Source: Candidatus Woesearchaeota archaeon (lineage in GTDB: Archaea > Nanobdellota > Nanobdellia > Woesearchaeales > SKGA01). Taken from it: a stretch of DNA of 61,883 nt. Position 1 is the first letter of the stretch. The number at the start of each line of letters is the position of its first letter. Below the pieces are notes generated by a model that had not been told where the DNA came from, searched no databases, and saw only the letters and a list, made by a program, of their open reading frames with translations. Positions 1 to 61,883 of the stretch are shown here, in pieces. A program made the translations under genes and the position numbers. The DNA lies in contig JBKGYN010000004.1 of assembly GCA_046546105.1 (NCBI GenBank), forward strand, positions 1 to 61,883. Reading direction: 5' to 3'.

Positions 1-44
1 CACTGGACAACCATGCACAGCGTTTAAGAATTCTCCTGTCTTCT

Positions 45-1151
45 GTGAGTTTTGAAACTGATATGGACACGCTCTCAAAAGCACGACTGCTCTCAGAAGC
101 AGGATCGTATGACAGCTGCGGACCGAAAACCTGCCAGGTCGACATACAAGAAGGACTCGGCGGCATCTACCATGCTAAGGCAGAACACCAGACCTGTCGC
201 ATGTTCAAGACGCTCATGTCAAACGCCTGCACGCACGATTGCAAGTATTGCGTCAATCGAACAGGCTGTCCGAAACGACCAGTGACCTACGAGCCTGACG
301 AACTCGCCAGACTCTTCATGCGACTCCATAGGAACCACGATGTCAACGGACTCTTCCTGAGCTCGACAGTACCGGGCAATCCTGACGACGAGGTCGAGCG
401 CATGATCGAAGCAGTGAGGACCTTACGCCAGAAACACGGCTTTTCAGGATATCTGCACTTCAAGGTGTTACCAGGCACCTCACGACACCTCATTAAGGAA
501 GCAGCCCGCTTCGCCGATCGTATGAGCATCAACGTGGAAGCGCCGTCGAAACAACACATGAACGAACTATCGACAAATAAAGACTATGCAAACGACATTC
601 TAAAACGACAACGATGGATTGCAAGACACAGTCTGGGCGCGGGACAATCCACGCAGATGATCGTGACAAGCGAGACGACAGACAAAGAACTGCTCAACGC
701 CAGCAAGTACCAATACGAAGAACACCAACTCAAACGACTCTACTACTCAGCATTCAGACCAGTAAGACACACACCCATGGAAACACACGAACCCACGCCG
801 AACTACAGGCAACAACACCTGTACAACGTCGACTTTCTCGTCAGACGATACGGCTATTCATACAAGGAATTCGACACTATCTATACAGAACACGACAACC
901 TGCCACGGGTCGATCCGAAACTGGCGCTAGCTAAAAAAACACTCACAAAACCACTCGATATCAACACGGCAGAGAAAGAAGAACTACTTCGAGTGCCTGG
1001 CATAGGACCTGTCACTGCAAACAGGCTGCAACACATGAAACGCAACTTCAAGAGCTGGAGACAAGTACAACGAGCAGGAGTCCTATTGAGACGAGCACGA
1101 CCCTTTCTCACGATCGACGGCAGGAGACAAGCGCAACTATCCGAATTCTAA
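45..1151 (+). CDS. Putative DNA modification/repair radical SAM protein with C-terminal helix-hairpin-helix
   Basis: CxxxCxxC motif (CTHDCKYC); C-terminal LDINTAEKEELLRVPGIGPVTA HhH motif; matches the TIGR03916-type architecture. Confidence 0.8.
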   Translation: MSFETDMDTLSKARLLSEAGSYDSCGPKTCQVDIQEGLGGIYHAKAEHQTCRMFKTLMSNACTHDCKYCVNRTGCPKRPVTYEPDELARLFMRLHRNHDVNGLFLSSTVPGNPDDEVERMIEAVRTLRQKHGFSGYLHFKVLPGTSRHLIKEAARFADRMSINVEAPSKQHMNELSTNKDYANDILKRQRWIARHSLGAGQSTQMIVTSETTDKELLNASKYQYEEHQLKRLYYSAFRPVRHTPMETHEPTPNYRQQHLYNVDFLVRRYGYSYKEFDTIYTEHDNLPRVDPKLALAKKTLTKPLDINTAEKEELLRVPGIGPVTANRLQHMKRNFKSWRQVQRAGVLLRRARPFLTIDGRRQAQLSEF

Positions 1152-1153
1152 GC

Positions 1154-1600
1154 TCACTTGGAAAACAAGCCGGTGAGAATATCCTCCTCGATCACATGAT
1201 CCTCGATGGCAGCAAGGACATCCTCCTTGGTCGAACCTTCGGGAAGCTCCAGCGTCGTATCGATAGCATACAACTTGAACTGATAACGATGCGTACCAGA
1301 CGGCGGGCACGGACCGCCATACTCGTTATTGCCGAAATCATTACGCCCCTGCGTCGCTTCTTCAGGAACACTATCCTCAGCAATAACGCTTGTCTCTGAC
1401 GGGATGTCAAAAACAATCCAGTGATCGAAGGTGCCGCCCGGAGCGTCAGGATCATCCATGATCAGAACAAGGCTTTGCGCGCCATCAGGCACATCCTCGA
1501 TATGGAGTTCAGGATTCACATCCTCGCCTTGACAAGAATACTTGGCAGGTATATCCTCATTATCTCCAAAAGCAGGACTTAAAATAGTCAATGATGCCAT
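1154..1600 (-). CDS. YbhB/YbcL family (PEBP/Raf kinase inhibitor-like) protein
   Basis: DPDAPGGTFDHW, YGGPCPPSGTHRYQFKLYAID motifs. Confidence 0.92.
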   Translation of the reverse strand: MASLTILSPAFGDNEDIPAKYSCQGEDVNPELHIEDVPDGAQSLVLIMDDPDAPGGTFDHWIVFDIPSETSVIAEDSVPEEATQGRNDFGNNEYGGPCPPSGTHRYQFKLYAIDTTLELPEGSTKEDVLAAIEDHVIEEDILTGLFSK

Positions 1601-1878
1601 ACATTTACCTCCATAAGCTGTGCGATTACGGTTCTCATTCGAGGAATCAGCAGTCCAATCACTGCTTAGCCGCTCGGAGCTACACGCTATGGAAAAACAT
1701 CATCCTAACAATCAATAGAGCCATAACTAGCCCCCTGTCAAATAATGCTCATAGCAAGACAACCCCTCAGCTCCCTCAAGATCATCATAGATGTTATCAC
1801 CTTTAAATCTTTCGTCAACATACGAGCACTCCTCAACAAGTTTTATAAAGGCTTGTGGGAGCGAGTTTATCGATACGT

Positions 1879-2889
1879 ATGAAGATAAGCTGCTTTGCCC
1901 TAGAATCATTCGAAGAGGAGTATCTCAAGAAGCATCTTGACGGACATGAGCTACGCTTCGATCAAAAGCCGCTCTCAAGCGAGAACGTCAAGGATCATGC
2001 TGATGCCGATGCTATCATCGTCTTCGTCTTCTCGAAAGTGACGAGAAACGTCATCGAAAACATTCCGGGACTCAAGCTCATCGCCACGATGTCAACAGGC
2101 TACGATCACATCGACATGGATGCGGTCAAGGAAAAAGGGATTACCGTCACGACCGTACCGGCCTACGGGCAGAACACGGTAGCAGAACACGCCTTCGGAC
2201 TCCTGCTTGCTCTAAACAGGCACCTCGTGGAAGCAGTGCGAAGAACGAGATCCTGCGAGTTCGACTTCAAAGGACTCATGGGACAAGACCTGCAAGGGAA
2301 GATGCTCGGGATCATCGGCTGCGGACATATCGGACAGCACATGATCAGATACGCGAAAGCCTTCAAAATGGATGTCATCGTCTCGGACGCGAACCCTGAT
2401 GAGAACCTTGCCAAAGAGCTCGGCTTCATGTACGTCAGCAAGGAAGACCTGTGCAAGGAATCAGATTTCATCAGCCTGCACGTACCCCTTGTCAAGGGAA
2501 CCTATCATCTGCTTGGCGAAAAAGAATTCTCGCTCATGAAACAAGGGGTGCAACTCATCAACACGGGACGAGGACCGCTTATCGACACGAGCGCTCTTAT
2601 CAACGCACTCGATAACGGCACCGTGGGAGGCGCGGCGCTTGATGTGCTCGAGCAAGAGGACGATCTCAAGAAGGAATCACGCCTTGCCTATGACAAGCAC
2701 GTCGATAAGGATAGGATGAGCATGATCGTGAAAAACCACGAGCTCCTCCACAGGCCGAATGTCATCATAACACCACATCTGGCATTCTACACGAAAGAAG
2801 CGCTTGAGAGGATACTTGATACTACCGTACAAAATATAACAACATTCGCTGACGGCAAGGCTCCTGAAAACAGCGTCAACGAGTCGTGA
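1879..2889 (+). CDS. ldhA: D-lactate dehydrogenase / D-2-hydroxyacid dehydrogenase
   Basis: STGYDHID, GIIGCGHIG NAD-binding, LINTGRG, TPHLAFYT; start moved to ATG 1879 (MKISC) downstream of TATA at about 1841. Confidence 0.8.
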   Translation: MKISCFALESFEEEYLKKHLDGHELRFDQKPLSSENVKDHADADAIIVFVFSKVTRNVIENIPGLKLIATMSTGYDHIDMDAVKEKGITVTTVPAYGQNTVAEHAFGLLLALNRHLVEAVRRTRSCEFDFKGLMGQDLQGKMLGIIGCGHIGQHMIRYAKAFKMDVIVSDANPDENLAKELGFMYVSKEDLCKESDFISLHVPLVKGTYHLLGEKEFSLMKQGVQLINTGRGPLIDTSALINALDNGTVGGAALDVLEQEDDLKKESRLAYDKHVDKDRMSMIVKNHELLHRPNVIITPHLAFYTKEALERILDTTVQNITTFADGKAPENSVNES

Positions 2890-2986
2890 ACTCGAGAAAT
2901 GAGGTCTCTGATACATGTTTTTTCTCATATATATCTTTTCATATTACAAATTTATAAATCCCTTTCGTCAAGAATGTGGCGGGTAG

Positions 2987-3967
2987 TTGGTCGTGAAACA
3001 GGAACAGACACTTGACATTATCGGTGAAGGTTTTTTCGACGGAACCCCTCTCTATGTCGATATCGAGGGCAACATCTATACTTCTAATCCGAAGCTATCA
3101 TCGCTGCCGACAAGTCCGGTAAACGATTATCGGAAAGCGAATAATAGCAAGCTCTATCTTCCATTCACTATGGAAAAACCAGTTCCAAGACTTTACAAGT
3201 CATTTGTCGAGCGATTCATGGACGACCATCCCAATCAGGAGCTGGTTGACAAGGTCAAAGAGGACTTCCTGCACAAGGGCGAGGATGAGAACAAGCTCAA
3301 CATCATAGCAAAGGCAGAACAGGTCAAGACACAAAGGGAGTATCACGATGCCCTATTTCTCGACGATCATTTCAAGGTCTATGGCCTGTCAAGCTCAAGA
3401 AATATAGCCTCGCCCTGGAACGATCACAAGTTCTATAATAACGCAAGCTATTTTGAAGAACTCTGGGAGCCGATGACCGGCGAGATCTATTCTTTATTCA
3501 CAGGGCGTTTCGAGAAAGGATATGAGTCAGCAGAGGAATTTCTCAACACGATCATCAAGCCGCTCAAAGAACGTTCCATCCCGAAACACATCCGGAAAGA
3601 ACTGGAAAAGCAGTATGGGCAGACAATCCCTGTGAATGTATTCACTGGCGAGAACCTCCAGCTAGTCGGCAATGCACCCCTCGGATCGGCATCAATCCAT
3701 CTCGACTCGAAAAGCGATCTCTATCTGCGCGAGGATGACCGTTCACCATTACTGGTCAACAGGCCCTACTCTAACTTCGTCGAACTCTACAAGATGGTGT
3801 ATGATCCTGAAGCACAACTGGCACTCTTTTTCAGCAGTGAGATGAAAGACGATCCGAACACGCGCAAGGAATTCATGGACAAACACGATCTTGACTATGA
3901 AAGGATTGACGAACTGCTTCAAAATGAGAAGATTCTGAATAAAGCAAAACAATACGTCAATTTCTGA
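2987..3967 (+). CDS. Hypothetical protein
   Basis: 326-aa ORF with AT-rich promoter upstream; no recognised motif. Confidence 0.7.
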   Translation: MVVKQEQTLDIIGEGFFDGTPLYVDIEGNIYTSNPKLSSLPTSPVNDYRKANNSKLYLPFTMEKPVPRLYKSFVERFMDDHPNQELVDKVKEDFLHKGEDENKLNIIAKAEQVKTQREYHDALFLDDHFKVYGLSSSRNIASPWNDHKFYNNASYFEELWEPMTGEIYSLFTGRFEKGYESAEEFLNTIIKPLKERSIPKHIRKELEKQYGQTIPVNVFTGENLQLVGNAPLGSASIHLDSKSDLYLREDDRSPLLVNRPYSNFVELYKMVYDPEAQLALFFSSEMKDDPNTRKEFMDKHDLDYERIDELLQNEKILNKAKQYVNF

Positions 3968-4049
3968 AAAAAATGCTTGATCTCGCGTTGCCCTGATATA
4001 AGGGCAAATTATATAAATCAAGCAGTATGGGTAGCATGGGGAGGGTAGT

Positions 4050-4652
4050 ATGAGACATCACAAGAAATCATGGTCCTATCGCTATGGGGGAATACTTGCT
4101 ATCGGCATCGCGATCATCATAATCATCATCCTGATAACGATCCTCACAACAGGTAAAGATGAGGTCGAGGATAATAATGATTCATACCGGATGAACGAGA
4201 CGGATCTTGACACGCTTGTCAAGAAAAACAACACTGATAACGAGTCGATATCAGAACCGATAGGTACACCTGTCAAGGAAAATGAGACAGTCAATAAAAG
4301 AGGTCTCTGTGAAGATTACTTCTTTGAAGAAGGCGACGAGCTTGAAATCGCCGGACACACAATGTTCGTAGAACGGATCGCATCCTCCTCTATACGCTTG
4401 GTAGTTGATGGCGAAAAACATGTCTTTGGAGAAGGAGATGCGGAACGACTTGGTGATGGCATCAGGGTCGAGCTCCAAAAAAATAACATAGCTCATTTCG
4501 GAACTGGAGATCCTAATAACGCGGTCAGTCTTCGCATCGGTTGCAATAACGATGAGGATCCTGTCAGCAAGCTCATGAAAAAAGAAGGACGAAAAGTCTG
4601 TCAAGCGTTATACGAGCAATGCGAAGCGTCATTTGAATATGGCTCTGACTGA
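4050..4652 (+). CDS. Membrane-anchored extracellular protein
   Basis: N-terminal TM (ILAIGIAIIIIILITILTT), N-glycosylation sequons, 4 Cys. Confidence 0.7.
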   Translation: MRHHKKSWSYRYGGILAIGIAIIIIIILITILTTGKDEVEDNNDSYRMNETDLDTLVKKNNTDNESISEPIGTPVKENETVNKRGLCEDYFFEEGDELEIAGHTMFVERIASSSIRLVVDGEKHVFGEGDAERLGDGIRVELQKNNIAHFGTGDPNNAVSLRIGCNNDEDPVSKLMKKEGRKVCQALYEQCEASFEYGSD

Positions 4653-4678
4653 TTTAAATACAAAAGAGGCTTGATACT

Positions 4679-5737
4679 ATAACAGATGTACTCAGTTACA
4701 CGATAGCGGGAAACAATCTAGTCCAATACCTGCTCTACATCACAATCCTTGTTATAGCATTTTTCGGGACAAAACTTGTTTATTTGATCTTCTCGAAGGT
4801 ATTTCATGCACTCACCAGAAAAACAACAACCCGGCTGGATGACCTGATTGTCGATGCACTCAAAGGACCGGTGATCTTCGCAGTATTTCTCGGGGGTTTG
4901 CAATACGGAAAACCAGTTCTCACCCTGACCGAAACTGCAAGCACCATCTATGGACAAGTGCTTTCGGCACTCATCATCATCAACATCGCGTGGTTTGCGA
5001 TAAGGATAACCAACGCAATCCTTGAAAACTACCTCTATCCCGGAGCGAAAGGAACCAAGATCAAGATGGATGGTGCCCTCTACCAGATGTTCAAACGGTT
5101 AGTGAGCGGTATCATTTATGCGATAGCGATCATCATCATCCTCCAGAATTTCGGAGTGAAAGTAACCGGGCTTGTAGCAGGACTGGGAATAGGAGGCCTG
5201 GCATTCGCATTGGCAGCACAGGATATCATCGGAAACATGTTCGGAGGAGCAGCAGTCATTGTCGATAAACCGTTCCAAGTCGGTGATCGGGTGAAAGTCG
5301 CCGGACAAGATGGTTTTGTCAGTAAAATAAGCCTGCGCTCCACAACACTTGAGACCTTCGCAAAGACGCAAGTGGTGATGCCCAACAAGATGATTGCCGA
5401 TTCTGTGCTGGAAAATGTCAGCAGGGAGAACATGAGACGGGAAAAAGTCGTTGTCGGTCTTGAATACGACACTCCTGCAAAGGATCTTGAAAAGGCTAAG
5501 AAGATGCTCGCTGACATCATCAAGAAAAATGACAAGACCGACGATGAGAGCCTCGTGCATTTCATCAATTTCGGTGCGTCGAGCCTGGATATACAAGTCC
5601 TCTATTGGATAAAGGATCTCGATCAGATTTTAGGCACTAAAGATGAAGTGCATATGGCAATCAAGAAAGCCTTTGACAAGGAAGGATTAAACTTCGCATT
5701 CCCGACACAGACCGTCCATGTCCACAAGGCGAAGTGA
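4679..5737 (+). CDS. mscS: Small-conductance mechanosensitive channel (MscS family)
   Basis: GLGIGGLAFALAAQD, DKPFQVGDRV, FAFPTQTV. The frame is open from 4658 and encodes a typical first TM before the track's TTG at 4784; proposed start is ATA 4679. Confidence 0.85.
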   Translation: MTDVLSYTIAGNNLVQYLLYITILVIAFFGTKLVYLIFSKVFHALTRKTTTRLDDLIVDALKGPVIFAVFLGGLQYGKPVLTLTETASTIYGQVLSALIIINIAWFAIRITNAILENYLYPGAKGTKIKMDGALYQMFKRLVSGIIYAIAIIIILQNFGVKVTGLVAGLGIGGLAFALAAQDIIGNMFGGAAVIVDKPFQVGDRVKVAGQDGFVSKISLRSTTLETFAKTQVVMPNKMIADSVLENVSRENMRREKVVVGLEYDTPAKDLEKAKKMLADIIKKNDKTDDESLVHFINFGASSLDIQVLYWIKDLDQILGTKDEVHMAIKKAFDKEGLNFAFPTQTVHVHKAK

Positions 5738-5954
5738 AGTTTTTCCCCTTCCTGTTTCTCTTTCTTTTTTCTATTGATGCACTAATGCGTATATTGTATT
5801 GTTTATCAAGTAGTAATAAAGCTTTATAAAAGTCTTCGCTTCTGATACATGTGTGAAACGCGGGTGGTGCAGAGGTGACTTTCTTCTTGATGCACTAGCA
5901 TCACGACTTGACAATCAAGGCGAAACGTATCGCGATATGAAAAAAGAGGTAGAA

Positions 5955-8375
5955 ATGATGGATAAGAATACTGCATTCGTTCTCTGGTTCGATCAACTTG
6001 GCATTGAAGATGTGCCGCTTGTCGGCGGCAAGAACGCGTCACTGGGAGAGATGTATTCCAGTCTCAACAACGAAGGAGTAAACGTACCGAACGGCTTTGC
6101 GGTCACAGCCTACGCATACAATTACCTTCTCGATCACACGAACATCAGGCAGAAGATACAGGATGTGCTTTCAGATCTCGATACGACAGACCTCAAGAAT
6201 CTACGGGAACGAGGGGCGAAGGTACGAAAACTCATCAGGGAAGCGAAATTCCCCGACGAACTGCGGGATACGATTATCGAAGGCTATGAGAACCTGTGCA
6301 AGCAATACGGCGAACACACGGATGTGGCAGTGCGAAGCAGCGCGACGGCAGAAGACCTACCTGACGCAAGTTTTGCAGGACAGCAGGAAACCTATCTCAA
6401 TATCAAAGGCAGTGACGAGCTCATCCAAGCATGCAAGAAATGCTTCGCAAGCCTGTTCACCGACAGGGCAATCAGCTACAGGGTCGATAAGGGTTTTGAC
6501 CATTTCTCCATAGGGCTTTCCATCGGTGTCCAGAAAATGGTGCGAAGCGATAAGGCGTCAAGCGGAGTCATGTTCTCAATCGATACGGAAACGGGCTTTA
6601 AAGATTCGATCTTTATCACCGGAGCGTACGGTCTAGGAGAAAATGTCGTCCAGGGCGCGGTCAACCCTGATGAATTCTACGTCTTCAAACCGACACTGAG
6701 AGAAGGCTACAAGTCAATCATCTCGAAAAAAGTCGGCAGCAAGGCCATCAAGATGGTCTATGATTATGGTGGAAACAAGACGACAAAAAACGTTGATGTG
6801 GATATAACGCACCGCAGGCAGTTCTGCGTCTCGGAAGAGGAAGTCCTCACATTGGCGAAATGGGCCCAGCGTATCGAGGATCATTACTCTGAACAAGCGG
6901 GACACTTCAAGCCGATGGATATGGAATGGGCTAAGGACGGAATCACCGGAGAGCTCTTCATCGTACAGGCAAGACCTGAAACCGTACAGTCAGTCCGTGA
7001 CATGACCACGCTCAAGACGTTCGAGCTCAAAGAAGACGGAAAGCGCATCGTCGAAGGACGAAGCGTCGGCCAGAAGATCGGAAGCGGCAAGGCTAGAGTC
7101 ATCAAGGATGTTCACGGCATCGACGACTTCAAGAAAGGAGAAGTGCTCGTCACGGAAATGACAGACCCTGATTGGGAGCCGATCATGAAAATAGCAAGCG
7201 CTATCGTAACAAACCGTGGTGGACGGACGTGTCACGCCGCAATCATATCCCGAGAACTAGGAATCCCGTGTGTGGTGGGAACAGATAATGGGACGGAAGT
7301 CATCACAAACGGACAGGATGTGACAGTCGATTGTTCACGAGGAGATGCAGGCTATGTCTATGAAGGTATTGTCGATTACGAGGTAAATGAGACCAGGATC
7401 GATGACATGCCAAAGACAAAGACGAAGATCATGATGAACCTCGGAAATCCAGCACAGGCGTTCGAGACAAGCTTCATCCCGAACAAAGGAGTCGGGCTTG
7501 CCAGGGAAGAATTCATCATCAACAGCTATATCAAGATCCATCCGCTCGCCTTGCTCCACTATGATACGCTCAAGGATGAGAAGGTCAAAAAAGAGATCGA
7601 TGAACTCACAGCGGGCTATGAGGATAAGACTGAATACTTCGTCGACACACTGGCACACGGCGTGGCAATGATAGCAAGCGCCTTCTATCCGGAGAAAGTC
7701 ATCCTGCGGCTGAGCGATTTCAAGACCAACGAATACGCAAATCTCATCGGAGGAACAGAGTTCGAGCCACAAGAAGACAATCCTATGATCGGATGGCGGG
7801 GAGCGAGCAGGTATTACAAAGGAAACTACAGGGAAGGATTCGCTCTGGAATGTCGTGCTATCAAGAAGGTGCGAGAAGAGATCGGACTGAAAAACCTCGA
7901 GATCATGGTGCCCTTCTGCAGGACAGTCGAAGAAGCGAGAAGCGTCGTTGACGAGCTGGCGAAAAACGGGCTTAAGCAAGGGGAAGATGGTCTGCGCATC
8001 ATCGGCATGTGCGAGATACCATCGAATGTCATTCAAGCGGACGAATTCCTTGACATCTTCGACGGTTTCAGCATCGGAAGCAACGATTTGACACAGCTCA
8101 CGCTCGGACTCGACCGTGACAGCGAGATAGTCAACCATCTCTATGACGAGCGAAATGAATCTGTCAAGCGGCTCATAAAATGGGTTATAGAAACAGCTAA
8201 TCACAAGGGCAAGTACGTCGGAATCTGTGGCCAAGCTCCGTCAGATTACGAAGACTTCGCAACATTCCTTGTCGATTGCGGCATCCAATCCATGAGCCTG
8301 AATCCTGATACTGTAATCAAGACAACGCTCAAGATTGCAGAGAAGGAGAAAGAACTCGGCATCAAGCCAGAATAA
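5955..8375 (+). CDS. ppsA: Phosphoenolpyruvate synthase
   Basis: VGGKNASLGEM, RSSATAEDLPDASFAGQQ, GGRTCHAAI phospho-His, FSIGSNDLTQ; GAGGT RBS before ATG 5955. Confidence 0.97.
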   Translation: MMDKNTAFVLWFDQLGIEDVPLVGGKNASLGEMYSSLNNEGVNVPNGFAVTAYAYNYLLDHTNIRQKIQDVLSDLDTTDLKNLRERGAKVRKLIREAKFPDELRDTIIEGYENLCKQYGEHTDVAVRSSATAEDLPDASFAGQQETYLNIKGSDELIQACKKCFASLFTDRAISYRVDKGFDHFSIGLSIGVQKMVRSDKASSGVMFSIDTETGFKDSIFITGAYGLGENVVQGAVNPDEFYVFKPTLREGYKSIISKKVGSKAIKMVYDYGGNKTTKNVDVDITHRRQFCVSEEEVLTLAKWAQRIEDHYSEQAGHFKPMDMEWAKDGITGELFIVQARPETVQSVRDMTTLKTFELKEDGKRIVEGRSVGQKIGSGKARVIKDVHGIDDFKKGEVLVTEMTDPDWEPIMKIASAIVTNRGGRTCHAAIISRELGIPCVVGTDNGTEVITNGQDVTVDCSRGDAGYVYEGIVDYEVNETRIDDMPKTKTKIMMNLGNPAQAFETSFIPNKGVGLAREEFIINSYIKIHPLALLHYDTLKDEKVKKEIDELTAGYEDKTEYFVDTLAHGVAMIASAFYPEKVILRLSDFKTNEYANLIGGTEFEPQEDNPMIGWRGASRYYKGNYREGFALECRAIKKVREEIGLKNLEIMVPFCRTVEEARSVVDELAKNGLKQGEDGLRIIGMCEIPSNVIQADEFLDIFDGFSIGSNDLTQLTLGLDRDSEIVNHLYDERNESVKRLIKWVIETANHKGKYVGICGQAPSDYEDFATFLVDCGIQSMSLNPDTVIKTTLKIAEKEKELGIKPE

Positions 8376-8484
8376 AAACGAGATCTTTTTATTCATTCTC
8401 TTTTTTTCCTCATTTCCTTCTAGTTCTAAATTGTTTCATATTTTATCAGTAATCAATTTAAAGCCCGCACTATTCCCGTCTCTT

Positions 8485-9135
8485 ATGGGTAGAAACATTT
8501 TACACTGTATCCAGAGTCATGTGTTTAGCAAACTCGATCACTTTCACTTTCTCGATTGGAATGATGCTCGAGTGCTTGTAGATTCTCTAACAGAAAATGT
8601 GTGTGCAATGAATTATAAACCGGACTTGATCATAGGGATCTCTTCAGGCGGGGATTATCCTGCAGAACTAATGAGTGAGCGGTTAGGGGTTGAGCATACG
8701 ACGATGGATGTCTCCCACTACTCGCTATCCGTTTTCGGTCTGGAAGTTGATGAGATAATAGGTATGTATAGGGTGGCAACACTCATGGGTCACAAACCTC
8801 GGACCCGATTGGTCAGGACTGTTTCACCTGAATATGTGTTTGATAAGAACATACTTCTCATTGACGATGACGCTTATTCAGGAAAAACTCTTGACATAGC
8901 CATCAATGAATTGATGAGAGCACACCCTGCTGATATAAGGACTGGTGTTCTCCAGACTCACGACACCAACAAACATGTTGATTTCAGCGGAGAAAAATTT
9001 CCCAAACACGAATATTACAAACAGAAATTCAGATTCCCATGGTCCAAGATCTCACCTTATTATAACAAGCACGGAGCCCAACAACGGCAAAGATCAAACA
9101 AACCTTCTTCCGTTAATGTTGATGTCATTTATTGA
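8485..9135 (+). CDS. Type I phosphoribosyltransferase
   Basis: IIGISSGG and ILLIDDDAYSGKTL PRPP-binding loop; start moved to ATG 8485. Confidence 0.8.
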   Translation: MGRNILHCIQSHVFSKLDHFHFLDWNDARVLVDSLTENVCAMNYKPDLIIGISSGGDYPAELMSERLGVEHTTMDVSHYSLSVFGLEVDEIIGMYRVATLMGHKPRTRLVRTVSPEYVFDKNILLIDDDAYSGKTLDIAINELMRAHPADIRTGVLQTHDTNKHVDFSGEKFPKHEYYKQKFRFPWSKISPYYNKHGAQQRQRSNKPSSVNVDVIY

Positions 9136-9155
9136 ATGCATGATACAACATTTCA

Positions 9156-9416
9156 CTATCGATACAAGAACCAACCTATCATGACAGTAAGGACACTTGT
9201 GATACCGACACTGTTAGCGAGAATGAGTGGCGTGTCGCTGATCTCAATACCATACAAGACCCAGACGATACTGCCTGCAAGAATCAACGAATACGTCACG
9301 ATGGAGACGTCGCCAGCGCTTTTTCTCCGGAAGATGCGGATAGCCTGAGGGAAATTCGCAATAGCCATACCCATACCAAAGATAGTCGCTAACACACCTA
9401 AAACACTCATGACCAC
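9156..9416 (-). CDS. SemiSWEET/PQ-loop sugar transporter
   Basis: 3 TMs, FPQAIRIFRRKSAGDVS, VWVLYG, PLILAN. Confidence 0.88.
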   Translation of the reverse strand: MVMSVLGVLATIFGMGMAIANFPQAIRIFRRKSAGDVSIVTYSLILAGSIVWVLYGIEISDTPLILANSVGITSVLTVMIGWFLYR

Positions 9417-9487
9417 CGAATAACCAGTGTTTGTTTAAAAAGGTTTTCTGCTGAAAGATGAGAAAAAAAAGAAACAGGAAAGAACAT

Positions 9488-9769
9488 CTACTCATGAGAA
9501 GAGATGTCTTTCTTATCCGAGAAGACATACTCTTTAAGCTCCTCCTCGAATTCAGCATCGTTCTGGCGAAGCCATTCAATAAGCATAGCAGCATGCTCTT
9601 TCTCCTCAGCAGCGTTGTGAAGAAGGATTTTCTTGAGATTCTCATCCTTGCATGCGTCTGCACGCTGGTTGTACCAATCAGTAGCTTCAAGCTCCTCTTT
9701 CAGGGAATCGATAGCTCGTTTGAGCTCAAGTGTTTTTTCTGATAATTCTTTTCTATCTTCGTGTATCAT
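9488..9769 (-). CDS. Encapsulin-associated-type ferritin-like protein (EncFtn/Flp)
   Basis: SLKEELEATDWYNQR and HNAAEEKEHAAMLIEWLR motifs. Confidence 0.9.
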   Translation of the reverse strand: MIHEDRKELSEKTLELKRAIDSLKEELEATDWYNQRADACKDENLKKILLHNAAEEKEHAAMLIEWLRQNDAEFEEELKEYVFSDKKDISSHE

Positions 9770-9882
9770 TCTAATATCACCTTAATTCCTCTACACCTCA
9801 ATCATTTTTATATGTTGTGGGCGTCCAGAAGAAAGATTTAATAAAGCCGCTTACACTGAATATGATTATAGGTGATTTGATC

Positions 9883-10101
9883 ATGGTCAAGAAAGAAGAA
9901 GAACGATCAAGTGATTTTGTCAAGCTCGGCGGATCTATCGGAGGTCTCATGATCGCTTCTGTGGTCCTATTCCTCGTCTTCGCGTCAGAATATATAGAGT
10001 TACTCATACCGCTGGCATGGGCGTTTGTAGTTCTCGGAGTCGTTCTAGGGTTTTTCCAGTACAAGGCGATGGCAACAAGGAAAAGAACCACCAAAAAATA
10101 A
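9883..10101 (+). CDS. Small 2-TM membrane protein
   Basis: Two hydrophobic helices; GGTGA RBS before ATG 9883. Confidence 0.6.
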   Translation: MVKKEEERSSDFVKLGGSIGGLMIASVVLFLVFASEYIELLIPLAWAFVVLGVVLGFFQYKAMATRKRTTKK

Positions 10102-10235
10102 GGTTGTCGCATGTAACGGATAGATCGCTATTGTCCCATGACCTATATTTTTATATATTTATGTTCTATATGATACTTCCATAATGCTTTTAACATAGTA
10201 TCACTCCTTCATACTTTCAACAAGGTGATACTATC

Positions 10236-18712: not shown

Positions 18713-21319
18713 TCATTCAAGGATGATCGCCGGCTTGCCAGGTGATGCCTGCTGCGCCTTGTCCTCGCTGCTATCTTCAGCGCGTTCAATCACGACTTCG
18801 GCGTCAAAATCTCCTTTCAACTCCTCGCTCAATTCTTCAAGAGCCTCGCGCTCTCTCTCCTGACCGAGAAGCACGGACGGAATCTTGGACGGATCCTTGA
18901 GACAAGCAGGGATGAGCTTTGTGATCTGCTTGCCGTGGGTTCTCAAGTCGGTCTTCATGATCTCAGGAATGATCTCTTTGGGATTACGGGTCTTCTCGAT
19001 AAGCCCTTTGAACACGTCAAAGAACTCATACTTCCACTCCGGCGAAATAATCAGCTTGATCCTTGACGGATCTGTAATGTTAGCGATCTTCATCAAGTTG
19101 TTGAGATCAGCTTTGACATTAGCATGGAATTTCTCAACGTATTCTGCAGTATCATCGATAAGATCAGGATCGAATGCAGGCCAGGTTGCTGTGCTGATGT
19201 ATGGTTCGTTACCGAGCTGCTCCCACCATTCCTCCGTGAGGTGAGGACAGAACGGGTTGAGGAGAATCAAGAAGCTTTCAAGATCATCTTTAGCGATCTC
19301 ATCATCGAATGAGGAGAAGAGTTCCCTGATCTTGATCGTTGCCAAGTTATAACGGAACTTATCGATATCCTCGCTGACATCCCTGATGGCGCGCTGGACC
19401 TTGCTCTTTACTTTATCCGAGGATGAGCCGAGCTTGACAGATTGCATGTACTTACCAACACGCTTGATGAATTTCAAGCTACCTTCGATACCAGCCTCGC
19501 TCCAGTCGATGTCCTTATCCGGAGATGCGACACTGACAAGGAAGAACCTCGCAGTATCGATACCGTACTTCTCGGAAACAGTTTCAGGAACCTTGACGTT
19601 ACCTTTGCTCTTTGACATCTTATTGCCGTCCTCACCATGAAGCATTCCTTGATGGAACAACCGCAAGACGGGCTCGTCAAAATCAAGAAGACCGATGTCG
19701 CGGAGGAACTTCGTGTAGAAACGGAAATAGATCAGATGCATACATGCATGCTCAGCACCACCGATGTACTGGTCCACAGGAGCCCAATGATTTGCTTTCT
19801 CCGGATCGAAAATCGCATCGTCATTGTGCGGATCGGTGTACCTGAGAAAATACCACGAGGAATTGACGAAGGTGTCCATGGTGTCGGTCTCGCGCTTAGC
19901 AGCACCACCGCACTGGGGGCAGGATGTGTTGATGAATGAATCGTTTGTCTCAAGCGGGTTGCCTTTACCAAACTCAATATCGCGAGGAAGTTCGACAGGC
20001 AGATCCTTTTCAGGAACAGGCACAGCACCGCACTTCTCGCAGTGGATAATCGGAATAGGCGTTCCCCAGTAGCGTTGCCGGGAGATGCCCCAATCGCGAA
20101 GCTTGAAATTGACCGTCTTTTCAGCAACACCTTTGTTCACGAGCCAGTCAGTGATTTTCTCTTTAGCCTTATCGTTATCTAGACCGTCGAACTCGCCGGA
20201 ATTAACGAGCTTGCCAGCATCAGTGAACGCTCGCTTCGTGATATCGCCGTCAATGACCTGCTTGATATCAATACCGTACTTCTTCGCGAACTCGAAATCT
20301 CGCTGATCGTGAGCTGGCACTGCCATGACCATGCCAGAACCGTAGTCTGCAACGACGAAATTACCTGCATAGACAGGAACCTTCATGCCAGTAGCAGGGT
20401 TTGTCGCATACGCGCCTGTGAAGACTCCTTCTTTTTCCATAGAATCAATATCTTTTTCAGACACGCTACGAAGCTTTTTCAAAAACGCATTGACTTCGTC
20501 TTTCTGTTCGTCACTCGCGATATCAAGAAGCCGGGAATGCTGGGCGGAGATGACCATGAAGGTCACGCCAAAGATCGTGTCAGGACGGGTGGTGAACACA
20601 GGCCACTTCTCACCATCGATCTCGAACTCGATTTCAGTACCGTGAGACTTGCCGATCCAGTTCTTCTGCATCGCCTTGGTGCGGTCTGGCCAGTCATCGA
20701 GATTATCGATATTATCATACAACTCCTGCACATATGCGGTCGTCTTGAGAAACCATTGCTTGAGGTGCTTGACCTCGACATCAGTATCCTCGTGACGCCA
20801 GCACTTGCCACCCTCGACCTGCTCGTTAGCGAGAACGGTATTGCACTTCGGACACCAATTGACTGCAGAGGTCTTCTGGTACGCAAGGCCTTTCTCGAAC
20901 ATCTTGAGAAAAATCCACTGATCCCACTTGTAATACTCCGGATCGGCCGTGCTGATGACGCGACTCCAATCATAACTCAAGCCAAGACTCTTCTGCTGCT
21001 TGATATAATGCTTGATAGAGGAGTCGGTGTATTCTTTAGGATGGGTGCCTGCCTTGACAGCGGCGTTTTCAGCAGGAAGGCCTAGGGCATCATAACCCAT
21101 AGGGTGCAAGACGTTATAACCGCGAAGAAGCTTATTACGAGCATGGATATCGCCGATGACGTAATTGAGGGCGTGACCCATATGAAGCCCTGAACCTGAA
21201 GGGTAGGGAAACATCTCGAGGATATAATACTTCTCTTTAGAATCGTCTTCAGTCACTTCAAAGACCTTGTCTTCATCCCACTTCTGCTGCCACTTCTTCT
21301 CGATAGCCTTGAAATCCAT
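18713..21319 (-). CDS. leuS: Leucyl-tRNA synthetase (bacterial-type core)
   Basis: EMFPYPSGSGLHMGH, TTRPDT editing motif, KMSKSKGN; start moved to ATG 21319. Confidence 0.96.
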   Translation of the reverse strand: MDFKAIEKKWQQKWDEDKVFEVTEDDSKEKYYILEMFPYPSGSGLHMGHALNYVIGDIHARNKLLRGYNVLHPMGYDALGLPAENAAVKAGTHPKEYTDSSIKHYIKQQKSLGLSYDWSRVISTADPEYYKWDQWIFLKMFEKGLAYQKTSAVNWCPKCNTVLANEQVEGGKCWRHEDTDVEVKHLKQWFLKTTAYVQELYDNIDNLDDWPDRTKAMQKNWIGKSHGTEIEFEIDGEKWPVFTTRPDTIFGVTFMVISAQHSRLLDIASDEQKDEVNAFLKKLRSVSEKDIDSMEKEGVFTGAYATNPATGMKVPVYAGNFVVADYGSGMVMAVPAHDQRDFEFAKKYGIDIKQVIDGDITKRAFTDAGKLVNSGEFDGLDNDKAKEKITDWLVNKGVAEKTVNFKLRDWGISRQRYWGTPIPIIHCEKCGAVPVPEKDLPVELPRDIEFGKGNPLETNDSFINTSCPQCGGAAKRETDTMDTFVNSSWYFLRYTDPHNDDAIFDPEKANHWAPVDQYIGGAEHACMHLIYFRFYTKFLRDIGLLDFDEPVLRLFHQGMLHGEDGNKMSKSKGNVKVPETVSEKYGIDTARFFLVSVASPDKDIDWSEAGIEGSLKFIKRVGKYMQSVKLGSSSDKVKSKVQRAIRDVSEDIDKFRYNLATIKIRELFSSFDDEIAKDDLESFLILLNPFCPHLTEEWWEQLGNEPYISTATWPAFDPDLIDDTAEYVEKFHANVKADLNNLMKIANITDPSRIKLIISPEWKYEFFDVFKGLIEKTRNPKEIIPEIMKTDLRTHGKQITKLIPACLKDPSKIPSVLLGQEREREALEELSEELKGDFDAEVVIERAEDSSEDKAQQASPGKPAIILE

Positions 21320-21420
21320 CCTGAACACCACTCTGTGTAATATATATAATAGTATCTTGAGCTGAAATGGGCCGTTATTTAAAACTATTGCGTATAGGTA
21401 CTTGAGAACTTCAACCGTGA

Positions 21421-21840
21421 AGGGCCGGTAGTGGAGAGATTTTGTGTTCCTCCTGACCATGCACCGTCTTATTGTATTAGGTTGATAATTAAAGTGGGGC
21501 GGCGCCTGATAGTGGAAAAACTTCGTTTCTCCTGACCAGTCCCCGCCTTATTAGTTATTTGGTTAAGAAAGAAATGAGAGGGCGGCGCCTGATAGCGGAG
21601 AAACTTTGTTCCTCCTGACCAGTCCCCGCCGTAGTATATGAAAATTAAGAATGGGGCGGCGCCTGGGATTTCCTGAAGCTCTGAAGGATGCCGACACGCG
21701 AGTGTCGAGCACTTCGAAGCCCAAAGCCGAACGCTTTCCGAAGAAAAGAGGGCGGCGCCTGATAGCGGAGAAACTTTGTTCCTCCTGACCAGTCCCCGCC
21801 GTAGTATATGAAAATTAAGAATGGGGCGGCGCCTGGGATT
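21421..21840 (-). repeat. tRNA-His-linked tandem repeats
   Basis: Three 50-nt modules (21498-21547, 21581-21630, 21751-21800) plus a degenerate one (21421-21468); exact 94-bp direct repeat at 21577-21670 and 21747-21840. Confidence 0.95.
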
Positions 21841-21947
21841 CGAACCCAGACTAAGGGATTTCTGCATGCGCTGTGCGAAAGCCCGTGCGGGCTCTGCGTA
21901 TACGCTGCCACAGTCCCTTGTGCTAACCAGGTTACACTAACGCCACC
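21822..21947 (-). tRNA. tRNA-His(GUG) with 48-nt intron at 37/38, encoded G-1 and CCA
   Basis: Exon 1 21947-21908, intron 21907-21860, exon 2 21859-21822; G-1:C73 pair; central BHB helix CTGT/GCAG with GGC and AAA bulges. Confidence 0.93.
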
Positions 21948-22264
21948 ATCAGCAAATTACAGTCCGGTAAATCCAAACGATTTTTAAAGGTTGCGTCATT
22001 TCTACAGGGATCGATGAGATGGGTCAGGGTAATGGGCCGCAAACCACAGGTTTTATAAATAAGGTGGTGTTCCCGTCACCTGTTGAGTTAGTATTTCCCG
22101 AGTTCACGCGTCGAGGGAACAAGAAACTGTTTTTTTTCCGCAAAAAAATGCTGGGAAAAAACACTTGTTCTACCAAATGTCGATGCGAGACAGAATCATT
22201 GATGCAACGGTCATCAAATGATTGATCAATATCTCAAGAGGAAAAACAAAACGGTTGAATCACA

Positions 22265-22798
22265 ATGGCAAAGAAACAGTCATCATCAAAGAATGCATCG
22301 AAGGATGCTTCGCAACAGAAAAAGTCTGTAGAACAGGATGAGAACTTCAGGCATATAGTCCGTGTAGCGAACACTGATCTCCATGGGGGAAAACCGCTCT
22401 ATCTGGCGCTCCAGAAAATCAAAGGGGTCGGCGAGAATTTCGCGCGGATCGCCTGTAAGATTTCAGGTTATGATACTATGACCTTGACAGGAACTCTTTC
22501 TGAAAAACAGGCTGGAGAGATTGAGGTGGTCATCAAGGATCCTGTAAAAGCAGGCATTCCTTCGTGGATGTATAATGCTCAGAAAGATTACGAATCCGGC
22601 GAGGATTTTCATCTGCTCCATTCAGACCTTGATTTCAAGCAGGATAATGATATCAAGCGGAAGAAGAAGATGAAATCCAATGTCGGTCTCAGGCACCAAT
22701 GGAAACTGCCTGTGAGAGGACAACGGACAAAATCACACTTCAGGCCTAACGCTGGTAAAGGATCAGCAGTCAAGAAACGGTCATCTATCAGAAAATAA
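22265..22798 (+). CDS. rps13: 30S ribosomal protein S13 (uS13)
   Basis: FRHIVRVANTDL, KIKGVG, GLRHQWKLPVRGQRTKS. Confidence 0.96.
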   Translation: MAKKQSSSKNASKDASQQKKSVEQDENFRHIVRVANTDLHGGKPLYLALQKIKGVGENFARIACKISGYDTMTLTGTLSEKQAGEIEVVIKDPVKAGIPSWMYNAQKDYESGEDFHLLHSDLDFKQDNDIKRKKKMKSNVGLRHQWKLPVRGQRTKSHFRPNAGKGSAVKKRSSIRK

Positions 22799-22819
22799 TC
22801 AGAGGGTAGGCGTTAGAAA

Positions 22820-23509
22820 ATGGGACAACCAAAAAGAATCCGACGAAAATATGATACTCCGAATCATCCGTGGATCAAATCACGAATCGACGACGAGAAA
22901 CGTCTGGCAAAAGATTTCGGGACAAAGAACAAGAAAGAGATCTGGAGAATGGAAACCGTTCTCAAGAAACTGAAGAGCCAGGCAAAATACCTCATCGCAG
23001 CAACGGGCGATCAGGCAGAAGTAGAAAAAGAACATCTCTTCCGACGAACTAAAGATCTCGGTTTAGCAGGAAGTGATGTCAGCTTCGACCGCATCCTCGG
23101 TCTCACGCTTGACGATGTCATGTCACGTCGACTCCAGACAGTCGTTTACAAGAAAGGTCTTGCACGATCAGTGAATCAGGCGCGACAGTTCATCACTCAC
23201 GAACACATCCTTGTAGATGGCCGGACAATCACTTCGCCTGCATACTTGGTAACTGTTGCTGAAGAAGCTCACGTGGAGTTCTCACCGTCGTCATCCCTCT
23301 ATAGCGAAGAGCACCCTGAGCGAGCATCCTCTCAAGAGACAGAGAACGCGAAGGCTCCGAAGATGGAACCGCAAACCGAAGAAGAATCTTCTGAAAAAAA
23401 ATCTGGAACGAAGAAAGATGAAGCGAAAGCGGAACAGCCTTCTGAAGAAAAGCAGGGAAATGCAACTGAGAACAACAAAACAACCGATGAGAAAGGTGAG
23501 AACAAATGA
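22820..23509 (+). CDS. rps4: 30S ribosomal protein S4 (uS4) with acidic C-terminal extension
   Basis: [36 protein letters not shown]. Confidence 0.96.
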
Positions 23510-23907
23510 GATTCGATAGGAATGTCAGATGGGCAGTCGCTCACATCTACGCATCGTATAACGATACGATAATCCATATCACCGATGTCACAGGAGCAGA
23601 GTCTCTAGCACTAACAAGCGGTGGACAGGTGGTCAAGAGCCACAGGCTCGAGTCCAGTCCCACAGCAGCTATGAGGGCGGCAAAACAAGCTGCAGAGGTT
23701 GCCAAAGAAAAAGGCATCGGAGGACTACATATCAAAGTCAGAGCGCCAGGCGGACACAACGGTCCAATGAACCCAGGACCGGGTAGTCAGGCGGCAGTAC
23801 GAGCATTGTCCCGAATGGGACTGCGAATCGGGTTCATCGAGGACGTTACTCCAGTACCTCACGGCGGATGCCGGAAGAAAGGAGGACGACGAGGACGGCG
23901 ACCATAA
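23506..23907 (+). CDS. rps11: 30S ribosomal protein S11 (uS11)
   Basis: [27 protein letters not shown]. Confidence 0.97.
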
Positions 23908-23940
23908 GCATAAAGGTCTCCGTTTGACAGGTGTCTTGCA

Positions 23941-24723
23941 ATGAAACTGACAGTCCATGAGAAATCCGACGAGAAGCTGATATTCACGCTTAAAGACGTG
24001 ACTTCAGCATATGCTAACACGCTTCGGCGGCTGATGGTTGGTGAAGTGCCGACCATGGCAATCGAAGATGTGACATTCGATAAGAACGACTCAATATTAT
24101 ATGATGAGATCCTTGCTCACCGGCTGGGGCTTGTAGTATTCAAGACCGATCTTGAATCTTATAACATGACGAGCGTGTGCCAATGTGAAGGTGCGGGTTG
24201 CGCTCAATGCCAGCTTAAGGTGACGCTAAGCGCTGAAGGTCCTAAAACAGTTTATGCAAAGGACCTCAAAAGTGCTGATCCGAATGTGAAACCGATATAT
24301 CCGAACACTGTACTCGTACGGCTCCTTGAGGGGCAGAAACTAGAGTTTGAAGCGATTGCAACTCTTGGAACCGGGAAAGAACACAGCAAATGGAATCCGG
24401 GGCTTGTATGGTACTACCACGACTCGACCATCAAGGTCGACAACAAGCATAAGGACTTCCAGAAGTTCAAGGATCGGTATCCGCCGCAAATATTCAACAA
24501 GAACGGCGAAATCGAGAAGGGAAGGATCTCGACACCACAGCTCATCGATGCAGTGATGGATGTCAATCCGGAGATTGTTGATGTCTCCCTTGACAGATCT
24601 GCGTTCGTGTTCCATGTGGAGTCATTCGGTGCAATGCCTGCACAGGAGATCGTCACTCGAGCACTTGATGTGTTCGACAGTCAAGTAAAGGAATTTGAAG
24701 GGCTGGTGAAAAAGCAGCTCTAA
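23941..24723 (+). CDS. rpoD: RNA polymerase subunit D (Rpo3)
   Basis: ANTLRRLMVGEVPTMAIE, EILAHRLGL, CQCEGAGCAQC, GKEHSKW. Confidence 0.96.
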   Translation: MKLTVHEKSDEKLIFTLKDVTSAYANTLRRLMVGEVPTMAIEDVTFDKNDSILYDEILAHRLGLVVFKTDLESYNMTSVCQCEGAGCAQCQLKVTLSAEGPKTVYAKDLKSADPNVKPIYPNTVLVRLLEGQKLEFEAIATLGTGKEHSKWNPGLVWYYHDSTIKVDNKHKDFQKFKDRYPPQIFNKNGEIEKGRISTPQLIDAVMDVNPEIVDVSLDRSAFVFHVESFGAMPAQEIVTRALDVFDSQVKEFEGLVKKQL

Positions 24724-24764
24724 AACAGTTCCATCAGAGATCGATCATCACGCTCAGTTATTGT

Positions 24765-24890
24765 GCGGGAGTGCCGGAGACGGTCGCTACGTTCGCGATC
24801 CGTTCGTAGTGCTCGCCGGAGTGGTCAAACGGGCACGGTTGAGGGCCGTGTGGCTTAGTGCCTGCGAGGGTTCGAAACCCTTCTCCCGCA
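24765..24890 (+). tRNA. tRNA-Leu(GAG) with 42-nt non-canonical intron at 15/16
   Basis: Acceptor GCGGGAG/CTCCCGC, anticodon GAG at 24841-43, long variable arm; removing 24780-24821 restores the D-arm. Confidence 0.9.
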
Positions 24891-24991
24891 CTATCACTTT
24901 CCAACCTGAAAAAAACACGATCAAGGATGATCAAAGCGATGGAAACAGAACATCAACAGATACTAAGAAACAAGAGATTGTTGTGATCAAG

Positions 24992-25348
24992 ATGAAACGA
25001 ATCAAGAACGACTATGTGGAGGAGCTCATCAAGGAGCTGAAAACCCTCGCTATCAAAGAGGAGAAACCTCTCTGGAAACGGATAGCGACAGAGCTTGAAA
25101 AGCCAACCAGGCAAAAGCGTGAAGTCAATATCTTCAAGATAGAGAAGTTCGCCCGTGATGGAGAGACGGTCATCGTTCCAGGCAAGGTCCTCGGCAGCGG
25201 TGCAATCAACAAGAAAGTGACTGTAGCTGCACTGAATTTCTCAGACAGTGCTCGTGACAAGATTCTCTCAAAGAAAGGAGATGCACTCAGCATACAAGCT
25301 CTGATGGAGAAAAACCCGGGAGCTGAAAACATCCGTATCATGGGGTAA
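24992..25348 (+). CDS. rpl18e: 50S ribosomal protein L18e (eL18)
   Basis: WKRIATELEKPTR, VIVPGKVLGSG; true start ATG 24992. Confidence 0.95.
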   Translation: MKRIKNDYVEELIKELKTLAIKEEKPLWKRIATELEKPTRQKREVNIFKIEKFARDGETVIVPGKVLGSGAINKKVTVAALNFSDSARDKILSKKGDALSIQALMEKNPGAENIRIMG

Positions 25349-25354
25349 GCGAAA

Positions 25355-25765
25355 ATGATAGTCATAGATGCAAATAATATGATTCTTGGAAGACTCGCAA
25401 CCTACGCTGCAAAACAAGCATTGCTTGGACAGGAGGTGCGAGTTATCAATGCCGAAAAGGCAGTCCTCTCTGGCAAGAAAGCGAACACGATCGCAGAACT
25501 TTCCAGGCGCAACGAGCAAGGAATACCGGCCAAAGGTCCTTTCCTGCCGAAAATGCCGGATAGATTCGTGCGAAAGACGATTCGCGGAATGCTGCCATAC
25601 AAGCAACCGAAAGGGGCTGAAGCTTTCAAACGGATTCTCTGTTACAGCGGAGTCCCGGAGGAATTCAAAGAGGCAAAGCCAGTGGAAATCAACAATGCTT
25701 CTGCAGGAAAACTACCGACACTCAATAAGATCACTGTCGGTGAAGCTCTCAAACGATTCAGGTGA
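25355..25765 (+). CDS. rpl13: 50S ribosomal protein L13 (uL13)
   Basis: IDANNMILGRLA, PDRFVRKTIRGMLPYK. Confidence 0.96.
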   Translation: MIVIDANNMILGRLATYAAKQALLGQEVRVINAEKAVLSGKKANTIAELSRRNEQGIPAKGPFLPKMPDRFVRKTIRGMLPYKQPKGAEAFKRILCYSGVPEEFKEAKPVEINNASAGKLPTLNKITVGEALKRFR

Positions 25766-26166
25766 AATTCATGAAATCAATCGTCACATCAGGAAAACGA
25801 AAGACGGCTATTGCACGAGCGACCCTCAAGCAGGGATCCGGCAAGGTCACTATCAACAACCTTTCACTAGATGCATACGAGCCGGCAATGGCACGACTCA
25901 AACTCAAAGAACCGCTCATCCTCGCAGGAAATGACGCTGGAAAAGTCGATATTTCCGTCAATGTGAGAGGGGGCGGAGTAATGAGCCAGACAGATGCAGC
26001 AAGACTTGCAATAGGTCGAGCACTCGCTGAAAAGTATGAAAAGCTAAAGGATGTCTTTACCGATTATGACAGGCAGCTTCTTGTAGCTGATGTCAGGCGT
26101 CGTGAAGTGTCCAAGCCGAACAGCCAAGGTAATCCTCGGGCAAAGCGGCAGAAATCCTACCGTTAA
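25762..26166 (+). CDS. rps9: 30S ribosomal protein S9 (uS9); may start at ATG 25771
   Basis: SGKRKTAIARA, VRGGGVMSQ, RAKRQKSYR. Confidence 0.97.
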   Translation: MKFMKSIVTSGKRKTAIARATLKQGSGKVTINNLSLDAYEPAMARLKLKEPLILAGNDAGKVDISVNVRGGGVMSQTDAARLAIGRALAEKYEKLKDVFTDYDRQLLVADVRRREVSKPNSQGNPRAKRQKSYR

Positions 26167-26171
26167 ACAGG

Positions 26172-26197
26172 ATGGGGCTTTTTCCCATATTTTTTTT
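26172..26197 (+). terminator. Hairpin plus T-tract after rps9
   Basis: ATGGG/CCCAT stem followed by a T run. Confidence 0.5.
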
Positions 26198-26256
26198 ATA
26201 ATATCACATCGTTGATGGAACAACACCATCACCGAACATGAGGACGTGAAGAAAAA

Positions 26257-26454
26257 ATGATTATTCCAATCAGATGCATCAGTTGCGGAAAGCCGATCGG
26301 TCATCTCTGGGAGAACTACCAGGATAAGATCGCTAAAGGCGAAGATAAGAAGAAAGCCATGGATGAATTAGGACTCGAGCGATACTGCTGCAGGTCAGTT
26401 TTCATGGGCCATGTCGATCTTATGGATACGGCATCAGCTTTCAAGAAGTTTTGA
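26257..26454 (+). CDS. rpoN: RNA polymerase subunit N (Rpo10)
   Basis: MIIPIRCISCGK...LGLERYCCR. Confidence 0.97.
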   Translation: MIIPIRCISCGKPIGHLWENYQDKIAKGEDKKKAMDELGLERYCCRSVFMGHVDLMDTASAFKKF

Positions 26455-26518
26455 GATTTTTTTCCTTTCTTTCCTAAACGTTTAGATATAGGGTTCTTCT
26501 TTTCTATAGAAGTCTTTA

Positions 26519-27088
26519 TTACACGTCAAGACCGTTTTCCCGTAAGAAGGTGATAAGCTCGTTCATGGGAATTGCGCTGATGATAAGAGGGTACTTTCCC
26601 TGGAAACGCTCGGTGAAACGAAGCACGCCATCACTATCGAAACCAGCAGCGAAATCAGTGACAGGATACCGGTTGATGTAATCATCGATTTCGCTCTCTC
26701 TTAGGTGCCTGAAGGTCACTGAATTCTTATCGACAACAGAGCGCATCGTATCTTCAGAGGTATTATAGACCGAGACGCTTGCGAGGATATCGACCGTGTT
26801 GCCTGAAAACGATTTCAACATCTCCTTGGCTTCAGCATTGTCTCTAGGCTTCTCATAGATCTTATTGTCAAAGACGACAAACAAATCACCCGAGACGATG
26901 ATCGCATCTGAAACCTTCTTTGCCACCTCGCGAGCCTTCGCTTCAGATAATTTCCTGTTGAGAACATATGGGTCTTCATCGCGTATGGACTTCTCATCAA
27001 ATTGGCTGGGGATGATGTCGTACTCCAGACCGAGAATGTCGAGGGCTTTCTTCCGATCAGGTGATCTTGATGCAAGGATGAGTTTCAT
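26519..27088 (-). CDS. maf: Maf family nucleoside triphosphate pyrophosphatase
   Basis: LILASRSPDRK, LSEAKA, IYEKP; start moved to ATG 27088. Confidence 0.85.
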   Translation of the reverse strand: MKLILASRSPDRKKALDILGLEYDIIPSQFDEKSIRDEDPYVLNRKLSEAKAREVAKKVSDAIIVSGDLFVVFDNKIYEKPRDNAEAKEMLKSFSGNTVDILASVSVYNTSEDTMRSVVDKNSVTFRHLRESEIDDYINRYPVTDFAAGFDSDGVLRFTERFQGKYPLIISAIPMNELITFLRENGLDV

Positions 27089-27167
27089 GATGCTTGAAGT
27101 TTTTTCTAGCAGTATATAAATCCTGCGAAGCTGGTCTGACAAGCATAGTTTTATAAGACTCCGATAC

Positions 27168-27356
27168 TCATGCTGTATCTATGGAGCTTTCTTTCAGACG
27201 ACGATTCGGACTCATGTCAGCAGGTGTCGGGGTCATCCTGTCATTTATCGCGTCAATGACGAACACTTTGGATCTGGCGCTTATTATCGCATCGACGTTT
27301 CTAATACTGTTCGGTATCGTGCTCTGGTTTATCGGATGAGCAGGACTTCCTTTCAC
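27168..27356 (-). CDS. Small hypothetical protein
   Basis: 62-aa ORF overlapping the stop of the upstream gene by 4 nt. Confidence 0.4.
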   Translation of the reverse strand: MKGSPAHPINQSTIPNSIRNVDAIISARSKVFVIDAINDRMTPTPADMSPNRRLKESSIDTA

Positions 27357-28033
27357 TTCATCCTGTACTTCGTTTTCTCAACAGCATCAATAATACATAT
27401 AGAATCAGCTTTCACAAGCTTCTGGAGAGGCAAGCATCGCTTACTATCATAATGACCGCGTCCACCGATGTGCGCGAGACTGTCCATGCCACTGCACTGC
27501 AAGTGATAATTGATGGCACGTGCCATGTAGAGGTTTCGGCAGGTCCACTTCTCGAACTCGGTCTCAGACGTGCTTTTGTAGCTTTTTTTAGACTTGAGAT
27601 CACGAAGCATCTCGTGATTATCGTTCTCATTCATGTTCGTGTGGATGGCAACCTCGAAAGGCTCGTACTTATCAATGCAATAGACCGGTAGGTTGTTCTT
27701 GCGAGCATGATGAACACCGGCAGCGAACTCGCCTAGCGCATGTGCTGCTTTGTTTCTCTTTTGTTCCTCCACGAGCCGTTCCAACTCATGCTCGAACTCC
27801 CAAAATAACATCTTTGAGGTGTCAAGACTCTGTTCCAGTGTGATGCATTCCGGATTGAATGTTTCAAGCTGCTTAACGATCCAGTCATAATCGTGGCGGA
27901 CGTGATCGCTTCCGACAAGAAGAATATTCTTCTCTTTTATTTTGTTGTCAAACATCTGGAAATCCAATACTGGATCGTCTTTTCGAGGGTCTTTCATAAG
28001 GTCTGACATGTTATTGCAACTCTCTTCTTGCAT
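27353..28033 (-). CDS. TraB/Tiki/ChaN-like superfamily protein
   Basis: LLVGSDH, PECITLEQ, VYCID, RNLYMA, HIGGRGH spacing typical of this metallo-fold. Confidence 0.45.
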   Translation of the reverse strand: MQEESCNNMSDLMKDPRKDDPVLDFQMFDNKIKEKNILLVGSDHVRHDYDWIVKQLETFNPECITLEQSLDTSKMLFWEFEHELERLVEEQKRNKAAHALGEFAAGVHHARKNNLPVYCIDKYEPFEVAIHTNMNENDNHEMLRDLKSKKSYKSTSETEFEKWTCRNLYMARAINYHLQCSGMDSLAHIGGRGHYDSKRCLPLQKLVKADSICIIDAVEKTKYRMK

Positions 28034-28469
28034 ACTTCAGGAAAGAATCAAAACGGGCGACATCCTTTCCTGATAGCCCTCTCTGATCGCTAAATTGTGT
28101 TGAACGTCTCGTGATCTCGGCAGCTGGACACACCCTACCATCAGCATCAGGTTGGTGAATCCCTTGCAAGGCAACTTCTTCAAGACCATGTTCGCTGGCA
28201 CGGTAAATGGTTCTTATGCCATCAAAAGTCTTTCCTTGCAAATGATGAATATTGAATGAATCGTTATTGAAATATTCGGCAATCTCCATGATTGGTCGGC
28301 TGTTCCTCTCATGACTATAGAGAACCTTGAGTGAACAATAAGAAAGCCCCACATGGTACTTCAGGATTCTGTTCGCTTCAATACTAGGCCTGCCAAGTTC
28401 ACAGACCCTTCCAATCACATACTGGATGGTGGCTTTACGTTCTTCTGTATCTGTCTGTAGTCCTATCAT
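28011..28469 (-). CDS. Hypothetical protein
   Basis: 152-aa ORF co-oriented with its neighbours. Confidence 0.55.
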   Translation of the reverse strand: MIGLQTDTEERKATIQYVIGRVCELGRPSIEANRILKYHVGLSYCSLKVLYSHERNSRPIMEIAEYFNNDSFNIHHLQGKTFDGIRTIYRASEHGLEEVALQGIHQPDADGRVCPAAEITRRSTQFSDQRGLSGKDVARFDSFLKYARRELQ

Positions 28470-28572
28470 TCTCCTGTCTTATGGGGGTCGAGTTCTATTT
28501 TTAAAAATTACTACTTTGGAGTGCTTCTTGTCTTTGAACTATTGATAAATCTTCTTTCGGTTAACCAGTTTG

Positions 28573-28880
28573 GTGAAACTGAAACTGGCGCGAGGCAAGA
28601 TTCCGGAAATCATCGAAACAGATGGTGAGAATGCGAAAACGAGAATTGTAGGTGGTGATGAATACTGGAAAGAACTCAATAAACAGATTACCGCTTCACC
28701 CGTTAAATGAGTAATAGGTTTGTCAAGATCACTTCTTTCTGATTCTTTTTTGTGAGTCGGGATTTCAATATGTTATGCGTAGCCAGTATAGGAATAGATG
28801 GATTGAAGCACTTCGTTAATATCTGCAAGCTCTTCAATGTTCTCGCTTTCAAGGAAGTCATTGACCTCATCCGATAGTTG
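28573..28880. pseudogene. MazG/HisE-like nucleoside triphosphate pyrophosphohydrolase broken by an internal inversion
   Basis: + strand: KLARGKIPEIIETDG...YWKELNKQ; - strand from 28880: QLSDEVNDFLESENIEELADINEVL, with in-frame TAA at 28775-73. Confidence 0.85.
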
Positions 28881-28929
28881 TCCTTGTTTCACAATATTTA
28901 TATGGTTTGGTTTCCCAAACAATGACTAC

Positions 28930-29247
28930 ATGGACTTTGATTTTCTCAAAAAGCAGATACGTCTGAAAAGACTTGTCATATTCGATCTTGCTGCGCTATT
29001 CGTCTTGATAATCGCTATAACTATACTAGATTTCTCTCTGGCTCTCGGTAAATTCCAAGGTTTGATTTTCTCACTATTCACGATGTATGCTTCTTTTGCG
29101 ATTTTTATCATCAACGGCATCATCTCACTCGTTTACCTACTCAAGGATAATGTGCATGTGGCAAAAGAATTTGTCATCGCAGGAATCATAATGCTAATCA
29201 CAGGCTTTCTCATAGCATTTCTCGGTGGTCACCTGATCATGATATGA
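28930..29247 (+). CDS. 3-TM membrane protein (paralog of 40988-41281)
   Basis: LALGKFQGLIFSLFTMY; start moved to ATG 28930. Confidence 0.7.
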   Translation: MDFDFLKKQIRLKRLVIFDLAALFVLIIAITILDFSLALGKFQGLIFSLFTMYASFAIFIINGIISLVYLLKDNVHVAKEFVIAGIIMLITGFLIAFLGGHLIMI

Positions 29248-29296
29248 TGCGATCCAATGCAAAAATATTTAAATCGATTAAGCTGAATAACCCAGT

Positions 29297-31864
29297 ATGA
29301 GGTTAGTGCTAGGGCTATTGTGTGTGCTTTTAATCAGTATTCTCTCCTTATCCTTCGTCTCGGCGATGGAGCTATCTTCTTTCGAAAATGACTTGTTCGA
29401 AGGAGAACCTCTGGTTGCCAGTTTCTGCGGCGGAAACGCTAATCTCTCCCTCGAATGCATGTCGCAAGCTCCGACACAGGCAGATGGTGTTGAGGATTGC
29501 AGCTACTTCTCATTCCCAACTTCATCAGTCACCTGCGATATGCCGCTTTTAAGAGCAACTCCGAAACAGGATTCGCAACCGGAACGGATAAACATATTAT
29601 CACCTGAAGAGATAATGCGTGAGGAGCTTGATAGTCTCAAAAAAACAGATCCAGTCTCTGTCGCGACAAAAATCTATGCGTATAGTGTTCTTGGCAACAC
29701 CTCGAAATTCCATGATCAACTTGATGTTCTCAAGAATTCCCGTGATGAAGACCGAAAATGCTGGCCTGCAGAGGACTGTGCAATAGAGGATACTGTCGAA
29801 GTGCTTTATTTCCTGCACAAGGCAGGTCTCAATTCATCTTCTCGAGTCTATAAGGATGCCTTACTATGGGTGGAATCACATCAATACCCGTACGATCTGG
29901 AGCAATGGTCTGTGGAATTCGAAGCGGACAACGGCACTGAATGCTCAATAGCCAAAGACGGCTCTCAAGGGGGGAGCTGCAAGACTTCCAAAAAGGAGGA
30001 GTGCTCTATTGAATTCGACTTCGCATCAGGAACCAGTCTCAATGCGAGCTGTGAAGATGATTATTGTGTACATTTCAAGGATAAGTTCGACCAGGACGTG
30101 TACAAATCCTGTCGGGAAGAAGATGAAAAGGTCAGTATAGTCCCATACGGTGGTTGTTTCCACTACACCGACAAGCCCTATGAGTGTCCGACCGGGCTGA
30201 CTGAAAAAGTGCTCTTGCTCGACGGGCTCTCAAAAGAAGTGCATGCGGATGCGATCAGCTGGCTCGATGATAAGATCGAAGAAGCAGCAGTAGCGGGCAA
30301 TCGTCTGACAACCACGCCTGAAGTATACGCTAACCTCTACGCATACAACTCGCACGATGATTCTCGGCTTCTCAGCTGGATATTATACTCGCAAAACAAT
30401 GAAGGGAGCTTCGGAGAAGCTGGAGAGCAGAACACATTCTACCTCACATTGGAAGCTCTTGAAATACTTCAGGAATCATCATCTTCGAACGAATGGTATA
30501 GGGATGCGAGAGAGTGGGTGCTTGATGAATCGTTTCACGGAGCTCTTGACTCGCTCAAAGAAGCAACACTTTTCAAGGAGTTCTTTATTGATAAACAGTT
30601 CTTCTACATCGACAAGGGCCTGATCGTTTCAGAACAAGCGTCGATCAACACGACCATCGAAACAGGTAGTGATATAGATGTTTCTCTGGAGAAATATCTG
30701 TTCGACCTCGAAGTGACCAATGATACCGACCAAGTCAATGTAACGATCACCGACCCGCGTTGGGAGTCGTTCGGAATCAGGGAAGACACGTTGAAAATCT
30801 CTTCAGAAGCATTTACCAGGGAGTATCCTGTCATCTTCAAGAACATTCCTTATCTGAACATGGAAAACTCCACTCACGATGTCTATAAGCATTCACCCTC
30901 ATTCGATGTTCCAGTCGACCCATCGCACAAGATGGTCTGCACCGTTTCAGGAGATAATATACTGACTGATAGTTTCTCGCTCAAACCAGCCACTGATAAG
31001 TTATCGCTCAAGGCAAACAGGCTCCCGACAGGAATCTCAAGAATCAACCTGAGCGCATCCTGTTCTGTTGATGATTACTCGTTCACCGACACAGTGCCTG
31101 TTGTCATCAGGCATCATCCCGACCATCCTTTCACCGTCAAGCAAGAAGTCCTGACAGAAGGGGTGACTGAACTCACAGTCAAAAATAATTTCAACGAAAC
31201 GATAAGCGTCTCCCTATCGCTGGATAACCCTGAGGTTGCAGGGCCCACGATGCTCACGATTGCGCCGCTTTCTTCTAACACGGTAAATCTCAAGAATCCG
31301 CAAGCTAACGTAACAACCAATGCGACATTCAGCGCGCGCAGCTATAGCAAGACACACACGATCAGATTTGATGGGCGTTTCGGAGAATTGTTTTCAGACA
31401 ACCTCTCGCTGATTGCAGCTGGCGTGTTTGCCATCGCACTCTTTGGTATGGGGATCATCCTCAAGCGCATGCTACCATACCTCAAACGCCAGAAAGGACA
31501 ACATGTGGATGTCGATAACAGCAATGACCAATCAATACCTGCAAAGAATCTCTCGAAAAAAGTCTCGTACTCCACTACTCCAGAACCGGATGGCGAAGCC
31601 GAAGCGACAGTTGAATCGGATACGGATCCTGAAACCACATACGCGGTCAATGAAAGCGATAAGAGACTCTCGCGATTACTCTATGCTTTTGACAAAGCAT
31701 TATCCGCTGAAGAAGAGGTGGTCAGTGATTTTACTGAAGGTTACACTGAAGAGCAGAAAAAAGAATTATATGAAGATGCGCAAACATATTTCGAGTCTGA
31801 AGATGATACTCCTGACAGTGATGACAACGAGCCTGAAGAATCAAAATCCAATAATGATGCGTGA
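29297..31864 (+). CDS. Large secreted, Cys-rich, C-terminally anchored surface protein
   Basis: Signal peptide, paired Cys, QNNEGSFG (prenyltransferase/squalene-oxidase repeat-like), TM near the C-terminus, acidic tail. Confidence 0.7.
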   Translation: MRLVLGLLCVLLISILSLSFVSAMELSSFENDLFEGEPLVASFCGGNANLSLECMSQAPTQADGVEDCSYFSFPTSSVTCDMPLLRATPKQDSQPERINILSPEEIMREELDSLKKTDPVSVATKIYAYSVLGNTSKFHDQLDVLKNSRDEDRKCWPAEDCAIEDTVEVLYFLHKAGLNSSSRVYKDALLWVESHQYPYDLEQWSVEFEADNGTECSIAKDGSQGGSCKTSKKEECSIEFDFASGTSLNASCEDDYCVHFKDKFDQDVYKSCREEDEKVSIVPYGGCFHYTDKPYECPTGLTEKVLLLDGLSKEVHADAISWLDDKIEEAAVAGNRLTTTPEVYANLYAYNSHDDSRLLSWILYSQNNEGSFGEAGEQNTFYLTLEALEILQESSSSNEWYRDAREWVLDESFHGALDSLKEATLFKEFFIDKQFFYIDKGLIVSEQASINTTIETGSDIDVSLEKYLFDLEVTNDTDQVNVTITDPRWESFGIREDTLKISSEAFTREYPVIFKNIPYLNMENSTHDVYKHSPSFDVPVDPSHKMVCTVSGDNILTDSFSLKPATDKLSLKANRLPTGISRINLSASCSVDDYSFTDTVPVVIRHHPDHPFTVKQEVLTEGVTELTVKNNFNETISVSLSLDNPEVAGPTMLTIAPLSSNTVNLKNPQANVTTNATFSARSYSKTHTIRFDGRFGELFSDNLSLIAAGVFAIALFGMGIILKRMLPYLKRQKGQHVDVDNSNDQSIPAKNLSKKVSYSTTPEPDGEAEATVESDTDPETTYAVNESDKRLSRLLYAFDKALSAEEEVVSDFTEGYTEEQKKELYEDAQTYFESEDDTPDSDDNEPEESKSNNDA

Positions 31865-31995
31865 AACGGCTGTTTGTTATTAAAGAATTACGACAAAGAT
31901 TTATAAAGTAAAAGCGTGGAGATTGTGTATAGTGTTTATTTAGTAGCCGTTAAATTTGATTTAATAAGGTGAAAAAAGAGGTGATTTCATTGCTA

Positions 31996-32511
31996 ATGAA
32001 CAAGAAAGCAGAGATGGGCATGGGTACGCTCATCATATTTATTGCGATGGTTCTTGTAGCAGCAGTCGCTGCATCCGTGCTTATCACTACCACAGGTAGT
32101 CTACAGGGTAAAGCGCTCGATACAGGAATGTCCGCAAAAGACGAAGTCGGAACCAATATCAAGGTTCTTGAAATAGTAGGTGCAGATACTGATGATGATT
32201 CTTTGTTGGATGAGATGAATGCAACTGTCAAGTTAGCTCCAGGATCTGAAAGTGTCAAGATGGACGATCTTCTACTTCTTGTAGATGGTGAACCGACAGA
32301 TTTTACAGCTACAGATTATACTGGAGGAGATGAGCTTGATGGTGGTTTGGATGCTGATGAGATTGGAATATTCCATTTCAATGTGACGGACATCAATTCC
32401 TCCACACCTGTACAGCTACAACTGATTCCAAAAGTCGGAACTCCAAGCATCGTTGATGCAAGGACACCAACCAGTATCGGTTCTGGTGAGACTGTGCCGA
32501 TCTTCCCATAA
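31996..32511 (+). CDS. flaB: Archaellin
   Basis: Class III signal [28 protein letters not shown]; GAGGTGA RBS before ATG 31996. Confidence 0.92.
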
Positions 32512-32546
32512 TCGGGTCCGATTCATACTAATGAGGTGAAAGCAAT

Positions 32547-33053
32547 ATGATACAATCAAAAAAAGCAGAGATGGGCATGGGTACGCTCATCATATTTATT
32601 GCAATGGTCCTTGTTGCAGCAGTTGCAGCTTCAGTATTGATCACAACCACTGGAAGCCTACAAGGTAAGGCACTTGATACAGGAATGTCCTCGAAGCGAG
32701 AAATCGGAACGAACATCCAGATTCTCAGTGTCGAATACGATGGAACTGATTTCCTGACAAACATCAAGTTGTCACCAGGTTCAGAACCTATTGATATGGC
32801 AGATGGTTATCACAGTGTTGCTGTTGACGGAAAATCTCCAACACGAAAACAGATGAGTGATGCATGTGACACTGCATTGTCTGGTAATGTGAGTGATGAA
32901 AAACTGAACGCTGGAGATGTTGCTCAGTGTGTTATTGAAGAAGATGCAGACCCAAGCGATAAAGTCACGATTACGCTGACTCCGCTTGTAGGAACGCCAA
33001 GCAACATACCAGTAACGATTCCTCCAGCAGGAACTGGTTCAATCTTCCCATAA
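32547..33053 (+). CDS. flaB: Archaellin
   Basis: Same class III N-terminus; GAGGTGA RBS. Confidence 0.9.
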   Translation: MIQSKKAEMGMGTLIIFIAMVLVAAVAASVLITTTGSLQGKALDTGMSSKREIGTNIQILSVEYDGTDFLTNIKLSPGSEPIDMADGYHSVAVDGKSPTRKQMSDACDTALSGNVSDEKLNAGDVAQCVIEEDADPSDKVTITLTPLVGTPSNIPVTIPPAGTGSIFP

Positions 33054-33268
33054 GGGATCATTGATTTATTTTTTCTTTTATATTTTCTCCTTCTTTATTT
33101 TTCTTGAGTGTTAGCTTTCAATATGCGGTGTGGTGTGCTGATTACAGATGAATGTCGTGATAGGTGCTTTGATTCTTTATTGCCATGATAGTGCGGGATG
33201 TTTTTTCGAAATCTTTTTAAAACAAGGTGCCCTATCAAAAACTGTAATTTTCAAGGGGTGAGTGAATA

Positions 33269-33730
33269 GTGGGTTTTGGCTCTATAGCGGCAAACATATT
33301 GTTGTTTCTGGGCGTGGTGATTATCGCATCAACGTTCATCTTCTACATGAATTCATACGCTTCAGAAACATCTGCAGTGATGACACAACAAAAGAACGAG
33401 ATGGTGGATGAACTCAACTCTGACATATCAATAACATCAAGCCTTCTCAACACGTCACACACCCCTGACCAGACAATACTCTATGCAAAAAACACCGGAT
33501 CGACACGATTGACGATCGACGATACCGATGTCTATATCGATGGAGCCAGGGTTCCAAGCACTTCGGTAACTATCACTGTCGAAGAAGACACCGATATCGG
33601 CAACCCTGATCTGTGGGATCCTGATGAGGTCGTCAAGATAGAGGCAGAAAAAAATGTTGATAGTGGGGCAATACCGGTTAAAGTCATAACGACATACTCG
33701 GCTTCAGACCAAGTCCAAGTATCTTCATAA
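33269..33730 (+). CDS. Archaellum accessory protein ArlF/ArlG family
   Basis: N-terminal TM; LNSDISI; LYAKNTGS...VYIDG...WDPDEV. Confidence 0.75.
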   Translation: MGFGSIAANILLFLGVVIIASTFIFYMNSYASETSAVMTQQKNEMVDELNSDISITSSLLNTSHTPDQTILYAKNTGSTRLTIDDTDVYIDGARVPSTSVTITVEEDTDIGNPDLWDPDEVVKIEAEKNVDSGAIPVKVITTYSASDQVQVSS

Positions 33731-33736
33731 AGGTGG

Positions 33737-34441
33737 ATGATGGAATCAAACGAACTCATATTTGATTATAGCCTTCCAGATGATGAGCTTCACAAGACAT
33801 TAGGAGGGGGTCTGCCGAAAAACGGCATCGTACTGGTAGAGGGTAATCCCGGGAAAGGGAAGTCCATCCTTGTCCAACGGTTCGTCTATGGCCTGCTACA
33901 GAACAATCAGACAGTGTCCTATATCAGCTCGGAACTTTCAGTCCAGGGTTTTCTCAATCAGATGTCATCACTCAATTATGAGATCAAGAACGATTTTCTC
34001 ACAGGGAAACTCCGTTTCGTATCGCTATTCTCAAAAAACCATGATATTGATGAAAAAGAGAATCTCATCGAGAATTTCTTCACCTCATCAGAACTCGTGA
34101 AAAACGAGGTTGTGGTCTTTGATATGGCCAATCACGTTCTTGTCGACGATTCATTATCGTATGAAAAATGCTACACTGTAGCTTCAGAACTCAAGAAACA
34201 CGCGTCACAAGGAAAATGTGTTGTCGTGTGTGTGGAGAAATCAAGTGTCAATCCGAACTTCTATTCGGTTCTGGCAAACATCTCTGACGGGCATATCGAA
34301 ATGACGGAAAAAGAACAATACGGTGTGGTGTTAAGCCTTATCAAAGTACATCGGATGGCGTGTGCAGTGACGAGTGTCGAAGGGGAAGTGCCGTTCAAGA
34401 TTCGATCCGGTGTAGGTATCGTCGTCGATATCAGTTCATGA
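33737..34441 (+). CDS. flaH: Archaellum KaiC/RecA-like ATP-binding protein ArlH
   Basis: LGGGLP, EGNPGKGKS Walker A, FKIRSGVGIVVDIS. Confidence 0.9.
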   Translation: MMESNELIFDYSLPDDELHKTLGGGLPKNGIVLVEGNPGKGKSILVQRFVYGLLQNNQTVSYISSELSVQGFLNQMSSLNYEIKNDFLTGKLRFVSLFSKNHDIDEKENLIENFFTSSELVKNEVVVFDMANHVLVDDSLSYEKCYTVASELKKHASQGKCVVVCVEKSSVNPNFYSVLANISDGHIEMTEKEQYGVVLSLIKVHRMACAVTSVEGEVPFKIRSGVGIVVDISS

Positions 34442-34470
34442 TGCAAGGTGTGTTATAGAGGGTTAAGGAA

Positions 34471-36132
34471 ATGGTTGAAGAGAAAAAGGATGATGGTCCG
34501 TATAAGACAACGGACCTTTCTGAAGCTAAAAAGAAATTCGCTCATGTACGTGAATACATGAAAGAACTCTCGAAGCAGAATATTCTTGAACCGGCGATGG
34601 TGAAGAAACCGTCGAAAAATGATCTTGTCGATAATAAAGTCAATGTAATCTATCCGGTTGGCGATCCTATCTTCATCCACATCCTCAAGCAACAATCAGG
34701 AGTTATCAAGTATAATATCCTGCAACCTGTTCTCAATAAAGAAGATGAAAAACTTTATGAGAAGATCAGCGAAAAGATTCTCGACACCGCCTACAGGGAA
34801 CCAGTCCCTGATAATGTCATGGACATAACTGAAGTCCTTTTCAGGCTTCTTGATAAAGTCACCCTCATCAAAGGCAAAGAAGGCGCTGGCGGTCTGATGG
34901 AGAAGTTCTTCGGAGAAGGGAGGATACCTGTCACTAAAGATCAATATGAGAAAGTCAAATATTTCCTGATACGGAATCGTGTGGGCTTCGGAAAACTTCA
35001 GCCTTTGTTCTACGATGAATTCCTGGAGGATATCCACTGTACAGGTGTCGGTTTCATCACGACGGTCCACAAGGTCTATGGGATGGTCTATACCAACCTC
35101 GAGTTCAAGAACGACGACGAACTCAACAAATTCATCGTAGAAACATCAGAACGAGTGGAGCGTCTGGTAAGCGACAGGAACAGTGTCGTAGACGCTATCA
35201 TGCCAGATGGATCACGTACGAACTTCGTCTACGGAAGGGATATAAGCCTGGAAGGATCAAGTTTCACGATCCGAAAGTTCTCAAAAGTACCTATCAGCAT
35301 CACACAGCTCATCAACTGGGGAACGATCAGCGCAGAACTTGCTGCTTACTTATGGTTGGCGCTTGAAAATGGTATGAACGTGTTTGTCTGTGGAGAGACA
35401 GCTTCAGGAAAAACAACCACGCTAAACGCTATATCTGCATTCATCAAACCTCTGGCAAAAGTCTATACTGTAGAAAACACGCCGGAAGTTACGATGCCTC
35501 ATGACATCTGGCAGCACTTGATCACGCGAGAAGCAGGGACGGAAAGTGATATCGGTTATCTCGACTTGCTCAAGACAGCTCTGCGAAGCCGTCCTGATTA
35601 TATCATCGTAGGTGAGATCCGTGGCGAAGAAGGTAACGTCGCTTTCCAGGCTATGCAGACAGGACACCCAGTACTCTCCACGTTCCACGCAGGTAATGTC
35701 CAAACGATGATACAGCGTCTGAACGGTGATCCCATCAATATCCCTATGGCATTCATGGATAACCTCAATATCTCACTCATCCAGCAGGCGGTCGACCAGA
35801 AAGGAAAACGACTCCGAAGAGTATTGTCAGTCAGTGAACTGGAGAGATACTATGCACCGGCAAACAAGGTCGTTACAAGAGAGGTATTCACATGGAATCC
35901 TTCAAACGACAAGCACATATTCAGGGGGTTGTTCAACAGTTACATCCTTGAGCAGAAGATAGCCCGGCTAAAGGGTATGACAGATCCGAGGGAAATCTAT
36001 AACGAGCTGGCGCATAGGAAAAAAATCCTTCTCAAGATGGTTGAAGAAGGGATATTCTATTACTTCGATGTTTGGGAGATCTTCAAGGAATACAATAACG
36101 GCGGAGATGCTGCACTGCCGTTTGAAGTCTAA
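34471..36132 (+). CDS. flaI: Archaellum motor ATPase ArlI
   Basis: YPVGDPIFIHI, GETASGKTT, RSRPDYIIVGEIRG, MQTGH. Confidence 0.93.
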   Translation: MVEEKKDDGPYKTTDLSEAKKKFAHVREYMKELSKQNILEPAMVKKPSKNDLVDNKVNVIYPVGDPIFIHILKQQSGVIKYNILQPVLNKEDEKLYEKISEKILDTAYREPVPDNVMDITEVLFRLLDKVTLIKGKEGAGGLMEKFFGEGRIPVTKDQYEKVKYFLIRNRVGFGKLQPLFYDEFLEDIHCTGVGFITTVHKVYGMVYTNLEFKNDDELNKFIVETSERVERLVSDRNSVVDAIMPDGSRTNFVYGRDISLEGSSFTIRKFSKVPISITQLINWGTISAELAAYLWLALENGMNVFVCGETASGKTTTLNAISAFIKPLAKVYTVENTPEVTMPHDIWQHLITREAGTESDIGYLDLLKTALRSRPDYIIVGEIRGEEGNVAFQAMQTGHPVLSTFHAGNVQTMIQRLNGDPINIPMAFMDNLNISLIQQAVDQKGKRLRRVLSVSELERYYAPANKVVTREVFTWNPSNDKHIFRGLFNSYILEQKIARLKGMTDPREIYNELAHRKKILLKMVEEGIFYYFDVWEIFKEYNNGGDAALPFEV

Positions 36133-36156
36133 AGGTGCAGTTTCAGTTGTGGGAAT

Positions 36157-37869
36157 ATGGCATTCGCTAATGACATGGAAGTATTCGCTCACGCGATAGG
36201 GTACAAGAGTTCTAACGATATGTTCATGAAAGTCATGTTTCCCGTGCTTATCGGTTCGGTCGTTTTCGCTGTCGCACTCAACTTCATATTCACAGTTCCT
36301 GTCTTTCTGCCTCTGATCATCCTTTTCTTAGGTTTTCTTGTCGCTGTCGCGATACCGTTTATTAAATTCAACGTTCTCAAAGCAGATATACAGAATAATA
36401 TCCATTATATGATAACTTATGCTGGGACACTCTCCACAATGGATATTTCGCATTACATCCTGTTCAGGAGATTGAGCGAAAAAAGTTTTTACGGATATAT
36501 CAGCACGATCTTCTCCCAGATTCATTACTTGTCGAAAAAATGGAATATTGATTATCCGAGTGCTTGTAAACATCTGGCTAAACGAACTCCTTCAAAAATC
36601 TTGAGGGACTTTCTTGACAGAGTCGCAATTGCAATCAGCTTCGGTGAAGACCTGAAAATATTTCTTGAAGGGGAGCAAAAAGCGGTCATGGAAGATTATT
36701 CGATTGAATACCAGAAATCACTGGAAAGCATCAAGATGGTCCAAGAGTTTTTCATGGCACTCACCATAGCCTTCGCTTTCACCATAAGTGTGCTCCTATT
36801 TGCCACTCTCATGATGGATATTAATGTCGTCTCTACGTTGGTATGGGCGTTTGTCGGATTGTTTCTTATTGACGGCGGGCTGTTGGCGATTGTCCTTTCA
36901 ATCGTTCCGCGAGATAGTCTTTTCAATTCTCCATCACTACAGAACGAAAACCAGAAAATATTATCCAATAAGCTGCTTCTTTCAATAATTGCTTCAATCA
37001 TAATCTTCACATCACTTTTCTTGATCACTTCCCTGTCAGGTTTGGTGGTTTTCGGTATTGCGATACTACCTCTATTCTATGTTGCCCGAGAGGCAAAACG
37101 AGAAGAGAATCGGGTGCATATAAGGGATAACCAGTTTCCCTCGTTCATCAGGTCGCTAGGGGCTGCAATCGAAGTAAGGGGAGGTGCTGTGCGAAGCGCA
37201 ATCCAACAAGTCAAGGTACACGATTTCGGACCGCTCAATGGGCTTCTCGAACACCTCTATAGGCGGTGGACGATTGCAGAAGACAAGTTCAGCGCATGGA
37301 CCTATTTCGCAAGGGAAAGCGGGAGCAAACTCATCTCGAACTTCACGAAAATATTCTCTGAATCAATCAATCTGGGTGGTAACGGGACGAAAGTCGGAGA
37401 GCTCATCAGCAACAACATCATCCACCAGCTATCGCTTCGAAAGCTCCGGAAACAACAGGCTGGCAGTCTGAAAGGGACTGTGTACGGGCTTTTTTTCGGA
37501 ATTGTCATCACGATATTCATCAGTGTAGAGATATCAAGATTTCTCATTGACACATTCTCTGCAAATGAAGCCGGAACGGCAACGCTTGATTTTGTGCAAT
37601 CAATATTTCCAAGCATATCGTCGATAAACTTTGATCTCGTGTTCACGATCGTCTCAATCATGCTCGTCTTCCACGCATTAGCCTCCTCGCTCATCATCAA
37701 GATCACTGAAGGAGGTTCAATGTATACGGCATTAACAGACTTCATCGTCTTAGTATGGATTATCGCTGTTTTGTCATTGCTCGTGCCGCAAATGGTCGGT
37801 TCAATACTTCCTGAATCAGCATCGATTGCAAATGCATCGGCGGCAAATGTGACGTCAGTAGGGATATGA
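36157..37869 (+). CDS. flaJ: Archaellum membrane platform ArlJ
   Basis: Multi-TM; ACKHLAKRTPSKILRDFLDR; DNQFPSFIRSLG; position after flaI. Confidence 0.9.
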   Translation: MAFANDMEVFAHAIGYKSSNDMFMKVMFPVLIGSVVFAVALNFIFTVPVFLPLIILFLGFLVAVAIPFIKFNVLKADIQNNIHYMITYAGTLSTMDISHYILFRRLSEKSFYGYISTIFSQIHYLSKKWNIDYPSACKHLAKRTPSKILRDFLDRVAIAISFGEDLKIFLEGEQKAVMEDYSIEYQKSLESIKMVQEFFMALTIAFAFTISVLLFATLMMDINVVSTLVWAFVGLFLIDGGLLAIVLSIVPRDSLFNSPSLQNENQKILSNKLLLSIIASIIIFTSLFLITSLSGLVVFGIAILPLFYVAREAKREENRVHIRDNQFPSFIRSLGAAIEVRGGAVRSAIQQVKVHDFGPLNGLLEHLYRRWTIAEDKFSAWTYFARESGSKLISNFTKIFSESINLGGNGTKVGELISNNIIHQLSLRKLRKQQAGSLKGTVYGLFFGIVITIFISVEISRFLIDTFSANEAGTATLDFVQSIFPSISSINFDLVFTIVSIMLVFHALASSLIIKITEGGSMYTALTDFIVLVWIIAVLSLLVPQMVGSILPESASIANASAANVTSVGI

Positions 37870-37968
37870 ATAGACAAAAATCCTTGAACCACTGAGAAAA
37901 AAACAAAATATTTAAATAGTAAGGTGTCAGCATTTATATATATTATACAATATTACTTGTAGGGTGAT

Positions 37969-38295
37969 TTGATGTTTTCATGGAGAATTACAGCAAAAGG
38001 TGTGGAACACATAGTATTGGTGTTGATGGGATTATTTCTTGTATCAGCGATCTTGATTCCTGTCTACAGTGCGAGTATAGGAATGCCGCTTTATCTGACA
38101 GCGATCATGGAACTGTTGATTCTTATTATCGTAGCGCTATTCGGTATGCTCTATCTTTTGAGCAAGGTTTGGGAAATACAAGTCTATGGTGTGGAAGAAC
38201 ATTACAAGACCGGATTTTTCCGAAAGCATGACCGGGAAAAAACCAAACCGAAAAAACCGAGCAAGAAAAAATCAACAAAACGTTCAAAGAAATGA
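37969..38295 (+). CDS. 2-TM membrane protein with Lys-rich tail
   Basis: Hydrophobic pair then KTKPKKPSKKKSTKRSKK. Confidence 0.6.
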   Translation: MMFSWRITAKGVEHIVLVLMGLFLVSAILIPVYSASIGMPLYLTAIMELLILIIVALFGMLYLLSKVWEIQVYGVEEHYKTGFFRKHDREKTKPKKPSKKKSTKRSKK

Positions 38296-38324
38296 TAATC
38301 GATTTCAATGAAAGGTGTGTGTGA

Positions 38325-38921
38325 ATGAGACTGCATATTTCCAAGAAAGGTGTTATGGGCGTAGGAATGATATTCATATTCATAGCCACCGTTCTTGCAT
38401 CGGCAATCGCTGCCGCAGTCCTTATCACATCAACGGAATCAATCCAAGAGAAAGCCTATTCTGTCCAGGAATCAGCAACTGAACGTCTTCTCACTGGATT
38501 CGAGATCATCTCGGTCTATGGTTCAGGAGATATGGTTAATGAGACGCTGAACGAGTTCGAGATAATCCTGCGACTGCGTTCAGGTTCGAGCCCTATCAAT
38601 TTCGATAAGACAGGTTTCAGTTTCATAGCAGGCAATCTATCATTATCAGGGGAATATAACAAATCCCTCGGTAACGATAACTGTTCATACAGTAATCTGC
38701 CTGCAGAAACTGATTTCTGTGTCGATCAGCATTTCGGTACGAAACCCGATATTATGAGAGGCGGTGATATGGCTTCAGTCAGATACAAGCTTGAAGATGA
38801 TCATGCGCTTGGAACAGAGACTGACTTCATCATCACGATGCAAACGCCGAAAGGACGTTCACAGGTGACTGAACTGACAGTTCCTGATATGATTCTTGCA
38901 AGCAAGGTCAAATTACGATAA
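38325..38921 (+). CDS. flaB: Divergent archaellin-like protein
   Basis: KKG/VMGVGMIFIFIATVLASAIAAAVLI; LRLRSGSSPINF. Confidence 0.85.
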   Translation: MRLHISKKGVMGVGMIFIFIATVLASAIAAAVLITSTESIQEKAYSVQESATERLLTGFEIISVYGSGDMVNETLNEFEIILRLRSGSSPINFDKTGFSFIAGNLSLSGEYNKSLGNDNCSYSNLPAETDFCVDQHFGTKPDIMRGGDMASVRYKLEDDHALGTETDFIITMQTPKGRSQVTELTVPDMILASKVKLR

Positions 38922-38992
38922 GATTTCGCATGTTCGGTTTATTTTTTCATATCGTCTGGTTAAAGAGTTTACATAATGGGGGTTGAAGTGCT

Positions 38993-40330
38993 GTGAGTAT
39001 TGTCGAAAAGCTATTGAAGAAATTTGGTTCTAACCATAAAGACAATGATTCTACGCAAGGCTCTTCAGAAACTGGTGATCGGACAGAACAAGGAACTGGA
39101 GAAGAGAAAGGATTCTCCTCACGAGAAGAACAACTATTCTCGCAACTTCTTGAAAAACTCAACGCAATCACTGTAAAAACCAATGAACGACTGGATGAAT
39201 TCGAGAAGACAATCAAGCAAGCTGAAGAACGGGTCCAGGATGTCGAGCAGAAAGTCTCAAAACACGACATCTCCGGCGTTCAGGAAGAACTCGAGAAGGT
39301 CAAATCATCACTCACTCATTTCACGCTCATCTATGAGCTTATCAGCGAGAATTATAATCCTTTTATCAAACACACTGTGAATTCAATAGCACAAACCAAT
39401 CCCCAGCTTGATAAGAAAATAAAAACATCGATATCGAGCACGGTCAAAGAGCATCTCTCCAACGCTTCTCCGAAGCGACTCAAGGAAATCAGAAAGAAAC
39501 TTTTCCCTGGTGAGGAAGAAGAAGTCCAATCACAGCAATCAACTGAACAATCATCACTAGACATGACATCTGGGTTGTCACGAGGAACGGACGAGCAATT
39601 CGAACCACAGCCTCTCCCATCCAAAGCTCAGGCAAAAAAAGCGACAACGAGACAGAAAAAAGCAACCACTAAGAAACATGCCGTAAAAAAAGCATCTTCG
39701 AAACAATCTGTGAAAACCGCTTCGCGTACAAAACCGAAATCAAATCCGAAGAAAACGACAATTAAGAAGGCGAGCGCAAAGAAAACAAGCAAGAAGAAAA
39801 CGGCAAAGAAAACAGCAAAGAAACGAACGTCAGGCAGGTCATCGAAAACAAGTAACACGACTGCTTCAACTAAATCATCCTCTTCAAAGGATTCGAACCC
39901 GAAACGAAGAGGTCCGAGACGCCCATCTAAATCATCTAGATCTTCTGCAAGTAAGCGAACGAACAAGAAAGCAAGCGCTAAGAAGTCAACAAATAATCGA
40001 ACAACCAAGAAACAAGCTGCAAAGAAAACGGCCAAGAAAAAAACTGCCAAAAAGACTTCTGCACGAAAGACAACCAGCAAGAAATCAACGAAACAAAACA
40101 CTGCAGCAAACAGAAAAAAAAAATCTCCTGCCAGTAAGCGACAAGGATCAGGACGATCTCAAACGAAGAAAAAATCCGCTGCCAAAAAACAAACGACCAA
40201 GAAAAAGACCGGAAAAAAGTCCGTCAAGAAATCTTCCCAGAGACAACCTGCTAAAAAACCTGTCAAGAAAAAGGTCGCCAAGAAATATACAACCCGGAAA
40301 AAAGCTGCTCAAAGAACAAGAAAACGCTAA
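38993..40330 (+). CDS. ArlC-like coiled-coil protein fused to a histone-H1-like Lys-rich tail
   Basis: Heptad region ending IYELISENYNPF (ArlC/D-type motif); C-terminal about 240 aa rich in K/S/T/A/R. Confidence 0.7.
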   Translation: MSIVEKLLKKFGSNHKDNDSTQGSSETGDRTEQGTGEEKGFSSREEQLFSQLLEKLNAITVKTNERLDEFEKTIKQAEERVQDVEQKVSKHDISGVQEELEKVKSSLTHFTLIYELISENYNPFIKHTVNSIAQTNPQLDKKIKTSISSTVKEHLSNASPKRLKEIRKKLFPGEEEEVQSQQSTEQSSLDMTSGLSRGTDEQFEPQPLPSKAQAKKATTRQKKATTKKHAVKKASSKQSVKTASRTKPKSNPKKTTIKKASAKKTSKKKTAKKTAKKRTSGRSSKTSNTTASTKSSSSKDSNPKRRGPRRPSKSSRSSASKRTNKKASAKKSTNNRTTKKQAAKKTAKKKTAKKTSARKTTSKKSTKQNTAANRKKKSPASKRQGSGRSQTKKKSAAKKQTTKKKTGKKSVKKSSQRQPAKKPVKKKVAKKYTTRKKAAQRTRKR

Positions 40331-40334
40331 GTTC

Positions 40335-40877
40335 TCACAATCGTTTTTTGGTCGCTTTTTCAGAAACAATAGCGGAATTCCCCGTCGGGTCTTCAATGAT
40401 GAGTTTCAATGAAGCATCCCCTTTCATCACTTTTTCCAGCTTCCCGATGTGTTTTGCGATTCGATCACTCTGCTTTCTCGTCAGCTCGCTCTTGGCCGCA
40501 AACTGTAAAGTATCATGTAATCGCACAAGCACGCCCTCGACATTACTGATATACCCTTCTGAGACGGAACCGCTTTCCAACTCGATCATGCCGGGGATTC
40601 TCACCTTGCTTGCCGAGCTCTTGATAATCCTTATGTTCATATCATCAAGACCGTTTACCTCGATGGAATAGCTGGAGGGTTCTTTCTCCTCAAGTATCAT
40701 GACGTCATTTTTCTTATACAAGCAGGAGTTGCACTTCATGACAAAAAACATCGACTTGCCAAACTCAGGAATCTCGTAAAGAAGCTGGATAGTGTCAAAA
40801 CTGTTTCTTGCACAGACGGGGCATTTCTGATCCTTCAAGATGAAAGAGGGCTTGAGGAATCCTTTGGCATTTTCCAT
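40335..40877 (-). CDS. ZPR1 zinc-finger domain protein
   Basis: CPVC...EIPEFG...CNSC, SNVEGVL, LIIEDPTGNS. Confidence 0.92.
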   Translation of the reverse strand: MENAKGFLKPSFILKDQKCPVCARNSFDTIQLLYEIPEFGKSMFFVMKCNSCLYKKNDVMILEEKEPSSYSIEVNGLDDMNIRIIKSSASKVRIPGMIELESGSVSEGYISNVEGVLVRLHDTLQFAAKSELTRKQSDRIAKHIGKLEKVMKGDASLKLIIEDPTGNSAIVSEKATKKRL

Positions 40878-40987
40878 AATTTGCTTGATGAGTCAAGAAG
40901 GTATATAAACACCTGTATTTACATTGCTTTGACGAGAATCCTTTTCAATACATACTTTTTTCAATCAGAAGTACTTTTTTCAATATC

Positions 40988-41281
40988 ATGGAATTCAATC
41001 TTAAACGACTGCTTTACATAGAGTTGGCAATCCTTCTTGTCTATTGCATAGGGATTGCGATATTCGGTCTTTTCTTGGCTCTCGGTAAATTCTATGGATT
41101 GTTTTTCTCACTATTCACTCTCTATTTCTCGATACTCGTATTTTTCGTTAACGGGTTACTGGCTATATATCATATGGTGAAAAAGAGATCGTCACTGGCG
41201 AAACTCTACATCTTTGTCGGAATTTTAACGACACTGGTTGGACTGTTCATCTCTTTCACGATCCCGAGATTTTTTCTCTGA
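40988..41281 (+). CDS. 3-TM membrane protein (paralog of 28930-29247)
   Basis: LALGKFYGLFFSLFTLY. Confidence 0.7.
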   Translation: MEFNLKRLLYIELAILLVYCIGIAIFGLFLALGKFYGLFFSLFTLYFSILVFFVNGLLAIYHMVKKRSSLAKLYIFVGILTTLVGLFISFTIPRFFL

Positions 41282-41382
41282 TATCTTATCACTCTATTTT
41301 ACTACATGTGCTGGATACGTAGGAAGTCTGCTCTTTTCCGATACCAAAGATTTTTATGTATAACTTCTTCTCATTGATGCAT

Positions 41383-41706
41383 ATGGCGAGAGGAAGACCA
41401 CGATACAGCCTTGTCCGGGAACGACTCAAGCAACTACTCTACTTGCTCGGACCGACAACTGCATATGATGCCCACAAGCATTATAGGGAATTGTTCGCGA
41501 AAACGACCCGCAGAAATATATATTACCAATTATCGAAAGGGGTTGATACAGGGGTCTTTCAGATAGATAAGGTTGAAGAGGAACAAGGAGATTACTCATG
41601 GGGCTCATCCTCGCGAAAAGTATATTACCGCCTGGCACCAAAAACCACGGTGACTATCGAGGATAGGGTAAAGGAATACACTGATAAACTGAATAACAAC
41701 CGGTGA
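41383..41706 (+). CDS. Winged-helix-like DNA-binding protein
   Basis: HTH-like spacing (TTAYDAHKHY...RRNIYYQL) and wing RKVYYRL. Confidence 0.55.
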   Translation: MARGRPRYSLVRERLKQLLYLLGPTTAYDAHKHYRELFAKTTRRNIYYQLSKGVDTGVFQIDKVEEEQGDYSWGSSSRKVYYRLAPKTTVTIEDRVKEYTDKLNNNR

Positions 41707-41710
41707 GTGT

Positions 41711-42898
41711 GTGAAAACTATGAAGCTGAAACGAATGCAACAATTGGCGCTCAAGAACAAACGCATATTCCTGAGGGTGGATTTCAACGTACCGCTTGAT
41801 GACAAGAGAAATATCACAAGCGACTACCGTATCAGAAACGCTCTGGAAACGATTAACTATCTCTTATCAAGAAAGCCGAAGCAACTCATCATCGCATCGC
41901 ATCTGGGACGACCGCACGGAAAACCCGATCGTGACCTATCAATGGCGCCTGTTGCTGAACGGCTAAAGCACTATCTCAAAAAAGAGGTCTACTTGCACAA
42001 GGACTTCGCTGAAAAAGTATCTGAAGAACACCGGATAGTGCTACTCGAGAACCTGCGCTTCGATCCCGGCGAGAAGAAAGGGAGCATCATGTTCGCACGT
42101 AAACTGGCGCTGAATGCAGATGTCTATGTCAACGACGCGTTCGGAACAGCACACCGCAAGGACGCTTCAGTATACAAGTTGCCGCAATTATTACCTCATG
42201 GTGCGGGAAACCTTATTGAACGGGAAATTCAAGAAGTCCATCTCAATCACAAGCGACCGCTTATAGCGTTGTTTGGAGCAGCAAAGATTTCGGATAAGCT
42301 GCCTGTTTTCAAGAAACTGCTCAAACAAGTGGATAAGCTCATGCTCGGCGGTGGCGTTGTATTCACGTTCATGAAAGCAGGAGGTCTTCAAGTCGGGAAA
42401 TCGCTTGTAGAAGAAGAGATGGTGGAGACTGCAAGGCAACTGATGGAGCGCTACGGGGACAAGATAGTCTTTCCCGTCGATGTCATGGTGACTGGTCAGA
42501 GCAATCTCAAGAAATTCACTTCGATGACAGTGCCTGAACGCAAGAAAATGATAGATATCGTGGCGGTGGAAAAAATACCTGCACAACGAGCGGCATTCGA
42601 TATAGGGCCGAAATCAGTGAAGCTATTCTCAAACATCATACGGGAATCGAAAACAGTTATCTGGAACGGGCCTCCGGGACTTTATGAAGTCAAACCGTTT
42701 GATACCAGTACTCGAAAACTGGCAAAAACATTGGCAGAAGAAGATGTAACGACAATAGTGTGTGGCGGTGACACGGCAGCAGCTCTCAGACAGACTCCTT
42801 ATAAGAAAAATATGGATCATATCTCCACTGGAGGAGGAGCAAGCCTTGAACTACTAGCTGGAAACAAGCTCCCCGCGCTACAGATGCTCAAGAAATGA
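41711..42898 (+). CDS. pgk: Phosphoglycerate kinase
   Basis: RVDFNVP, SHLGRP, LENLRF, NDAFGTAHR, STGGGASL. Confidence 0.97.
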   Translation: MKTMKLKRMQQLALKNKRIFLRVDFNVPLDDKRNITSDYRIRNALETINYLLSRKPKQLIIASHLGRPHGKPDRDLSMAPVAERLKHYLKKEVYLHKDFAEKVSEEHRIVLLENLRFDPGEKKGSIMFARKLALNADVYVNDAFGTAHRKDASVYKLPQLLPHGAGNLIEREIQEVHLNHKRPLIALFGAAKISDKLPVFKKLLKQVDKLMLGGGVVFTFMKAGGLQVGKSLVEEEMVETARQLMERYGDKIVFPVDVMVTGQSNLKKFTSMTVPERKKMIDIVAVEKIPAQRAAFDIGPKSVKLFSNIIRESKTVIWNGPPGLYEVKPFDTSTRKLAKTLAEEDVTTIVCGGDTAAALRQTPYKKNMDHISTGGGASLELLAGNKLPALQMLKK

Positions 42899-42910
42899 GT
42901 CTCGCAATCT

Positions 42911-43381
42911 CTATTTTTTCCATTCTCTACGAAGGCGCTGGCCGATATCGGTAATATTCGTATACGTGAGCACGCCCTTTTTCTTATCCGCCTTTGCAAG
43001 ACCAAGCACTTCCTCATCTTCATCGAGGACAAGAACAAGACCTGTCGCATCAGTGCTTTGAGGCAAGATGTTCTTTTCAAACACATCACGTCCGCATACG
43101 AAAAGCCATGAGGCCTTGCTGTTCAACACAACCTTGCGATTGGTGATTGGGGCAATACGCTCAAGAAGAGCTGTTCCTGCACGAAAGATTCCGTCCTTTT
43201 CCCGACCAAGGAATAAACCCTGATTCGATGGCCTTTCACGGACTCTTGCGACCAAGTCGCGGATTCGCTCAGGCACTTCAAAATACGCTCCTTGCTCCTT
43301 GATCACCATATCAGGTTCGAAAGGGATCTGACTTGTGAATCGCTCTATAAATGAGTGCAACTTGTCATCCATGATCATCAT
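42911..43381 (-). CDS. NIP7-like PUA-domain ribosome biogenesis protein
   Basis: GLFLG, KASWLFVCGRD, NITDIGQRLRRE. Confidence 0.75.
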   Translation of the reverse strand: MMIMDDKLHSFIERFTSQIPFEPDMVIKEQGAYFEVPERIRDLVARVRERPSNQGLFLGREKDGIFRAGTALLERIAPITNRKVVLNSKASWLFVCGRDVFEKNILPQSTDATGLVLVLDEDEEVLGLAKADKKKGVLTYTNITDIGQRLRREWKK

Positions 43382-43411
43382 AGGAGGAGACCAACTTTTT
43401 TATACTTTTAG

Positions 43412-43774
43412 ATGTTTCCTGACACTATCATGACTGGAGTAGTGCGCAAGAAAAGCAAGAGACGATTGCCTGTCGCAAAAAAAAGACAGCACGAGATTGC
43501 AAAAGAACACATTTCAAGCCTGTTCAAAGAACAACGGAAACGGCTCTATAGCGATAAGAGACTTGCCCAGCGCTACACGAACCATATACGGCGCATAGGG
43601 ATGAAATTTCGGCTGAAACTCCCTCGAGAAGTCAAAAGATCATATTGCAAGCATTGCAAGACGGTTTTTATTCCTGGAAAGAATTGTCGTGTCCGACTCC
43701 GCCGAAAAAAGCTTATCTACCATTGTTTCGAGTGTAAGAAGCATACTCGTCTTCCTTATTGGAAACGATCTTGA
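43412..43774 (+). CDS. rnp4: RNase P protein component 4 (Rpp21)
   Basis: RLKLPREVKRSYCKHC...IPG...HCFEC. Confidence 0.9.
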   Translation: MFPDTIMTGVVRKKSKRRLPVAKKRQHEIAKEHISSLFKEQRKRLYSDKRLAQRYTNHIRRIGMKFRLKLPREVKRSYCKHCKTVFIPGKNCRVRLRRKKLIYHCFECKKHTRLPYWKRS

Positions 43775-44137
43775 TCTCTTCGCCTGTTCAGTGATCGAAA
43801 GAACGAATGTCTCTCGATCCCATATCGTGACTTCTTATGTCTTTTCTCATCCGTATTGTGAAAACATGTGATGCATTAGATTTATATTCTTTAACATATT
43901 TGACCCATACCCCAAATAATCATTTGTAAGTCACTATAGGGTAATAACATTTCGAAAAGTTTAAATATATGTAGTTACTGTACAGTTACATAGCAGAGCG
44001 GGTCTGTGTATCTTCAAAGGAAGAATGGCTGTTTCGGACTTGTTGTTGAAGACAGGTAAGGTTGATGATCAGCACCGGGGGATGCGCGCAAGAACGCTCT
44101 GATCAAAATAAACAAGACACAAGCGGGGTGAGGTCTC

Positions 44138-44437
44138 ATGGATTTTTATGATGAAGACGAGAGTATGGATGATGCTTATGATCCAGACCTCTTTGAAGAG
44201 TTCGGAGAAGGTTTCGAAGACGATTTCGACGCAGTGAGCGAAAAATCCTACGAAGAAGCATTCGATCGCGCTAAAGCCGAAGAAGAAGGAAAATCCTGTG
44301 CGATTGACGAGAAAGGGGATGAGTACGAATATGATTCTGTTGTCGGCGGACGTGATAAGAAGCCTGTCATGAGCATCTTGAACAAAGGAAAACTCTCTAA
44401 ATACGAGATGGACGACCTACTCAACTCAATCGAATGA
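44138..44437 (+). CDS. Very acidic small protein
   Basis: GGTGAGG RBS; roughly one third of residues are D/E. Confidence 0.65.
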   Translation: MDFYDEDESMDDAYDPDLFEEFGEGFEDDFDAVSEKSYEEAFDRAKAEEEGKSCAIDEKGDEYEYDSVVGGRDKKPVMSILNKGKLSKYEMDDLLNSIE

Positions 44438-44506
44438 TGGTCGTTTCTCTGTCCTTTTTTCAAAGAGACGTATCTTTTTTAAATAATTCTGGATTACCTG
44501 CACAAT

Positions 44507-45109
44507 ATGGCTGGAGAACTTTCCCGGGGAGCAGAAGCGATCATCACACAAGACAAAGGCTACGTGTACAAGACACGCACACGGAAATCGTACCGCCTTG
44601 AAGAATTGGATGATAAGCTGCGCAAGAGCCGTACAAAACGAGAGCAGAAAGTAATAGCGAAGGCTAAAAAGCTCGGCATACCAGTGCCGGAACTCTACGA
44701 ACATGATGACAGGACAGTCATCAAGATGAGCTATGTGGATGGACAGCGCTTACGGGATGAACTTCTTAACAATCCAGAAAACAAGCACCATCTTAAGATT
44801 GTCGGTTCCTATGTGGCTAAGTTGCACGAGCATAATATCATTCACGGCGATTTGACGACATCAAATATCATCCACACTCCTGTTGATGAACTGGTGCTTA
44901 TAGATTTCGGTCTCTCCTTTTTCTCTCAGAAGATAGAAGATAAGGCAGTCGACATCCATCTGCTCAAACAAGCGCTGGAGAGCACACACTACAAGCATAC
45001 CGAAGAGTTCTACAGAGAATTCCTTGATGGGTATAGGCATTACGAAGATGCTTCTGAAGTGCTTGAACGACTCAAGGAAGTTGAAGCGAGAGGACGGAAC
45101 AAACACTGA
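44507..45109 (+). CDS. bud32: KEOPS complex kinase Bud32
   Basis: GAEA, IIHGDLTTSN, LIDFGL, VEARGR. Confidence 0.95.
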   Translation: MAGELSRGAEAIITQDKGYVYKTRTRKSYRLEELDDKLRKSRTKREQKVIAKAKKLGIPVPELYEHDDRTVIKMSYVDGQRLRDELLNNPENKHHLKIVGSYVAKLHEHNIIHGDLTTSNIIHTPVDELVLIDFGLSFFSQKIEDKAVDIHLLKQALESTHYKHTEEFYREFLDGYRHYEDASEVLERLKEVEARGRNKH

Positions 45110-45171
45110 AAAGACATGTTTTTTCCCGTAGTTTTTTATATGATGGTGTCTTCCGATCCACACTGATATTC

Positions 45172-47076
45172 ATGGTCAAGACGAATCGATACTTACTTAT
45201 CCTCACGTTAGCATTCTTATTCACCCTGTTACTCTCGACAGGGTCGTCAGCAGTCCATACCGATGAACCGAAAGAGATAACACTGCTTTCGATGAAGCCG
45301 CTTTCCAACGGTTCATATCAAGGCGGTACTGCAACTATGACCTTGGATGTCAGGAAAGGCAGTGGGGCTGTTTATATCCAATCATTCCCAACATCAAAAG
45401 TAGATACGCAAACTGCCACCCGGATCGCTAATGAGGTTGCTTGTGATCTGTCAGATGTCGATTGTGACAGTTATGATTTCTTCTACACGATAGAAGCAGG
45501 ATCATCACTTATCGGCGGACCAAGCGCAGGAGCGGCTACTGCTCTGCTCACGCTTTCAGCACTTGAAGAGATGCCGCTTGACCAGAATATTGCAATGACC
45601 GGAGCCATCTCATCAGGAGGGGTGGTAACACCTGTTGCAGGAATCATTGAGAAGGCGAAAGCTGCTGAAAAGGCCGGTATAGAAACGGTTTATATTCCAC
45701 AATTATCAATCATGCAACCACTCATTTCAGAAATTTCTCCACCTGCTTTGAATGCAAGTATTCCTGGAAATGCTACAAACGCATCGATTTCCGGAAATGA
45801 AACTATCAACACGACAATCCATAACAAGACTTCAAAGGATGTGCGAGAAGAACTGGACGGGATCGATGTTGAAGTCGTTCCTGTCTTAAGAATTGAAGAG
45901 GCAATAGAACACGCTACTGACGGGCGTTATGAACATAAGATGCAGGCGCCTATAGACCCACCTGAAACATATCGGGAGCGTATGGAGGAAACAGCATCCA
46001 GTCTCTGCGCGAGGGCTGAAAAGCTCATGGGAGAAGTACCGCAAAGCCGTCAGAACACAACCCTGTACACACACGCACATAACTTCTACAACAATTCCCA
46101 AAAGGCAGCTGCTGATAGTGAATACTATTCACAAGCATCATATTGCTATACGACCAACCTGCGATTAAGAGAGCTTTCCTTGCAGAATGCCTCGCAAGAG
46201 CTCCTTCAGGAGAACTACGATCGTCTAATCCAAGCTCGTTCAGACTTTGAAACACAGATCGATAATCAGACGCTTGAGACATTTTCAGATCTTGAAACAT
46301 ATGTTATCGTCAAGGAAAGGCTTCTGGAAACAAAAAATTATCTTGATCGCATCAACCGATCAAACATATCCTCCTCTCTGCTCGCTTATTCAATCGAAAG
46401 GTATTACAGCGGTGTTGCCTGGAGCGGTTTTTTCGGTATGCAGGGTGAGAAACTGCAGCTTGATGATCGCTCGATGCAAGTGGCTGCAGTCAAAGAGCTC
46501 CATAATGTGGAAACGAGGATGAACTATCTCCGCACATTCATACCTGAGCCGCTGCTCCAGGATGTGGCTAATGAGCTGGAACAGGCGTATGACTATATGG
46601 GACAGAAAGAGTATGCGCTGACACTATTCAAAGCCTCAAAAGCAAAAGCTCAAGCAGACCTGTTCATGTCCACGATAAGTCTCAAGAAAGGCCTGGAAAG
46701 CACAGTGCTTGAAGTGAAAGTGAATCGGACAAGCGAGCTCATAAGCGAGCAGCAGGAGAAAGGACTGTTCCCGATACTGGGATACAGCTATATGGAATAC
46801 TCCAAACGACTCGTTGATGAAGATCCAGTGTCAGCACTGCTTTTTGCAGAATACGCACTGCAACTCAGCGATCTGGCAAGGTATTTCCCACAGGATGATT
46901 CAAGAATCCTCTGGAAAGTGTCTGAAGAATATCTCGTCAGTTTCATCAGCGGTTTTATAACAGCAATCCTTTTCATGTACCTGTCAAGTCTTATCGCCTC
47001 ACGAAAGAGAACGAGGCGTACAAGAAGATCAAGTTCTAAGAAAAAGACCGGAAAAAAACCTGTACGAAAGAACTAA
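45172..47076 (+). CDS. Secreted Lon-like (S16) serine protease without ATPase domain
   Basis: Signal peptide, IGGPSAG Ser, AMTGAISSGGVVTPVAGIIEKAKAA Lys, C-terminal TM. Confidence 0.88.
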   Translation: MVKTNRYLLILTLAFLFTLLLSTGSSAVHTDEPKEITLLSMKPLSNGSYQGGTATMTLDVRKGSGAVYIQSFPTSKVDTQTATRIANEVACDLSDVDCDSYDFFYTIEAGSSLIGGPSAGAATALLTLSALEEMPLDQNIAMTGAISSGGVVTPVAGIIEKAKAAEKAGIETVYIPQLSIMQPLISEISPPALNASIPGNATNASISGNETINTTIHNKTSKDVREELDGIDVEVVPVLRIEEAIEHATDGRYEHKMQAPIDPPETYRERMEETASSLCARAEKLMGEVPQSRQNTTLYTHAHNFYNNSQKAAADSEYYSQASYCYTTNLRLRELSLQNASQELLQENYDRLIQARSDFETQIDNQTLETFSDLETYVIVKERLLETKNYLDRINRSNISSSLLAYSIERYYSGVAWSGFFGMQGEKLQLDDRSMQVAAVKELHNVETRMNYLRTFIPEPLLQDVANELEQAYDYMGQKEYALTLFKASKAKAQADLFMSTISLKKGLESTVLEVKVNRTSELISEQQEKGLFPILGYSYMEYSKRLVDEDPVSALLFAEYALQLSDLARYFPQDDSRILWKVSEEYLVSFISGFITAILFMYLSSLIASRKRTRRTRRSSSKKKTGKKPVRKN

Positions 47077-47136
47077 TCTGGGATAGGAGCTTTTTTTCTT
47101 TATAATCCGCTAAAAGCATTGAAGAATCCTGATTTT

Positions 47137-47237
47137 AAAAAAACCCTGAGAAGACCACACCGAAGTGCGGTCCTCCCGGGAAAAAGAGGTGAGTGCTCAT
47201 GATAGTAAAGAATACTTTCCAAGCACCCCTATACCCA
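47137..47237 (-). ncRNA. Candidate small structured RNA or terminator-type element; ends approximate
   Basis: Minus-strand TATA at about 47262-70; two stems whose G-U pairs work only on the minus strand; cUUCGg loop; U7 tail. Confidence 0.45.
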
Positions 47238-47364
47238 CTACTCTAAAGAAGTGACTCACTACTATATAAATATTTCTTTACTGTATTCATTATATAGTGG
47301 TTTCTTTTTAAAATGCTCTTTGGATAGCGATACTCATAAAAAATACGCCCCATTAACAAATCGT

Positions 47365-47907
47365 ATGCCGGAGAATGCTAACTATCAGTCGGATGTTACA
47401 GGACAGGGTTATTCCAGAGAACAATTCTTGAAAATGGCAGAGAAACGCCTGAAAAAACATTTGCGCCAGACAGGAGAGTTGGACGTGAAAACAGCATATC
47501 GTCTCGAGGCAGAAGCGGAGGGTGATGCGAAGCTGCTTGAGACACTCTTGGCAAGAATCTTCGATGGAAGAATAGATGTCTCCAGGAAAACAGCTGCAAA
47601 AGATGGACGGGACATTCTCTATGCAAGGCCGCTTGAAACGCATGTGACAAAAAATCTCGGCTACTTTCTCGAAAATGGAGCTGTTGATGTTCTCAAGAAA
47701 CAAGATATCAATCCTCTCCGTATTTTCACAGTCCACGAATGCAAGGTGTTAGCTGACATACTGGGGATTGAAGAACCAGTCTCCCCACTATCGAACAGGA
47801 TAATCGAAGAGATGCATGAAAACTACTCGCAAACCAAACCAAGCCTTCTCAAAAGCATTGACGAGCTCAAGAAACAACTCAAGCAGGCGAAAGATTTCCG
47901 GCAATAG
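47365..47907 (+). CDS. Hypothetical protein
   Basis: ORF restarted at ATG 47365; upstream in-frame part is AT-rich promoter sequence. Confidence 0.6.
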   Translation: MPENANYQSDVTGQGYSREQFLKMAEKRLKKHLRQTGELDVKTAYRLEAEAEGDAKLLETLLARIFDGRIDVSRKTAAKDGRDILYARPLETHVTKNLGYFLENGAVDVLKKQDINPLRIFTVHECKVLADILGIEEPVSPLSNRIIEEMHENYSQTKPSLLKSIDELKKQLKQAKDFRQ

Positions 47908-47949
47908 AGTCGCAGAGCTTAAAATACCGGTCAGAGAACAACTCATAGT

Positions 47950-48945
47950 ATGAAAAGCTGCTGGAAACGGACGATACTCTATGCAAGCCTGATACTCGGA
48001 TACTTATTCTTTCTCTTCTTGACTACAGGAACTTTCTCCACACAGGCTCACGAGACGAGTTTTGTCGATAACGGCTCTACACATTTTTTCAGCTGCTCGG
48101 ACCACGACTGCGCGTATCTGCTCAACACGCTACTCAACAATTCAAGAGAAGCGAGATGTGCCTTCTATGATATTGACACGAGTATTATAACATTACCTGC
48201 ACATGCTAAAACACTCATCTATGACGAGAACTTCAACACCGCATCAGGATCTGGGAGTGAACCAGTTGGAAGCAACGGGCTCATGCACCACAAATTCTGC
48301 ATCTTCGATAACAGAACAGTCCTTACAGGAACGTGGAATCCTACCTACAGGGGAACATACGTCAATGATAATGCCATCATACTACTGCAATCAGATGTCA
48401 TAGCGAAACTCTACAATCGTGAATATACACGATTGGAACAAAGAACTGGTGAACAGAAAGGAACGAATATCCATGCCAAAGAGACCTACAGGATAAACCT
48501 ATCCGGAAGACAAATCAATTTATGTTTCAGCCCAGTACAGGATTGTGAAAGGATGCTCATAACACAACTTGAAAACTCTCAAAACACGATACGCATACTT
48601 GCTTTCATGTTCACAAGCGACGCAGTCGGTGAAGCCCTTGAACGATTGTCATCGAATATAAAAATACAAGGAGTGTTTGAAGCGACCGGAGTATCACGCT
48701 ATAGCGAATTCGATACACTCGTGAAAGCAGGAGCTGACATCATCAGAGACGGGAATCCCGGCTTCATGCATGAGAAGATGATGATTATCGATAATAAGAC
48801 AATACTAATAGGCTCTTATAACCCGACCAAGAATGCAAGGAAACGAAATGATGAGAACCTGCTGGCTATCACCGATCAAACGGTCGCGAGGGATGCTCTG
48901 AAAGAATATGACCGGATAGTGCTGGAAGCGCGTGCGAATCAGTGA
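47950..48945 (+). CDS. Phospholipase D-like nuclease/lipase with two HKD motifs
   Basis: MHHKFCIFD...TGTWN and MHEKMMIID...IGSYN; N-terminal TM. Confidence 0.9.
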   Translation: MKSCWKRTILYASLILGYLFFLFLTTGTFSTQAHETSFVDNGSTHFFSCSDHDCAYLLNTLLNNSREARCAFYDIDTSIITLPAHAKTLIYDENFNTASGSGSEPVGSNGLMHHKFCIFDNRTVLTGTWNPTYRGTYVNDNAIILLQSDVIAKLYNREYTRLEQRTGEQKGTNIHAKETYRINLSGRQINLCFSPVQDCERMLITQLENSQNTIRILAFMFTSDAVGEALERLSSNIKIQGVFEATGVSRYSEFDTLVKAGADIIRDGNPGFMHEKMMIIDNKTILIGSYNPTKNARKRNDENLLAITDQTVARDALKEYDRIVLEARANQ

Positions 48946-49060
48946 AACACATCGACACTTTTAAATGAATCTGCCTGCGCCATTGTCGCGTGCACGAATT
49001 CCGGACGGAGCCAGCCACTACATAACAATAAGCTTTAAATACTATTTATTGCTTGTTACC

Positions 49061-49182
49061 CAGTGTGCAGTGGTTGAGAGCTTTCTGCATGGAGAGAGGG
49101 AAGAATAACAGGGGTGTAAGCTGCCTTGCCCGGATTCTCAAGCATCTGACAAGGTGGCTTTTTCCTTCTCCGATCAATACTG
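49061..49182 (+). ncRNA. Candidate structured RNA/5' leader with loop-loop pairing
   Basis: TATA at about 49034; five stems and complementary loops TTGAGA/TCTCAA. Confidence 0.6.
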
Positions 49183-49209
49183 ATCACAACTATAGTGGAG
49201 GAAGAAAAC

Positions 49210-49725
49210 ATGGCAATCTTGAACTTTGGATTCACAAAGATCAATGTGGAAAAACACAAAAAACCGACTAATCAAGTAAACATCCAATCAGGTCTTAACA
49301 TCAAGGATGTCAAGGAATCAGATGTAGTGAAAGGAACCAAACAAAGAGCATTCTCTATCATATTCTCATTTGAGACAAAGTACGAACCGGACGTGGGTAA
49401 TATCGATCTTGAGGGAGAACTGCTTTATCTCGCTGATGAAGAGACTGCTACTGATATCGAGAACACCTGGAAAGAAAAGAAATCATTACCTAAAGATATC
49501 GCGCTAAAGATTTTCAACAAGATTCTGCACCATTGCAATGTGGAAGCACTAATCCTGAGCAAGGAGATCAACCTTCCGCCACCAATTCAGATGCCTAAGA
49601 TCAAGGACCAGCAAGGTGGTCAGGATAAAGGCGAGCAGGAGAAAAAGACCGCTCAAAAACATGGCGCTGATAAGAATACTGCTAAAAAGCAAGGTGCTGA
49701 CAAGCAGGAAGCCGATAAGAAATAA
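49210..49725 (+). CDS. Conserved archaeal protein, possibly SecB-like fold
   Basis: FGFTKINVEK, FETKYEP, IDLEGEL, LPPPI; GGAGG RBS; start moved to ATG 49210. Confidence 0.55.
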   Translation: MAILNFGFTKINVEKHKKPTNQVNIQSGLNIKDVKESDVVKGTKQRAFSIIFSFETKYEPDVGNIDLEGELLYLADEETATDIENTWKEKKSLPKDIALKIFNKILHHCNVEALILSKEINLPPPIQMPKIKDQQGGQDKGEQEKKTAQKHGADKNTAKKQGADKQEADKK

Positions 49726-49879
49726 TCCTCTTTTGTTTTTCACTTTCTTTATTTTACCAGAAATTTCTCTCGTGTTTCCGCGTTCCATAACTTATAAGAA
49801 TGAGAACAACTTTTTACAATAAGCGTTTTCCAACATATGGGAAAACCATGCATGTATCGAACCCACTGGTGTAATCACT

Positions 49880-52111
49880 ATGACAGAAGACCAGAAAATC
49901 CATCTAAAAGTCGTTGAAGCAATACAAGAAGATGTCAACAAAGGCATTGTCAGGCTTGATAGCTCATATATGAGGAAGATCAAGGTCAAACCAGGAGATT
50001 TCGTCTCCATCACAGGAGAAAGAGCTACTGTGGCAGTGGTAGAACGATCGCTGCCGGGAGATATCGGACTGAATATCATCCGGATGGATGGTCTTGTCAG
50101 GCGAAACGCAAAAACCAGTATCGGCGAATATGTCACTGTAGAGCAAGCAGATGTCAAGCCTGCAAATAAGGTGACGATAGCCCCGGCAAGGGAAGGGATC
50201 AAGATAAAGGTTGATAACCCTGTCTTCTTCAACAGGGCACTGCTCTCGAGAGCGATGCAAAAGGGTGATCTCATATCTCTTGGAGGAAGCTTCTCACGCT
50301 TCGGGCTTGGTGATATCAAGTTCATCACAGTGGAGACCGATCCAAAAAAAGTTCCTGTCGTCGTTACAGAAGATACACAAGTCGAATGCCTCAGTGAAGC
50401 GGTCGAACTCAAGGAAGAACCGGATGTTCCGGAAGTGTCCTACGAAGATATCGGCGGACTTGGTGAAGAAGTCAAGAAAGTCAGGGAGATGGTTGAGCTG
50501 CCACTGAAGCACCCGGAACTTTTCGAACGACTCGGTATCGAACCACCAAAAGGAGTGCTCCTGCACGGGCCACCTGGAACGGGTAAAACGCTCCTTGCAA
50601 AAGCTGTAGCCAACGAGACAAATAGTAACTTCTATGTTATCAACGGTCCTGAAATCATGAGCAAGTTCTACGGCCAGTCCGAAGAGAATCTGCGAAAGAT
50701 TTTCGAGGAAGCGGAAGAGAACGCGCCATCAATCATCTTCATTGATGAGATCGATGCAATCGCACCGAAACGTGAAGAATCCAAAGGCGAGGTAGAACGA
50801 CGGGTAGTCGCACAGCTTCTCGCTATCATGGATGGTCTGAACACAAGAGGAAAAGTCGTTGTCATGGCAGCGACGAACATCGTCAATTCCATTGACCAAG
50901 CACTACGACGACCAGGACGATTCGATAGGGAGATAGAGATAGGTGTCCCGTCGGTAGAAGGCAGGCACAATGTTCTCAAAATCCATACGCGAAACATGCC
51001 CTTGTCAAAAGATGTCAACCTGGAAGAACTATCAAGAATAACACACGGTTTCGTCGGTGCGGACCTGGCAGCACTATCTAAAGAGGCGGCGATGGTAGTC
51101 CTCCGACGATTACTGCCTGATCTCAAGCTCAGCGAGGAAGATTCCATCCCTCAAGAAGTGCTTGACAAAGTAGAGATCAGGAAAGCGGACTTCTACGAAG
51201 CGCTCAAGTCAGTACGACCGAGCGCGATGAGAGAAGTGCTCGTCCAGACTCCTAATGTCAAATACGACGATATAGGAGGCTTGAAAGAAGTCAAGCAGGA
51301 ACTCATCGAAGCGGTCGAATGGCCGCTCAAGCACAAGAAACAATTCCAAAAGCTCGGGGTGAAACCGCCTAAAGGGGTTCTTCTTTATGGACCTCCGGGA
51401 ACAGGTAAGACACTGCTTGCGAAAGCTGTTGCAAAGGAGAGTGAAGCCAATTTCATAGCAGTCAAAGGGCCCGAGCTCCTTTCCAAGTGGGTGAATGAGA
51501 CGCCGCAGCTTGTAAAGAAACTTTTCGAGAAAGCACGACAGGTAGCACCATCAATCATCTTCATTGATGAGATCGATGCTATTACCGCTAATCGTAGCTC
51601 TTCTGAAGGAGGTTCAGGCACTGACAGCGGCATGAACGCTGTCAACCAGCTTCTCACGGAACTTGATGGTCTACAGGAGCTTAACGATGTCGTCGTCATC
51701 GCAGCGACTAACCGGCCGGATGTCATGGATACGGCACTCCTTCGACCAGGACGATTCGATCGTATCATACTCGTCGGTGTTCCTGACAAGAAGGCTCGGG
51801 AAGCGGTCTTCAATGTCCATCTCAAGAACATGAAACTCGCTGAAGACGTTGATGTCGACGATCTCGTTGATCGTACGGAAGGATATGTCGGAGCTGACAT
51901 CGAAGCGATTTGCCGTGAAGCGGTCATGATCGAGATGAGAAAAGACGTTGAGGCAGAGACGATCACGAAAGACTCCTTTGACAAGGCACTCGAGAAGGTC
52001 AGGCCAAGCGCTACGAAGGATATCCAGGATGCTTATGAAGAGCTTCAGGACCAGTTCTCAAGCGCAAAAGGAAAACAGATGAAAGCCCAGAAACCAAGCT
52101 ATTACGGCTGA
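49880..52111 (+). CDS. cdc48: CDC48/VCP AAA+ ATPase
   Basis: Two GPPGTGKT Walker A motifs, [17 protein letters not shown]-domain. Confidence 0.97.
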
Positions 52112-52122
52112 TTTTTTATTTT

Positions 52123-53040
52123 TTATTTGTTCATGAGATGATCGATGGTTTCAATAACTTCCTGTTCTTTTGTTTTTTCACGGTTTATATCTAGCTTTTG
52201 ATGGTCATTTTTCCCGTAGCTCCGCACTATATTCATGATTCTATCTTTAACTTCATAATCAGGAACGGTCTCAAAATCTTCAGAAATCCAAGATAGGGTT
52301 GTTGTTTCCGTGTACATATTTTCAATTGATGGTTTCTGTTCTTCTCCTATTATCAAAGAAGGTTCTTCCAGTCCATAAACTATCTTCTTTTCGGAAGTAT
52401 AATCAAATTCAGATTCTGGCTTGAATACCACGGGTTTTTTCATCAGGCAGTACGGTTCTTCAGATGTCAGTATAAAATGTTCGTCTGGTATGTTTCTGAT
52501 CCGATCATACATATGTTCTAATCTACGTTCGATATCAAGAAATTCTTTTTCTTCAGGTATTGTCAATGCATATCCTGCTCGTCCAGCATCATCGAACAAA
52601 GTTTCAGCGAGCCTTACGAAATACGTGGCCTTCCATTCATCAACTGTCTTGATCTCCTTTTCAGCTTCCCGGCCGATAAGCGCGGAATGAAAGTATATTC
52701 TCGCAAACCGTTCATAATCATAAATTGATACTTGAAGATGACTATTGGTTTTGTCATCGACTTCTTCTGTAATGCCTTCAATCGCTTTGTCCACTATTTT
52801 ATTATATTGTTTGTATTTCTTATTTATTGTTCTGAGATTTCGTTTATGTTCTTTGATATTTGCTTGTTCTTGTTTTTTGGAAACGATGGGAAAATAATTT
52901 TCCTTCAATGCACTCTTAGAACTTCTCTTTTGTTCAATTTCCCTTTGGTACAGAGTATTATGTGCATCTGTTAATCTTTCCTTAAGAGAGTCTCTAGCTT
53001 CTGACAACGAATTTGCGTTGAATTCATTGAAAAAAACCAT
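52123..53040 (-). CDS. Hypothetical protein in AT-rich island
   Basis: 305-aa ORF; no recognised motif. Confidence 0.7.
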   Translation of the reverse strand: MVFFNEFNANSLSEARDSLKERLTDAHNTLYQREIEQKRSSKSALKENYFPIVSKKQEQANIKEHKRNLRTINKKYKQYNKIVDKAIEGITEEVDDKTNSHLQVSIYDYERFARIYFHSALIGREAEKEIKTVDEWKATYFVRLAETLFDDAGRAGYALTIPEEKEFLDIERRLEHMYDRIRNIPDEHFILTSEEPYCLMKKPVVFKPESEFDYTSEKKIVYGLEEPSLIIGEEQKPSIENMYTETTTLSWISEDFETVPDYEVKDRIMNIVRSYGKNDHQKLDINREKTKEQEVIETIDHLMNK

Positions 53041-53088
53041 TACTTAATATCATGAAATCATAAGCAACGCTGTAGATGGGAATCTGTA

Positions 53089-53235
53089 ATGAAAGTTCGA
53101 AAATCTGTTCTATATATAACTTTGAATAATCTAAGAAGAACGGGTTTTCTTCCTTGGTTCGTAGTGGCATTTTTCGTTATTGTTCTGGTTATACTTTTTA
53201 TTATTTTGATTATGGATCGTAGAAAAATTTATTAA
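53089..53235 (+). CDS. Small single-TM protein (48 aa), not in the ORF track
   Basis: ATG 53089 to TAA 53235: MKVRKSVLYITLNNLRRTGFLPWFVVAFFVIVLVILFIILIMDRRKIY. Confidence 0.45.
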   Translation: MKVRKSVLYITLNNLRRTGFLPWFVVAFFVIVLVILFIILIMDRRKIY

Positions 53236-53278
53236 TTAATAAGTATTTGATATTAGTAAATAATTTTTTTCGTGGTGA

Positions 53279-53560
53279 ATGATGGACTACTCAAAACCCT
53301 CGCCAAACTTGAATACGATATTGATGGTTGAACATACTCTCAAAGAAATGGATGAATCGGTCATTTCAGTGGCTAAGCTGAAAAAGAAGTTGCCAAAACA
53401 AGTCAATCATCAGATTCTGATGGCGGTTCTAGACTATCTGGAAGAAAGCAATAAGATTCACATAGGAACAAAAGGAATTTCATGGATACATTCCTCGCCA
53501 GAAGCACTACATCAGATGCTGCTTCGAAGTACTTCGTGGAATGATCTGGTCAAAGAGTGA
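53279..53560 (+). CDS. Winged-helix protein, putative antitoxin/regulator
   Basis: PNLNTILMVE...LPKQV...LDYLEESNKI...ISWI; directly upstream of the RelE-like gene. Confidence 0.6.
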   Translation: MMDYSKPSPNLNTILMVEHTLKEMDESVISVAKLKKKLPKQVNHQILMAVLDYLEESNKIHIGTKGISWIHSSPEALHQMLLRSTSWNDLVKE

Positions 53561-53647
53561 TTGGTGTCTCATGTCTTTATCTGCACTCGAAAGATTTCCG
53601 GAGAAACCAGAATAATTGTTTTTAATAATTTATAATCTCGCTTCTTT

Positions 53648-53975
53648 ATGGTCAAAAAGAATGTATATGTTGAGTTTGAACCTCGTGCGAAGAAAGTGTA
53701 TCTTGAATTGTGTAACATCAAATAAGAAACAAAATAAGATTCTGTACAAAGCCATAAATGAAAAGATACGATTTATCCAACAAGATGTGCATTATGGCGA
53801 ACCTATCTCGAAGAAACTGATTCCTCATCCAAAAAATATTTCTAATCTGTTCTGGGTGAAACTACCGTTCGGCTGGAGAATGCTCTATACATTGAAAGGT
53901 AACGAAGTAGAAATCATTGCATTTGTCATTGATGTTCTCGACCATAAAGAATACGAGCGTCTGTTCGGTTATTGA
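53648..53975 (+). pseudogene. RelE/ParE-like toxin with +1 frameshift
   Basis: MVKKNVYVEFEPRAKKVYLEL stops early; deleting one T at about 53711 joins it to ...YGEPISKKLIP...NLFWVKLPFGWRMLY...DHKEYERLFGY. Confidence 0.65.
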
Positions 53976-54166
53976 ATGCCTAATATTTATAAATGAGTCC
54001 GTATTTGTCTCTATCCATATGACTACTTACAATTCCGTCAAGGGAAGAAGTTAAACAGTCACTCTCGTTCTTATCAGCTGTAGGTATAACGTTTTCACAC
54101 GGTATTTTTTTTCTCATATTCGGTTTCGCATCAATCTCACACGATAACAAGAAGGTATATTTCACG

Positions 54167-55129
54167 ATGGCATATGTAAAGGATTTCAACTGGACGCAAG
54201 GCATGACGGTCAAGGACCTCGTCGATAACTACAACACTATAGGATTCCAATCCGTCGAGCTCAAGAAAGCAAGCGATGTTTTTGTCAAGATGAAAAAGAC
54301 AAATGCAAAAACTTATTTGACGTTCACCTCGAACATGGTAACCTCGGGACTTCGAGGGTTTTTCGCACAACTCATCAAGCTCGGCATGGCAGACGTGCTG
54401 GTCACGACAGCAGGGGGTATTGAAGAGGATATCATGAAAGCGAAAGGGAATCGTTTCAGGATCGGAACGTTCTCGCAAGATGATGTCGAACTCCACGAGC
54501 AAGGCGTCAACAGGGTCGGAAATCTCATGATCGAGAACGAAAGCTACATGCACTTCGAGGATACTATCAAGCCGATGCTCAAGAAACTTTATGAAAAGCA
54601 GAAGCGATGGACGGTCTCAGAACTGCTCAAGGAGATCGGACTGCAACTCGATGACGAGAATTCAATACTCTGCCAGGCAGCAAGAAACGACACCCCTATT
54701 TTCTGCCCGGCGATTACAGACGGTGGCATAGGATTCCACTTGTATCTCTTCCAACAGGATCACAAGGATTTCATTGTCGATACGGTCAAGGACTTCGGGA
54801 ACATACTGTTCACCTCCACATACGATGAAGAAAAGGCGGTCATCGCACTCGGCGGCAGCATCTCAAAACACCATGCGATCCTTGCAACACTGCTCAACGG
54901 CGGAGCGAGCTATGCGGTGTACCTGACAACAGCACAGCGAACAAGCGGCTCGATGAGCGGAGCGACAACCAATGAGGCAAAGTCATGGGGGAAAGTCAAG
55001 GACGAGAGTGATGTCGCCACAGTCATCGGCGATGTCACGATCACATTCCCCATAGCGATGATCAACGCCCTTGAGGAGCTTGCAGCAGACGGTATTATTG
55101 AACCAGTACAGGCAAACACGGGTGAGTGA
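54167..55129 (+). CDS. dys: Deoxyhypusine synthase family protein
   Basis: LTFTSNMVTSGLR, VTTAGGIEED, PAITDG, EAKSWGK catalytic Lys. Confidence 0.93.
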   Translation: MAYVKDFNWTQGMTVKDLVDNYNTIGFQSVELKKASDVFVKMKKTNAKTYLTFTSNMVTSGLRGFFAQLIKLGMADVLVTTAGGIEEDIMKAKGNRFRIGTFSQDDVELHEQGVNRVGNLMIENESYMHFEDTIKPMLKKLYEKQKRWTVSELLKEIGLQLDDENSILCQAARNDTPIFCPAITDGGIGFHLYLFQQDHKDFIVDTVKDFGNILFTSTYDEEKAVIALGGSISKHHAILATLLNGGASYAVYLTTAQRTSGSMSGATTNEAKSWGKVKDESDVATVIGDVTITFPIAMINALEELAADGIIEPVQANTGE

Positions 55130-56169
55130 ACATGGAACGCGCGCACTTCACACTTTCAAAAAGCGTCATCCTCGACCAATACGATCACGTCGAGAAGATA
55201 AGCGACGTGGTCTCTTACAGCTCGAAAACAAATCCTAACGTCACGCCGATACTTGAAGAAAATACGGGGTGTTTCTTTAGCCTTCATCTGACAAACGAAC
55301 TCGAGAATGTCAAAGACATGTCACGAGTCCTCTTTCTCGCGCAAGGATTGGATGAACACCTGCTTGGCGAACTGTTCAACAAGGGGATACGAAACATTGC
55401 TATAGACAACGAGTACGATCTCAAGCAATTCAAAAAGTATCTGGATACTCACGATGCGCATGTCGAGCGGCTGTTCCTGCGCATGAAACTCAAAGAACGA
55501 TCACTGCGCACAGAGAAATACTTCGTTTTCGGTATGGAATCGACACGGGTCAACGAGGAGATCAGAGAACTCTGGGCGACAGAAAAGATCGCATCACTTG
55601 GAGTGCACGTCCATCGGAAGACGCAAAATATCGCTGAATGGAATCTCAAAGAAGACTTATATGAGTATCTGGATGAAGATGTCCTCGAGATACTGGATGT
55701 CATCAACATCGGCGGAGGACTGCCCGCACTCTATGCGAACACGAACCAAAAAGTCTTCAAGGGAATATTCAGGCGGATCAAGGAATTCAAAGATCTACTG
55801 AGTGAGAAGAATATCAAGCTTATGGTAGAACCCGGACGCTACATCGCAGCACCGGCAGGAAAACTCCGCACGAGAATCATGGCGAAGTATGAGAACAACA
55901 TCATCCTCAACGCCTCGGTGTACAACAGCGACATGGACGCGCTCATCGTACCGGTGAAACTACTGGTCGAAGGAGAGCTTGAGAACGGAAAGGGAGAATC
56001 TTATGTGCTCAAGGGAAAGACACCGTGCTCGATGGATCTCTTCAGATACAAAGTATTTCTCGATAACCCTGAGATTGGCGATGAGATCGTATTCCTGAAC
56101 GCAGGCGCGTATAATTTCACGACGGATTTCTGCAACCTAGAAACGATCGAGACGAAGGTGGTGGAATAA
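55126..56169 (+). CDS. PLP-dependent fold-III basic amino acid decarboxylase (Orn/Arg/Lys/DAP family)
   Basis: YSSKTN PLP lysine, INIGGG, EPGRY, FLNAGAY. Confidence 0.85.
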   Translation: MNMERAHFTLSKSVILDQYDHVEKISDVVSYSSKTNPNVTPILEENTGCFFSLHLTNELENVKDMSRVLFLAQGLDEHLLGELFNKGIRNIAIDNEYDLKQFKKYLDTHDAHVERLFLRMKLKERSLRTEKYFVFGMESTRVNEEIRELWATEKIASLGVHVHRKTQNIAEWNLKEDLYEYLDEDVLEILDVINIGGGLPALYANTNQKVFKGIFRRIKEFKDLLSEKNIKLMVEPGRYIAAPAGKLRTRIMAKYENNIILNASVYNSDMDALIVPVKLLVEGELENGKGESYVLKGKTPCSMDLFRYKVFLDNPEIGDEIVFLNAGAYNFTTDFCNLETIETKVVE

Positions 56170-56171
56170 CG

Positions 56172-56957
56172 ATGGTCAAGATACTCTCGATACCCTTTGA
56201 CGCGGCAGGGCTCGGCCACGGGCAAGGAGCACGGCACGCGCCGGAAACCATCAGGAAACGACTCGACGAACTCTATGCCACAGAAAATGGACACGAACCT
56301 GTTTTCGAGCACGAGGATGTCAGTGTCGATAACAGCAACGTGACAGACAGCCACGAAGCGATAGAACGACATGTTGCAGGTGTTGAGAACAAGGCGATCC
56401 TTCTCGGAGGAGATCATTCGATCAGCTATCCGGCAATCAAAGGGTTTGCACGGAACAACAAGGATTTCAAGCTTATCGTGTTTGATGCACATCCTGACAC
56501 GGTCAATGATTTCAAGCCACCGACTCAAGAGGATTACCTGAGAGTGCTCGTGGAAAAAGGCATCGTCAAGCCCGAACACATCATGCTCATCGGCATCCGC
56601 AATTGGGATCGGGTAGAAAAAGATTATCTTGACAAGAATGGAATACGGTATTTCACGTGCAAAGAGATGTTTGAGAAAGGAATCAAAGCAGTCGCCGAAG
56701 AGATCACGCGGTTTGCAGATAGAACGACATATATCTCCTTCGATATCGATGTCGTCGATCCGGTGGAAGCGATAGGAACCGGTTATCTTGAACATGGCGG
56801 TCTTAGTTCGAGAGAAGCGATACACCTCGTGCAGATGATAGTGGCAACAGGGCATGTGGGCATGGCTGATGTCGTAGAAGTGAATCCTGAAAAAGATGTC
56901 AAGGAGATGACCTCGGCGCTCGCTGCAAAAATTGTCATGGAACTCAGCGAGATGTAA
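56172..56957 (+). CDS. speB: Agmatinase / arginase family
   Basis: GGDHSI, FDAHPD, SFDIDVVD, EVNP. Confidence 0.88.
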   Translation: MVKILSIPFDAAGLGHGQGARHAPETIRKRLDELYATENGHEPVFEHEDVSVDNSNVTDSHEAIERHVAGVENKAILLGGDHSISYPAIKGFARNNKDFKLIVFDAHPDTVNDFKPPTQEDYLRVLVEKGIVKPEHIMLIGIRNWDRVEKDYLDKNGIRYFTCKEMFEKGIKAVAEEITRFADRTTYISFDIDVVDPVEAIGTGYLEHGGLSSREAIHLVQMIVATGHVGMADVVEVNPEKDVKEMTSALAAKIVMELSEM

Positions 56958-56972
56958 ATAGCAGCGGTGGAA

Positions 56973-57827
56973 TCATTTCTTATACGAGCTGAGTATGCTG
57001 AATAATTCCCTGTAAAGCTCGTTTATCTGACGCGTGTTCTTTGCACCTTCTGCTCTGAACGGAAAGAGTGGTATGTTCGTCTGCTTTTCCAATCGTTTCT
57101 TGTGGTCCATCAACGGATCCTGGTAAATGCCATCGGTTCTGATTCTTGGTTGTGTTCCATGTTTCCGCTTGTTATACTGGCCGATTGACAAGACAAGATC
57201 GCTCTCTGTTTCTTGGTCATTTCCCTGTAGCATCTTCAGCGTCGGCATGTGTTGGTGGACGTATTTCTTGTTCGCTTCATTGATGATGTCTTCTGATGAT
57301 TTATACTCATCACCAGCCACAAGACTCAACAGCATGAAATCAAGTTTTTTGTCATTGTCAGAATTCTGTCTCAAATACATATTATGAACGATCGGCTTGA
57401 GGTTCAAAGGATTATGTTGCCGAATCGTTTCAACAGCTTCATCATGTATCATCACCAATTCAGAAGCGGCCTCGCGTGGATGATAATGCTTCGGGTTTGT
57501 AATGTTGAGAATGGGAATGTTATTCGTTGCAGTGAGATACGTTCCCAGTTTGTCGTGCATCTCCACTTCTTTGAAATATGATGTGGTATTCGCGTTGTTG
57601 ATGTTTATACCTATCTGGAAATTATTACCTTTTTCCATGCTCTTCATTTCATCAGCTACTTCTTTGAAATCAAGAACGTCCAACAGGTTGATGTACGTGT
57701 TCTGGAGAATGATCTTTTGCTCTAAGTCAGCCTCGTCCAAGCCATGTTCTTGCTTCATGGATTCTTTATCAAAGCCGTGTGCGGCTAACATTTGCCATCC
57801 GACAGGGTCAATATCATCAAATACCAT
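56973..57827 (-). CDS. Hypothetical protein
   Basis: 284-aa ORF; no recognised motif. Confidence 0.7.
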   Translation of the reverse strand: MVFDDIDPVGWQMLAAHGFDKESMKQEHGLDEADLEQKIILQNTYINLLDVLDFKEVADEMKSMEKGNNFQIGININNANTTSYFKEVEMHDKLGTYLTATNNIPILNITNPKHYHPREAASELVMIHDEAVETIRQHNPLNLKPIVHNMYLRQNSDNDKKLDFMLLSLVAGDEYKSSEDIINEANKKYVHQHMPTLKMLQGNDQETESDLVLSIGQYNKRKHGTQPRIRTDGIYQDPLMDHKKRLEKQTNIPLFPFRAEGAKNTRQINELYRELFSILSSYKK

Positions 57828-57956
57828 TATCCTTCAACTTCAAGTATATCATAATAATATAAAAAGTTTCTATTTGTAACTATTGTTAAGTAATTAAAAT
57901 ATGTTGTTTTGAAAACAATTATAAATAAGAAGATGTCGGGTGTATGATAGGTTGGT

Positions 57957-58340
57957 ATGGCACTCAAGAAATACATGAAAAAGCACAAGAAAGGATTCAG
58001 CATCGCAGCAGTCGCTTCAGGTGTAATAGCTGGCGCGGCAGCAGCGCTCTTCATCAAGAAACAATACGACCAGCATCTTGAAAATACAAAAACGACAGCA
58101 GTAAAGTCAAAAAGTGCTGGAAAACAAGCGAAAAAACAAATCAAAACGATTTCTGACACAAAAAAGACTTCATCACCGACGAAACGCAAGACTTCACCGG
58201 GAAAGACATCAAAAAAAACAGCGAAGAAAGCGGCAAAGAAGGCAAACACGAAGAAAGCGACGAGAAAGGCTGCGAAAAAGCCGAAGACGAAAAAGACGAC
58301 TTCTGCAAAGAAAAGCGCGAGCCGAAAACGCAAGCGATAA
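57957..58340 (+). CDS. Histone-H1-like basic protein with N-terminal hydrophobic helix
   Basis: FSIAAVASGVIAGAAAALFI followed by KKTAKKAAKK-type repeats. Confidence 0.7.
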   Translation: MALKKYMKKHKKGFSIAAVASGVIAGAAAALFIKKQYDQHLENTKTTAVKSKSAGKQAKKQIKTISDTKKTSSPTKRKTSPGKTSKKTAKKAAKKANTKKATRKAAKKPKTKKTTSAKKSASRKRKR

Positions 58341-58400
58341 CGATTTTTAAATGCCTTCGCGATACTTTTATAATGGATGAGCAGTTATAGCTTTTCTATC

Positions 58401-59729
58401 ATGGCATCACTCTCAGACATTCCGGATAACTCAAGAGTACACATCACGACACGACACACAAGTTACGAGGGGATACTCCTCCCATCAGAAAGCGACTTCG
58501 TCGTTCTCAAGCTCGATTCAGGATACAATATAGGCATCGATCCGAAACACATCACTCAAGCGAAGCTCGTAGAGAAACAACCAGCATCGGATATGCCGGA
58601 AGCGACCTCGAAAGAACAGGATGAGTCCCTGCCAGAACTATCGATACTGCACACAGGCGGAACGATCGCCTCGAAAGTCGATTACGAGACAGGAGGTGTC
58701 ATAGCGCGATTCAGCCCTGAAGAAATCCTCGAACTCTTCCCTGAACTGGCAGATATCGCCCGGATCGACAGCAAGCTTCTCGGAAACATGCATTCGGATG
58801 ACTTCAACTTCTCACACTTCAACACGATAGCATCAGAAATACACAGACAGGCAAAGGAAGGACAGAAACGATTCATCGTCACATCAGGAACGGATTTTCT
58901 CCATTACTTGAGTGCGGCACTCTCGTTCATGCTCAAGGATCTGCCGGTGGGAGTGCTCGTCGTAGGATCACAACGATCGAGCGACAGGGGATCGAGTGAC
59001 GCAGCCATGAACCTCATCTGCGCAGCGCAATTCCTCGCAACGGCAGAATTCCACGGCGTCGGCGTGTGCATGCACGAATCAACAGAAGATAACAACTGCC
59101 TCATACTACCGGGAACGAACACCCGAAAGATGCACAGCTCCAGACGGGACGCGTTCAAACCCATCAACACGACAGCATACGCCAGGGTCGATTATGATAA
59201 CAAGACGGTCAAGCTCCTGAGAGAACTACCTGAAAAACGATCATCAAGCATGCCAGGAAAAATAGAATTCATCGGTAAACCCGGAAATGAGGACAAGCTC
59301 AAAATAGGAATGATACATTCACGACCGCACATGCACGCTGAAGAATTCGATATCTACAACGACTATGATGCATTAGTGCTCGTCGGCTCCGGACTCGGCC
59401 ACTTTCCAGTCTCGAAAACAGAAGGGACAGGGCCTGACAACACGAAAATCTATGAGAAGATCAAAGAACTCGCGAAAAAGATACCGGTCGTGATGAGTAC
59501 GCAAACAATCTACGGGCGAGTACATCTTAATGTCTACAGTCCGGCGAGAAAAATAAAGGAAGCTGGAGTGAAAGGACATCTCTCAACGATGACGCCTGAA
59601 ACAGCTTACATCAAGATCGCATGGCTGGCAAGCAACAAGACCAAAGAGCAAGCAGAGGAACTCTTCATGACAAAAATGATCGGAGAACTTGACAGCATAC
59701 CTGAAGAGGCATTTCTCAACACACGATAA
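58401..59729 (+). CDS. gatD: Glu-tRNA(Gln) amidotransferase subunit D
   Basis: KLDSGYNIG, HTGGTIASKVDY, GSQRSSDRGSSD, RKMHSSRRDAF; start moved to ATG 58401. Confidence 0.96.
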   Translation: MASLSDIPDNSRVHITTRHTSYEGILLPSESDFVVLKLDSGYNIGIDPKHITQAKLVEKQPASDMPEATSKEQDESLPELSILHTGGTIASKVDYETGGVIARFSPEEILELFPELADIARIDSKLLGNMHSDDFNFSHFNTIASEIHRQAKEGQKRFIVTSGTDFLHYLSAALSFMLKDLPVGVLVVGSQRSSDRGSSDAAMNLICAAQFLATAEFHGVGVCMHESTEDNNCLILPGTNTRKMHSSRRDAFKPINTTAYARVDYDNKTVKLLRELPEKRSSSMPGKIEFIGKPGNEDKLKIGMIHSRPHMHAEEFDIYNDYDALVLVGSGLGHFPVSKTEGTGPDNTKIYEKIKELAKKIPVVMSTQTIYGRVHLNVYSPARKIKEAGVKGHLSTMTPETAYIKIAWLASNKTKEQAEELFMTKMIGELDSIPEEAFLNTR

Positions 59730-59750
59730 TCAACTACAGAGTGATATTAA

Positions 59751-61604
59751 ATGACAGCAAAGACACCGCAACTCAAGACGACAATCACTGAAGATGATAT
59801 CAAAGAACTCAAATTCACCTGCGGACTCGAAATCCATCAACAGCTCGAAGGACGGAAACTATTCTGCCACTGCCCGACAACAATCAGGGATGATCAGCCT
59901 GATTTTGAAGTGAAACGACTTTTGCGAGCAAGTGCCGGAGAATCAGGGCGAGTGGACAAGGCGGCAGCTGCAGAGACGAGGAAGAAGAAGCACTATATCT
60001 ATCAAGGGTACAATGATACGACATGCCTTGTCGAACTTGATGAAGAGCCGCCGCACGAAGTGAGCGAGAAAGCGCTTGGCTCAGCACTCTCACTCTCCAA
60101 ACTTTTTTCCATGAACATAGCGGATCAGGTCCGCTTCATGAGAAAAACTGTTGTTGACGGATCGAACACGTCAGGATTCCAACGAACAGCAATGGTTTCA
60201 GCGAACGGAAAACTCAAGACAGCCAATGATAACGAGATCGGTGTGGAAACGATCTGTCTGGAAGAGGATTCAGCGAAAGCAATCACGGCAACAGAAGAGT
60301 CAAAAACATACAACCTCTCACGACTCGGAATACCGCTTATAGAAATCGCAACAGCACCTGACATCCACCACCCTGACATTGTCAAAGAAGTGGCAGAACA
60401 CATAGGAATGGCATTGCGAAGCCTCGATACTGTCAAACGAGGACTCGGAACGATCAGACAAGACGTCAATATCTCCATCGAGAAAGGAGTGCGAGTCGAG
60501 ATCAAGGGAGCACAGGATCTCAAGATGCTACCGACATTGGCACGAAATGAGATGCTACGGCAACACAACATGCTCCTGATCTTCAAGGAACTGGAAAACA
60601 GGAAGGCGAACGCCAATAATCCGATCATTGACATCACCGACACGGTCAAGAATTCATCCTCAAAAGTCGTACAGAGCGCTCTCAAGAAGGAAAACGGTGC
60701 AATACTGGCCGTGAAACTTGAAGGATATAAGGGAGTCACGGGACTTGAAGTCCAATCAGGACGACGATACGGTTCAGAACTCTCAGATCATGCTAAAGTC
60801 ATGGGTGTGAAAGGACTATTCCATGCAGACGAGTTGCCGAACTACGGCATCACAGAAGACGAAAAACAAGCGATTTTCAAGGCGCTTGATGCAAATCCGG
60901 AAACGGACAACTTCCTGCTCATCGCAGCAGAGAAAAAAACCGCGAGACGAGCGATGGAAGCAGCCAAAGAAGCTGCCAAGACACTAAAACTCGAAAGATG
61001 CGTGAGACAAGCACGACCTGACGGGACAACACAATACTTGAGGCCAATGCCAGGAGCAGCGCGGATGTATCCGGAAACAGATGTAGAGCCGATCATGATC
61101 GATAAAGATACAATCGAAGTACCTGAATTGCTCTCGGAAAAAGTGAAGCGCCTACAGGATAAGTTCAATCTCTCTGAAGAGATGACGAAGCGACTTCTTA
61201 AGGATGGCATTGACATCGAGAGACTCACAGAAACCTATCCGAACGTGAAACCGTCTATTATCATCGATCTCTACTATTCACTGCCGGCACAGCTCAAGAA
61301 GAAAGAAGGGCTCGATATCGACATGAGCCAGCATGACAAGGATATCCTCACGAGACTCAATGATAATCTCATCGCGAAAGAATCACTACCGGAAATACTC
61401 AAGCTGCTTGCCAAAGGAAAAAAAGTTGATTATACCGAATTCAAGCCGATGACACTCAAAGACATCAAAGATGATGTGAAAAGAATTGTCGAGGAGATGG
61501 ACGGTGCTCCGACGGGAGCGATCATCGGAAAGATCATGGGCAAATACAAAGGGAAAGTCGATGGTAAAGAACTAAGCGAGTACGTCAAGAGCCTGCTTGA
61601 CTGA
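59751..61604 (+). CDS. gatE: Glu-tRNA(Gln) amidotransferase subunit E
   Basis: GLEIHQQL, RKTVVDGSNTSGFQRT, RPMPGAARMYPETD. Confidence 0.97.
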   Translation: MTAKTPQLKTTITEDDIKELKFTCGLEIHQQLEGRKLFCHCPTTIRDDQPDFEVKRLLRASAGESGRVDKAAAAETRKKKHYIYQGYNDTTCLVELDEEPPHEVSEKALGSALSLSKLFSMNIADQVRFMRKTVVDGSNTSGFQRTAMVSANGKLKTANDNEIGVETICLEEDSAKAITATEESKTYNLSRLGIPLIEIATAPDIHHPDIVKEVAEHIGMALRSLDTVKRGLGTIRQDVNISIEKGVRVEIKGAQDLKMLPTLARNEMLRQHNMLLIFKELENRKANANNPIIDITDTVKNSSSKVVQSALKKENGAILAVKLEGYKGVTGLEVQSGRRYGSELSDHAKVMGVKGLFHADELPNYGITEDEKQAIFKALDANPETDNFLLIAAEKKTARRAMEAAKEAAKTLKLERCVRQARPDGTTQYLRPMPGAARMYPETDVEPIMIDKDTIEVPELLSEKVKRLQDKFNLSEEMTKRLLKDGIDIERLTETYPNVKPSIIIDLYYSLPAQLKKKEGLDIDMSQHDKDILTRLNDNLIAKESLPEILKLLAKGKKVDYTEFKPMTLKDIKDDVKRIVEEMDGAPTGAIIGKIMGKYKGKVDGKELSEYVKSLLD

Positions 61605-61658
61605 AACACTTACCAATAAGCTTTTTAAAACATGTTGGTTTCTCCTACTTCCATTTAT

Positions 61659-61883
61659 GGACCCGTGGCCTAATCTGGATAGGGCAGCAGCCTCCTAAAT
61701 CAGTGGTCAGAATTCGGCTTTACAGCTGTACGGCAGGTGACTGTGTTCAGCTCGGCCGAGCCCTGCTCCCCTGTATTGGCGAGAGCTGAAGCTTGGGGGT
61801 TCGAAACCAACTGGTTACGCTCAGTTGACACGCATTGTGCGTTTCCCGTGAAAAAACGGTCAACAGCACGAAAAAATGTCTGC
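61659..61883 (+). tRNA. tRNA-Arg(CCU) 5' exon (61659-61697) followed by a long intron or trailer running off the window
   Basis: TATA at about 61623; GGACCCG acceptor 5' strand, D-arm, GCAGC-CT-CCT-A; the complementary CGGGTCC is absent from the remaining 186 nt. Confidence 0.8.

What the first reader, a model, noticed from the sequence alone, without database searches (positions are those of the whole stretch)
21421..21821. Tandem array of tRNA-His minihelix mimics transcribed downstream of tRNA-His
On the tRNA strand each 50-nt module reads GGCGGGGA-CUGGU-[24-nt insert]-AUCAG-GCGCCGCC. That is an acceptor-like 5' strand joined directly to a T-stem, with D and anticodon arms missing and the T-loop replaced by an 8-bp hairpin. 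The last 11 nt match the tRNA-His 3' end. The first G pairs with the C73 equivalent, which is the HisRS identity element. The 21547-21495 copy ends in an encoded CCA. It differs from the two identical copies by 4 substitutions; the two in the hairpin stem keep pairing on the minus strand (GGAGGAAC/GUUUCUCC versus GGAGAAAC/GUUUUUCC). Modules are separated by AU-rich spacers of 21-30 nt. Hypothesis: a co-transcribed cassette cut by tRNA-processing enzymes into short tRNA-like RNAs (HisRS decoys or substrates, nuclease decoys, or a non-autonomous tRNA-targeting mobile unit).
Basis: partly seen in the sequence, partly recalled or inferred. Interest (0 to 1): 0.85.

Follow-up and report, generated by a model that had tools for sequence, protein, structure and literature searches.

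The report
Hairpin repeats copying the tRNA-His end
Behind the histidine tRNA gene of a tiny uncultured DPANN archaeon lies a real array of short hairpin repeats, each closed by a copy of the tRNA's last 12-19 bases; related genomes keep the fold but gain and lose copies, so this is another case of poorly understood "tRNA-linked repeats", not a demonstrated set of mini-tRNAs.

Summary
The window is archaeal (DPANN, Woesearchaeota-like). An intron-bearing tRNA-His (21947-21822, minus strand) is followed by three intact 51-nt hairpin modules, one decayed module and one 76-nt "B" insert. Each ends in a copy of the tRNA 3' end. Independent Logan assemblies support the layout and the two copies of the 94-nt repeat.

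Three related species keep one such module directly after tRNA-His. Its sequence drifts at about the neutral rate, yet the three-tier hairpin survives, with three compensatory base-pair swaps.

The minihelix-mimic features are not conserved. The acceptor-like stem has 2-3 mismatches. CCA is encoded in one copy only. In L083 the terminal pairing is lost. There is no T-loop, and no consistent G-U strand bias.

Copies are gained, lost and homogenised. A strain of the L082 species lacks the module exactly between two 15-nt repeats. More distant relatives have none. The module occurs nowhere else in the window or its source metagenomes. Other DPANN tRNAs (Leu, Ser, Glu) carry analogous cassettes matched to their own 3' ends.

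Best reading: an archaeal counterpart of E. coli tRNA-linked repeats, probably a structured read-through trailer. Function is untested because no RNA data exist.

The parts
21822..21947 (-). tRNA-His(GUG) gene. G-1 is encoded at 21947, the discriminator is C73 and CCA is encoded (21824-21822). A 48-nt intron after G37 lies at about 21907-21860.
   Evidence: Rfam tRNA 39.7 bits. ARAGORN intron mode finds it (miscalled Tyr-GTA). The spliced sequence folds as a cloverleaf with anticodon loop CUGUGGA.
21801..21821 (-). Spacer sp1 (TTCTTAATTTTCATATACTAC). It is orthologous to the spacer in L081 (87% identical).
21750..21800 (-). A-module c2a: 5' arm GGCGGGGACTGGT, inner 8-bp hairpin, and 3' arm ATCAGGCGCCGCCC, which copies the tRNA 3' end.
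21671..21746 (-). B insert (76 nt). It starts with the conserved T-rich trailer containing a T-arm-mirror-like GGGCTTCGAAG, followed by the hairpin CGACAC/GTGTCG.
   Evidence: Homologous 5' part in L082, L101 and L091.
21652..21670 (-). 19-nt direct copy of the tRNA-His 3' end (AATCCCAGGCGCCGCCCCA) that closes the B insert.
21577..21670 (-). Second copy of the exact 94-nt repeat (19-nt tRNA end + sp1 + A-module c2b at 21630-21580 + CTCT). It is identical to 21747-21840.
   Evidence: The unitig has about 2x depth in three runs.
21495..21547 (-). A-module c1. It has 4 substitutions relative to c2 and is the only copy that ends in an encoded CCA.
21422..21468 (-). A-module c4. It is decayed: the 3' arm is reduced to ACCGGCCC. 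It is the copy furthest from the tRNA.
18713..21319 (-). leuS (bacterial-type LeuRS, 868 aa), the next gene downstream on the same strand. Its own TATA-like box lies at about 21337-21350.

Best explanation
The array is a locus-specific set of tRNA-linked hairpin cassettes, an archaeal counterpart of the E. coli tRNA-linked repeats. Each cassette has four parts: an A/T-rich linker, an arm complementary to the tRNA-His 3' end, a variable inner hairpin, and a direct copy of the last 12-19 nt of the tRNA. Shown: the cassettes lie in the tRNA's trailer, always 3' of the tRNA and on its strand. That holds even where the tRNA cassette is inverted relative to its neighbours. Also shown: the fold is maintained while the sequence drifts, and copy number changes by duplication, deletion and conversion between the direct copies. 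Inferred: the cassettes are transcribed by read-through from the tRNA-His promoter. They would fold into acceptor-like helices followed by U-rich tracts. They would serve as 3'-end processing, termination or insulation structures between the tRNA and the next co-directional gene (leuS here, the S13 operon in L081 and L083). This would work like t-elements or the processed TLR RNAs. They would not act as chargeable mini-tRNAs or HisRS decoys.
For: Anatomy and folds. Conservation: L081, L082 and L083 (LeuRS 89, 87 and 72% identical) each carry one A-module straight after tRNA-His in the same S13/leuS gap. Between genomes the modules are 70-77% identical. The comparison values are leuS nt 81-82%, upstream intergenic DNA 64-69% and intron 72-85%. 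Despite this, every module keeps the outer stem, 2x3 internal loop and inner stem, with z = -2.1 to -5.5. Pairing: 87% of cells pair against 42-69% in slid controls, and 3 pairs show changes on both sides. Within the window c1 and c2 are 92% identical but their spacers only 53%, and there is a 94-nt exact duplicate; both indicate concerted evolution. Every genome with the S13<-tRNA-His->leuS arrangement has at least one cassette followed by a co-directional gene. Three of four relatives without cassettes have tRNA-His convergent with its neighbour, and the fourth has a T6 run. Precedent: TLRs carry 18-19 bp of the upstream tRNA/rRNA 3' end, RrA/B/F are read-through transcripts, and the mapped 3' end of RrB lies 3 nt downstream of that repeat (PMC8144298).
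Against: There is no RNA evidence at all. The covariation statistics are weak, with 6 sequences from 4 genomes and shuffles reaching the observed value 26/500 and 42/500 times. The strand signal is inconsistent: the antisense fold is as stable or more stable in L081 and L082. That fits a DNA-level hairpin as well. T-runs after the modules are short in the window and L082 (T3-T4). L101 lacks the A-module and four relatives at 67-69% LeuRS identity lack any cassette, so it is dispensable. One copy in the window is decaying. The link between cassettes and co-directional downstream genes is confounded by shared ancestry.
Confidence: 0.45

Rival explanations
1. DNA-level recombination cassettes. 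The hairpin (outer arms conserved, centre variable) would be the folded single-strand substrate of an unknown recombinase, following integron attC or IS200/IS605-end logic. New cassettes would be inserted at the genuine tRNA 3' end or at an earlier copy of it. That would build an array with the youngest unit next to the tRNA.
For: There is a filled-versus-empty site between L082 and L101: a 77-nt unit bounded by CCAGGCGCCGCCCTC repeats. Age shows polarity in the window, with identical copies next to the tRNA and the decayed copy most distal. Two cassette types (A and B) are interleaved, and B follows either the tRNA end or an A-module end. There is no consistent RNA-strand bias. In L001 one cassette core follows both tRNA-Ser and tRNA-Glu, each time with the mirror of that tRNA's own T-arm. 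B is 93/94 identical between L082 and L101 although leuS is 91.7%.
Against: No recombinase is known or seen next to the locus. The A-module is not dispersed: there is no other copy in the window or in the contigs of X1-X3. The L082/L101 difference is explained at least as well by deletion or conversion between the repeats, because the window and L082 both have A after B. The duplicated flanks of 65-94 nt are far too long for transposase target duplications.
Confidence: 0.25
2. Neutral debris. These would be remnants of repeated integration and excision of viruses or plasmids at the tRNA-His 3' end (attL/attR scars), later shuffled by slippage and without function.
For: Direct copies of a tRNA 3' end are the classic integrase footprint (PMC9897764). 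Copy number is patchy, one copy is decayed, and in L091 the 19-nt copy differs from the resident tRNA at 3 positions, as a foreign or ancestral att would.
Against: Only 21-76 nt lie between the copies, and there are no element genes. The A-module copy is only 12-14 nt and is always paired with an inverted partner, which integrase scars lack. The hairpin survives about 30% sequence divergence with compensatory changes in a compact genome. The viral-contig scan for the 17-nt core gave only chance hits inside coding sequences of phage contigs of 48-72% G+C.
Confidence: 0.15
3. One reading: free 50-55-nt tRNA-His minihelix RNAs released by RNase P and Z, given CCA, and recognised or charged by HisRS (decoys or substrates).
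For: In the window, L081 and L082 the helix has 13-14 positions, which matches acceptor(+G-1) plus T-stem. The first G faces the C73 equivalent in the window and L081; in L082 a further 5' G also faces C74. One copy encodes CCA. The L083 5' arm GGCGTCTGG equals tRNA positions 3-7 joined to the T-stem 5' strand.
Against: There are 2-3 mismatches in the acceptor-like helix and no T-loop. The terminal pairing is lost in L083. CCA is absent from 2 of the 3 intact copies here and from all relatives. The same architecture occurs at tRNA-Leu, tRNA-Ser and tRNA-Glu, where G-1:C73 logic does not apply. The module is dispensable in L101.
Confidence: 0.05
4. Assembly artefact: the repeats are collapsed or expanded wrongly.
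For: Exact 94-nt repeats are longer than short-read k-mers and break the Logan unitigs.
Against: The 94-mer unitig has about 2x depth in three runs. The 136-nt bridging unitig fixes the order direct copy-B-module. The independent contig L096 matches the distal half exactly. Relatives show the same architecture.
Confidence: 0.02

Closest known systems
E. coli tRNA-linked repeats (TLRs; tyrT/tyrV 178-bp repeats, rrA/rrB/rrF; Egan & Landy 1978, Rudd 1999, as summarised in PMC8144298)
   Same: They lie immediately downstream of, and are co-oriented with, a stable-RNA gene. One to five tandem units occur per locus. Each unit ends in a copy of the last ~18-19 nt of that gene (here 19 nt for B and 12-14 nt for A). 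Function is mostly unknown. Where studied, they are read-through transcripts, and the mapped 3' end of RrB lies just downstream of the repeated end.
   Different: These are archaeal and share no sequence or Rfam homology. The A units are much shorter (about 75-83 nt with spacer). They pair the copied end with an inverted partner to make an acceptor-like hairpin. Hfq/CsrA biology does not apply.
t-elements (tRNA-like processing signals in plant mitochondrial transcripts, PMC1920247; the tRNA-like element upstream of Haloferax volcanii 5S rRNA cut by tRNase Z; from my own knowledge)
   Same: An acceptor-stem-like helix is embedded in a longer transcript next to a tRNA or rRNA gene. In principle it could be cut by tRNase Z or RNase P to define RNA ends.
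   Different: t-elements keep a T-arm and T-loop and are shown to be cleaved. Here the T-loop is replaced by an 8-bp hairpin, the helix is mismatched, and cleavage is untested.
attL/attR tRNA-gene fragments left by archaeal integrative elements (e.g. PYG1 in Pyrococcus yayanosii, 44-bp repeats; PMC9897764)
   Same: A direct repeat of the tRNA 3' part lies downstream of an intact tRNA gene.
   Different: No element lies between the repeats (21-76 nt instead of 9-23 kb) and there is no integrase. The copies are arrayed, and each is paired with an inverted partner.
Integron attC sites and IS200/IS605 or REP-type hairpin ends (from my own knowledge)
   Same: These are imperfect palindromes with conserved outer arms and a variable centre whose fold, not sequence, is kept. 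They are arrayed head to tail next to a fixed primary site.
   Different: No integrase or HUH transposase is identified. The 'cassettes' carry no genes. The arms are copies of the neighbouring tRNA end, not a family-wide core. The family is not dispersed.

Membership tests
tRNA-linked repeats (TLR, E. coli type) | Unit lies directly downstream of a tRNA or rRNA gene in the same orientation | tested here: met
   The modules start 21 nt after A76 on the tRNA strand. The same holds in L081, L082 and L083.
tRNA-linked repeats (TLR, E. coli type) | The 3' end of each unit is identical to the last 18-19 bp of the upstream gene (PMC8144298) | tested here: met
   The B unit ends in an exact 19-nt copy (21670-21652). 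The A units carry only 12-14 nt.
tRNA-linked repeats (TLR, E. coli type) | Sequence or structure homology to known TLR RNAs (e.g. the Rfam RtT family) | tested here: not met
   The Rfam scan at E<=1 finds only the tRNA and SRP RNA.
tRNA-linked repeats (TLR, E. coli type) | Transcribed with the upstream gene and processed | not testable with these tools
   No RNA run holds the stretch.
t-element / tRNA-like processing signal | Acceptor stem plus T-arm with a T-loop, recognisable as tRNA-like | tested here: not met
   There is no T-loop, the helix has 2-3 mismatches, and the tRNA covariance model does not hit the modules at E<=1.
t-element / tRNA-like processing signal | Cleaved by RNase P and/or tRNase Z | not testable with these tools
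   This needs in vitro cleavage or RNA end mapping.
Aminoacylatable tRNA-His minihelix | Continuous 12-13-bp acceptor/T helix with G-1:C73 and a 3' CCA | tested here: not met
   G.G and A.G mismatches are present. CCA is encoded in 1 of 4 copies here and in none of the relatives. The outer pairing is absent in L083.
Integrase att scar at a tRNA gene | Partial tRNA 3' copy as a direct repeat of the intact gene's end | tested here: met
Integrase att scar at a tRNA gene | The repeats bracket an integrated element (kb scale, integrase or viral genes), or match an attP of a known element | tested here: not met
   Only 21-76 nt lie between the copies and the neighbours are S13 and leuS. The viral-contig scan gave 6 chance hits inside coding sequence.
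Dispersed mobile repeat (MITE / REP / PATE) | Many copies at unrelated sites in the genome | tested here: not met
   There is no further copy in the 61.9-kb window or among the contigs of three source metagenomes at >=80% likeness.
attC-like or IS200/IS605-like hairpin recombination site | Imperfect palindrome whose fold, not sequence, is conserved | tested here: met
attC-like or IS200/IS605-like hairpin recombination site | Cognate recombinase (IntI-type tyrosine recombinase or HUH TnpA) in the genome | not tested
Box C/D sRNA (plus strand) | Conserved C (RUGAUGA) and D (CUGA) boxes | tested here: not met
   The plus strand of the window modules has UGAUAG...CUGA, but neither box is present in the L081 module (read).

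The most novel reading that the evidence does not exclude
DPANN archaea may maintain an undescribed class of tRNA-end-copying hairpin cassettes. Each would pair a copy of the neighbouring tRNA's 3' end with its complement. They could be propagated by a hairpin-dependent (attC-like) recombination that is addressed by base complementarity to the tRNA end. Alternatively they could be released from the tRNA trailer by tRNase Z and RNase P as free acceptor-stem RNAs. Either way, it would be a system in which the tRNA 3' end is the address.
Probability: 0.25. Interest if true: 0.8.

Novelty: new variant of a known kind. Interest (0 to 1): 0.5.

Why it matters
tRNA-linked repeats have been known in E. 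coli since 1978, and most still have no assigned function. Here the same principle appears in the other prokaryotic domain: downstream units that end in a copy of the stable RNA's own 3' end. The copy is built into an acceptor-like hairpin, kept by compensatory change across species, and recurs at several tRNAs of genome-reduced DPANN archaea. This suggests a general and still unexplained link between tRNA 3' ends and their trailers, through processing, termination or site-specific recombination. In practice, these units confuse tRNA finders and gene callers. One Logan gene call extends leuS by 47 codons through a module. The units also mark hot spots of rearrangement in DPANN genomes.

Tried and rejected
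1. Standard ARAGORN found no tRNA in the window. Intron mode and Rfam were needed. The Tyr(GTA) call was rejected in favour of His(GUG) because of G-1/C73 and the canonical 37/38 intron.

No census of the window's own genome or recombinase search was therefore possible.

3. The genome-contig scan with LeuRS returned only relatives at <=65% identity, none with tRNA-His next to leuS. Closer relatives came from the protein search plus exact-protein look-ups.

4. Two metagenome scans with tRNA-His 3' patterns gave nothing useful: 0 hits, then one locus already held and one chance hit in GC-rich bacterial coding sequence.

5. The viral-contig scan for the 17-nt core gave six chance matches inside phage coding sequence, with no tRNA or att site.

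6. RNA runs: none for three different stretches of the window.

7. The sigma-70 and intrinsic-terminator scan does not flag the modules; it is not designed for archaea.

8. A C/D-box sRNA on the plus strand, a K-turn, and a BHB splice motif inside the module were considered and rejected on sequence.

9. I asked whether the 5' arm copies the tRNA 5' strand or mirrors the 3' end. The result is ambiguous: the mirror fits better in L081, L082 and the Leu unit, fits only one position better (10 versus 9) in the window, and the tRNA 5' strand fits slightly better in L083.

10. Possible invasion of the tRNA acceptor stem by the mirror arm was tested by folding. The tRNA and the module fold as independent domains.

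11. The ortholog position of the L083 tRNA-Leu(UAA) unit was checked in the window and L081. No tRNA is there.

Full report
**What the window is**

An archaeal SRP RNA lies at 17056-17369. The best LeuRS relatives are uncultured Nanoarchaeota, Woesearchaeota or "Nanobdellota" MAGs. The source runs are hypersaline-lake and microbial-mat metagenomes. The organism is therefore a DPANN archaeon.

**The tRNA**

Standard ARAGORN finds nothing in the window. Rfam finds a tRNA at 21825-21946 on the minus strand with a 51-nt insertion (39.7 bits). ARAGORN in intron mode finds it with a 48-nt intron but calls it Tyr(GTA).

- The base before G1 is G (21947) and the discriminator is C.
- Removing 48 nt after G37 gives a clean cloverleaf with anticodon loop CUGUGGA.
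- It is therefore tRNA-His(GUG) with encoded G-1 and encoded CCA.

**The observation**

Reading the minus strand from the tRNA, the order is as follows.

| Order | Element | Coordinates |
|---|---|---|
| 1 | tRNA | ends at 21822 |
| 2 | spacer sp1 | 21821-21801 |
| 3 | module c2a | 21800-21750 |
| 4 | insert B (76 nt) | 21746-21671 |
| 5 | exact 19-nt copy of the tRNA end | 21670-21652 |
| 6 | sp1 again | 21651-21631 |
| 7 | module c2b | 21630-21580 |
| 8 | spacer sp2 | 21579-21548 |
| 9 | module c1 (+CA, giving CCA) | 21547-21497 |
| 10 | spacer sp3 | 21494-21469 |
| 11 | decayed module c4 | 21468-21422 |
| 12 | leuS promoter and leuS | gene 21319-18713 |

- c2a and c2b belong to an exact 94-nt direct repeat.
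- The module 19-mer occurs three times against none in shuffles.
- The modules fold into a three-tier hairpin: a 13-position outer helix with G.G and A.G mismatches, a 2x3 internal loop, and an 8-bp inner helix. Energies are -28.4 and -25.1 kcal/mol, z = -4.0 and -3.4.

**Assembly check**

- In three runs the Logan unitigs break exactly at the 94-mer.
- Its depth is 28.3, 20.2 and 21.3. The 136-nt unitig that bridges direct copy-B-module has 15.4, 9.5 and 8.7. The flanks have 11-22.
- These ratios fit two copies of the 94-mer.
- A separate Logan contig from the same organism (L096, LeuRS 100% identical) carries c2(part)-sp2-c1-sp3-c4-leuS identically.
- The array is not an artefact.

**Relatives**

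The gene order S13 operon <- [tRNA-His] -> leuS is kept in L081, L082 and L083 (LeuRS 89, 87 and 72% identical).

| Locus | LeuRS identity to window | Layout after tRNA-His |
|---|---|---|
| L081 | 89% | sp1 (87% identical to the window's) + one A-module |
| L082 | 87% | B-type insert closed by the 19-nt copy, then spacer + A-module, then a partial B start |
| L083 | 72% | 6-nt spacer + one A-module with inner stem GGAAAAAA/UUUUUUCC |
| L091 | 68% | B-type insert only; its 19-nt copy differs at 3 positions from its own tRNA |
| L092, L094, L097, L102 | 67-69% | no cassette |

In L081, L083 and L091 the tRNA plus its cassette is inverted relative to the window, so it faces the S13 operon instead of leuS. 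The cassette always stays 3' of the tRNA.

**Rate and fold**

| Comparison | Identity |
|---|---|
| A-modules, window vs L081/L082 | 70-77% |
| leuS nucleotides, same genomes | 81-82% |
| Upstream intergenic DNA | 64-69% |
| Intron | 72-85% |

- The module sequence therefore drifts at about the neutral rate.
- All orthologues still fold into the same three-tier hairpin, with z = -2.1, -5.5 and -4.8.
- On the MAFFT alignment, RNAalifold predicts 17 pairs, and 87% of cells pair against 42-69% for slid partners.
- Three pairs carry changes on both sides: U-A/C-G at the top of the outer helix, and two G-C/A-U swaps in the inner helix.
- With six sequences from four genomes, shuffles reach the observed values 26/500 and 42/500 times. 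This is suggestive, not conclusive.
- Within the window, c1 and c2 are 92% identical while their spacers are 53% identical. Together with the exact 94-mer, this indicates homogenisation (concerted evolution) of the hairpins inside a genome.

**Strand**

The G-U argument for the tRNA strand holds in the window (-28.1 sense against -16.9 antisense) and in L083 (-20.4 against -12.8). It reverses in L081 (-19.7 against -20.2) and L082 (-26.7 against -31.3). There is no consistent signal that the constraint acts on the sense RNA and not on DNA.

**Minihelix features**

- The acceptor-like helix has 2-3 mismatches in every genome.
- In L083 the 5' arm pairs only with AUCAGGCGC and leaves AGCCC free, so the G:C73-type terminal pair is missing.
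- In L082 the helix runs one base further and pairs C74.
- Only c1 encodes CCA. The other copies and all relatives end in CUC.
- There is no T-loop, and the tRNA covariance model ignores the modules.
The result is ambiguous. The mirror fits better in L081 (11 against 6), L082 (11 against 8) and the Leu unit (11 against 7). It fits only one position better in the window (10 against 9). The tRNA 5' strand fits slightly better in L083 (9 against 7-8).

**Turnover**

L101 is a strain of the L082 species (leuS nt 91.7% identical). It lacks exactly the 77-nt unit [spacer + A-module], which in L082 lies between two CCAGGCGCCGCCCTC repeats. The B insert is 93/94 identical between them, and the promoter region downstream is about 85% identical.

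The window and L082 both have an A-module after B. Loss by deletion or conversion in L101 is therefore at least as likely as insertion in L082. L101 has its own exact 65-nt repeat. A low-depth contig in X1 shows another lineage with an 85-nt insert between the tRNA end and a 19-nt copy.

**Not dispersed, but not unique to His**

- No other module copy exists in the window.
- None is found among the contigs of X1-X3 at >=80% likeness.
- Yet 7 of 37 tRNAs in the fetched DPANN loci have a copy of their last 12 nt (<=2 mismatches) within 400 nt downstream, against 2.2% in cross-controls. Four of the seven are the His loci and so are not independent.
- In L083, tRNA-Leu(UAA) is followed by a hairpin whose arms match the Leu 3' end, and its 5' arm even pairs A73.
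- In L001, tRNA-Ser and tRNA-Glu are each followed by a cassette with a shared core. Each carries the mirror of its own T-arm (ATTCGAA against ATTTGAA) and a direct copy of its own 3' end.
- Earlier notes of this scan report similar cassettes at tRNA-Trp, tRNA-Thr and tRNA-Leu(CAA) of this same genome. I could not check those.

**Interpretation**

This is a tRNA-linked repeat array. The closest described thing is the E. coli TLR family. There are 22 TLR units at ten loci, each ending in 18-19 bp identical to the 3' end of the upstream tRNA or rRNA gene. Most have no known function. Three of them are read-through transcripts, and the mapped 3' end of RrB lies just downstream of the repeated end (PMC8144298).

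It is not an ordinary integrase scar. Those bracket kb-scale elements (PMC9897764). Here 21-76 nt separate the copies, and no virus carries the core.

I favour an RNA-level role in the tRNA-His trailer, for these reasons.

- The fold is retained over about 30% divergence in a compact genome.
- The cassette is always 3' of the tRNA and on its strand.
- U-rich tracts follow each copy of the tRNA end.
- All cassette-bearing genomes have a co-directional essential gene within a few hundred bases.

The role would be a processing, termination or insulation structure built like an acceptor stem. I put this at about 45%. The steps "transcribed" and "processed or terminating" are inferred, not shown.

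The rivals are as follows.

- A DNA-level hairpin recombination system, about 25%. It fits the lack of strand bias, the age polarity of the array, the indel and the matched mirror arms. It lacks an enzyme and a dispersed family.
- Neutral debris, about 15%.
- The HisRS-decoy or minihelix idea, about 5%.

**Novelty and score**

I found no publication describing such cassettes in DPANN archaea. The principle is known from TLRs. The acceptor-like hairpin form, the archaeal setting and the conservation are new variants. The finding is solid but functionally open, and it repeats a pattern already seen several times in this scan. I set interest at 0.5.

Noticed in passing
window 21300-22060 versus L081 5600-5930, L083 5690-5880 and L091 2650-2900: The whole unit [tRNA-His promoter + tRNA-His + cassette] is inverted between close relatives. 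In the window and L082 it faces leuS. In L081, L083 and L091 it faces the S13 operon. The flanking S13 and leuS promoters stay in place.
   Followed up: partly
window 21822-21947 (-): tRNA-His has a 48-nt canonical intron, encoded G-1 and encoded CCA. Default ARAGORN misses it and intron mode miscalls it tRNA-Tyr(GTA). L082 and L083 do not encode CCA. Relatives at 67-69% LeuRS identity have an intron-less tRNA-His.
   Followed up: yes
window 24765-24891 (+): A second intron-containing tRNA lies inside the S13-RpoD-L18e operon region. ARAGORN calls it Gly(GCC) with an intron at position 29, and Rfam does not detect it. No copy of its 3' end follows it.
   Followed up: partly
L083 938-1129 (-): An intron-containing tRNA-Leu(UAA) is followed, after a T-rich spacer, by a hairpin unit whose 3' arm copies the tRNA's last 11 nt plus its oligo-T trailer. 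The 5' arm pairs up to A73.
   Followed up: partly
L001 2361-2570 and 9815-10010 (+): tRNA-Ser(UGA) and tRNA-Glu(CUC) of one Nanoarchaeia MAG are each followed by a ~100-nt cassette with a shared core (CTCAAAGT.CTTCG.ACTTTGG...ATCACT..CGTTCTGG). Each cassette carries the mirror of its own T-arm and a direct copy of its own last 16-17 nt.
   Followed up: partly
L082 5714-5813 versus L101 10-110: The B insert is 93/94 identical between two strains whose leuS genes are only 91.7% identical and whose downstream promoter region is about 85% identical. This points to strong constraint or recent exchange of the tRNA-proximal cassette.
   Followed up: partly
L091 2670-2772 (-): The 19-nt tRNA-end copy closing the B insert (AATCCCAGGCGCCACCCCA) differs at 3 positions from the resident tRNA-His end (AATCCCGGGTGCCGCCCCA) and resembles the window-clade tRNA. 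It could be an ancestral or foreign allele.
   Followed up: no
window 18713-21460 (-); L096 147-2894: The longest ORF over leuS (915 aa, as called in the Logan contig) runs 47 codons upstream through module c4. Alignment with relatives (868-870 aa) puts the true start at 21319, so the 915-aa call is an over-extension.
   Followed up: yes
window 18713-21319 (-): LeuRS is of the bacterial type (PYPSG..HMGH, ~870 aa). Its next-best hits after DPANN and Asgard archaea are bacterial LeuRS at ~50% identity.
   Followed up: no
run X1, contig laid at 21650-21670 and 21820-21858: A low-depth (2.3x) contig from a related lineage in the same sample has 85 other letters between a 19-nt copy and the tRNA end. 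This is a different B-type cassette directly behind tRNA-His.
   Followed up: no

What the first reader, a model, noticed from the sequence alone, without database searches (positions are those of the whole stretch)
49061..49182. Unannotated 120-nt RNA with nested stems and a kissing-loop, upstream of the cdc48 region
Stems: CAGT/ACTG (49061-64, 49179-82); TGCAG/CTGCA (49066-70, 49085-89); GGAGA-AGGGAA/TTTCCT-TCTCC (49091-102, 49161-71); an 11-bp AAGCTGCCTTG/CAAGGTGGCTT (49118-28, 49150-60); CGGAT/ATCTG (49131-35, 49144-48). The two terminal loops carry TTGAGA (49074-79) and TCTCAA (49136-41), which are exactly complementary. It starts about 25 nt after a TATA and ends about 15 nt before the RBS. 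This is the compact architecture seen in riboswitches or protein-binding ncRNAs, but I recognise no known motif.
Basis: partly seen in the sequence, partly recalled or inferred. Interest (0 to 1): 0.7.

Follow-up and report, generated by a model that had tools for sequence, protein, structure and literature searches.

The report
Structured mRNA leader before a chaperone gene
The flagged stretch is a real, selectively conserved two-hairpin RNA at the start of the messenger for a SecB-like chaperone gene in a salt-lake DPANN archaeon. It is known from only three genomes, the proposed "kissing loop" is not conserved, and its regulatory role is inferred, not shown.

Summary
Three survive comparison: a 5' hairpin P1 (49066-49089), and a long hairpin P2 with a lower stem (49091-49104 / 49160-49171) and an upper and apical stem (49119-49159). 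Only two relatives carry the same element (L002, L082), always between the same promoter and the same gene. Neutral sites among the three genomes are near saturation, yet four core blocks are invariant. P1 and upper P2 differ in sequence but stay paired: 9 pairs have changes on both sides and 94.7% of cells are paired.

The CAGT/ACTG closing stem and the UUGAGA/UCUCAA kissing loop are not conserved.

The element starts about 23 nt after a conserved TATA and ends 25 nt before the ribosome-binding site (SD) of a 171-aa SecB-fold protein. It is therefore most likely that gene's roughly 145-nt 5' leader, not a leader of cdc48. Most genes here and most orthologues are leaderless or short-leadered.

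Rfam has no match. The likely mechanism is inferred only: the CU-rich 3' strand pairs either with the invariant purine strand or with the SD.

The parts
49024..49041 (+). Archaeal promoter: BRE-like AACAATAAGC followed by TATA box TTTAAATA (49034-49041).
   Evidence: Nearly the same AACAAyAAsCTTTAAATACT lies upstream of this gene in most orthologous loci. The start site inferred from the usual TATA-to-start spacing is about 49064 (inference).
49066..49089 (+). P1, the 5'-terminal hairpin (UGCAG...CUGCA with a weak inner GGUU/AGCU).
   Evidence: Present in the MFE fold. Four pairs have compensatory changes in L002 and L082, whose P1 are perfect 7-9 bp hairpins with UUCA and UUCG loops.
49090..49104 (+). 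Invariant purine strand UGGAGAGAGGGAA(GA), the 5' strand of the P2 lower stem. It resembles the ribosome-binding site.
   Evidence: Identical in all three sequences. It pairs with 49160-49171. A short uORF starts here but is not conserved (60, 17 and 6 codons).
49107..49118 (+). Invariant internal-loop motif AACAGGGGUGUA, on the 5' side of P2 with 0-2 nt opposite.
   Evidence: Identical in window, L002 and L082. It occurs once in the window. The same 13-mer occurs in the 3' domain of a DPANN 23S rRNA (L075).
49119..49159 (+). P2 upper stem (49119-28 / 49150-59), apical stem (49131-35 / 49144-48) and loop (49136-43).
   Evidence: Present in the MFE fold. Five pairs have compensatory changes. 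The 3' strand GGUGGCU is invariant, while the 5' strand changes through wobble-compatible substitutions.
49160..49171 (+). CU-rich 3' strand of the P2 lower stem (UUUUUCCUUCUCC). It is complementary to both the purine strand and the SD region.
   Evidence: UUCUCC is invariant. When the 5' strand is blocked in silico, this strand pairs with GGAGGA in all three sequences.
49172..49185 (+). Small 3' hairpin GAUCA-AUAC-UGAUC.
   Evidence: Present in the MFE fold. Identical in L002, absent in L082.
49197..49212 (+). Shine-Dalgarno GGAGGA (49197-49202) and start codon AUG (49210) of the downstream gene.
   Evidence: Sequence. GGAGGA is conserved in L002 and L082.
49210..49725 (+). Downstream gene P0001: a 171-aa conserved DPANN protein with a SecB-like fold and a Lys-rich tail.
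   Evidence: No Pfam or NCBIfam family. 92 homologues found. AlphaFold2 pLDDT 80.7. Foldseek matches SecB and Rv1957 at E about 2e-4, TM 0.45-0.59.

Best explanation
The stretch is the 5' untranslated leader, about 145 nt long, of the mRNA for a SecB-fold protein. It is not a free-standing RNA gene.

Transcription starts about 23 nt after a conserved BRE/TATA promoter. The RNA folds at once into a 5'-terminal hairpin (P1) and a long bipartite hairpin (P2). P2 has an invariant purine-rich 5' strand (UGGAGAGAGGGAA) and an invariant 12-nt internal loop (AACAGGGGUGUA). Its upper stem is kept only as structure. Its CU-rich 3' strand is UUCCUUCUCC.

Proposed mechanism, inferred and not shown:
- The CU-rich strand is an anti-Shine-Dalgarno sequence. 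While P2 is closed, this strand is held by the purine strand, and the true site GGAGGA (25 nt downstream) is free, so translation is on.
- A factor may capture the invariant purine strand and loop. It could be a protein, a trans RNA, a 30S subunit (these blocks resemble SD sequences), or a physical signal such as temperature or salt.
- That capture releases the CU strand, which then masks the ribosome-binding site, so translation is off.
- P1 at the very 5' end may also protect the mRNA from degradation.
For: **Shown**
- The fold is present and kept in the only two homologues, with 9 pairs changed on both sides and 94.7% pairing against 45-62% in slid controls.
- About 15 of roughly 90 paired cells are G-U pairs, and the minus-strand fold is weak. 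This places the structure on the + strand RNA.
- Purifying selection is strong. Four-fold degenerate sites are only 38-51% identical, the neighbouring PLD proteins are 58% identical, and the spacer upstream of the promoter does not align. Yet 13-, 12-, 7- and 6-nt leader blocks are invariant.
- The element always lies between the same conserved promoter and the same gene. There is no second copy in the 62-kb window or in about 90 other loci.
- A leader this long is exceptional here. Seven of 9 window genes with a clear TATA have 29-39 nt from TATA to ATG, and many of the orthologues have 0-12 nt leaders.
- With the purine strand blocked, the CU strand pairs with GGAGGA in all three sequences, at a cost of 2.6-7.8 kcal/mol.

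**Inferred**
- The start site, co-transcription with the gene, and the switch itself.
Against: - There are only three sequences, so covariation has no formal statistical power, and the alignment was fitted to the structure.
- No transcript data exist: no RNA run holds the locus.
- The lower stem never varies, so it is untested by covariation.
- Any GGAG/CUCC helix near a GGAGG site allows the alternative pairing, so that pairing is weak evidence.
- In the window's own MFE the SD is mostly paired with P1 (P unpaired 0.19), but it is about half free in L002 and L082. The three do not behave alike.
- Close relatives (78% protein identity in L083; an 88%-identical strain in run X2) carry quite different leaders. 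The element is dispensable and turns over quickly.
- The window has a T5 run inside the 3' strand that could terminate some transcripts.
Confidence: 0.55

Rival explanations
1. The leader is a passive structural leader. It is transcribed with the gene, and its hairpins only stabilise the mRNA (a 5'-terminal hairpin against 5'-to-3' exonucleases) or set a fixed translation level. There is no switching.
For: P1 sits exactly at the inferred 5' end. In L002 and L082 the SD is about half accessible in the equilibrium ensemble. Relatives have other long, hairpin-rich leaders with different sequences.
Against: A purely structural role does not explain 12-13 nt blocks of absolute sequence identity in a loop and in one strand, when neutral sites are saturated. 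The invariance of GGUGGCU while its partner strand varies also argues against it.
Confidence: 0.2
2. It is a stand-alone small RNA of about 100-120 nt, made from the TATA at 49034. It ends at the U-run or the 3' hairpin and acts in trans. The chaperone mRNA arises by read-through or from elsewhere.
For: The promoter is 23 nt upstream. The window has UUUUU at 49160-64 and L003 has U7 at the matching place. The structure is compact. This genome is largely leaderless.
Against: The U-run is not conserved: L082 has GGCUUCCUUC and L002 has CUUUCUUUC. No other promoter lies between the element and the ATG. The same promoter directly serves this gene in orthologues with short leaders. The element is never found away from this gene.
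Confidence: 0.12
3. It is an rRNA-mimic autoregulatory site. The invariant loop ACAGGGGUGUAAG copies the 5' strand of the 23S rRNA 3'-domain helix (H101 region). The SecB-like protein, which has a Lys-rich tail, binds both the ribosome and its own leader.
For: A 13-14 nt exact identity with the 23S rRNA of a DPANN archaeon (L075 669-682, within LSU model positions 2289-2987). Only 1-2 of 300 shuffles score as well. About 0.004 such hits were expected in the 270 kb screened (own estimate).
Against: The identity covers one strand only. The 3' strand of the rRNA internal loop has no counterpart in the leader. L003 does not share the similarity. The protein has no known RNA-binding domain.
Confidence: 0.05
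4. It is a chance hairpin cluster in a neutral spacer, or a leader peptide or uORF is the real feature.
For: The window fold alone has z of only about -1.7. An (A/G)UGGAG start opens a short ORF in all three sequences.
Against: Invariant blocks and compensatory pairs occur against saturated neutral sites. The uORF has 60, 17 and 6 codons, no SD, and no conserved peptide beyond what the conserved RNA imposes.
Confidence: 0.08

Closest known systems
Translational riboswitch or protein-binding leader with an anti-SD / anti-anti-SD expression platform (for example bacterial r-protein leaders and translational OFF riboswitches)
   Same: It is a 5' leader. A conserved asymmetric internal loop is flanked by helices that covary. 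A CU-rich strand can pair either with an upstream purine strand or with the SD.
   Different: No ligand or binding protein is known. It has no Rfam match. It is archaeal (DPANN), is known from only 3 genomes, and the switch has not been demonstrated.
RNA thermometers of chaperone genes (ROSE, fourU, Synechocystis hsp17 leader)
   Same: It is a structured 5' UTR in front of a chaperone-like gene. It has a hairpin with an asymmetric internal loop and a CU-rich anti-SD-like strand.
   Different: In thermometers the SD itself lies in the melting hairpin. Here the SD lies 25 nt outside P2, and in L002 and L082 it is about half unpaired at 37 C. The ROSE and fourU models did not match.
5'-terminal stabilising hairpins of prokaryotic mRNAs (for example the ompA leader)
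   Same: P1 begins within a few nucleotides of the inferred transcript start in all three sequences.
   Different: That role would not need the invariant loop and strand sequences. It has not been tested in archaea of this group.
Helix 101 region of 23S rRNA (3' domain)
   Same: The 13-mer ACAGGGGUGUAAG is identical to L075 23S rRNA, followed in both by a hairpin.
   Different: Only the 5' strand is similar. The opposing rRNA loop strand is missing, and the downstream gene is not a ribosomal protein.

Membership tests
Any Rfam 15 family (riboswitches, thermometers, sRNAs, rRNA) | A covariance-model score at or above the gathering threshold. | tested here: not met
   Nothing reached the gathering threshold in the window at this place. 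With E up to 10 on 48900-49300 there were only two noise hits, veev_FSE and Pinc, at 13-14 bits.
   The window has 6 nt (about 1% of shuffles). L002 and L082 have at most 3-4 nt, and their P1 loops are UUCA and UUCG.
Structured cis-regulatory 5' leader | It lies between the promoter/start site and the RBS of one gene, on the coding strand, and is syntenic in homologues. | tested here: met
   The order TATA, about 23 nt, P1, P2, SD, ATG is the same in the window, L002 and L082. The start site itself is inferred, not mapped.
Structured cis-regulatory 5' leader | Secondary structure supported by compensatory changes. | tested here: met
   Nine pairs changed on both sides; 94.7% paired against 45-62% in slid controls. 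With only 3 sequences, no R-scape-type statistic is possible.
Riboswitch | Specific ligand binding by the conserved core that alters the expression platform. | not testable with these tools
   This needs in-line probing or ITC. The gene context (a chaperone-like protein) suggests no metabolite.
RNA thermometer (ROSE / fourU type) | The SD and/or AUG is sequestered inside the temperature-labile hairpin. | tested here: not met
   The SD lies outside P2. P(unpaired) of the SD is 0.19 in the window but 0.54 and 0.50 in L002 and L082.
Box C/D or H/ACA guide RNA | C box RUGAUGA with D box CUGA forming a K-turn; or a two-sided pseudouridylation pocket with an ACA box directly 3' of the stem. | tested here: not met
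   There is no RUGAUGA in 49040-49210 (sequence). The internal loop is one-sided, with 0-2 nt on the 3' strand. The nearest ACA is 15 nt after the stem.
5S rRNA | A three-way junction of about 120 nt with a 9-10 bp closing helix I and loop E; a match to the Rfam 5S model. | tested here: not met
   No 5S hit even at E up to 10. The closing stem is 4 bp and not conserved. The element sits between a promoter and an SD.
Ribosomal-protein-type rRNA mimic leader | The leader copies the rRNA binding site of the protein encoded downstream. | tested here: inconclusive
   There is a 13-14 nt identity with the 23S 3' domain. The downstream protein is SecB-like, not a ribosomal protein. Binding was not tested.

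The most novel reading that the evidence does not exclude
The invariant loop ACAGGGGUGUAAG and the flanking helix mimic the H101 region of 23S rRNA. The DPANN-specific SecB-like protein, encoded next to Cdc48 and a Lon-like protease, would be a ribosome-docking chaperone. It would bind that rRNA site and repress its own mRNA through the mimic. This would be the first autoregulatory rRNA-mimic leader for a non-ribosomal protein in Archaea, and the first cis-regulatory RNA described in DPANN.
Probability: 0.05. Interest if true: 0.75.

Novelty: new member of a known kind. Interest (0 to 1): 0.38.

Why it matters
Cis-acting regulatory RNAs are scarce in Archaea, and to my knowledge none has been characterised in the DPANN superphylum. 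Those genomes are tiny and, as seen here, mostly leaderless.

A leader of about 145 nt kept under strong purifying selection in front of a proteostasis gene suggests post-transcriptional control in an organism with few regulators. It also gives a concrete, mutable test object: an invariant loop, a purine strand and a CU strand.

The value is limited by the very narrow distribution (three genomes), by rapid replacement of the leader in close relatives, and by the absence of any transcript or functional data.

Tried and rejected
- **Rfam.** Searched at the gathering threshold and at E up to 10. Nothing was found.
- **tRNA/tmRNA scan.** Nothing was found.
- **Covariance models.** A single-sequence model R1 and a three-sequence model R2 were run over 87 and 22 loci and over the whole window, with filters off for R2. 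Only L002 and L082 matched. The hit at window 9417-9522 (E 0.2-0.45) lies in an unrelated spacer and looks like chance.
- **Metagenome pattern scan.** GGGAA-N(2-12)-ACAGGGGTGTA returned 119 stretches. 
- **Viral contigs.** No matches.
- **More relatives.** Nine further look-ups of orthologue contigs and a search with the neighbouring PLD protein found no more carriers of this leader.
- **RNA-seq runs.** None were found. The DNA runs only confirmed the assembly and revealed a strain with a different leader.
- **uORF.** Rejected.
- **Closing stem and kissing loop.** Rejected.
- **C/D, H/ACA and 5S.** Rejected on their defining features.
- **Family-wide 5' CU-rich anti-SD.** Rejected, because many orthologues are leaderless.
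- **Literature.** Searches gave nothing specific.
- **Earlier scan notes.** Nothing bears on this locus.

Full report
**Setting**

The window comes from a DPANN archaeon. The best protein matches are named Woesearchaeota or Nanobdellota. It has an archaeal SRP RNA. The DNA is held by hypersaline-lake and microbial-mat metagenome runs.

The flagged stretch 49061-49182 lies in a 264-nt spacer. Upstream is a PLD-like gene (47950-48945, +). Downstream is a 171-aa ORF (49210-49725, +), here called P0001. cdc48 follows at 49880-52111.

**Observation**

The minimum-free-energy fold of the + strand contains these parts:
- the TGCAG/CTGCA hairpin, P1;
- the purine/pyrimidine lower stem, the 10-11 bp upper stem and the 5-bp apical stem, which together form P2;
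- a small GAUCA/UGAUC hairpin at 49172-49185.

On its own, the window sequence folds only moderately better than shuffles (z -1.6 to -1.8). The minus strand does not (z -0.37).

The 4-bp closing stem CAGT/ACTG is not in the fold. It competes with the small 3' hairpin, and its 5' half lies at or before the inferred transcription start.

**Homologues**

P0001 has 92 homologues in the protein database. More than 400 DPANN genome loci encode a relative. It often lies in the cluster Lon-like / small ORF / PLD-like / P0001 / Cdc48.

I read the upstream DNA of about 90 loci. A promoter, AACAAyAAsCTTTAAATACT, is shared by most of them. What follows the promoter is not shared.

Covariance models built from the window alone (R1) and then from three sequences (R2) found the element in only two other places:
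- L002 (same contig as L001), whose protein is 83% identical;
- L082, whose protein is 81% identical.

No second copy exists in the 62-kb window.

Other close relatives carry long leaders of different sequence:
- L083 (78% protein identity), L084 and L205;
- L003, which shows only patchy similarity, ATTGAAgAGGGGTATGCC;
- a 512-nt contig in run X2, from a strain 88% identical in the coding region, with the same promoter and gene but a different 110-nt leader.

Many of the more distant orthologues have 29-40 nt from TATA to ATG, so they are leaderless or nearly so.

**Selection and covariation**

Neutral divergence among the window, L002 and L082 is close to saturation:
- Four-fold degenerate sites of P0001 are only 38-51% identical.
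- The neighbouring PLD proteins are 58% identical.
- The spacer upstream of the promoter does not align.

Against that background, four leader blocks are invariant:
- UGGAGAGAGGGAA, 13 nt;
- AACAGGGGUGUA, 12 nt;
- GGUGGCU, 7 nt;
- UUCUCC, 6 nt.

P1 and the upper P2 stem are only 33-58% identical, yet they remain paired. The figures are:
- Pairing is 94.7% of cells. It falls to 45-62% when partners are slid by 1-3 columns.
- Nine pairs have changes on both sides, 4 in P1 and 5 in upper P2.
- No shuffle, or at most one of 500, reaches the observed values.
- RNAalifold predicts the same structure independently.
- L002 and L082 fold with z about -3.1.
- Many G-U pairs place the structure on the + strand RNA.

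There are three caveats. Three sequences give no formal power. The alignment was fitted to the model. The lower stem never varies, so covariation does not test it.

**Kissing loop**

UUGAGA/UCUCAA is a genuine 6-nt complementarity in the window, and about 1% of loop shuffles reach it. L002 and L082 have tight P1 hairpins capped by UUCA and UUCG. Their best loop-loop complementarity is 3-4 nt. The kissing loop is therefore not a conserved feature.

**What it is**

The TATA box is at 49034-41. With the usual archaeal spacing, the start falls near 49064, and P1 starts at 49066. This spacing is the same in all three sequences.

No other promoter-like element lies between P2 and the SD GGAGGA (49197-202) or the AUG at 49210. 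The U5 run inside the 3' strand is not conserved.

The simplest reading is a 5' leader of about 145 nt for P0001. This is exceptional in this genome: 7 of 9 genes with a clear TATA have 29-39 nt between TATA and ATG.

P0001 is followed by a T-rich terminator-like stretch, and cdc48 has its own TATA-like box. The leader therefore serves P0001, not cdc48.

P0001 has no Pfam or NCBIfam family. Its AlphaFold2 model (pLDDT 80.7) has four β-strands followed by two α-helices. It matches SecB and the SecB-like chaperone Rv1957 at E about 2e-4 and TM 0.45-0.59.

**Mechanism (inferred)**

The CU-rich 3' strand of the lower stem is complementary to two things: the invariant purine strand and the SD region.
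- With the purine strand blocked in silico, the CU strand pairs with GGAGGA in all three sequences. The cost is 2.6-7.8 kcal/mol.
- With P2 closed, the SD is about half free in L002 and L082.
- In the window's own fold, however, the SD is mostly paired with P1.

This fits an anti-SD / anti-anti-SD switch operated by something that recognises the invariant purine strand and loop. These blocks, and GGUGGCU, also resemble SD sequences.

The pairing is easy to obtain by chance for GGAG/CUCC sequences. I therefore give the switch itself roughly one chance in three. The broader statement, that this is a functional cis-acting leader, gets about 0.55-0.75.

The rivals are a purely stabilising structure, a stand-alone sRNA, an rRNA mimic, and a uORF.
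- **uORF.** It has 60, 17 and 6 codons in the three sequences and no SD, so it is unlikely.
- **rRNA mimic.** The idea rests on a 13-14 nt identity of the loop with the 3' domain of a DPANN 23S rRNA. The identity is statistically unusual but covers one strand only.

**Comparison and novelty**

No Rfam family matches. The defining features of C/D, H/ACA, 5S, ROSE/fourU thermometers and kissing complexes were tested and not met.

It works most like a translational leader with a conserved binding core and an SD-masking platform. It is a new motif of a known kind, restricted to three genomes of one halophilic DPANN lineage.

**Limits**

I could not read the rest of the genome or its rRNA. No RNA data exist for the locus.

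Noticed in passing
window 49210-49725 (+): This conserved DPANN 'hypothetical' protein (no Pfam or NCBIfam) is predicted to have a SecB-like fold with a Lys-rich tail. It often lies in a Lon-like / PLD-like / SecB-like / Cdc48 cluster, so it may be an archaeal chaperone or a Cdc48 adaptor.
   Followed up: partly
window 49024-49056 and 49210-49300, in run X2: A 512-nt contig from a co-occurring strain (11 differences in 91 nt of the CDS) has the same promoter and gene but a different 110-nt leader. The leader is a replacement hotspot between conserved flanks.
   Followed up: partly
L205 1201-1761: The deposited gene call (186 aa) runs through the leader. The conserved start ATGACAATATTA lies about 120 nt further downstream, so the leader is mis-annotated as coding.
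   Followed up: partly
window, whole; loci L002-L081: Most genes with a recognisable TATA in the window, and many orthologues of this gene in other DPANN genomes, have 29-40 nt from TATA to ATG. They are leaderless or have very short leaders.
   Followed up: partly
window 49726-49880: A T-rich stretch (UUUUGUUUUU...) directly follows the P0001 stop and looks like an archaeal terminator. A TATA-like TTATAAGA near 49791 suggests cdc48 has its own promoter here. In L205 and L206 the two genes are only 9-40 nt apart.
   Followed up: no
L075 669-682: The leader's invariant 13-mer ACAGGGGTGTAAG is identical to a segment of the 3' domain of a DPANN 23S rRNA (Rfam LSU_rRNA_archaea model positions 2289-2987).
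   Followed up: partly
window 9417-9522 (+): A weak covariance-model hit (12-16 bits, E 0.2-0.45) lies in an A-rich spacer that shares CCAGUGU and AACAGG with the leader. It is probably chance.
   Followed up: partly
window 21825-21946 (-) and 17056-17369 (+): Rfam finds a 122-nt tRNA match, presumably intron-containing, that ARAGORN misses. It also finds an archaeal SRP RNA.
   Followed up: no
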